Of a stretch of 35,854 bases of DNA, positions 1 through 35,854 are shown piece by piece. The DNA lies in contig JAUWOO010000003.1 in NCBI GenBank assembly GCA_030612095.1, forward strand, positions 1-35,854, written 5' to 3'. The position numbers were made by a program, and so were the translations under genes. This DNA comes from Thermoplasmatota archaeon. GTDB lineage: Archaea > Thermoplasmatota > E2 > DHVEG-1. Position 1 is the stretch's first letter. Each line of letters opens with the position of its first letter. A model generated the notes under the pieces. The model made no database searches, was not told the origin of the DNA, and saw only the letters and a program-made list of their open reading frames with translations.

Positions 1-737
1 GCATTTTTTTCTCCAAACGAAGTTGCATATGTTTTCACCCCAAGTTTACGATCTCCTTCCATATCATGTATTCCTTCTGGAAGATCATGGGCATTATCTG
101 CAAAATAGGTAAAAAGAACAAGAAGAATCATATTTTGAATCCCCCTATCACCTGTTGAAATCGCTCCAAATAAAGGCAACTCAAAGATAAGATCCGTAGA
201 TTGCGGCAGTACTGTCCATACCGCGAGAAAACCAAATATTGCTACAGTAAGCCATTGCATTGGCGTAAATATTTCTGAATATGCAGGTATCTTGATGATT
301 TTTTTTAAATATTTATTATGAAATGCTACAAATGAAGCTGTAGATCCTACAAGTATAAAACACCAGACACTAACAATGATTGCAAAAATGAAAGTCATTG
401 CTGAGAATACCAGCGCCATCGCAAAGAATTTTTTTTTACTTATTATACCGGCTGGTACCGGGCGATCTGGGTGAACAATAGCATCAATATCTGCATCTGT
501 TATGTCATTCCATATAAGTGCTGCAAAGAAACCGGAATACATAGTTAGAATTGTCAGAATTATTATTCTCACTATCTCCAAATCATACGTTTGAATTCCA
601 TATGCTAACATCGGAACGCTGGCATACATTAGAATATAACTCATCAATTCATAAAATGGAAGAGGGCGCCAGTCAGCAAGAAAATTAATCGATTTTTTCA
701 GTACATCGCATTTTCTGTTTCTGGTCTTTTCTACCAT
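1..737 (-). CDS. UbiA-family prenyltransferase (3' end runs off window)
   Basis: Not in ORF track; translated by hand from ATG at 737: MVEKTRNRK...WNDITDADIDAIVHPDRPVPAG...DNAHDLPEGIHDMEGDRKLGVKT. Has both Asp-rich UbiA motifs (NDxxDxxxD followed by RPxPxG; DxxGD) and several hydrophobic helices. Open to the window edge. Confidence 0.88.
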   Translation of the reverse strand, partial: MVEKTRNRKCDVLKKSINFLADWRPLPFYELMSYILMYASVPMLAYGIQTYDLEIVRIIILTILTMYSGFFAALIWNDITDADIDAIVHPDRPVPAGIISKKKFFAMALVFSAMTFIFAIIVSVWCFILVGSTASFVAFHNKYLKKIIKIPAYSEIFTPMQWLTVAIFGFLAVWTVLPQSTDLIFELPLFGAISTGDRGIQNMILLVLFTYFADNAHDLPEGIHDMEGDRKLGVKTYATSFGEKN

Positions 738-846
738 TAATCATCATCTAAAAGTGGTTTTGATAAATGCATTAATTTAAAAACATGTTATTGATATGTG
801 ATTATTAACATTACCGATATTCTATCGAAAAGTGGTGAGATGGAAA

Positions 847-1209
847 ATGAAGAAAATAATGGTTGTAGATAACGAGCCGGATATTGTCGATCTTACTAGA
901 ACAGTTCTGGAGATAGGTGGCTATAATGTTGTACCGGCATACAGTGGAGAGGAATGTCTGAAGAAACTTGACGAAGAAAAAGTAGATCTGATTCTTTTAG
1001 ATATAATGATGCCAGGGATGAGCGGCTGGGACGTATTTAACAGAATTAATAAAAAATCCCCGGAGATCAAGATAGCCTTTATGAGTGTACTTGAAATATC
1101 AGATAAAAGAAAACAAGTGCTCCTGGACGAAGGCCTGGCTGATTATATAATGAAACCTTTTGATAAAGATACCTTGTTGGACAGAGTCGATCATATCCTG
1201 AAGAACTAA
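847..1209 (+). CDS. Stand-alone response regulator receiver (CheY-like)
   Basis: Motifs VVDNE, LLDIMMPGMSG (phospho-Asp), S, KPF; no output domain. ATG at 847 follows a GGTGAG SD (ORF track starts at GTG 832). Confidence 0.92.
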   Translation: MKKIMVVDNEPDIVDLTRTVLEIGGYNVVPAYSGEECLKKLDEEKVDLILLDIMMPGMSGWDVFNRINKKSPEIKIAFMSVLEISDKRKQVLLDEGLADYIMKPFDKDTLLDRVDHILKN

Positions 1210-1250
1210 AGGTAAATTCGGTTTTTGGGTAAGAACTGTATAGCAAATCC

Positions 1251-1258
1251 TTTATAAA
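1251..1258 (+). promoter_or_regulatory. Probable TATA box for the downstream microprotein gene
   Basis: TTTATAAA matches the archaeal TATA consensus and lies about 50 nt upstream of the TTG at 1308. Confidence 0.5.
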
Positions 1259-1307
1259 TGGAACTAGAAAAATTAAAGTAGAACTAGGAAAATCTAGGAG
1301 ATGGCTT

Positions 1308-1433
1308 TTGATCTGTAAGAACTGTAATAGACGATTTGGTATCGATGGTGTCAATTACTGGAGTGTTAAGCTTGGTTTATGTTCAATTTGCAAGCACACA
1401 GAAATTGCTATAGATGCAGAGCATACTTACTAA
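1308..1433 (+). CDS. Putative 41-aa zinc-finger microprotein
   Basis: Below the ORF-track cutoff. TTG..TAA encodes MICKNCNRRFGIDGVNYWSVKLGLCSICKHTEIAIDAEHTY with two CxxC pairs; AGGAG SD at 1296-1300; fills the intergenic gap without overlapping neighbours. Confidence 0.65.
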   Translation: MICKNCNRRFGIDGVNYWSVKLGLCSICKHTEIAIDAEHTY

Positions 1434-1466
1434 AAAGTACATGTAATTTATTCCCCGACTTTGAAT

Positions 1467-2486
1467 CTATACCACATGAATTTTTAGTTTTTCTGCAAAA
1501 TCCTTTACCTGTGTGTATTCCTCCTTTAATATCGATCTTCTTAAATCCACATATTCATAAGCACGATACTCTGACCGATACTGATCCATCAAATTAACAG
1601 CAACCTCGGGAATTTCATTACTAATCCATTCTAAAATATGCTTGGAACAACACATTACATGACTTGGTAAAATAAGATGTCTTACAATTATTTCTCCCTG
1701 ATTATATGCTATTTTATGATTTCTTTTTATTATCTGGATATAGTTGTCAACCTTAGATAATTCTTTGGCGCAATCATCATTACCAAATTTAAAATCAGTA
1801 AGATATACATCGATTATTCCATTCAATAGATTCATAGTTTCTTTTGAACAATACATATTTGAATTCCATATTTGCGGTACATTTACATTCAATTCCTTTA
1901 GGACTTTAAGGATATATGGCAAGTTTGGTGTTGGATCCCCTCCAACCCAGTTGACATTTCGTGCCCCTTCACTTCTTCTTTTACTAATTATGTTTGCAAG
2001 TTTTTCCGGTTCTACATAAAAACCGCTAATTTTCTGACTTATGTCCCAATTTTGGCAAAAAACACATTGAAATGTACAGCCTGAGAAAAAAATTGTATGT
2101 GATGGTATAAGCACTGTTTCTTCCCCAAAATGCAAGAATTCAGATACGATTCTTGCCATCATCACATTGCATTCTCCTGAAGTTTTTTCACGATCAACCA
2201 AACATCTTCTCTCACAGAAACTACAACAGTGAAAAATTCGGTTGGCAATTTCAATTTTAAGATCAATCAGAGAGTGTTCTGGTTCTACACCAGATACATT
2301 CATCTTTTTAAGAGCAGAATCATGTTTTCTCCATAAAGAATCGATTGAATCAGAACTATCAAAAGAAACAGGAATATACTTACACTGAAGGTACCGTGCA
2401 TTTAGATTTCCTTCTAAAATATTAAAGTAGTCCGAGAGGATAAATCTAAGTTCATTCATTTTCAATTTGATATTGAGACAATACAT
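1467..2486 (-). CDS. Radical SAM protein, PflX-like (PFL activase-related)
   Basis: GCTFQCVFCQNWDIS (CxxxCxxC), N-terminal CSFCERRC..GEC Cys cluster, VNWVGGDPTP, WNSNMY, VRHLILP. True start may be at MNELR (2459). Confidence 0.88.
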   Translation of the reverse strand: MYCLNIKLKMNELRFILSDYFNILEGNLNARYLQCKYIPVSFDSSDSIDSLWRKHDSALKKMNVSGVEPEHSLIDLKIEIANRIFHCCSFCERRCLVDREKTSGECNVMMARIVSEFLHFGEETVLIPSHTIFFSGCTFQCVFCQNWDISQKISGFYVEPEKLANIISKRRSEGARNVNWVGGDPTPNLPYILKVLKELNVNVPQIWNSNMYCSKETMNLLNGIIDVYLTDFKFGNDDCAKELSKVDNYIQIIKRNHKIAYNQGEIIVRHLILPSHVMCCSKHILEWISNEIPEVAVNLMDQYRSEYRAYEYVDLRRSILKEEYTQVKDFAEKLKIHVV

Positions 2487-2541
2487 TTAAAAACTATAGG
2501 TATCGTTATAATCACCATATCTAAATAATGGTAAGAATAAT

Positions 2542-3765
2542 ATGATCTGCATAAAAAGATTAGCTGTTGGCGTGCTACTTCTTCTAGTGGTATCGAGTGT
2601 AAGTCAGGCGTATGCACAGCATTCGGTTGGAGGTGAGATTAACCACAATACATGCCAAGAGAATTATACAAGTGCAGTAGAAGATATCGATAGAATTGTT
2701 TTATTTATGTTGAAGTTAGGTCATATGCCATCACTAGCTGTAAACATTGTGAAAAAAAACGAAGTCGTTTTAACAAAGATGTATGGAGAGGCTATAGAAG
2801 GATCAGGAATTCCACCAACAAAAGACACTGTATATCTTGCAGGATCAATATCAAAGTCAATTACAGGAACGGCAGTTATGCAACTATGGGAACAGGGAAT
2901 GTTTGATTTGGATGATGATGTGAACGGATACTTACCGTTTTCATTGAGAAACCCGCATTTTCCCGATACGCCGATTACATTTAGAATGTTACTTGCTCAT
3001 GCATCTGGTCTTGCAAATGTACAATGGCGTCTGTTTTTGTACTTTTCATTGTTGAATCGCTCCGTGGAACGACTAGGAGATTATCTGACACCGGGCAATC
3101 CTTTGTATCGGCCGAGTAATTGGTGTGATTTCTCACCAGGTAGCGGCAGTTATTATTCATCAGTTGGATATGAACTACTTAGTATACTCATTGAGAGACT
3201 GTCTGGAATGTCATTCGTTGATTATTGTCGTAAATATATATTCGAGCCATTGAAGATGAACAACTCCAGTTTTGTTCTAAAGGATATTGAGGATGCGAAA
3301 TCTGCAGGATTCTATGCATGGTTGCTAGGGACATATGTTAGACTTCCCCACTATGAAAATCATAACGCAGCAGCTGGTGGTTTGCAAACAACGGCAGAAG
3401 ATCTTTCGCATTTTTTAATCATGCATATGAATGATGGCAAGTATGATGGAGTGCGTGTTTTGAAGGAAGACACTGTTAGATTGATGCATTCGATTCAGTA
3501 TGACAATATTCCAATTAAAGATCTTAAAAGAGATGGTAGAGGGTATGGTTTAGGCTGGATTGTATGGCCAGAAGATGAATCTGATCTTTCTACAGCAATG
3601 CAGGGTCACTTCGGGAATGTACCTGGAGGAATTACCTCAATGACATATCGGAATGATACAGGCGTGGTGTTGTTAAGTAATCAATGGTTACTTGCGAGAC
3701 CTTTGCAGCTTAGGGCTATGAGATACTTACGAAACTTGTTTTTTGATTTTGGTGACTCTCTATAA
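2542..3765 (+). CDS. Secreted serine hydrolase, beta-lactamase class C/AmpC-like family
   Basis: N-terminal signal peptide; GSISK (SxxK), LLAHASG, YSS (YxN equivalent), IFEPLKM, YGLGW, GHFG. Confidence 0.9.
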   Translation: MICIKRLAVGVLLLLVVSSVSQAYAQHSVGGEINHNTCQENYTSAVEDIDRIVLFMLKLGHMPSLAVNIVKKNEVVLTKMYGEAIEGSGIPPTKDTVYLAGSISKSITGTAVMQLWEQGMFDLDDDVNGYLPFSLRNPHFPDTPITFRMLLAHASGLANVQWRLFLYFSLLNRSVERLGDYLTPGNPLYRPSNWCDFSPGSGSYYSSVGYELLSILIERLSGMSFVDYCRKYIFEPLKMNNSSFVLKDIEDAKSAGFYAWLLGTYVRLPHYENHNAAAGGLQTTAEDLSHFLIMHMNDGKYDGVRVLKEDTVRLMHSIQYDNIPIKDLKRDGRGYGLGWIVWPEDESDLSTAMQGHFGNVPGGITSMTYRNDTGVVLLSNQWLLARPLQLRAMRYLRNLFFDFGDSL

Positions 3766-4085
3766 TTTTACTTCAGCTAGATTTGCTCTCGCTTCAAGAT
3801 GGCATTTTCTAGATTTGTATCCCTTAAAATTCTCCGTTCAAAATGGATATCTGGCAAACCAGCCGCTCTAAAACGTTAACTCGTTGTACCCATAACATCC
3901 AGATGTATATCATATGAAAGTGTTTTTTTAATTTATAGAAATCTTTTCTATATGTAACAGAGTTCAATCTAATCTTAGCGTTGGATTATGCACTTTGAAA
4001 AACAAAAATAATCTAAGGATTTTAGTCTTTATTGTTGGAGTCACCGAAGGGCTCTATAATAAAAGTATAGGTTAGTAACTAATTC

Positions 4086-4137
4086 ATCATCACGGCCTCT
4101 CGAGCCGTATACTCGTGTTCAAATCCCGACGGGAGCA
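4086..4137 (+). pseudogene. Truncated, degenerate tRNA-Glu(CTC), 3' portion only
   Basis: Anticodon arm ACGGC-CTCTCGA-GCCGT, T arm TCGTG-TTCAAAT-CCCGA (one mismatch), 3' acceptor strand CGGGAGC plus A. No complementary GCTCCCG and no D arm upstream. Confidence 0.8.
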
Positions 4138-4354
4138 CTAAATCATTTTCAATACTTTAAATATTATTAATTTCTGCAAATATTAAAAGAGCATTTAACC
4201 CATTGCACAATGATTTTACAATATGAAATAATTTTGTCACTTGCTGATTATGATGTTAATAGGCGCATACCAAAATTGATGTTTTAGAGGTTCAAAGCCG
4301 CACATTAAAAAATGCACCATATGTTACATTTAACAGGAGGAAAATCCTTATGCA

Positions 4355-4427
4355 AGCCGCCGAAGGGAGTTGAACCCCTGACCTGCTGATTACGAATCAG
4401 CCGCTCCACCAGCTAAGCTACGGCGGC
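4355..4427 (-). tRNA. tRNA-Thr(CGT)
   Basis: Reverse complement GCCGCCGTAGCTTAGCTGGTGGAGCGGCTGATTCGTAATCAGCAGGTCAGGGGTTCAACTCCCTTCGGCGGCT folds into a full cloverleaf; anticodon CGT; no intron; CCA not encoded. Confidence 0.97.
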
Positions 4428-4519
4428 ATTTTAAGGGTTGAATATGGTTCACCAATAAAAAATTGCCTGTTGTTTTACTTCCGCAATCTCTTTTTATGTG
4501 TATCCAATACAATGTTTGA

Positions 4520-5176
4520 ATGATTTGTGGTGTGGATGAAGCCGGCCGAGGTCCAGTTGTTGGTCCGTTAGTAATCGCTGGAGTTACCTTTGAAAATGAT
4601 TTGGAATTAATAGAAAATAATGTGCGCGATTCAAAAAAAATTACACCTAAAAGAAGAGAAATACTATCTAAAAGAATAAAAGAATCGGCAGTAAACTATG
4701 AGATAATTCTCATTTCTGCATCAGATATTGACCATATGCGGAAAGTTATGACGCTAAATGAAATAGAAGTGAACGCTTTTAGCAAGATCATAGAAAAACT
4801 AAAACCAGATATTTGCTACGTCGATGCTGCTGATGTAAATAATGAACGATTTGGTAAGAACATTCTATCTAGACTCTCATTCAAACCAGAGATCATATCT
4901 AAGCACAAGGCAGATGATATCTATCCCATAGTTGGAGCCGCTTCTATTTTGGCGAAAACTAGGAGAGATGAAGAAGTTCAGATGATATCGCAGGAATTGA
5001 AAAAGAAACTGGATATGTCCCTTGGTAGCGGCTATCCTGCAGATCCTGTTACGCAGAAATTTCTCAGAAAATGGGTAAAAACGTTTGGAAAGCTGCCACC
5101 CCATACCAGACATTCTTGGAAAACAGCACAAAATTTATTGAAGGAAAGCAAAATCAAAAAGTTAGACGAATTTTAA
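4520..5176 (+). CDS. rnhB: Ribonuclease HII (archaeal type)
   Basis: GVDEAGRGPVVGP, DSKK, HKADD, AASILAK, GSGYPADP. Confidence 0.97.
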   Translation: MICGVDEAGRGPVVGPLVIAGVTFENDLELIENNVRDSKKITPKRREILSKRIKESAVNYEIILISASDIDHMRKVMTLNEIEVNAFSKIIEKLKPDICYVDAADVNNERFGKNILSRLSFKPEIISKHKADDIYPIVGAASILAKTRRDEEVQMISQELKKKLDMSLGSGYPADPVTQKFLRKWVKTFGKLPPHTRHSWKTAQNLLKESKIKKLDEF

Positions 5177-5455
5177 TTTATGTGGCAGATATGCCAGCAT
5201 CCCCTACGGGCTGGCAAGTCCTCCTCATTTATCGTCTTATTAATTCTATAGATGTTGATTTTGATATATATACGTAAAATAAGGGTCAATGAAACTATTC
5301 AATTCGGTTGTTTGGTTTTCAGAAGCTCATAAGATTGTGGTTATTAACATTACATATATTTTAATATATCTTTTTATATGCTTTTACAACTTACTATGCA
5401 GGGATAAAATATACAAAGAAATATGTAAAAATATATACAAATATATCTGTTAGGT

Positions 5456-5854
5456 TTAATCGACCCTTTTAGATAAGCACATAAGACAATTATTTACACT
5501 TGATATTAATTTCTCCGGATCGAGAGGTTTAGACAAGTAATCACGTATATATGACCCAAATCCAATCATCTTTTTATGATTTCTTGTTCCTTTTCCAGTA
5601 ATGATTTCAATTTCTATATTTCTTGTTAATCCCCTGTTAACAATCTTTTTTATCGTATCCCATCCATCCATTTTTGGCATCATGATATCCATAAGTACTA
5701 CTCCTCTGAAGCCTTTTTCCAATTCATTAACACATTTGGCTCCACCATCTACTGTGATTACTTCATAACCTTGACGTTCGAATAGAGTTCTCAAAGAGAA
5801 TAATATATCTTGTTCGTCATCAACAATCATTACCTTTTTATCCATTTGTTTCAC
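5456..5854 (-). CDS. Stand-alone response regulator receiver
   Basis: IVDDE, LMDIMMPKMDG, TG, KP; GTG start preceded by GGAGGT; no output domain. Confidence 0.92.
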   Translation of the reverse strand: MKQMDKKVMIVDDEQDILFSLRTLFERQGYEVITVDGGAKCVNELEKGFRGVVLMDIMMPKMDGWDTIKKIVNRGLTRNIEIEIITGKGTRNHKKMIGFGSYIRDYLSKPLDPEKLISSVNNCLMCLSKRVD

Positions 5855-5998
5855 ACCTCCAATCTCATAGGAGCATATCGCACCATGTCACTGTTTATCA
5901 CTAATGATATATAAAGCTAACCTGCTAAAACGCCAATATGTAAAACTGAATGTTTTAACGTAAATCTATTTTCGATTTAAAAGAAGAGTTTCACTTTG

Positions 5999-6081
5999 AA
6001 AAACAAAAAAATTGGAAGAGGCAGTAAGACTCACTCTCTTTTACAAGGGTCAAGTATATCTTACTGAACTCTAGTTTCAAT
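5999..6081 (-). terminator. Long hairpin plus oligo-T tract downstream of serC
   Basis: CAGTAAGA (6022-6029) pairs with TCTTACTG (6059-6066), with further pairing on each side; followed on the minus strand by TTTTTTTGTTTTT. Confidence 0.55.
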
Positions 6082-6093
6082 CCATTGGTTTTC

Positions 6094-7179
6094 TCACTGG
6101 TTATTCTCTTGGAATTCCTTCATGAATTCGACAAGTGTCTGTACACCCTCTACAGGCATGGCGTTGTAGATAGAAGCCCTCATACCACCTATGGATCTGT
6201 GACCTTTGAGACCTACAAGATCCCTTGCCAATCCTTCTGCAACGCACTTTGTTTCCAGTTCAGGGGTTGGCAGATTGAATGTCACATTCATCAGTGATCT
6301 AGAATCTTTCTTAGCATGCCCTTTGTAAAAACCATTAGAATTATCTATTACATCATAGAGTATTTTGGCCTTTTTTCTGTTTATTTTCTCCATAGCGGAA
6401 ACGCCGCCAAGCTCTTTCAGGTGTTCAAGAGATAGCTTACACATATAAATTGCCCAACATGGACCTGTATTGAATAGAGAATCCTTTTCTGCATGAGTCT
6501 TCCATTTCTGCATGGTTGGCGTGTTCTCAGGCACCCTTTCCAGAAGATCATCACGTACTATTACTAAAGTAACTCCTGCAGGCCCCATGTTCTTTTGGGC
6601 ACCGGCATAAATGACACCAAACTTCTTTGAATCAATGACACTGTCCATTATATGAGAAGACATATCACAGACCAGGGGAATATCACTTGACACTTTTGGC
6701 CATTCATGATATTCAGTTCCGTATATGGTGTTATTCCCCGTGATATGGGCAAATGCCGTATTGCCACTAAACTCTATATCCTTTGGAATATAGGAAAATG
6801 TTTCATCCTCGGAACTGGCAACCACTTTCACGTCACCATAGAACTTTCCTTCCTTGATGGCTTTCTTTGACCAAACGCCAGTGTTCACATACTCCATTGG
6901 TTTTTTCCCCACCCGGAGATTCAATGGAACCATATAAAATTGAGATGATGCACCACCCTGTAGCCACATGATTTTGTAGTCATCTGGAATTCCCATGAGT
7001 TCCCTAACTAAACTTGAGGCTCCCGTGTGCATTTTCGCATATTCCTTGGACCTATGAGAAAGCTCCATAAGAGACATTCCTGTGCCATCAAAATTCAAAA
7101 GATCTTTCTGTGCTTTCTCCAGAACTGGAAGTGGCAATGTTGCTGGACCTGCATAAAAATTGTAAACGCGTTTTACCAT
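6094..7179 (-). CDS. serC: Phosphoserine aminotransferase (bacterial-type SerC)
   Basis: YNFYAGPA, ELSHRS, LQGGAS, NNTIYGTE, DMSS, YAGAQKNMGPAG (PLP Lys), GHRSIGGMRASIYNA. Start trimmed to the ATG at 7179, which follows an AGGTGA SD. Confidence 0.96.
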   Translation of the reverse strand: MVKRVYNFYAGPATLPLPVLEKAQKDLLNFDGTGMSLMELSHRSKEYAKMHTGASSLVRELMGIPDDYKIMWLQGGASSQFYMVPLNLRVGKKPMEYVNTGVWSKKAIKEGKFYGDVKVVASSEDETFSYIPKDIEFSGNTAFAHITGNNTIYGTEYHEWPKVSSDIPLVCDMSSHIMDSVIDSKKFGVIYAGAQKNMGPAGVTLVIVRDDLLERVPENTPTMQKWKTHAEKDSLFNTGPCWAIYMCKLSLEHLKELGGVSAMEKINRKKAKILYDVIDNSNGFYKGHAKKDSRSLMNVTFNLPTPELETKCVAEGLARDLVGLKGHRSIGGMRASIYNAMPVEGVQTLVEFMKEFQENNQ

Positions 7180-7314
7180 AATAATCACCTTTCTGTTGAA
7201 GCAGTGAATATACAAAAGGGATTTAAAGGATTCGGAGGGGAACTTTTTGGTAACAGTTGTACAACAAGCCCTTTATAACTAAAACAACAAAAAAGATGTC
7301 GTGAGGAAAAAGGC

Positions 7315-7665
7315 ATGAAGAGATTATTTGTAAAGGCATTAAAAAACAAATTTAATATGGCAAAGGAAGACGCGATCGAGCTTGCCAAAACTGTTGAAGG
7401 TATTTTTAATGGTGAAAAAGAAATCGAGGATATGACAATCGACAAGTATGCAAGATCACTGTTTTACGAATTGCAAAGAGAACGACTACTCAAACTCCGA
7501 AGAGACGAGTATAAAGAAGAGGGAAAATATATCCGTAAATATTATTGGTCTTTCAATAACGACACAATAAAAGAAGCGGCATATGAAAAATATAAAGAAG
7601 AAAAATACCAAATATATCAAAAAATACCGAAAAACGCATGGGTAACTCGCACTTACTGTAACTAA
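7315..7665 (+). CDS. Conserved hypothetical protein, possible winged-helix fold (resembles DUF6015-like proteins)
   Basis: GAGG SD and upstream CTTTATAA box; RSLFYELQRERLL...YIRKYYW resembles a wHTH wing. Family assignment is from memory and unverified. Confidence 0.6.
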   Translation: MKRLFVKALKNKFNMAKEDAIELAKTVEGIFNGEKEIEDMTIDKYARSLFYELQRERLLKLRRDEYKEEGKYIRKYYWSFNNDTIKEAAYEKYKEEKYQIYQKIPKNAWVTRTYCN

Positions 7666-7958
7666 TTATTCATAGTAGGTGGATCAAGAAGCATCTTATA
7701 CTGGTGAAAATCTCGGATATTCTTTTCTTTTTCGTTTCTCCCATTTATGTCTCGCCGTGTACTTACCAAAAGTTTGCGAAGGAAAACAATGCTTATAAAA
7801 AAACTTAAAAACGCCAGTACCAGAGCAAATTGACAGGAGACTTCCCTAAAAACCAAATCAATATCGACTAGCATATTGAAAACAAACCAAGACATGGATA
7901 ACACTGCAAGTAAAAGAGAAAATGTAAATACCTTGGCAAGTGTTTTTTTATCAGTCAT
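7662..7958 (-). CDS. Small hypothetical membrane protein (two TM helices)
   Basis: Two hydrophobic stretches then a charged tail; starts 7 nt after the taw3 stop. Confidence 0.6.
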   Translation of the reverse strand: MTDKKTLAKVFTFSLLLAVLSMSWFVFNMLVDIDLVFREVSCQFALVLAFLSFFISIVFLRKLLVSTRRDINGRNEKEKNIRDFHQYKMLLDPPTMNN

Positions 7959-7965
7959 TTTACCC

Positions 7966-8574
7966 TTATTGTTGGGTTGTTTTGCGGGTACTTAAGTATT
8001 CCTCTAGTTTTTCTTCAAATCTATGTAATTTAAGACTTGATCGATCCATGATCTCGTTTGCAATATTTACCAGAAGATTAAGATACTCTTCATTGCAAAA
8101 CAATTTGCCATCCTTTCCAATGGGTGAATCAAGACGCTCCGTGCTACAAATCTCAACAATAATTTTACGGCCAGTAGATTTCACTCCAGAGTTTTTAAAC
8201 CCGCAAGAAATTGCAGTTTTCAACAAATTGTCTGTGGCATCGTGTGTATTTGCACCTATATGCAGTATGGGCGATTGCGCAAGTAACCAAAGCATTCCAG
8301 TCTTTGCCTTTTTTGCCGCTCCACCTATTTCGTCAGGTTCTATTTTCCTATGCCATTTCCCCAAAAATTCTGCGCCTTTTTTATCACCGAGCCGAGGTAA
8401 TTCAATTAGAACAATTCTTCCAGCACAGCTACTAGAAGTGTAATAGTCATCAGACTCATTTATTATATCCAGTATTGCTTTAATTCCCTCATCTACCTTG
8501 TTTTCACTTTTGGCTTTTTCCAATGAATTAAGCGCTTTTTCTTTCGCATCTAAAAATTCTTTTTCCTTGGACAT
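7966..8574 (-). CDS. taw3: tRNA wyosine-derivative methyltransferase Taw3/TYW3
   Basis: VDEGI..IN..DYYTSSSCAGRI, KWH, PILHI, GFKNSG, STERLDSPI. Confidence 0.93.
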   Translation of the reverse strand: MSKEKEFLDAKEKALNSLEKAKSENKVDEGIKAILDIINESDDYYTSSSCAGRIVLIELPRLGDKKGAEFLGKWHRKIEPDEIGGAAKKAKTGMLWLLAQSPILHIGANTHDATDNLLKTAISCGFKNSGVKSTGRKIIVEICSTERLDSPIGKDGKLFCNEEYLNLLVNIANEIMDRSSLKLHRFEEKLEEYLSTRKTTQQ

Positions 8575-8595
8575 GCTAATCTTACCATATTTTGC

Positions 8596-9741
8596 TCATT
8601 TTCTCTCTTTTTTAATTTGAATGTCACGTTTCTTAAGTTCTTCAAAAAAAACCGTACAGGGAACAATCTCCTCAGGGCAAAAAACACCTCTTCTACTTAT
8701 TGCACCATCTTCTAGCATTTGAGCAGTAATTGAAACTGGATAACCTGTTGTACGCATCATAGCAGAGATGTCATTTTTGTCATCATAATAGTCAATCATG
8801 GTATATTCCAAGGAATGTTTTTTGTCATTTTTCATTCCTTCACTTAAAACCTTGAGTAATACCACATCTTTTCCTGTAGTGGGAACATTTTTCAAAAGAA
8901 GGGCAATTAGCAAATCCCTAGGCATAATCTTTTGATTTCCAATATCAACTGTATTCTCTCCTGCAAGCCCCATATCTAAAAGAGGTTTAAATTTCTCACA
9001 ATGACCTGGATATCTAATGGTCTTGTAATCAAGATAACCTATACATTTCCTATATGTGTAAGGAAGTGTAGAACAACCACCTGAAGTGGTAAACGCTTCC
9101 ATATCTCCAAATGGTTTTGGAAAAGAAACCGTTTCAATATCACCCATAGATTTCTTTTTGATAATTGCACCATGATCAAGGACCATAGCATCTTCAACAT
9201 ATTCATTGATAAGCCCATTCGGTGAGAATACAATCTGATAGTTGAGTGGTGGTTTTGGATCCATCGGTAAACCACCCACTCTCAATTTCACATAATCAAC
9301 AGAATCCATCTCATCGATTATATCGCGTGTAATAATGGATACTAATCCTGGTGCAAGTCCACAATCAGGAATAATTGTGACATCATTTTTTTTGGCCTTT
9401 TCAAAGAGACCTCGTTCACTCTCAACAATTTGGTTATTTCCACCAAGATCAAGAAAATGCGTCTTGGTTTCTATTGCAATCCTCGCCAGATCATAATTAA
9501 ACCTGTAAGGAATTGCAGAGATTGCAATGTCAATATTTTGAAAATGTTTCTTTACTTCATTTGTATCTTCGACATTGAGATTTGCAAAATCTATGTTGTT
9601 TCCTCTAAGAAATTTTTCGGCAGATCGCAACGTTTCATCGTCTTTATCTGCAATAGTTATATTATCAAAATTTGAATGTTTGCATAGGTCATGTGCAATT
9701 GCTCTACCCATCATTCCAGAGCCAATAACAAGAATTTTCAT
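8596..9741 (-). CDS. Saccharopine dehydrogenase / lysine 6-dehydrogenase family oxidoreductase
   Basis: MKILVIGSGMMG Rossmann motif, DLGGN, DCGLAPG, VGGLP, GLINEY, YKTIRYPGH, AMMRTTG. Start trimmed to 9741. Confidence 0.9.
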   Translation of the reverse strand: MKILVIGSGMMGRAIAHDLCKHSNFDNITIADKDDETLRSAEKFLRGNNIDFANLNVEDTNEVKKHFQNIDIAISAIPYRFNYDLARIAIETKTHFLDLGGNNQIVESERGLFEKAKKNDVTIIPDCGLAPGLVSIITRDIIDEMDSVDYVKLRVGGLPMDPKPPLNYQIVFSPNGLINEYVEDAMVLDHGAIIKKKSMGDIETVSFPKPFGDMEAFTTSGGCSTLPYTYRKCIGYLDYKTIRYPGHCEKFKPLLDMGLAGENTVDIGNQKIMPRDLLIALLLKNVPTTGKDVVLLKVLSEGMKNDKKHSLEYTMIDYYDDKNDISAMMRTTGYPVSITAQMLEDGAISRRGVFCPEEIVPCTVFFEELKKRDIQIKKERK

Positions 9742-9866
9742 AGTGTTTTTCTCCGCAGAATATTTTTTGTGAATGGAAAGTATCATTAAAAATCATTGCT
9801 CTGCAAATATTTCATAACCATTATATTCAACTACTTTATTTCAGGGGTAATAAGGGAGGTCAAATT

Positions 9867-11159
9867 ATGACTGCAGAATTATGGGATAGCAAGATAGAAT
9901 CAATGCCGCTAAAGAATCTTAAGGAATTGCAACTTAAACGTCTGAAAAAACTTGTGAGCACAGTATATGATAAAAACAAGCATTACAAAAAGAAATTGGA
10001 CGATGCCCAGGTTAAACCAGGAGATATCAAAACTCTAAAAGACATAGAGAAAATCCCATTTCTAACAAAACAAGACTTACGTGAATACTATCCTTTTGGT
10101 CTTGTATGTACTGAGATGGATGATATTGTAGAGATTCATGCTTCTTCAGGTACAACTGGTAAACCTGTGGTCGGACCGTACACCAGAAATGATGTTGAAC
10201 TCTGGGGTGAAGTAATGGCCCGTTCACTTTGGGCTAACGGAATGCGTAAGAATGACATCATGCAGAATTCATATGGATACGGTCTTTTTACCGGCGCTCA
10301 TGGTTTTGAGAAAGGAGCCCAGAAAATAGGTGCAATGGTCATTACTATTAGTTCCGGCAACACAAAACGTCAGATTGATGTTATGAAAGATTTTGGTAGC
10401 ACCGTTATTGCATGCACTCCATCTTACTCGCTATATATTGCAGAAGTTGCTGAGGAGAACGGCCTGGATCCAGTGAATGATTTCAAACTCCGTTTGGGGG
10501 TTTTTGGAGCTGAAGCATGGAGTGAGGAAATGAGAACAAACGTTGAGAAACGCTGGGGAATCACTGCCCATGAACATTATGGTCTTACGGAGATAATAGG
10601 TCCCGGCGTTGTTTCTGAATGTAAACATAAAAAATTACATATAAATGCAGATCATTTTCTAGCTGAGATAATTGATCCAAAAACTGGTGAAACTCTAGAG
10701 CCAGGTGAAGAAGGAGAACTTGTTTTTACCACACTTACTAAAGAGGCTTTTCCTGCCATCAGATTCAGAACAAAAGATCTTGCAACACTATATGAAGATA
10801 CATGTGAATGCGGTCGAACTCTACCCATTCAATCAAGAATCAAAGGTAGAAGCGACGACATGATGAAAGTAAAAGGAGTTATTGTGTTTCCATCACAGAT
10901 AGAAGCTGCACTAATGCAAGTCACTGGGGTAAGTGACAACTATCAAATAATAAAAACCAAAAAAGGTGATATAACTTCACTTTCTGTCGAAGTAGAACCA
11001 ACTGAAGAACGCTACAAAGAAGGGCACCTAGACGATCTTGAAAAACAAGCTGAAGACGAGATTTATAGCATCTTAAATCTACATGTGCCAGTCAACGCTA
11101 TTGAGCCAAAAACTATACCAAGGAGTACTGGAAAAGCAAAAAGAGTAATTGAGCGATAA
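9867..11159 (+). CDS. paaK: Phenylacetate-CoA ligase family
   Basis: HASSGTTGKP, YGYGLFTG, CTPSY, FGAEAWS, YGLTE, GRSDDM, GKAKRV; GGAGGT SD. Confidence 0.92.
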   Translation: MTAELWDSKIESMPLKNLKELQLKRLKKLVSTVYDKNKHYKKKLDDAQVKPGDIKTLKDIEKIPFLTKQDLREYYPFGLVCTEMDDIVEIHASSGTTGKPVVGPYTRNDVELWGEVMARSLWANGMRKNDIMQNSYGYGLFTGAHGFEKGAQKIGAMVITISSGNTKRQIDVMKDFGSTVIACTPSYSLYIAEVAEENGLDPVNDFKLRLGVFGAEAWSEEMRTNVEKRWGITAHEHYGLTEIIGPGVVSECKHKKLHINADHFLAEIIDPKTGETLEPGEEGELVFTTLTKEAFPAIRFRTKDLATLYEDTCECGRTLPIQSRIKGRSDDMMKVKGVIVFPSQIEAALMQVTGVSDNYQIIKTKKGDITSLSVEVEPTEERYKEGHLDDLEKQAEDEIYSILNLHVPVNAIEPKTIPRSTGKAKRVIER

Positions 11160-11189
11160 AATTAGTAAAAAGGTGAGGATGAGAATAAG

Positions 11190-12257
11190 ATGATAGAGGT
11201 GTTGGAAGGTATTTTGCCATATATATCTGGTCTTTACACTCTACCGTGGATACTTGTTGGATTCATTCTGACAATTTTAATTGCGAAAGTAACCGGTAGA
11301 GAAAAGATAGATAAAATAATGAAAAAAATTGGACTAATACTGCTGTACTTCTTTGTTCCTGTTCTCCTCTTTAGGATTTTTCTCAATACAAATTTTGGTG
11401 AAGAACAGATTAAGTTTTCAATAATAGTCGCTGCAATAATCTTTTTCATGTATTTGTTAGCATATATGTTTGCTAGATATAATATAAGAAAACAGGGACT
11501 CACCAGTACAAAGAAAAATCTCTATCTAAAAACGATACTTACAAACCAGGGACGAAGTTCTGCATTTATCGGTGGGGCAATGCTTGCAATTGAAGCATGG
11601 GCAGTCCCGGCTGGAATTTACATGGCACTTGTTGGTATCGGACTCTTCGCAATTATTCCATACATCCTGGCACATATGCACAAGAAAGAATCTATAAATC
11701 CAGGAGAAGCTGAACAAGTTAAAACTTTACCCTGGTATTTGAAACTTTATCCATGGTATCTTATTGCATTTGTAATTGCCGCAGTTACCATTCATGAAAC
11801 CACAGGCGTTACAACCACAGATTTTGGTGATGCAGGGATTTTATTGAAATTTTACACAGCCATAACAATACCTGCTGCATTATACTATGTTGGAGCAGGA
11901 ATACATCCAGCAGATCTTAAAGTATCTGAATTGAAAAAACTATGTGGAATGGATAAAAATAAGAAATGTGAAGACCATTGGACGTGGGTAAGAAATATGC
12001 TTATTCTAACAGTTGTAATAACTCCAATACTTACTGTTCTGGTATTTGGCCCATTCTTTGCACTTGGAGCAATACCTCCTGCATGGTTTGCAGTGATTAT
12101 TATTAACTCAGTTCTTCCAATAACTAGTACCAATATATTCCTGCTACCTTATGGAATTGATAAAAAATCCACTGTTCATGCTGTTACATGGACAACACTT
12201 ATATGCGTACCAATTATTGTAGCATTAATTATGATTTTTGGAATATATTTCGCATGA
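11190..12257 (+). CDS. Multi-pass membrane transporter, probably AEC (auxin efflux carrier)-like
   Basis: About 10 TM helices with a central hydrophilic loop; YFFVPVLLF, N..S.FIG, TIPAAL..VG and LP patterns resemble the AEC family. Begins 30 nt after paaK. Confidence 0.65.
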   Translation: MIEVLEGILPYISGLYTLPWILVGFILTILIAKVTGREKIDKIMKKIGLILLYFFVPVLLFRIFLNTNFGEEQIKFSIIVAAIIFFMYLLAYMFARYNIRKQGLTSTKKNLYLKTILTNQGRSSAFIGGAMLAIEAWAVPAGIYMALVGIGLFAIIPYILAHMHKKESINPGEAEQVKTLPWYLKLYPWYLIAFVIAAVTIHETTGVTTTDFGDAGILLKFYTAITIPAALYYVGAGIHPADLKVSELKKLCGMDKNKKCEDHWTWVRNMLILTVVITPILTVLVFGPFFALGAIPPAWFAVIIINSVLPITSTNIFLLPYGIDKKSTVHAVTWTTLICVPIIVALIMIFGIYFA

Positions 12258-12273
12258 AAAACAACTAGAGATA

Positions 12274-13047
12274 TTATAACTTCTTCAAAATAAGTTCTGC
12301 CACCTTTTTACCTGAAAGAAGCATACCACCAAATATAGGCCCCATTCTTTGTGAGCCATATACTGCATTTGCACACATACCTGCTACAAAAAGACCCGGA
12401 TAAGCTTCCCCTGTATTTTCAACAACGGCCCGCTCACCAATATCTGCACACATTGATCTTTCATTCTCAAGATCTCCACTTTTCGTGTCTAAAGGACCGC
12501 ATTTCTTACGCACGATTTTACAGATTTCGGCAGGGTGACCAGTAGCATCAATGCAATATTTAGCTCGAATTGTAAGTGGATCAACATGTAAGCCAGCAAC
12601 TTCTATTGCACTCCAATTGATAACAAAGCCATTTACTTCTTTGTTTTTGTTTAGTAGGACATCTTCGACAGAGATTGCATTAAAAAATCTAGCACCTGCA
12701 TCAATTGCAGATGAACAAAGTTTTGTAACTGCTTCTATAGAATCAGCACTATAATATCCTTTACCTTCATCGGTAACCTTGATGTTCGCTTCTTCAAGTA
12801 AATGCTTAGATTCTTTCTGAACAACAATAACTGGAAATGTCATACCACCACCCCACATACCACCACCAATTGAAAGCTTTCTTTCAAACAGAACGGTTTT
12901 CTTACCTGCTTTTGCCAAATACCGTGCAGCAATGAGGCCAGCGGGACCAGCACCAGCAATAGCAACATCAACATCGAAATAATCTTGAAACTCTTTAGAA
13001 AAACGATTAAATATAATTCTTGTTACAACAACGTCGTCAATCCCCAT
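12274..13047 (-). CDS. thi4: Sulfide-dependent adenosine diphosphate thiazole synthase Thi4
   Basis: GAGPAG, GGGMWGGG, HVDP, DATGH, RMGPIFGGMLLSG. Start trimmed to the ATG at 13047 (GAGGT SD). Confidence 0.93.
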   Translation of the reverse strand: MGIDDVVVTRIIFNRFSKEFQDYFDVDVAIAGAGPAGLIAARYLAKAGKKTVLFERKLSIGGGMWGGGMTFPVIVVQKESKHLLEEANIKVTDEGKGYYSADSIEAVTKLCSSAIDAGARFFNAISVEDVLLNKNKEVNGFVINWSAIEVAGLHVDPLTIRAKYCIDATGHPAEICKIVRKKCGPLDTKSGDLENERSMCADIGERAVVENTGEAYPGLFVAGMCANAVYGSQRMGPIFGGMLLSGKKVAELILKKL

Positions 13048-13133
13048 AAACAAAACCTCGCAGCGACTATGAATTAACCTGCAGTTATTAAAGATACCGT
13101 TAATCATTTACCACAGCAGCATGATACTATTCT

Positions 13134-13571
13134 GTGTTTACCGTTAGAATATTCCAACCAAATGATATGTTTCCAGTTATAAAACTAGCATCCGAGACGC
13201 TGACTGAACGTTACAATCCAAGTCTCTTTAACTATTTCTATGAAACATTTAATCAGGGGTTTTTGGTGGCCGAAAAGCATCACAAGATAGTGGGATTCAT
13301 TGTAGGAGTAAAGACAAGTTTAGAAGGCGCAAGAATACTAATGATAGCAGTATCAGAAAAACAGAGAGGGCAAAACATAGGATCTGCCTTGCTAAATCAC
13401 TTTTTGAAAGAGATAACTATCCGAAAAATAAAACACGTAGAGTTGGAAGTTAAAATAAGCAATAATGTAGCTATTGAATTCTACCGAAAACATGGATTTA
13501 TTGTTGTAGATACAATATCAAAATTTTACCAAAGTGGCGAAGATGCATATACTATGCGCCTGATATTTTAA
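13134..13571 (+). CDS. RimI/Ard1-like GNAT N-acetyltransferase
   Basis: IAV...RGQNIGSALL, LEV..SN..AIEFYRKHGF, FYQSGEDAYTM. Confidence 0.92.
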   Translation: MFTVRIFQPNDMFPVIKLASETLTERYNPSLFNYFYETFNQGFLVAEKHHKIVGFIVGVKTSLEGARILMIAVSEKQRGQNIGSALLNHFLKEITIRKIKHVELEVKISNNVAIEFYRKHGFIVVDTISKFYQSGEDAYTMRLIF

Positions 13572-13870
13572 GCCTGAACCAGTTCTTTTTCTTTACTTGT
13601 CATAAAACGCTCAGACATTAAATCTAATCTACAAGAAATCTTTTCCAAGCCTGGGCAATCGTTGTCTGCCAAAAGGTCTGCAATGCCCTTACTCAGCTTG
13701 AATACTGCCAGCTTATGTTCTCTTTTAGATTTATAAACCTGATATGGAGTAACATCCAGTTTATAGTACGCCTGAAATGCACATGATCCATCATTTTCGA
13801 CCATATCTTCCAAGTGGGTCTTCAGTTGAAGTAAAAACGTATGTAGCTGAATAAGTTCGTCTTTCTGCAT
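13568..13870 (-). CDS. UPF0058-family archaeal protein
   Basis: MQKDELIQLH..L, Y..L.V.P..VYKSKREHKLAVF.L signature. Confidence 0.85.
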   Translation of the reverse strand: MQKDELIQLHTFLLQLKTHLEDMVENDGSCAFQAYYKLDVTPYQVYKSKREHKLAVFKLSKGIADLLADNDCPGLEKISCRLDLMSERFMTSKEKELVQA

Positions 13871-14002
13871 TATAATCTTCCACCATCATCAAAATAATAT
13901 GTTGAAATAAAACATAGGGTTTTTATCCTTTTCTATCCGCCTTTTAAATATAACTACTTCTAACTATACGAAAATGTAAAAAATGAATAGAAAAGATGTA
14001 GA

Positions 14003-15235
14003 TTATTGTACATCTTTCTTAGTTAAAACCTTTACGGACGTGGGCATTTTTACAACATTGCCGATTTTTATACCGACTATTTCCTTTATGTTTTTATTAT
14101 TTGCAATATCCAGAAGTCGCTGGGTGATAATACCATCAAATACCACAGTAGAAATATTGTCACTTTTCTTTAGTTCATCAGTTAATTCTCTCACCGGTAT
14201 TTTCTTCAATTCCTTGTCCTTTCCATCAAGCAGCACTGCCTTCAAAGAACCTGAAATCTCATTGAGCATAGCTGCGTAGTTCTTCTGCCTTTCATCAGAT
14301 ACCTCTTTTCGCTTTTCTTCCACTGGGCCCTCAGAGCGTTGCTTCGTTTTTTGTTCACGTTTTTCTTTTTTAGGTTCGATATCTTTATCCTTTTTCTCGA
14401 GCTTTATGTCATACATCTCAGCATATTGTTCAGCCGGAATCTTATTTTTTAAAGACTTCATAATAAGCTTCTGAGGGATTTCTTCAACCTCGCGAGTCTG
14501 AGGAGCTCGTGCTACAAAATCGACATCTGCAGTTTGCAATAGTTCTTTCAAAATAAGTATGCCGCCCCGATCTCCATCGACAAAAGCAGTAGTAATCCGC
14601 TCCTTCGTTAAATCTATCACCGTTTTAGGTATATTTGTTCCGCCAACCGCTATGACATTCTTAATACCATATTTTAAAAGATTAAGTACATCTCTTCTGC
14701 CTTCAACAATAACAATCGCATCGCTTTTATCAATATTTGGGCCTGCGGGACAATGATCATGACCATAATTAATAATCTCTTCAATTTGTACTGCCTGCCT
14801 AACAGTATCAGCTATGCTTTCTCCATTGACCTTACTATCTTCAAGTACTTTATTCAGCAATTCTTTAGCTCGATCTATCACCTTTTTTCTTCGAACAACG
14901 CGCACATCCTCGACTTCTTCTGCAACAATAGTTGCCTTGCATGGCCCTACTCGATCTATACTTTCAAAAGCAGCCGCAAGGATTACTGTTTCAACCCTAT
15001 CCAAAGACGTCGGTAAGGTTATAGTTCCGTTACTCTTCCCACCTTTCGACTCCAATTCTACTTCTATTCTTCCCACTCTTGCAGATCTTTGCAATTCTCT
15101 TAAATCTAGTTCATCGCCAAGAAGTCCCTCGGTTTGACCAAATATGGCCCCTACCACATCAGATTTCTCTACTATGCCATCTGCTTTAATATTAGCCTTA
15201 ATCATATATTTTGTTGTTGATGGATCAATTACCAT
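14003..15235 (-). CDS. dnaG: Archaeal DnaG-like protein (Toprim; exosome-associated)
   Basis: GIVEKSDVVGAIFGQTEGLLG, IDRVGPC, IVEGRRDV, FVDGDRGG, FDGIITQRL. Start trimmed to the ATG at 15235 (GAGGTGA SD). Confidence 0.96.
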   Translation of the reverse strand: MVIDPSTTKYMIKANIKADGIVEKSDVVGAIFGQTEGLLGDELDLRELQRSARVGRIEVELESKGGKSNGTITLPTSLDRVETVILAAAFESIDRVGPCKATIVAEEVEDVRVVRRKKVIDRAKELLNKVLEDSKVNGESIADTVRQAVQIEEIINYGHDHCPAGPNIDKSDAIVIVEGRRDVLNLLKYGIKNVIAVGGTNIPKTVIDLTKERITTAFVDGDRGGILILKELLQTADVDFVARAPQTREVEEIPQKLIMKSLKNKIPAEQYAEMYDIKLEKKDKDIEPKKEKREQKTKQRSEGPVEEKRKEVSDERQKNYAAMLNEISGSLKAVLLDGKDKELKKIPVRELTDELKKSDNISTVVFDGIITQRLLDIANNKNIKEIVGIKIGNVVKMPTSVKVLTKKDVQ

Positions 15236-15492
15236 AACTTTCACCTCATTTAATTTTCTGAAAAGTAGCACCTTTATCCGCCTTTTAGCAAATAGTAGGT
15301 GTTGGACCTCACACTTATCTATTTTGGTAACCCGTGCAGGTCAGTATTTTTTGGTTAAGCGGTTAAGTTAAACTAACTACAATATTGATTAATTATACCT
15401 AATTAGTGCTATTTTTCATTAATATTATAGTCATATATGAGGCTTGCGCCATATTTAAATGTTGTGCTCATATTCAGCATAGAGAATTTCAC

Positions 15493-17628
15493 ATGAAAGA
15501 AAAGATTTACATTGGTGTGGCATGGCCCTATGCAAACGGATCACTACATCTTGGACATATGGCTGGATGCTATTTGCCCGCAGATATATTTGCACGATAT
15601 AACAGAATGAAAGGTAAAGACGTACTAATGGTTTCTGGAAGTGATGAACATGGTACCCCCATTACAATCAGTGCAGAAAACGAAAAAACAACGCCACAGG
15701 CCATTGTAGACAGATACAATGCTGAGCATAATGAAGATTTGAAACATTTTGGTATTTCTTTTGATCTTTTCACGCGTACAACCACTGAAAATCATGAAAA
15801 AGTCGTGCAGGATGTCTTCCTAACTCTCTATGAGAAGGGGCATATCTACAAAAAAAATGTGGATGCGTTTTACTGCAATAATTGTAATCGTTTTTTACCG
15901 GATAGATACATAGAGGGAATATGCCCACACTGTGGTAATGAAAAAGCCAGGGGTGATCAATGTGATGAATGTGGGAAGATACTAGATCCATTGGAACTTC
16001 TGGATGTGAAATGTAAAATTTGTGGAAGTACGCCTGAAGTGAAGACGAGTGATCATCTATTTCTTGCGTTGAGTAAATTTGAACAGAAATTGCTTGATTG
16101 GATGGAAGATAGAAAACATTGGAAATCAAGCGTACTAAAATTTACCCAGAATTGGCTAAAGAATGGACTGGAAGATAGAGCAATAACAAGAGATATGGAA
16201 TGGGGCATAAAAGTTCCAGTTGAAGGTTTTGAGGGTAAACGAATTTATGTCTGGTTCGATGCAGTAACGGGCTATCTATCTGCCAGCAAAGAGTGGTCGC
16301 AGAATTTAGGAGATCCTGATAAGTGGGAAGAATGGTGGAAAAACAAGCAGGCTAAGCATTACTATTTTCTTGCAAAGGACAATATTCCATTTCACAGTTT
16401 GATTTGGCCGTCTATGCTTATGGGTTATGATGATTCATTGAATTTACCATATGATATTCCCGCCAATGAGTATCTGTGCTTAAAGGGAGAGCAATTCTCT
16501 AAAAGCAGAGGACTTGGCATTTTTGTTTCAAATGTTTTAGAAAAGTTTGATGCCGATGCGGTACGATATTATCTTTCCATAAACATGCCCGAAAATAAGG
16601 ATAGCAACTGGTTGTGGGATGATTTCGTAGCAAAAAACAACGATGAACTTGTTGGAACGTATGGTAACTTCATTCACAGAGTGGTTACATTCACACAGAA
16701 AAATTTTGGTGAAATACCAGATCAGGGAACGCTAGATGACTTGGACAATCAAGCAATTAAAAAAATAGAGGAGATATCCAAAGAGGCTAGTGATGCTTTA
16801 GAAAAATGTAGATTCAAGCAGGGTCTTAGAGCTGTGATGAGTCTAGCACAGTTCGGGAACTTCTATTTTGATCAGAAACAACCTTGGGCCCTAATAAAAT
16901 CAGATAAAGACAAATGTGGTACTGTACTACATATTTGTTTGAAGCTAGCTAATGCATTAGCAGTATTTATGGCCCCGTATCTGCCGTTTTCATCAGATAA
17001 AATATGGAGTACTCTTGGCCATAAAAACTCAGTACATCTTGCTAGTTGGAATGATGCTTTGTCCGATTTGATTGTAGGCAATCCGTTAGAAAAACCAAAA
17101 CCAATATTTAAGAAACTTTTATTGGAGGACTTTGTAACCGAGGCAGATCCATTTTCTAAGCTTGATTTACGCGTTGCAAGGGTAATTGATGCAAAAGATC
17201 ACCCTCAAGCCGATAAACTGTATATGCTTCAAGTTGACCTAGGAGCCCTTGGAAAAAGAGTTTTAGTTGCAGGTATGAAACAACACTATACAAAAGAAGA
17301 AATTACAGGAAAAAATATTGTAATTGTAGTAAATCTTAAACCCGCTACAATCCGCGGTGTTAAATCAAATGGTATGCTTCTTGCTGCTAGCGATGGTAGT
17401 GGTGTTGTCTCCCTTCTCAGTCCAGAAGATGCCAGTCCAGGATCAGAGGTATTCATAGAAGGTATACCGAGAGAACCTGTCGGTGTCTTAGAGTTTGATG
17501 ATTTTAAACAAGTGACCTTGATAGTAAACGAAAAACAAGAGACAACATACCAAGGAAAAACTCTGCAGAGTGAAAAAGGCAAAATCATTTCAGACAAAGA
17601 GGTTAAAAAAGGAGCGAAGATATCATAG
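15493..17628 (+). CDS. metG: Methionine--tRNA ligase with C-terminal tRNA-binding domain
   Basis: AWPYANGSLHLGH (HIGH), SGSDEHG, four CxxC zinc knuckles, YVWFDA, QFSKS, C-terminal LDLRVARV..HPQADKL OB fold. Start trimmed to 15493. Confidence 0.97.
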   Translation: MKEKIYIGVAWPYANGSLHLGHMAGCYLPADIFARYNRMKGKDVLMVSGSDEHGTPITISAENEKTTPQAIVDRYNAEHNEDLKHFGISFDLFTRTTTENHEKVVQDVFLTLYEKGHIYKKNVDAFYCNNCNRFLPDRYIEGICPHCGNEKARGDQCDECGKILDPLELLDVKCKICGSTPEVKTSDHLFLALSKFEQKLLDWMEDRKHWKSSVLKFTQNWLKNGLEDRAITRDMEWGIKVPVEGFEGKRIYVWFDAVTGYLSASKEWSQNLGDPDKWEEWWKNKQAKHYYFLAKDNIPFHSLIWPSMLMGYDDSLNLPYDIPANEYLCLKGEQFSKSRGLGIFVSNVLEKFDADAVRYYLSINMPENKDSNWLWDDFVAKNNDELVGTYGNFIHRVVTFTQKNFGEIPDQGTLDDLDNQAIKKIEEISKEASDALEKCRFKQGLRAVMSLAQFGNFYFDQKQPWALIKSDKDKCGTVLHICLKLANALAVFMAPYLPFSSDKIWSTLGHKNSVHLASWNDALSDLIVGNPLEKPKPIFKKLLLEDFVTEADPFSKLDLRVARVIDAKDHPQADKLYMLQVDLGALGKRVLVAGMKQHYTKEEITGKNIVIVVNLKPATIRGVKSNGMLLAASDGSGVVSLLSPEDASPGSEVFIEGIPREPVGVLEFDDFKQVTLIVNEKQETTYQGKTLQSEKGKIISDKEVKKGAKIS

Positions 17629-17660
17629 AAAAAAATAAAAAAAAGTGGGAGAGGAAAAAA

Positions 17661-18575
17661 ATGAGTGTTGTTACATATACAGATCTGCCGTTTAAGATAT
17701 TTAAAAAAGGTAAAGTGAGAGATGTTTACGAAGTTGATAATAATCTTCTTCTCATTGTTACAGACCGTATATCTGCCTTTGATTATGTGCTGGAAGATCC
17801 AATACCGTACAAGGGAGTTTGCCTAACACAAATATCAAAATTTTGGTTTGATTTTTTCAAGGATACGATACCCAGCCATGTTGTTTCTGCTGATGTTGCT
17901 GATTTTCCTAGCGAATTGAGAGAACATGAAGATGTGCTTTCTGGCAGAAGTATGCTTGTGAAAAAAGCTGAAGTATTTCCTATTGAATGTATCGTGAGAG
18001 GATATATTTCTGGCTCAGCGTGGAAATCCTATAAGAAAGATGAGACGGTATGTGGTAGTAAGCTCCCAAGTGGACTTAAAGAGTCTGATAAGTTTGATGA
18101 GCCGCTTTTTACCCCGTCTACCAAGGCTGAAACAGGACATGATATCAATATTTCTTTTGAGGAGATGAAGAAGACAATTGGCGAGGAACCTGCAGAAAAG
18201 CTAAAGGATTTATCTTTGAAGATCTACAAGACTGCATCAGAATATGCACGTAAAAGAGGTATTATTATAGCGGATACAAAATTTGAGTTTGGGAAAATTG
18301 GCAATGAAATAATACTTGTGGATGAGGTTCTCACCCCCGATTCTTCACGTTTTTGGCCTGCGAATTTATACGAACCCGGGAAATCTCAGCCAAGTTTTGA
18401 TAAACAGTTTGTCAGAGATTATTTGTCAAGTACGGGTTGGGATAAGAATTCCCCGCCGCCTCGCCTACCCAAGAATGTTATTTTAGAAACTCAGAATAAA
18501 TATCAAGAGGCTTATGAAAAGGTTACAGGTAAAAAGTTTATATTTGATCAGACTACTGTAAAGAGAGAGTTATAG
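17661..18575 (+). CDS. purC: SAICAR synthetase
   Basis: GKVRDVY, TDRISAFD, ECIVRGY, TPSTKA, ADTKFEFG, DEVLTPDSSRFW, DKQFVRDY. Confidence 0.97.
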   Translation: MSVVTYTDLPFKIFKKGKVRDVYEVDNNLLLIVTDRISAFDYVLEDPIPYKGVCLTQISKFWFDFFKDTIPSHVVSADVADFPSELREHEDVLSGRSMLVKKAEVFPIECIVRGYISGSAWKSYKKDETVCGSKLPSGLKESDKFDEPLFTPSTKAETGHDINISFEEMKKTIGEEPAEKLKDLSLKIYKTASEYARKRGIIIADTKFEFGKIGNEIILVDEVLTPDSSRFWPANLYEPGKSQPSFDKQFVRDYLSSTGWDKNSPPPRLPKNVILETQNKYQEAYEKVTGKKFIFDQTTVKREL

Positions 18576-20073
18576 TTACATCACTCTCTTTTCCAACTTC
18601 TGATGCAACATAAATCTCGACTGCGTCATTTTTTTCTCTTTGCATTAGAATTTCTCCGTTTTCTACATTGTAGTCTCCCAACGGAAGCAAAAATGTCAAA
18701 TGAGCTTTTATATCCATTTCCAAATCATTTTCCACAATTGCAGTATACGGATCTGTAAACTTGCAGCTAAGTTTGTATGATGGAATAGAGAATTTCGGTT
18801 CTTTATAATTGTATGATGTAATTTCTCCATCCTGTATATCAATTAGTCTGTATCCCCAATAAGCATCTTCACTCGACAGGGAACTTGACACGGTTGTCGT
18901 TGTTACATAAAGTGTGTCATTTCGAATTGTAATATCATCGTAATGCACATGTCCTGCAAAAACTGCATCCACGCCATATTCGTCAATTAATAAAAGCAGT
19001 TCTTCCCTTCCTCCATACCCATTTTTCAGCAAAGAATCATTCTTTGTATCCCATATGGGATTATGATGCAAAAGCATGAACTTCATTGTTGCATTGCTAT
19101 TTTCCAAATCCTCTTCTATCCACTCCATCTGTTCTTCCTGTATATAACCACCCCAGTTAAAAACAAGATATGAAATACCAAATCTAGCAAGCTTAGGCCA
19201 GTCGTAGGAATTCACACTAGTAAAGTGATGATCACCATAGTCAAATGAATAATAAAGAGGACCAAAATATTCCTGCCATAATTTGAAGCCGTCTTGTCCA
19301 GTTTGGACATATCCGTCATGATTCCCAGGACATAAAAAAGTAGGCACTTGAAACATTTGAAGGATTTCATAACATTTTTTGTATTCCCATGTGTATTCAA
19401 AGGGATATAATTGTCCAAAGACCAAATCGCCTGTTATCACAACAAAGTCTGGGGATATCAAGTTTATTTCCGCTACACATTTCTTCGCGGCTTTCCAACC
19501 TATGGTTTCCCGTATGTTCTCCCTTAGACCTCTTGGATCCCCAATGTGAAAATCTGTGACATGGATAAATGAAAAGTTGTCAGAAAAATCATTTATTACA
19601 CTTACAGCTCTTGGCTGGCTACATGATGTAAATTCGCCATTTTTTCCAATAGTTATAGTAAGATTGTAGAGCTCCTCTGACGTATTTGGGGGAACAGATA
19701 CTGCGACATGCCATGTCGAATCAGTTTTCCATGCATCCTCTAGTTCTAGTTCAATCTCGTCCACAATGGGTTCATATGCTGTAGAGATGCGTGCAGATAT
19801 GCTGTCAAAATCTTCTGATTGAAAATCAATAGTGAAGTTTCCCGCTTTTTCAACCAACACAGGAATCGATGAAAGAGGGTAAAGAATCTTTACAATGCCT
19901 GGTTTGTCAAAACTTTGGATAAAACTTGGTTTATTTTGATAGTTAATTTCTTTAGAATTAAATGAATTAAACATTGGTGTTTTTTGTTGAGAAACTGCCG
20001 AGACAAAACTGCTAGATAGGAGGATTACAGCCGCAAATATTGGAACTAATGTTAGAAGATATTTGTTATTCAT
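18553..20073 (-). CDS. Secreted calcineurin-like metallophosphoesterase
   Basis: Signal peptide; DFHIG, GDLV, GNHD, HH, GHVH metal-binding motifs. Confidence 0.9.
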   Translation of the reverse strand: MNNKYLLTLVPIFAAVILLSSSFVSAVSQQKTPMFNSFNSKEINYQNKPSFIQSFDKPGIVKILYPLSSIPVLVEKAGNFTIDFQSEDFDSISARISTAYEPIVDEIELELEDAWKTDSTWHVAVSVPPNTSEELYNLTITIGKNGEFTSCSQPRAVSVINDFSDNFSFIHVTDFHIGDPRGLRENIRETIGWKAAKKCVAEINLISPDFVVITGDLVFGQLYPFEYTWEYKKCYEILQMFQVPTFLCPGNHDGYVQTGQDGFKLWQEYFGPLYYSFDYGDHHFTSVNSYDWPKLARFGISYLVFNWGGYIQEEQMEWIEEDLENSNATMKFMLLHHNPIWDTKNDSLLKNGYGGREELLLLIDEYGVDAVFAGHVHYDDITIRNDTLYVTTTTVSSSLSSEDAYWGYRLIDIQDGEITSYNYKEPKFSIPSYKLSCKFTDPYTAIVENDLEMDIKAHLTFLLPLGDYNVENGEILMQREKNDAVEIYVASEVGKESDVTITLSLQ

Positions 20074-20135
20074 TTTTTCACTTCAGGAATTAATAACATT
20101 TATAAGAATTTATATTTTTCTATGAATAACTACCA

Positions 20136-21671
20136 TCAAAGGATATTTTGCTCCAAACTTCCCACTATCCTTTCAACTTCTTTGAGTATTTCACATGATT
20201 TAACAAGTCCTTTCATTGTCGTGTGATCCTTATACAATGGTCTATCAACATCCAAGAATTCAACATGTTTTCTTATAATCTCTTTGGCCTTTGTAACACC
20301 TTTACCGAACTTATAGTCACGGAAATCAAGAGCCTGAGCAGCGGCCATAAATTCAATACCCAAAATACCGTAAGCATTGTCAAGTATCTGAAAATTCTTA
20401 ATGGCCGTATTCATACCCATAGAAACGAAATCCTCCTGATCAGCAGCAGCTGGAATCGACTGAATAGATGCAGGTGCAGAAAGAATACGCTGTTCAACTA
20501 TTTGCATATCTGCAGTATACTGGGAAAGCATCATTCCTGAAAACATTCCTGCACCTTTTGTCAAGAACGCAGGAAGTCCCACACTTAGTGCAGGATTATT
20601 CAGTCTGTTTAATCTTCTTTCAGACATGACACTTACCATCGTAATAGCAACACCAGCCATGTCCATAGGAAGGGAAACAGGGCTTCCTTGGAAGTTAGCA
20701 CCAGATATTTGAATGTCTTCGTCAGGAAAGAAAATGGGATTATCTCCTACACCATTGAGTTCAATTTCAACCTGTGAACGAGCATAATCCAAAGCATCAT
20801 GAGCAGCACCTATTACCTGTGGTGTAGATCTCATTGAATAGGCATCCTGCACCTTGCATTTGATTCGCTCTTCTTTTAGATCGCCACCTTCAACAAGTTT
20901 GCGTATTGCCTCTGCACTTCTAACTGCACCTTTAAAACCACGTACTTCGTGTAGTCTTGCGCTATACGGTTTCATGTTAGCTTTTAATGCCTCGAGTGAC
21001 ATTGCAGCAGCTATTTCAGCCTGTTTTAACCAGTTGTTTGCATCATAAAGAAATAATGCACTCATTGCTGTAAGCACATTAGAACCGTTTATTATTGCAA
21101 GTCCATCTCTTGCCCGTAAGCCAGGAGTAGGAATTCCTGCTTTTTTCATTGCATCCTTTCCGTCAAAAAGTTTACCTTTGTAGTACGCCTGACCTTCACC
21201 CAACATAAGTAGTGCAATCTGGGACATGGGGGCTAAATCGCCGCATGCACCCACTGAACCTTTCTGGCAAACATAGGGAGTCACACCCTTATTCAACATT
21301 TCTATAAGTGTAAGCGTTATTTCAGGGCGACAACCTGAATTGCCATGTGCATGAACGTTGATTTTACCAAGCATTGCTCCCCGCACGTACTCGATAGGAG
21401 CTGGATCACCAATGCCGGCAGCATGATTGTATATAAGATATTTTTGGAATTCTTTAACTTGATCATCAGTTAAAACAACCTCCGAAAATTCACCTATCCC
21501 CGTATTCACACCATACATTATTTCATGTGCATCGATCTTCCTTTCCAGCATTGCCCTGCATGTTTTGATGCGTTTCAACGAATCTGGATGAAGTTTCACT
21601 TTTTCATTGCGTCTTGCTACGTCAACCACTTTCTCAATTGTAAGTCCGGAACCATCTATAACTACGGTCAT
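20136..21671 (-). CDS. Aromatic amino acid ammonia-lyase (HutH/PAL family) with an Ala-Cys-Gly MIO motif
   Basis: YGVNTGIG, GSVGACGDLAPM, GLAIING, QDAYSMR, DNP, GANFQG, QEDFVSMG. Substrate uncertain. Confidence 0.9.
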   Translation of the reverse strand: MTVVIDGSGLTIEKVVDVARRNEKVKLHPDSLKRIKTCRAMLERKIDAHEIMYGVNTGIGEFSEVVLTDDQVKEFQKYLIYNHAAGIGDPAPIEYVRGAMLGKINVHAHGNSGCRPEITLTLIEMLNKGVTPYVCQKGSVGACGDLAPMSQIALLMLGEGQAYYKGKLFDGKDAMKKAGIPTPGLRARDGLAIINGSNVLTAMSALFLYDANNWLKQAEIAAAMSLEALKANMKPYSARLHEVRGFKGAVRSAEAIRKLVEGGDLKEERIKCKVQDAYSMRSTPQVIGAAHDALDYARSQVEIELNGVGDNPIFFPDEDIQISGANFQGSPVSLPMDMAGVAITMVSVMSERRLNRLNNPALSVGLPAFLTKGAGMFSGMMLSQYTADMQIVEQRILSAPASIQSIPAAADQEDFVSMGMNTAIKNFQILDNAYGILGIEFMAAAQALDFRDYKFGKGVTKAKEIIRKHVEFLDVDRPLYKDHTTMKGLVKSCEILKEVERIVGSLEQNIL

Positions 21672-21764
21672 AGTAACCTCCCAAAATCAACTAATTATCG
21701 AGCCTTGTATCAAGTGACTATGTATTAAGTTTTCCAATAATTTGTTCCATGCTCGATTAAAAAG

Positions 21765-22598
21765 TTATCCCTCTTGCACTGGCGAACGCCAATCAAGACC
21801 AGGGGTTCTAATGCCAACTTTTGGAATTAAAGGCGTTCTTCTCTTATGCTGGCTTTTAATTCTCATTTTTTTAACTCGCTCAACGTCAGATTGTTTCACA
21901 CCTGCAATATGTACTATCTCATCAATATTTATCTTCTGTTCTAAACCAGCAAGTATTTTATCCAAATCTTTGTAACTAAGTTGCAGTTCTTTTTCATCAG
22001 TCTGTCCCTTTATCAGACCAGCAGTTGGAGGTTTTGAGACTATTTCATCCGGAATTTTCAAATACCTGGCTAACTCCAAAACCTGGGTCTTATATAGATC
22101 ACCGATTGGCATAATATCAACACCACCATCCCCATACTTTGTAAAGTAACCAACAAGAATCTCTGATTTATTAGAGGTGCCACAAACAAGACTTCCAGCC
22201 ATATTAGCATATTCAAAAAGCAGTATCATCCTTGCTCTTGCCTTAATATTTGCAAGTGCACAATTATTTGGTTTTACAATACACTTACTTTCAATATTTT
22301 GTACAAGGGAGGTAATGTCTCTTTTTTCACATAACAAATCAAATTTTTTAACGAAGAGCCCCTGATGTTTAATATCTACATCTGGCGTAGCATCATCGGG
22401 TAAAAAAACACACTTCGTGTTTTCCTTTCCTAGCACGCCTTTACATAATAAAGCAGTAACTGCCGAATCAATACCACCCGAAAGTCCAATCACCACACTT
22501 TTACATCCGGAGTTTTCAACATGTGTTTTAATAAAATCCTTGATAATAATTGACACTTCTTCTGGATTTATAGATAAATTGATATCCAAACCAATCAC
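21765..22598 (-). CDS. nadE: NH3-dependent NAD+ synthetase
   Basis: GLSGGIDS, NIKARARM, GTSNKSE, GYFTKYGDG, KPPTAGL, QTDE, HKR. Confidence 0.96.
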   Translation of the reverse strand: MIGLDINLSINPEEVSIIIKDFIKTHVENSGCKSVVIGLSGGIDSAVTALLCKGVLGKENTKCVFLPDDATPDVDIKHQGLFVKKFDLLCEKRDITSLVQNIESKCIVKPNNCALANIKARARMILLFEYANMAGSLVCGTSNKSEILVGYFTKYGDGGVDIMPIGDLYKTQVLELARYLKIPDEIVSKPPTAGLIKGQTDEKELQLSYKDLDKILAGLEQKINIDEIVHIAGVKQSDVERVKKMRIKSQHKRRTPLIPKVGIRTPGLDWRSPVQEG

Positions 22599-23170
22599 CC
22601 TTTGCTCAACAATATGTTTTCATTCTTTTTAAGCTCCCTGTATATCGACTCACCATACGAATCTATTGCCACAACTAATGGACCAAATTCTTTTACCACA
22701 AATATCCAGATGGCCTCTGCCATGCCCAGTTCTTCAAGCCAATAAACTGCCCGAACTTCTTGTATGCTATCTGCGGCAAGTGCTCCTGCTCCACCTGTAT
22801 ATGACATATAGACTCCACTATGTTTCTGCAACGTTTTTCTGGTTCTTTCGCCCATGTCTCCTTTTCCAATTATAAGGTTTATACCATATTTTTCTATGAA
22901 TTTATCTTCAAATATTTCCATCCTACCGCTTGTGGTAGGACCAGCAGAAATAACCTTCCAACCATCCTTATTTTTTTTCATTAAAGGTCCACAATGATAG
23001 AGGGCCATAATAGAGGGATCAAATGGAATATCAATCTTATTTTGTTCAAGCATTAAATGGTGGGCTGCATCTCGAGCGGTAAAAACTGTGCCGGAAACAT
23101 ATACAATATCACCAATATGTAATTTTTTTATATCCTCAACGTCAACCGGAATGTCAAAATGATACTCCAA
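22595..23170 (-). CDS. Class I fumarate/tartrate hydratase, beta subunit
   Basis: TARDAAH, YHCGP, GPTTSGRM, IGKG, GGAGAL, LGMAEA, FGPLVVAID. Likely TTG start at 23170 after GGAGGT (ORF track starts at 23194). Confidence 0.9.
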   Translation of the reverse strand: MEYHFDIPVDVEDIKKLHIGDIVYVSGTVFTARDAAHHLMLEQNKIDIPFDPSIMALYHCGPLMKKNKDGWKVISAGPTTSGRMEIFEDKFIEKYGINLIIGKGDMGERTRKTLQKHSGVYMSYTGGAGALAADSIQEVRAVYWLEELGMAEAIWIFVVKEFGPLVVAIDSYGESIYRELKKNENILLSKG

Positions 23171-23171
23171 A

Positions 23172-24032
23172 TTATTCAACCTCCCATGTTCCATCAGAGT
23201 GAATAATCATGTTTGCTCTTCGGTCAGCCCAACACTGAACCACAAGACCAACAGGAAGACTTGCAGGATGCCTAGGTGCCTTCTCAACATGAACATCAAG
23301 AACAGTAGTTTTTCCACCAAGCCCCATCGGACCAATTCCACTTTGATTAATTCTTTTAATTAAATCTTCCTCCATTAAAGCAATTTTTTTATCTTGATGG
23401 CGAATGCCGACTGGTCTAAGAAGAGCAGTTTTTCCAAGCTTCATCGCTAGATCTGCCCCACCCCCAATACCTATTCCAACAACAGTAGGTGGACAAGGAT
23501 TTCCCCCAGCTTTTATCATCTCTTCTACAACAAAATCTTTAACACCTTCTATACCAACACCAGGTTTAAGCATAACAAGCTTACTCATGTTTTCACTGCC
23601 ACCGCCTTTTGGTATTGCCGTGATTATTACATCACTACCATCGACAAAATCCCAAGTTATTGCTGGAATATAATCACCAGTATTGTCTTTATGATTCTTG
23701 TGTGTAAACGGGTCAAACGTGTTAGGACGCAATGGAACTTGTTCGGTGGCAATTTTTACTGCATCTGTAATTTGTTTTTTTAATCTACCCACATATAGAT
23801 AATCAACACCAATTTTTACGAAAAACGTCTGAACGCCTGTATCCTGACACATCGGCCTCATTGTCTTTTTTGCAACATCTATGTTTTTAAGAATATTTTC
23901 TATCTGGATTTTTGCAATTCCCTCTTCGATATCATAGGCATTTTTTAAAGCTTTGACAACATCACTAGGAAGTTCTATCTCTGCTTTTTTGATAAGCTGA
24001 ACTATACCTCCCACTATACTTCCATAATCCAT
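23172..24032 (-). CDS. Class I fumarate/tartrate hydratase, alpha subunit (Fe-S)
   Basis: PMCQDTG, PLRPN, PKGGGSEN, NPCPP, GIGPMGLGG, HPASLPV, QCWA. Confidence 0.92.
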   Translation of the reverse strand: MDYGSIVGGIVQLIKKAEIELPSDVVKALKNAYDIEEGIAKIQIENILKNIDVAKKTMRPMCQDTGVQTFFVKIGVDYLYVGRLKKQITDAVKIATEQVPLRPNTFDPFTHKNHKDNTGDYIPAITWDFVDGSDVIITAIPKGGGSENMSKLVMLKPGVGIEGVKDFVVEEMIKAGGNPCPPTVVGIGIGGGADLAMKLGKTALLRPVGIRHQDKKIALMEEDLIKRINQSGIGPMGLGGKTTVLDVHVEKAPRHPASLPVGLVVQCWADRRANMIIHSDGTWEVE

Positions 24033-24138
24033 TTTACATACATGTATATGTTCTAAAAGTTAAGACTTTTCCTTCGTCAAAAAAACAAAAAGAATTTAAA
24101 AAAAATAAAAAAAGGGGTTGTGGATAGTAATTATCTAA

Positions 24139-26103
24139 TTACTGTCTGTTATCCACAAGACTGTCGACAATGGATGGGTCAGATAGAGTACTGATATCAC
24201 CAAGCTTATCGACCTCGCCTTCTGCAATTTTACGCAAGATACGGCGCATGATTTTTCCAGACCGGGTTTTTGGCAAACCTTCAGCATACTGGATTTTGTC
24301 AGGAGAAGCATGAGGGCCTATCTCTGATCTGACCAGTTTTACTAATTCCTTTGTAAGATTTTCATCGATACTCTCACCGGTATTTAAAGTCACATATGCA
24401 TATATTCCCTGACCCTTGATTTCGTGAGGATATCCAACAACTGCTGCCTCTGCAACCTTTGAATGTTTGCCAAGCGCACCTTCTACTTCAGCAGTGCCAA
24501 TTCTATGACCAGAGACGTTCATCACATCATCCACTCTACCAGTAATCCAGTAATAACCATCAGCATCTCTGAGACAACCATCGCCAGTGAAGAAATATCC
24601 AGGATACATGGTGAAATAAGTATCTTTGAACCTTTTGTGATCTCCATATACTGTTCTCATCATTCCTGGCCATGCCGTTTTGATTACAAGGTTACCTGAC
24701 ACATCATTGCCTTCCAGTTCTTTACCATTATCATCCAAAAGGATTGGTTCTATGCCGAAAAACGGAAGTGTTGCAGAACCCGGTTTGGTTGGTGTTGCAC
24801 CTGGAAGTGGCGTGATAAGAATTCCGCCTGTTTCAGTTTGCCACCAGGTATCTACAATAGGACAGCGTTCGCCACCTATAAGTTTGTAGTACCAGTTCCA
24901 TTCCCTAGATTTGATTGGTTCACCAACAGTACCAAGAATCTTAAGTGAGCTAAGGTCATATTTTGTAACCCAGTCATCACCCTCTTTCATGAGAGCTCTA
25001 AGTGCCGTAGGGGCAGTGTAAAAAGTGTTGACTTTGTGTTTTTCACAGATTGCCCAGAATCTACCCCAATCTGGATAGTTTGGAACACCTTCATACATCA
25101 TTGAAATAGCTTTGTTGTTTAGCGGACCATACACAATGTAAGAGTGGCCAGTAATCCACCCGATGTCAGCCGTACACCAATATATGTCTCCTTCGCGATA
25201 GTCAAAGATATACTTGTGAGTAACAGCAGCATATACTAGGTATCCGCCAGTTGTATGCAATACACCCTTTGGTTTTCCTGTCGAACCAGAAGTATAAAGA
25301 ATAAACAGTGGATCCTCGGCATCCATTTCCTCAGGCGGACATTTTGAATCAGCTTGTTCCATCTCTTCATGCCACCAATAGTCTTTGTCAGTCCAGTCGA
25401 CTTTTTCTCCGATGCGCTTTACAACTATTACAGATTCAATTGATGGGCATTCTTTTACTGATTTGTCAGCGGTGACTTTCATGTGAAGTGGCTTTGGTCC
25501 TCTTACTCCAGCATCTTGTGTGATAAGCATCTTACATTCAGAATCGTTAATCCTATCACGAAGCGAATCGGCAGAAAAACCACCAAAAACTATGGAGTGA
25601 ACGGCACCGATACGGGCACAAGCAAGCATAGATATGGCCAATTCAGGAACCATTTGCAAATAGATACAAACTCTATCACCTTTCTCAATGCCTTTTGATT
25701 TAAGGACATTAGCAAACTTCTCTACTTCAGTAAGAAGTTCTGTATATGTAAAGGTTTTTGATTGATCTGGTTCGTTTCCTTCCCATATAATTGCAATATC
25801 GTCTCCATGTCCGTTTTCAATATGTTTATCAAGGCAGTTGTAGGCTACGTTAAGTTTTGCCCCCTCAAACCACTTGATTTCCGCTTTTTTGAAATCATAT
25901 TTACAGACATTGCTCCATTTCTTATACCAACTTACATTCTCCTCAGCCATTTTTGCCCAGAACTCATCGGGATTTTCTATGGATTTTTTATACAGTTCGT
26001 TGTATTCATCCATGCTGCCGATGTAGGCCCTTGAGCTTATAGTCTTGTTAGGTTTAAAAACCTCAACTGTTTCTGTTTCTGCCATACTTTCCAAACTCTC
26101 CAT
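24139..26103 (-). CDS. acs: AMP-forming acetyl-CoA synthetase
   Basis: [51 protein letters not shown]. Start may be at 26085. Confidence 0.97.
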
Positions 26104-26313
26104 TCAGTTTAACTACTTTTTATATTTCACATTTTATATTTTTTAAGAAGAACCTAATTTTGAAGGTCCCCCAAGGATATATTAACCCCTTAGCGGGTTG
26201 CTCGAATAGAGTTTTAGTATATAATATTTTTTGTACGCATTTCCCCGTGTTGAATCCGGAAATTATTCTTCACCAACTATGGTAAAAAAACAAATAGATG
26301 GCGTTCTTCACTT

Positions 26314-27366
26314 TTAAATTTTCAATATTTTTTTTGCTATTGGAGCGAAATCAAAATCCTTTATGATAACTATCCTTTCAAACATATATTTTCTAATAAG
26401 TGGGGTGTATGATATGAAATCATTCTCCTTAAGAAAACGAATCTTGCGCATTTTATCCTCCTTATAGTCCTGATAACCAGGATACGCAGATATCATTATA
26501 ATTTCAAATCCCCTAATGGCAAGAAAGATTGTAGAAGCAGTATCAAGATTACAGATATCCTCTTTGCTAGGTAGTTTACGAGGATTAAATTTGAGGTGAC
26601 AAAATGACAGTATTTCAAAACCTAGTTTATTTAGATTTGGAAGAGCAATATTTCTTAGTAAATTCTCTTCAAAAAAATGTTTTTTCATTCTTGATATAGT
26701 ATGGCGAGATAATCCAACCGTTTCCCCCAATTGTTGAGTAGTATCATTTGGATATTCAACGATTGCAGAATAGACCTTTTTTTCCTTATCAGTTAATTCT
26801 ATATAATCTAGATGATCAAACCAATTCGCATCAGGTTCTATGTTTTCGATGTGATCTAAAGAGAATACTTTTTTTAAAATACGGGAAAAGTCAAAAAACC
26901 TGTTAATGTGACTTGTCTCAAATGGAAATATTACTTCAGTAGGATACTCATTTTCTAAGAGACCGGCTTTACCAAAAGTTTCAGTTCTTATTTCATTTAT
27001 TTTTCCAATATTGGTATAGTTTTTTGATAGGCTGATTGAAAAACCTTTTTCTTGCTCTCCTGCTGAAAAAAAGATTTCTTCAAATACTTCAATTGTTTTT
27101 TTTGTTGTCTTAATTCGCTCTTCTAGTGGTATAACTGGGTTGAACTGAGTATATATCACTGCCAAAAGTTCACACCCCAAATAATTTAACATTGGAACCG
27201 CAAGTTTTCGAAAAAACCCCTGATCAAATAACCTTCGTTTTATAGATGTAAGTGTAGAAAGTTTTACACCCATAATTGATGATAATTCACTATCATTTAA
27301 TCCAGGATATTTAACAAGTCCATAGAGGACTTTTTCCTCGTTTTTTGTTAAAGGCGTTTGCTTCAC
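26314..27366 (-). CDS. Tandem-duplicated Lrp/AsnC-like wHTH transcriptional regulator
   Basis: Two internal repeats: LTKNEEKVL..LVKYP..DSELS...PMLNYLGCELL...FNP and LTDKEKKVY..IVEYP..TQQLG...PNLNKLGFEIL...FNP. Confidence 0.8.
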   Translation of the reverse strand: MKQTPLTKNEEKVLYGLVKYPGLNDSELSSIMGVKLSTLTSIKRRLFDQGFFRKLAVPMLNYLGCELLAVIYTQFNPVIPLEERIKTTKKTIEVFEEIFFSAGEQEKGFSISLSKNYTNIGKINEIRTETFGKAGLLENEYPTEVIFPFETSHINRFFDFSRILKKVFSLDHIENIEPDANWFDHLDYIELTDKEKKVYSAIVEYPNDTTQQLGETVGLSRHTISRMKKHFFEENLLRNIALPNLNKLGFEILSFCHLKFNPRKLPSKEDICNLDTASTIFLAIRGFEIIMISAYPGYQDYKEDKMRKIRFLKENDFISYTPLIRKYMFERIVIIKDFDFAPIAKKILKI

Positions 27367-27515
27367 AATTTCTAAGAATGATATGAGTCAATATATAATT
27401 TTCCCATTTTTCCAAAATAAATCAAATATTTTGTTATAACGCTCGAAATATGACAAAAATTAATCAAAAAAACATTTTGATAATATCAAGATTATTTATT
27501 TGTTTAATTCCGTGC

Positions 27516-27528
27516 AAAAGTTTATTAA
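27516..27528 (+). promoter_or_regulatory. Probable BRE/TATA promoter of the aconitase-ACL-IDH operon
   Basis: Purine run AAAAG followed by TTTATTAA, about 50 nt upstream of the ATG at 27576. Confidence 0.5.
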
Positions 27529-27575
27529 ACGCTTCGAGATACTTCGCAATTATCACCTACAATGAGATGATAAAC

Positions 27576-29525
27576 ATGGGAATGGCAATAACGGAAAAAA
27601 TACTTTCTAAACATGTAACAGAAGGCAAGCCAAAAAAGGGAAGTGAGGTAGGAATAAAAATTGATCAGACCCTTACTCAAGACGCAACAGGTACTATGGC
27701 ATACCTACAATTTGAGGCAATGGGTATTTCTAAGGTCAAAACTGAACTCTCAGTAAGCTATGTTGATCACAACACAGTTCAGATTGGTTTTGAGAACGCT
27801 GATGATCATAAATACCTTCAATCTGTCGCTGAAAAATATGGAATCGTTTACTCAAGAGCAGGTAATGGAATTTGTCATCAAGTACATCTAGAAAGATTTG
27901 GCAAACCTGGAAAGACACTACTTGGGTCTGATTCCCATACACCAACCGGTGGTGGAATAGGGATGATTGCTATTGGCGCGGGCGGTCTTGATGTCGCTGT
28001 GGCAATGGCAGGAGGGGCTTTCTACCTAACATATCCTAAAGTTATAAAGATTAACCTTACAGGAAAACTCAGACCATGGGTAGCAGCAAAAGACATCATT
28101 CTCAAGATTTTAGATATATTTACAACAAAGGGAAACGTCGGTTGCGTTTTTGAATATGGTGGCGAAGGAGTGAAAACCCTCTCAGTTCCCGAAAGAGCAA
28201 CAATAACTAATATGGGAGCAGAATGTGGAGTAACCACATCTGTGTTTCCAAGTGATGAGATAACCAAAGAATTTCTAAAAGCACAAGGTAGAGAAAAGGA
28301 CTGGATTGAACTCAAAGCAGATGATGATGCAGAATATGATAAAGTAGTAGACATCAATCTAAGTGAACTAGAACCACTTGCAGCAACGCCCCATAGTCCA
28401 GGCAACATAAAAACAGTAAGAGAACTAGAAGGAATGGACGTCGATCAAGTCTGTCTCGGAAGTTGTACAAACTCATCATACAAAGATTTGATGACCGTTG
28501 CCCACATTCTAAAGGGCAAGAAAAACAATACAAACGTTAGCTTTGTTGTTGCACCAGGATCAAAACAAGTATTGGAGAATATAATTAAAGATGGGGGATT
28601 TACAGACATTGTTTCTTCAGGTGCAAGAATTGCAGAGTCGGCCTGTGGTTTCTGCATAGGAAACAGTCAATCACCAAAAACAGATGCAGTGTCACTTAGA
28701 ACAAGTAACAGAAATTTCTTAAGTCGCTCGGGAACAAAAAGCGCACAGATCTATCTTGTAAGTCCCGAAACTGCTGCCGCAGCAGTAATAACCGGTAAAT
28801 TTACTGATCCAAGAGATCTTGAAAAAATTGGCATAAAATATCCATCCATCGATATGCCCGCTCAGTTTTACTTAGATGACAGCATGTTCATTTTCCCAAA
28901 GGAAAATTCAGGTAAAGTCAAGATATACCGGGGACCAAACATCGGTGATCCACCAGCAAGTGATCCAATCCCAGATACAATAGCTGGAGAAGTAACAATC
29001 AAAGTAGAAGACAAGATCACCACAGACCACATTATTCCCGCTGGAAGTAAGATGAAGTATAGATCAAACGTTCCAAAATATTCAGAATTTTTATTTGAAG
29101 TTGTCGATCCAACGTTTCATGACCGTGCTGAAAAAATACGCGACAGTGGAAAACACAACATAATTGTTGCTGGACTAAGTTACGGCCAAGGTTCCTCAAG
29201 AGAACACGCAGCATTGTGTCCAATGTACATGGGAGTAAAAGCAGTAATTGCAAAATCTCTTGAGAGAATTCATAAAGCCAATCTCATAAATTTTGGTATA
29301 ATTCCACTAACATTCAAAAACGAAAAAGATTACGATAGTATTGATCAAGCAGATGAACTAGAAATAACAAATATAAAAGAGATTCTTGAAGCAGGAAAAA
29401 CAGTAGTTGTAAGGAATAAGACTAAAGGATTAGAATTCAAGGTTGATTATGACCTTTCCGACAGGCAAAAAATGATTTTGCTTGCGGGAGGGACACTTGC
29501 TTACATGAAAAAGCAGGCAAAATGA
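27576..29525 (+). CDS. Aconitate hydratase
   Basis: QDATG, DHN, GICHQ, GSDSHT, GSCTNS, CGFCIG, NRNF, TTDHI, GSSREHAA. Start trimmed to 27576. Confidence 0.95.
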   Translation: MGMAITEKILSKHVTEGKPKKGSEVGIKIDQTLTQDATGTMAYLQFEAMGISKVKTELSVSYVDHNTVQIGFENADDHKYLQSVAEKYGIVYSRAGNGICHQVHLERFGKPGKTLLGSDSHTPTGGGIGMIAIGAGGLDVAVAMAGGAFYLTYPKVIKINLTGKLRPWVAAKDIILKILDIFTTKGNVGCVFEYGGEGVKTLSVPERATITNMGAECGVTTSVFPSDEITKEFLKAQGREKDWIELKADDDAEYDKVVDINLSELEPLAATPHSPGNIKTVRELEGMDVDQVCLGSCTNSSYKDLMTVAHILKGKKNNTNVSFVVAPGSKQVLENIIKDGGFTDIVSSGARIAESACGFCIGNSQSPKTDAVSLRTSNRNFLSRSGTKSAQIYLVSPETAAAAVITGKFTDPRDLEKIGIKYPSIDMPAQFYLDDSMFIFPKENSGKVKIYRGPNIGDPPASDPIPDTIAGEVTIKVEDKITTDHIIPAGSKMKYRSNVPKYSEFLFEVVDPTFHDRAEKIRDSGKHNIIVAGLSYGQGSSREHAALCPMYMGVKAVIAKSLERIHKANLINFGIIPLTFKNEKDYDSIDQADELEITNIKEILEAGKTVVVRNKTKGLEFKVDYDLSDRQKMILLAGGTLAYMKKQAK

Positions 29526-29545
29526 AAAATGGGAGAATGTAAAGT

Positions 29546-30823
29546 ATGGCACAAAGAGGAGTAAGAGAATTTGACGCTAAAAAAATGCTAGCCACCTACT
29601 GGTCAGAGTATGTGAGCAAAGAGTTCAGTTACCCTGGAAAAGTTGCTCTTGTTGGACCAGAAACTAATATGGATAAACTAGCAAAAGAGGAGCCCTGGCT
29701 AAAAAAGGAAAAACTCGTAATAAAGCCGGATCAACTATTTGGAAAAAGAGGGAAGCACGGCCTAATCAAACTCAATGCATCTTTTGATGAAGCGAAGAAA
29801 TGGATAAAAGAACGCATAAACAAAGACACAAAGGTTGGAAAGGTAACGGGAACGCTTACACATTTTATTATTGAACCATTCACACCCCATGAAGGAGAAT
29901 ATTACATAGCAATCAAAAGCAATCGGGCTGGTGACACCATCTATTTCTCAAATCACGGTGGAGTTGACATAGAGTCGGTCTGGGATACCGTAGCAGAAAT
30001 ACCTGTTGGAATCACTGACGATATTGACAAGATAGATATTGAATCAAAACTGCCAAAAGACACACCAAAAGAAAGTAAAAAAATCATTACAGATTTCATA
30101 CGTGGACTTTTTAGATTTTACGCAGATCTTGGCTATGCATACCTGGAAATTAACCCATTTGCAATAACAGACAACAAAATTGTTCCATTAGATCTTGTAG
30201 CAAGAATTGATGACACTGCGTACTTTGAATGTCAATCTAAATGGGGAGATCTTACGTTTCCAGCACCGTTTGGTAGAAAACTCTCCAAAGAGGAATACTA
30301 TATCAAAGAACTAGATGAAAAAACCGGTGCATCACTTAAGCTCACCCTCCTCAACCCAAAAGGCAATGTATGGACAATGGTTGCAGGCGGTGGTGCCAGC
30401 GTTATTTATGCTGACACAATTGTTGATTTAGGATACAAAGACGACCTTGCAAATTATGGAGAATACAGTGGGAATCCAAACAGAGATTCGACCTACGAAT
30501 ATGCTAAAACAGTCCTTGATCTTATGACAAGAGAAAAAGCTCCAAAGGGAAAACCTAAGTTCCTTATAATTGGAGGAGGAATTGCAAACTTCACAGATAT
30601 TGCAAAAACATTTGCAGGAATCACTATGGCACTCAAAGATTACAAGAAAAAACTTCAAGAAATCAACGTCAAGATATACGTTAGAAGAGGCGGACCAAAC
30701 TATCAAGAGGGATTAAAGATAATGAAAAAACTCGGTGAAGAACTTGGTGTTCCAATAGAAGTATATGGACCTGAAATGCACATGACAAGAATTGTCCCAA
30801 TGGCTCTAGATGGAGGTAATTAA
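29546..30823 (+). CDS. aclB: ATP-citrate lyase, beta (ATP-grasp/citrate-binding) subunit
   Basis: KPDQLFGKRGK, LEINPF, FPAPFGR, GASLKLT, WTMVAGGGASV, LANYGEYSG, GGGIANFT, RRGGPNYQEGL. Confidence 0.95.
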   Translation: MAQRGVREFDAKKMLATYWSEYVSKEFSYPGKVALVGPETNMDKLAKEEPWLKKEKLVIKPDQLFGKRGKHGLIKLNASFDEAKKWIKERINKDTKVGKVTGTLTHFIIEPFTPHEGEYYIAIKSNRAGDTIYFSNHGGVDIESVWDTVAEIPVGITDDIDKIDIESKLPKDTPKESKKIITDFIRGLFRFYADLGYAYLEINPFAITDNKIVPLDLVARIDDTAYFECQSKWGDLTFPAPFGRKLSKEEYYIKELDEKTGASLKLTLLNPKGNVWTMVAGGGASVIYADTIVDLGYKDDLANYGEYSGNPNRDSTYEYAKTVLDLMTREKAPKGKPKFLIIGGGIANFTDIAKTFAGITMALKDYKKKLQEINVKIYVRRGGPNYQEGLKIMKKLGEELGVPIEVYGPEMHMTRIVPMALDGGN

Positions 30824-30824
30824 A

Positions 30825-32681
30825 ATGAAAGAAAGACCAGAATATGTATTATTCGATAAGGATACAAAGGCCATAGTATTTGGATATCAACAGAATGCAA
30901 TCCAACGTATGCTTGATTTTGATTACATATGCAGAAGAAAAGAGCCGTCTGTTACCTGTATTGTAAATCCCACTAGAGAAGGATATCATAAGTGCTTCTG
31001 GGGAACTAAAGATATAATGATCCCCATGTATAAAACAATTAAAGAGGCTGTAGAAAAACACCCAGATGCGGACGTCATGGTAAACTTTGCTTCCTTTAGA
31101 TCTGCATATCAAACGTCAAAAGAAGCTCTTGAAAGCAAAACTATACGAACAGTAGCAATTATTGCCGAAGGAGTTCCAGAAAGAAGATCAAGAGAATTAA
31201 TCAAGATCGCAAACGAAAAGAAAAAATGGATAATCGGCCCTGCGACAGTTGGAGGTATTGCTGGTGGTGGATTCAGAATAGGAAACACCGCAGGAATGCT
31301 TGACAACATTATTGCCTGTCGTCTTCACAGACCTGGCAGTGTTGCATATGTATCGAAATCAGGCGGCCTATCAAATGAGTTGAATAACATCATTGCTCGT
31401 AACACAGATGGTGTCCGTGAAGGGGTTGCAATTGGCGGTGACCGATATCCTGGATCGACATTCATTGAACATATTGAGAGGTACGAAAAAAATCCCGATA
31501 TCAAAATGATAGTACTATTGGGAGAGGTCGGCGGTGTTGATGAATATGTTGTTGTTGACGCATTAAAATCTGGAAAAATAAAGAAACCTCTCGTTGCATG
31601 GTGTATTGGAACATGTTCAAAGGTATTCCCTGCAGAAGTTCAATTTGGTCATGCAGGCGCAAGGGCTGGAGCTGAAAGAGAAACAGCAGATGTAAAAAAT
31701 AAAGCGCTAAAAGAGGCAGGAGCCGTCGTCCCAGACTCCTTTGAAGATTTTGACAAGAAAATCAAAGAAACTTTTGATAAAGAAGTAAAAGCGGGAAGAA
31801 TAAAACCAATGCCCGATATAGAACCTCCAAAGATACCCCTTGATTATAAGGTTGCTATTCGTGATGGTATTGTAAGAAGACCATCTGAATTCATAAGTAC
31901 AATTTCAGATGATCGCGGCGAAGAACTCATGTACTGTGGCGTTCCAATCAGCAAGATATTCGAGGATGATTATGGACTTGGTGGTGTACTTGGTCTACTT
32001 TGGTTCAAGAAGAAACTTCCGAAATGGAGTACTGATTTCCTTGAGATGGTTGTCCTTCTTACGGCAGATCATGGCCCAGCTGTATCTGGAGCACATAATG
32101 CAATTGTTACTGCAAGGGCAGGAAAAGACTTGATTTCATCACTTGTTAGTGGTCTTCTCACCATTGGACCAAGATTTGGAGGGGCAGTGAAAGGGGCCGC
32201 AGATCATTTCACTTCATATTGTGATGCAGGACATCCACCAGAATTCATGGTAAAGGATATGAAAATCAAAAACATCAACATCCAAGGTATCGGCCATAGA
32301 ATCAAATCGGTCACAAATCCAGACAAACGTGTGGAACTTCTGAAAGACTATGCAAAAAAGAATTTCCCGATGACGCCATATCTGGATTATGCTATTGAAG
32401 TGGAAAAAATAACTACTGCAAAGCGAGGTAATCTCATCCTCAATGTTGATGGGTGTATTGGTATCCTTTGTTGCGATATGTTTAGAAGTATAGGTTACAC
32501 AAAAGAAGAAGTAAAAGAATTTGTCTCACTTGGAACACTTAATGCCCTATTTGTCCTAGGGCGCAGTATTGGATTTATGGGGCATATAATGGATCAGAAG
32601 AGACTTAAAACAGGATTATACAGGCATCCGTGGGATGACATTGCGTATATGATGCCAGATAAACCTGAGAAGGTGAAGTAA
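30825..32681 (+). CDS. aclA: ATP-citrate lyase, alpha subunit (CoA-binding, phospho-His, citryl-CoA lyase domain)
   Basis: QRMLDFD, NFASFRSA, IIGPATVGG, SKSGG.SNEL, QFGHAGA (catalytic His), ADHGPAVSGAHN, GIGHRIKS, LNVDG, YRHPWDDI. Confidence 0.95.
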   Translation: MKERPEYVLFDKDTKAIVFGYQQNAIQRMLDFDYICRRKEPSVTCIVNPTREGYHKCFWGTKDIMIPMYKTIKEAVEKHPDADVMVNFASFRSAYQTSKEALESKTIRTVAIIAEGVPERRSRELIKIANEKKKWIIGPATVGGIAGGGFRIGNTAGMLDNIIACRLHRPGSVAYVSKSGGLSNELNNIIARNTDGVREGVAIGGDRYPGSTFIEHIERYEKNPDIKMIVLLGEVGGVDEYVVVDALKSGKIKKPLVAWCIGTCSKVFPAEVQFGHAGARAGAERETADVKNKALKEAGAVVPDSFEDFDKKIKETFDKEVKAGRIKPMPDIEPPKIPLDYKVAIRDGIVRRPSEFISTISDDRGEELMYCGVPISKIFEDDYGLGGVLGLLWFKKKLPKWSTDFLEMVVLLTADHGPAVSGAHNAIVTARAGKDLISSLVSGLLTIGPRFGGAVKGAADHFTSYCDAGHPPEFMVKDMKIKNINIQGIGHRIKSVTNPDKRVELLKDYAKKNFPMTPYLDYAIEVEKITTAKRGNLILNVDGCIGILCCDMFRSIGYTKEEVKEFVSLGTLNALFVLGRSIGFMGHIMDQKRLKTGLYRHPWDDIAYMMPDKPEKVK

Positions 32682-34913
32682 TTGGATGGAAAAGGAAAGA
32701 TAATTTATACAAAGGTTGATGAAGCGCCAGCTTTAGCAACTTATTCTTTTCTACCTATTATAAAAAGGTTCACAGAAGTTGGAGAGATAACAGTTGAAAC
32801 AAGAGATATTTCACTAGCAGGAAGAATTGTTGCAAAATTTCCTGAAAATCTTGCAAAGGAACAAAGGATATCAGATGATTTAGCAGAACTTGGCGATCTG
32901 GTTAAAAAACCAGAAGCAAATATCATCAAACTACCATGTATCAGCGCATCACTACCTCAATTGAAAGCAGCAATAAAAGAATTACAAGACCATGGCTATA
33001 ATCTTTTAGATTATCCAGAGGATCCAAAAAATGATAAAGAAAAAGAAATAAAAGCCAGATATGACAAGATTAAAGGAAGCGCGGTAAACCCTGTTTTAAG
33101 AGAAGGAAACTCAGATCGAAGAGTCCCCGGACCTGTAAAAAACTATGCAAAACAAAACCCACATCCAATGGGTGAATGGACCGCTGATTCAAAATCACAT
33201 GTTACACATATGAAAAGTAATGATCTTTGTTCAAATGAGAAATCTACAACAATTACAAAAGAAACAGCAGGAGATGCAAAAATTGAGTTTATAGGTCAAG
33301 ATGGAACTACTAAAGTTTTAAAGGAAAAACTTGCACTACTTGATGGTGAAATAATTGATGCAACAGTTATGAACAAAAATGCGCTACGTGCATTTCTTGA
33401 AGAACAAGTCGAAGATGCAAAAAAGAAAGATGTTTTGTTTTCTGTTCATTTGAAAGCTACAATGATGAAAGTATCAGACCCGATTATTTTTGGTCATGTA
33501 GTTTCTGTTTTCTTCAAAGATGTATTTGAAAAACATACATCTGTTTTTAAAGAAATAGGTGTCAACCCTAACAATGGACTAGGTGACCTTTATGCAAAAA
33601 TCAAAACACTTCCGGATGATGAAAGAAAAGAAATCGAATCTGACATACAAGCATGTTATGAAAATAGACCTAAACTTGCGATGGTGAACTCTGATAAGGG
33701 AATAACAAATCTACATGTCCCAAGTGATGTAATAATTGATGCATCACTGCCTGCTGCAATCCGAAACTCTGGTCGAATGTGGGGGGCCGATGGCAAGCTT
33801 CATGATACAAAATTTGTGATACCAGACAGCAGTTATGCTGGGGTGTATAAGGAAGTAATTGAGTTTTGTAAAAAAAATGGAGCATTTGACCCAACAACAA
33901 TGGGAACTGTTCCAAATGTTGGTCTTATGGCACAAAAAGCCGAAGAATATGGATCTCATGATAAGACATTTCAAATCCCCGGTGATGGAAAAGTTCGTGT
34001 AGTTTCAGCATCAGGAGAAATAATGATTGAACACAATGTTGAAGAAGGTGATATCTGGCGTATGTGCCAGGTAAAAAACTTACCTATTCAAGACTGGGTT
34101 AAACTAGCGGTTAACAGAGCAAAAGCAACAGGTTCACCTGCTGTTTTCTGGCTTGATAAAAACCGAGCTCATGATGCACAGTTGATAAATAAAGTTAACC
34201 ACTATCTTAAAGATCATGATACAAAAGATCTCAAAATCCATACAATGACGCCAGTAGAAGCAACACGTTTCTCATGCAAACGTATGAAAGAAGGTAAAGA
34301 CGCCATTTCAGTAACTGGAAACGTACTGCGTGATTATCTAACAGACCTGTTTCCGATTCTTGAAGTTGGAACAAGTGCTAAGATGCTATCAATAGTGCCG
34401 CTCATGAATGGTGGAGGACTTTATGAAACAGGAGCAGGCGGATCAGCACCTAAACATGTTCAACAATTCCGACAAGAAGGTCATCTAAGATGGGATTCAC
34501 TTGGAGAGTTTCTAGCTCTTGCAGTATCATTAGAACATCTAAGTAATACAACCAATAATAAAAAAGCAAAAATACTGGGAGAAACACTTGATCAAGCAAC
34601 CGCTAAATTTTTGATAAACAACAAATCTCCATCTCGAAAGGTTAATGAGTTGGATAACAGGGGAAGTCATTTCTATCTAACATTATACTGGGCACAAGCA
34701 TTAGCTGATCAGACAAAAGATGTAGATCTTCAAAGTCGTTTTGCAAAACTTGCACAAGAACTTGCAGATAACGAAACTAAGATCCTTGATGAGTTGATTG
34801 TAGCACAAGGTAAGTCTGTTGATATTGGTGGTTACTACAAACCAAATGATGAACTAGCGACTGAAATAATGCGTCCAAGCGAAACTTTCAATGCAGCATT
34901 AAAAGCATTGTAA
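32682..34913 (+). CDS. icd: Monomeric NADP-dependent isocitrate dehydrogenase
   Basis: [76 protein letters not shown] start abuts the aclA stop, with an AGGTGA SD. Confidence 0.96.
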
Positions 34914-34986
34914 GATGTCGAATAATTCAGACAGCCGATAAAAAACTAAATATGTAATATAAAACATACAATGGCACTAGTTTAAT

Positions 34987-35304
34987 ATGGAAGAAATCCT
35001 AAAAGATGCTGTAAAAAAGCATAAACTTGGTGCCACTATTAATCTTTTTGTTACACCGGATGCGCGTTCTAATGTTTTTCCAACAGGAGTTGATGAATGG
35101 AGGAAAAGTATAAAAATATCTGTAAAATCACCTGCGCAAGACAATCGTGCAAATGTTGATGTTATAAAAACTGTTTCTGAATATTTTGATGTATCTCATA
35201 TGAATGTATTACTTTTAAATGGTAAGAAAAACCGTGAGAAAACAGTTCTTCTTCAAGGAATGACACCAGGGAAAATTGTTAGTGAAATCCAGGAGAAACT
35301 ATAG
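34987..35304 (+). CDS. DUF167/YggU-family protein
   Basis: V.P.A, I.VKSPAQDNRAN, G.KNREK.V pattern. Confidence 0.85.
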   Translation: MEEILKDAVKKHKLGATINLFVTPDARSNVFPTGVDEWRKSIKISVKSPAQDNRANVDVIKTVSEYFDVSHMNVLLLNGKKNREKTVLLQGMTPGKIVSEIQEKL

Positions 35305-35306
35305 TT

Positions 35307-35699
35307 ATGGATTTTAAAAAATCAATTGAAGATCTTGAAAAAATCATTGATGAGTTAGGGGAGGAAAATAGGTCTATTCCAATTATTGTTGAAGGGAAAA
35401 AAGATATAGAAGCTCTTCGTAAACTTGATATTAATGGAGAAATTATTGGGATTAATTCTGGCCATACTCTTATCGACTTTTGTGATAAGATTGCCCAAGA
35501 GCATACAGATATAATTATCCTTACTGACTGGGATAGAAAAGGAGGTTATCTATGCCGAACAATCAAGAAGAATCTTGAAGGACGGGTTAACTGTAATACA
35601 AAATACAGGGAATTGTTTGCTAAAAATGCAATGATTCGGACTCTTGAAGGTTTACCCTCATGGCTTGAAACGATGAAGGAGAAGCTAAACCTGATTTAA
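35307..35699 (+). CDS. Small Toprim-domain protein (RNase M5/UPF0292-like)
   Basis: IIVEGKKDIEAL and ILTDWDRKG Toprim motifs. Confidence 0.88.
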   Translation: MDFKKSIEDLEKIIDELGEENRSIPIIVEGKKDIEALRKLDINGEIIGINSGHTLIDFCDKIAQEHTDIIILTDWDRKGGYLCRTIKKNLEGRVNCNTKYRELFAKNAMIRTLEGLPSWLETMKEKLNLI

Positions 35700-35806
35700 G
35701 CAGCTAATTTGATAAAACTATGGTTTACCCATTAAATGCAAAAAAAAGTTGCAAAATTGAACATTTTCAGAAACTTTTAAGTTTAAGCACGGAATTAAAC
35801 AATTTA

Positions 35807-35854
35807 ATGAAGAATGAGTTTGGAAGGATAATACTACCAATCGATGGATCTAAA
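35807..35854 (+). CDS. Universal stress protein (UspA family), N-terminus only
   Basis: MKNEFGRIILPIDGSK matches the typical Usp start F.+IL.P.DGS; runs off the window edge. Confidence 0.65.
   Translation, partial: MKNEFGRIILPIDGSK

Follow-up and report, generated by a model that had tools for sequence, protein, structure and literature searches.

Organization of the locus

Four genes, acn, aclB, aclA, and icd, form one operon on the forward strand (27576-34913) in a Thermoplasmatota archaeon (GTDB E2; DHVEG-1; GCA_030612095.1, contig JAUWOO010000003.1). The whole stretch analyzed, positions 1-35,854 of this contig, is called the window below, and the genome under study, whose assembly is 84% complete, is called G000. 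The opposite strand carries a winged-helix regulator, an AMP-forming acetyl-CoA synthetase (acs), and a two-subunit fumarase. Gene identities were assigned by Pfam and NCBIfam profile matches against curated cut-offs and by comparison with PDB chains, and orthologs were searched by tblastn.

The operon begins with an aconitate hydratase of the PRK07229 type (27576-29525, 649 aa; NF005558, 962 bits, cut-off 612). The longest acn frame starts at 27450. The family model NF005558 and the relatives align only from residue 43 of this frame, so the start at 27450 was rejected and the ATG at 27576 is the likely one. The aclB gene for the ATP-citrate lyase beta subunit (29546-30823) starts with the ATG at 29546. 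The aclA gene for the alpha subunit (30825-32681) starts with the ATG at 30825, one base past the aclB stop and with GGAGGT upstream. The icd gene for a monomeric NADP-dependent isocitrate dehydrogenase (IDH) occupies 32682-34913, and its TTG start at 32682 immediately follows the aclA stop. At these likely starts the intergenic gaps are 20, 1, and 0 nt, in agreement with the tight operon that an earlier note on this DNA had described. Profile matches also recovered, intact, all six genes named there (acs, regulator, aconitase, aclB, aclA, and icd).

On the reverse strand, acs spans 24139-26103 (TIGR02188, 1005 bits, cut-off 725). Beyond it lie the alpha (23172-24032; Fumerase, E 2.4e-97; NF004885, 353 bits, cut-off 276) and beta (22595-23194; Fumerase_C, E 3.5e-44; TIGR00723, 198 bits, cut-off 145) subunits of a class I (Fe-S) fumarate hydratase. 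The position of the fumarase alpha gene is kept in the related loci L009 and L043. In independent assemblies of other studies, the acs-regulator-acn arrangement is spanned by a 4741-nt contig (covering 24419-29159, with 8 differences) and by a 2416-nt contig (covering 26069-28495).

Enzyme identity

The best solved relative of the aconitase is mitochondrial aconitase (323 bits), and the protein is 80-86% identical to its relatives. AclB has an ATP-grasp domain (Citrate_synth_N, E 3.2e-85; PF24948) and a citrate-binding domain (Citrate_bind, E 3.8e-88; PF16114). It matches PDB 6hxi_A over residues 1-422 with 573 bits and is 89% identical to the L009 copy. AclA matches the CoA-binding domain PF02629 and the CoA-ligase domain PF00549 (Ligase_CoA), and its C-terminal part is a citryl-CoA lyase domain (Citrate_synt, PF00285, residues 404-599). 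The FGHAGA motif of AclA is shared with 6hxi_B in the alignment, and its histidine is presumably the phosphorylated residue of the phosphohistidine loop. The aspartate of the NVDGC motif is kept, at a position that is alanine in the 6znw_B variant. AclA matches 6hxi_B and 6znw_B (Methanosaeta concilii ACLY) with 854 bits and is closer to the M. concilii/human type (854 and 827 bits) than to 6hxj_B (431 bits). By domains and key motifs, AclAB is predicted to be a genuine two-subunit ATP-citrate lyase (EC 2.3.3.8); every domain, the FGHAGA motif, and the lyase-domain aspartate are in place, as expected for the complete enzyme first proposed. The IDH matches PF03971 (1321.5 bits), TIGR00178 over its full length (residues 4-743; 1320.6 bits, cut-off 950), and PDB 1itw_A (1177 bits).

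Regulator and divergent promoter region

The regulator gene (26314-27366, reverse strand) starts with a GTG at 27366 and encodes 350 residues with two tandem winged-helix modules. Its Pfam matches are at the HTH level only, to MarR at residues 6-54 (E 5.6e-7) and to TrmB at residues 189-227 (E 1.1e-9). No effector domain was recognized, such as the C-terminal sugar-binding one that marks the TrmB family, and no NCBIfam model matched. The family is uncharacterized, and its Atlas clusters are dominated by Thermoplasmatota. Exactly one match was present in each of G000-G004, G007, G008, G010, and G025, and none in G006. The regulator adjoins acn in G000, G010, G007, and G025, and adjoins sucCD in G001, G002, and G008. 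No tblastn match was found beside acn in loci L009-L043, and whole-genome searches placed the single copy of these genomes beside sucCD. The single-copy regulator is always beside TCA genes, namely the acl operon where sucCD is lacking and sucCD otherwise. The divergent two-module protein is the likely regulator of the acl module and a candidate for an archaeal regulator dedicated to the TCA cycle.

The 209 nt between the regulator and acn (27367-27575) are predicted to be a divergent promoter region, and we infer this function from two blocks that are invariant or nearly so in a four-genus alignment (A1). One is the TATA-like TTTATTAAA at 27521-27529, 47 nt 5' of the acn ATG. The other, at 27391-27418, includes a TATA-like element that lies 25 nt 5' of the regulator start. 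A search of the intergenic regions for exact inverted repeats gave only short AT-rich palindromes, such as TTGATA-A-TATCAA in the window, and no operator site common to the regulator regions on the acn side and on the suc side. The region upstream of acn is alike among L009, L011-L013, and L043, yet different from that of the window.

Conservation of the cassette

ATP-citrate lyase had been described in the earlier note as uncommon in archaea. This does not hold for the present family, where AclA was found in 42 of 50 sampled genomes. The acn gene lies directly 5' of aclB in 15 of 35 related loci, with the same order and a 1.3-kb gap in a 16th, and among the 24 genomes of the family that have a monomeric IDH, icd lies directly 3' of aclA in 22. 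The gene arrangement is conserved well beyond chance. The cassette is also more widespread than the rest of the reductive cycle. Among the 42 AclA-positive genomes, SucC is present in 12 and absent from 30, and a KorA-like gene is present in 21 and was not found in the other 21. The acs gene adjoins the cassette in G000, G010, and G007 and in loci L009 and L043. Its identity to the G000 acs is 81% in G010 and 51% in G007, where it follows the regulator, and 50% in L009 and L043. The closed sister chromosome G001 has two AclA copies, one of which has hutH and hutU directly upstream of its acl genes. In the sister genome G002, the site 5' of acn is taken by a 230-aa ORF that weakly matches the Lrp/AsnC ligand-binding domain (E 7e-7).

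Partner enzymes in the genome

Citrate synthase of the Si-type was searched with PF00285, whose only matches were, in G000, AclA and a 263-aa citryl-CoA lyase and, in G001, the two AclA copies. No stand-alone citrate-synthase-sized frame, a class assigned by hand, was present in the sampled family genomes (0/50). For the Re-type, the HMGL-like family gave only PycB in G000 and G002. The earlier proposal that ATP-citrate lyase takes the place of citrate synthase therefore keeps its ground, as neither type was found in G000.

Several enzymes of the reductive TCA cycle are present in G000, namely ATP-citrate lyase, aconitase, IDH, fumarase, pyruvate synthase, and an anaplerotic carboxylase. Others were not found. 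For 2-oxoglutarate:ferredoxin oxidoreductase (KOR), POR_N matched only porA and iorA in the 84%-complete G000, and KorA, KorB, and KorG of G002 had no ortholog there (tblastn; best matches 26% and 33% identical). For fumarate reductase, PF00890 gave only short N-terminal FAD-motif matches in G000 and full-length matches in G001-G003, and TfrA of G002 had no tblastn match in G000. For succinyl-CoA synthetase, PF08442 matched only AclB in G000, SucC had no tblastn match, and SucD matched AclA alone (30% identity). SucC was likewise not found in G006, the second genome of this genus (89% complete). None of 3 genomes, closed G001 included, had a malate dehydrogenase of the Ldh_1_C family, and one of the Ldh_2 family was found in neither G000 nor its genus; a non-orthologous enzyme may take its place. 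In the search for the Wood-Ljungdahl pathway, none of 7 genomes, G000 among them, yielded CdhC of CODH/ACS.

The earlier note had seen no kor, frd, or por genes near the operon. Genome-wide, this stands for KOR and the fumarate reductase flavoprotein and falls for POR, which is encoded elsewhere in the genome. Its caution that acl is no proof of carbon fixation is well founded, since KOR, the fumarate reductase flavoprotein, SucCD, both malate dehydrogenase families, and CdhC were not found in G000.

Searches for PEPCK of the GTP and ATP types gave none in G000 or in the family genomes covered, and those for GOGAT gave only weak partial matches in the clade. Glutamate dehydrogenase (GDH) had no match in the G000 assembly versus 2-4 matches in relatives. 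The syntenic 12 kb around GDH in G005 has no counterpart in the G000 assembly, where absence and assembly gap are indistinguishable, and the missing GDH was dropped as evidence because this region is unassembled. G000 does encode POR (porCDAB), IOR, AOR, pyruvate carboxylase (PycA and PycB), malic enzyme, ADP-forming acyl-CoA synthetases, aminotransferases, vhuAG, hutH (20136-21671 in the window), and hutU.

Loss of the kor-tfr-suc cluster

In G002, a 13-kb cluster of hdrB-like, hdrA2-like, korGBA, tfrAB, regulator, and sucCD genes lies between an aminotransferase gene and vhuG. In both G001 and G002, the korGBA, tfrAB, sucCD, and Hdr-like genes adjoin Mvh/Vhu hydrogenase genes. On contig C130 of G000, the aminotransferase gene directly adjoins vhuG (one tblastn match stops at 807 and the next starts at 1044), and tblastn with all proteins of the cluster found no ortholog anywhere in G000. 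The cluster is missing precisely at a conserved site within a contig, not at a contig end. With both the partner enzymes and this cluster missing, the operon is no evidence of autotrophy in G000, and a non-autotrophic role of acl is favored.

G000 can be regarded as a natural knock-out, because a sister species has the full reverse-cycle set and G000 cleanly lost the kor-tfr-suc-hdr cluster while keeping the lyase cassette. The same state is seen in most relatives. The loss of the cluster beside an intact cassette, in G000 as in most relatives, indicates an independent function of the cassette. Uncultured microbes are widely called autotrophs with ATP-citrate lyase as the marker gene, and dark carbon fixation in sediments may be overestimated where it is judged by such markers. 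Such calls have been made for Thermoplasmatota, according to excerpts of two reports (PMC11287216, PMC9802188).

Proposed function and direction

The operon probably encodes three near-equilibrium steps that by themselves link acetyl-CoA and oxaloacetate with 2-oxoglutarate, outside any reductive TCA cycle. We put at about even the chance that the lyase works as an ATP-conserving citrate synthase that feeds acetate carbon to 2-oxoglutarate. Acetate would be activated by the neighboring AMP-forming Acs, which may be co-regulated with the operon, and pyruvate, available via POR, would be carboxylated to oxaloacetate by PycAB. The lyase would then run in the citrate-forming direction with one ATP recovered, and aconitase and NADP-IDH would pull citrate on to 2-oxoglutarate. 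In this way the lyase would stand in for the citrate synthase missing across the family. Citrate formation is favored by the acs gene beside the cassette in several genomes and by PycA, PycB, and porCDAB as the supply of oxaloacetate. The lyase reaction lies near equilibrium, and Moeller et al. reportedly observed in 1987 that Desulfobacter postgatei synthesizes citrate by this enzyme with ATP gain.

Several points count against citrate formation. The choice of direction cannot be read from sequence. The normal cellular ATP/ADP ratio favors citrate cleavage, and formation would require acetyl-CoA and oxaloacetate at high levels and citrate at a very low one. From its POR, IOR, AOR, aminotransferase, hutH, hutU, and ADP-forming acyl-CoA synthetase genes, the organism looks like a peptide fermenter. 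Such an organism would be well supplied with glutamate and would hardly need to make 2-oxoglutarate. With GOGAT not found in the clade and GDH not in the assembly, the conversion of 2-oxoglutarate to glutamate would rest on transaminases. The completeness of 84% also counts against the citrate-forming reading, as does a pair of CitF and citryl-CoA lyase elsewhere in G000, which handles citrate too. Our literature search, made among articles, found none on ATP-citrate lyase replacing citrate synthase in Thermoplasmatota. It is a testable question whether a whole archaeal family without citrate synthase lives by a reversed ATP-citrate lyase.

A possible but doubtful alternative is that the operon runs reductively, as a catabolic, electron-sinking shunt from peptide-derived 2-oxoglutarate to acetyl-CoA and oxaloacetate. 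In such a shunt, 2-oxoglutarate from glutamate, glutamine, or histidine would be carboxylated by NADP-IDH, and after aconitase the lyase would cleave citrate with one ATP spent. Acetyl-CoA would go to acetate and ATP via the ADP-forming synthetases found in G000, and oxaloacetate to aspartate or pyruvate. KOR, the usual archaeal route of 2-oxoglutarate breakdown, is missing here, as is a KorA-like gene in half of the AclA-positive relatives. Histidine-degradation genes are near, both in the window (hutH) and at one G001 acl copy, and the weak Lrp/AsnC match before acn in G002 points the same way. The lyase is of the M. concilii/human type, which in eukaryotes cleaves citrate, and cleavage is the thermodynamically easier direction. 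However, the conserved AMP-forming acs would be unneeded if acetyl-CoA were the product, and pyruvate carboxylase would be partly redundant if the lyase gave oxaloacetate. There is also no GDH in the assembly, though its whole syntenic region is unassembled, and no PEPCK of either type for the path from oxaloacetate to gluconeogenesis.

An extension of the shunt, which we regard as unlikely, is that in the many Thermoplasmatota with the cassette and without KOR the operon runs backwards as an undescribed route of glutamate and histidine fermentation. Glutamate would be converted via 2-oxoglutarate to isocitrate by NADPH-dependent carboxylation, then to citrate, by ATP-dependent cleavage to acetyl-CoA and oxaloacetate, and finally to two acetate. 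By our own tally, such a route would give a net ATP gain, consume one pair of reducing equivalents, and leave half as much H2 to release as the usual KOR route. The single-copy winged-helix regulator would then switch the module.

It is improbable that citrate is imported or made otherwise and split between the lyase and aconitase/IDH, with CitF and citryl-CoA lyase as a second, ATP-free cleavage route. On contig C116, CitF (503 bits, cut-off 501) does adjoin the 263-aa citryl-CoA lyase, with a fused aconitase-family protein beside them; the pair is adjacent in the closed G008 as well, and the small citryl-CoA lyase occurs in 39 of 50 family genomes. On the other hand, no citrate transporter was noticed beside the acl or CitF cluster, and free citrate is no obvious substrate in cold-seep sediment. 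The placement of acn before and icd after acl is more in keeping with a linear path of three steps than with a branch point. The CitF pair is a second citrate-handling system outside the window. Our literature search found nothing relevant on such a pair of CitF and a citrate-synthase-type citryl-CoA lyase, though one may already have been described.

The weakest reading, a complete H2-driven reductive TCA cycle with the missing genes in the unassembled 16% of the genome, is consistent with the gene sets of G001 and G002, with the vhuAG, POR, and PycAB genes kept in G000, with the like two-cluster layout read as such a cycle in the excerpted text of PMC8542988, and with the reductive TCA potential of Thermoplasmatota MAGs in that of PMC9802188 and PMC11287216, but it is very improbable given the gap inside a contig, the lack of any cluster ortholog in G000, the missing SucC in the same-genus G006 and in 30 of 42 AclA-positive relatives, and the lack of either malate dehydrogenase family even in the closed G001.

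Comparison with known systems

The citrate-forming reading has its closest likeness in Desulfobacter postgatei, an acetate-using anaerobe in which the lyase is reportedly an ATP-conserving citrate-forming enzyme, a direction that would also apply to G000. Desulfobacter postgatei is said to combine a complete oxidative cycle with sulfate reduction, whereas G000 would have the branch to 2-oxoglutarate only.

The cassette of ATP-citrate lyase, aconitase, and IDH is itself already known. In Ca. Celaenobacter (Cloacimonadota), the excerpts of Williams et al. (2021; PMC8542988) describe it as one cluster, together with a separate TFR-OGOR-fumarase-SCS-Mvh-Hdr cluster. G000 has the same cassette, and the second cluster recurs beside hydrogenase genes in G001 and G002. 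Unlike the arrangement in those excerpts, G000 lost the second cluster, and its cassette has a divergent winged-helix regulator and acs. The H2-driven autotrophy read from Ca. Celaenobacter there does not fit G000. The Thermoplasmatota MAGs with reductive TCA potential (Garritano et al., 2022, PMC9802188; a Great Salt Lake Thermoprofundales OTU, PMC11287216) share the phylum, ATP-citrate lyase, and hydrogenases with G000. In the excerpts, they are called autotrophs from the lyase, carboxylases, and fumarate reductase; in contrast to that description, G000 is without KOR, fumarate reductase, and succinyl-CoA synthetase.

The enzyme itself resembles that of Methanosaeta (Methanothrix) concilii (6HXI/6ZNW) in its two subunits, domain order, FGHAGA motif, and lyase-domain aspartate. 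The hosts differ, M. concilii being an acetoclastic methanogen and the present one a probable Thermoplasmatota fermenter. The gene context differs as well. In G000, one operon places acn and a monomeric icd on either side of the acl genes, unlike the Methanotrichaceae locus L027, where aclA has just a distant aconitase-family gene (34% identical) after it.

Gene organization and lyase type

Gene identities were taken from the ORF list together with searches of two profile libraries, and every one proposed in the earlier note was borne out. The plus strand carries an aconitase gene of the PRK07229 type (acn), aclB (29546–30823), aclA (from ATG 30825) and the gene of a monomeric NADP-dependent isocitrate dehydrogenase (icd, 32682–34913; 1321 bits, cut-off 950). 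The minus strand carries fumarase beta (22595–23194) and alpha (23172–24032), an AMP-forming acetyl-CoA synthetase (acs, 24139–26103; TIGR02188, 1005 bits, cut-off 725) and, divergent from acn, a 350-residue regulator with two winged-helix modules (26314–27366). The acn stop is 20 nt from the aclB start, the aclA ATG lies 1 base past the aclB stop with GGAGGT upstream, and the TTG start of icd at 32682 abuts the aclA stop. Since the starts of aclB, aclA and icd were set at the junctions, the gaps of 20, 1 and 0 nt reported earlier are correct. For acn, the open reading frame reaches back to 27450, but alignments to the family model and to all relatives begin at residue 43. ATG 27576 is its likely start, which would leave 209 nt between the regulator and acn.

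The window makes up contig C25 of assembly G000 (1.52 Mb, 141 contigs, 84% complete, 36.6% G+C). Near-identical DNA was found in 20 cold-seep or marine-sediment runs from seven studies, one possibly the source study, and the named AclB relatives are uncultured Thermoplasmatales and Thermoplasmata MAGs. Contigs from two other studies span acs, the regulator and acn, and therefore this arrangement is no assembly artefact. The acs-regulator spacer (26167–26284) shows several small indels between strains of different studies; its flanking genes show substitutions only. A histidine ammonia-lyase gene (20136–21671) is located 6 kb before the operon, and in the closed sister chromosome (G001) hutH and hutU sit no more than about 3.5 kb 5' of acn (L011, 3–2514), placing a glutamate-yielding pathway repeatedly near the cassette.

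AclA scored 854 bits against the Methanosaeta concilii ACLY chain and about 827 bits against human ACLY, but only 431 bits against 6hxj_B, which we take to be the Chlorobium limicola chain. The FGHAGA loop is kept, and so is the Asp for which the 6znw variant has Ala. AclB matched 6hxi_A with 573 bits, and the isocitrate dehydrogenase matched 1itw_A with 1177 bits. Judged by the AclA and AclB matches, this is a true ATP-citrate lyase of archaeal/eukaryotic type.

Citrate synthase and other citrate enzymes

The earlier note had proposed, as one of two options, that ATP-citrate lyase (ACL) replaces citrate synthase, and neither the Si- nor the Re-type was found when both families were searched in the 84% complete assembly. 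By genome-wide profile search, the citrate synthase family of G000 consists of AclA and a 263-aa citryl-CoA lyase (CCL) only. The HMGL-like family, which would hold a Re-citrate synthase, is limited to pyruvate carboxylase subunit B, adjoined by a biotin carboxylase subunit. We extended the search to 60 genomes of the order, 50 of the same family and 10 of two other families, and sorted the Citrate_synt matches by hand according to frame length. None of the 50 family genomes had a frame the size of a stand-alone citrate synthase.

Of the 50, 39 have the small CCL. In G000 it directly follows a CitF-type citrate CoA-transferase (C116, L006, 11132–15158, minus strand), which is truncated by the contig end, and it is followed by a 587-aa fused LeuC/LeuD-like protein of the aconitase family. 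CitF and CCL are likewise adjacent in the closed genome G008 (L096, 6566–8828). The pair may constitute a citrate lyase needing no acyl carrier protein; a limited literature search on such a pair of CitF and a citrate-synthase-type CCL found nothing relevant. Seven family genomes without the small CCL (G009, G037, G045, G051, G057, G065 and G070) carry a full-length citrate-synthase-like domain as part of a frame some 718 aa long (G037: 841 aa). On the same contig, at a distance of about 1.8–2.3 kb, they have a 427–444-aa ATP-grasp_2 protein scoring between SucC and AclB, and this extra pair looks like a second lyase of the citryl-CoA synthetase/lyase type besides AclAB.

Loss of the partner cluster

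In the closest relative (G002, AclB 89% identical), a 13-kb cluster separates vhuG from the gene of an aspartate aminotransferase. Its first part contains hdrB/SdhE-like, small ferredoxin, hdrA2-like, korG, korB and korA genes, and the rest contains a tfrA-like gene, the gene of an Fe-S protein, a regulator homologous to that of the window, sucC and sucD. The closed chromosome G001 has the same cluster, likewise beside vhuG. On a single contig of G000 (C130), the aminotransferase match ends at 807 and the vhuG match starts at 1044, and no ortholog of any partner-cluster protein was found anywhere in the 84% complete assembly. Because this junction lies inside one contig, the cluster has truly been deleted at its conserved site and does not fall in a contig gap; a copy within the unassembled 16% of the genome would be improbable. 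G000 is not exceptional in its family in lacking partner genes. Of the 42 family genomes with AclA, a SucC-type gene is present in 12 and a KorA-like gene in 21; in G006, which belongs to the genus of G000, SucC was likewise not found.

Among the enzymes that the earlier note had named as informative, pyruvate:ferredoxin oxidoreductase was found in G000 as porCDAB; 2-oxoglutarate oxidoreductase, fumarate reductase, succinyl-CoA synthetase and malate dehydrogenase were not found there. The POR_N matches of G000 comprise the four-subunit porCDAB and iorA, with no kor among them. Neither a full-length SdhA/FrdA-type flavoprotein nor SucC was found in G000, and the same holds for CdhC, GOGAT and PEPCK of either type. 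Malate dehydrogenase of the Ldh_1 type was not found in G000, G001 (closed) or G002, nor was the Ldh_2 type in a search of G000 and 20 relatives, including G005 and G013, which we equate with G002 and G001, respectively. G000 does have NADP-malic enzyme, ADP-forming acyl-CoA synthetases, hutU and an AksF-like Iso_dh protein. The malic enzyme is shared with G002 and is missing from G001, and the two-subunit fumarase is present in all three.

Direction of flux

Our preferred reading, to which we would give about an even chance, is that the module runs in the citrate-forming direction with ACL in place of citrate synthase. It is suggested by the absence of another citrate synthase, by an AMP-forming acs that is conserved next to the cassette in at least five genomes, and by pyruvate carboxylase and POR, which can supply oxaloacetate. 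The ACL reaction also lies near equilibrium, and Desulfobacter postgatei is said to be a precedent for ACL in this direction. A reductive shunt from glutamate-derived 2-oxoglutarate is a more tentative possibility, consistent with a gene set resembling that of a peptide fermenter, the loss of KOR and the hut genes near the cassette in the window and G001; citrate cleavage is also the thermodynamically easier direction of ACL. The adjoining CitF and CCL genes would fit citrate coming from elsewhere and being split two ways, which we consider improbable. For G000, autotrophy by a reductive cycle ranks last among the readings and is very doubtful, because kor, SucC, a full-length SdhA/FrdA-type flavoprotein and malate dehydrogenase were not found and the partner cluster is deleted at its conserved site.

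Regulator and probable divergent promoters

The regulator matched TrmB and MarR at the HTH level only, and NCBIfam profiles gave no match. Its family is uncharacterised, with Thermoplasmatota-dominated Atlas clusters. A single match was found in each of G000–G004, G007, G008, G010 and G025; G006 gave no match. In the sucCD-containing genomes G001, G002 and G008, the regulator sits between tfrAB and sucCD and shares 50–53% identity with the window protein. In G010, G007 and G025, where a SucC-type gene was not found, it is divergent from acn and 60–67% identical; acs follows it in the same order as in the window in G010 (81% identical) and G007 (51% identical). In G002 the place before acn is taken by another ORF, 230 aa long, that weakly matches (E 7e-7) the Lrp/AsnC ligand-binding domain. 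Being constantly beside TCA genes, the regulator is a candidate TCA regulator. The regulator-acn intergenic alignment of four genera contains two conserved blocks, TTTATTAAA, 47 nt before the acn ATG, and 27391–27418, which includes a TATA-like element 25 nt before the regulator GTG. We infer that these are divergent promoters. The regulator itself (26314–27366) is an internal duplication, and its residues 2–170 also align, at about 25% identity, to DNA for the second half of the G003 and G004 homologs.

Distribution of the cassette

acn lies immediately 5' of aclB in 15 of 35 related loci, including Bathyarchaeia, WOR-3 and Chloroflexota records; one more, a Micrarchaeota record (L033), has a 1.3-kb gap. 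Four of the loci with acn before aclB have icd after aclA. Of the 50 family genomes, 42 have an AclA-like frame. Monomeric isocitrate dehydrogenase occurs in 24 of the 50 and in none of the 10 genomes of the other two families, and in 22 of the 24 carriers, spanning 13 genera, it is directly 3' of aclA on the same contig.

In a quick, unrooted AclA tree of a small sample (22 sequences), the window groups with L009 and L010 and next with L011–L013, and a Chloroflexota sequence is sister to this group (SH-aLRT 100%); another clade of Thermoplasmatota has a WOR-3 sequence as its sister. The acn, aclB and aclA products of two Chloroflexota/Anaerolineae loci (L018, L019) are 73–77% identical to the window proteins, and some Thermoplasmatota copies are less close (57–66%). 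This pattern points to movement of the entire cassette across domains, which would fit the small, unrooted tree. The comparison also covered L016 and L017 (WOR-3) and L015 (Bathyarchaeia).

The cassette is already described in the literature. Candidatus Celaenobacter has the same cassette and the same two-cluster layout as the sister genomes, interpreted as an H2-driven rTCA cycle (PMC8542988). Other papers report rTCA potential in Thermoplasmatota MAGs (PMC9802188) and term a Thermoprofundales OTU an autotroph on the basis of AclA (PMC11287216); an earlier study gives aclAB as not found in eight MBG-D MAGs (PMC6461988). New in G000 is the clean loss of the partner cluster with the cassette kept, and further new points are the family-wide absence of citrate synthase (50 sampled genomes) and the regulator tracking TCA genes.

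In L010, a close relative (AclB 90% identical), about 940 nt (4654–5597) follow aclA before DUF167 and Toprim genes, and no icd match was seen downstream of aclA, so the cassette can lose icd. G001 has two acn-aclB-aclA-icd copies, and icd of the second (L013; G013:C1:1178316-1179875) is interrupted by a TAA stop and matches model positions 1–518 only.
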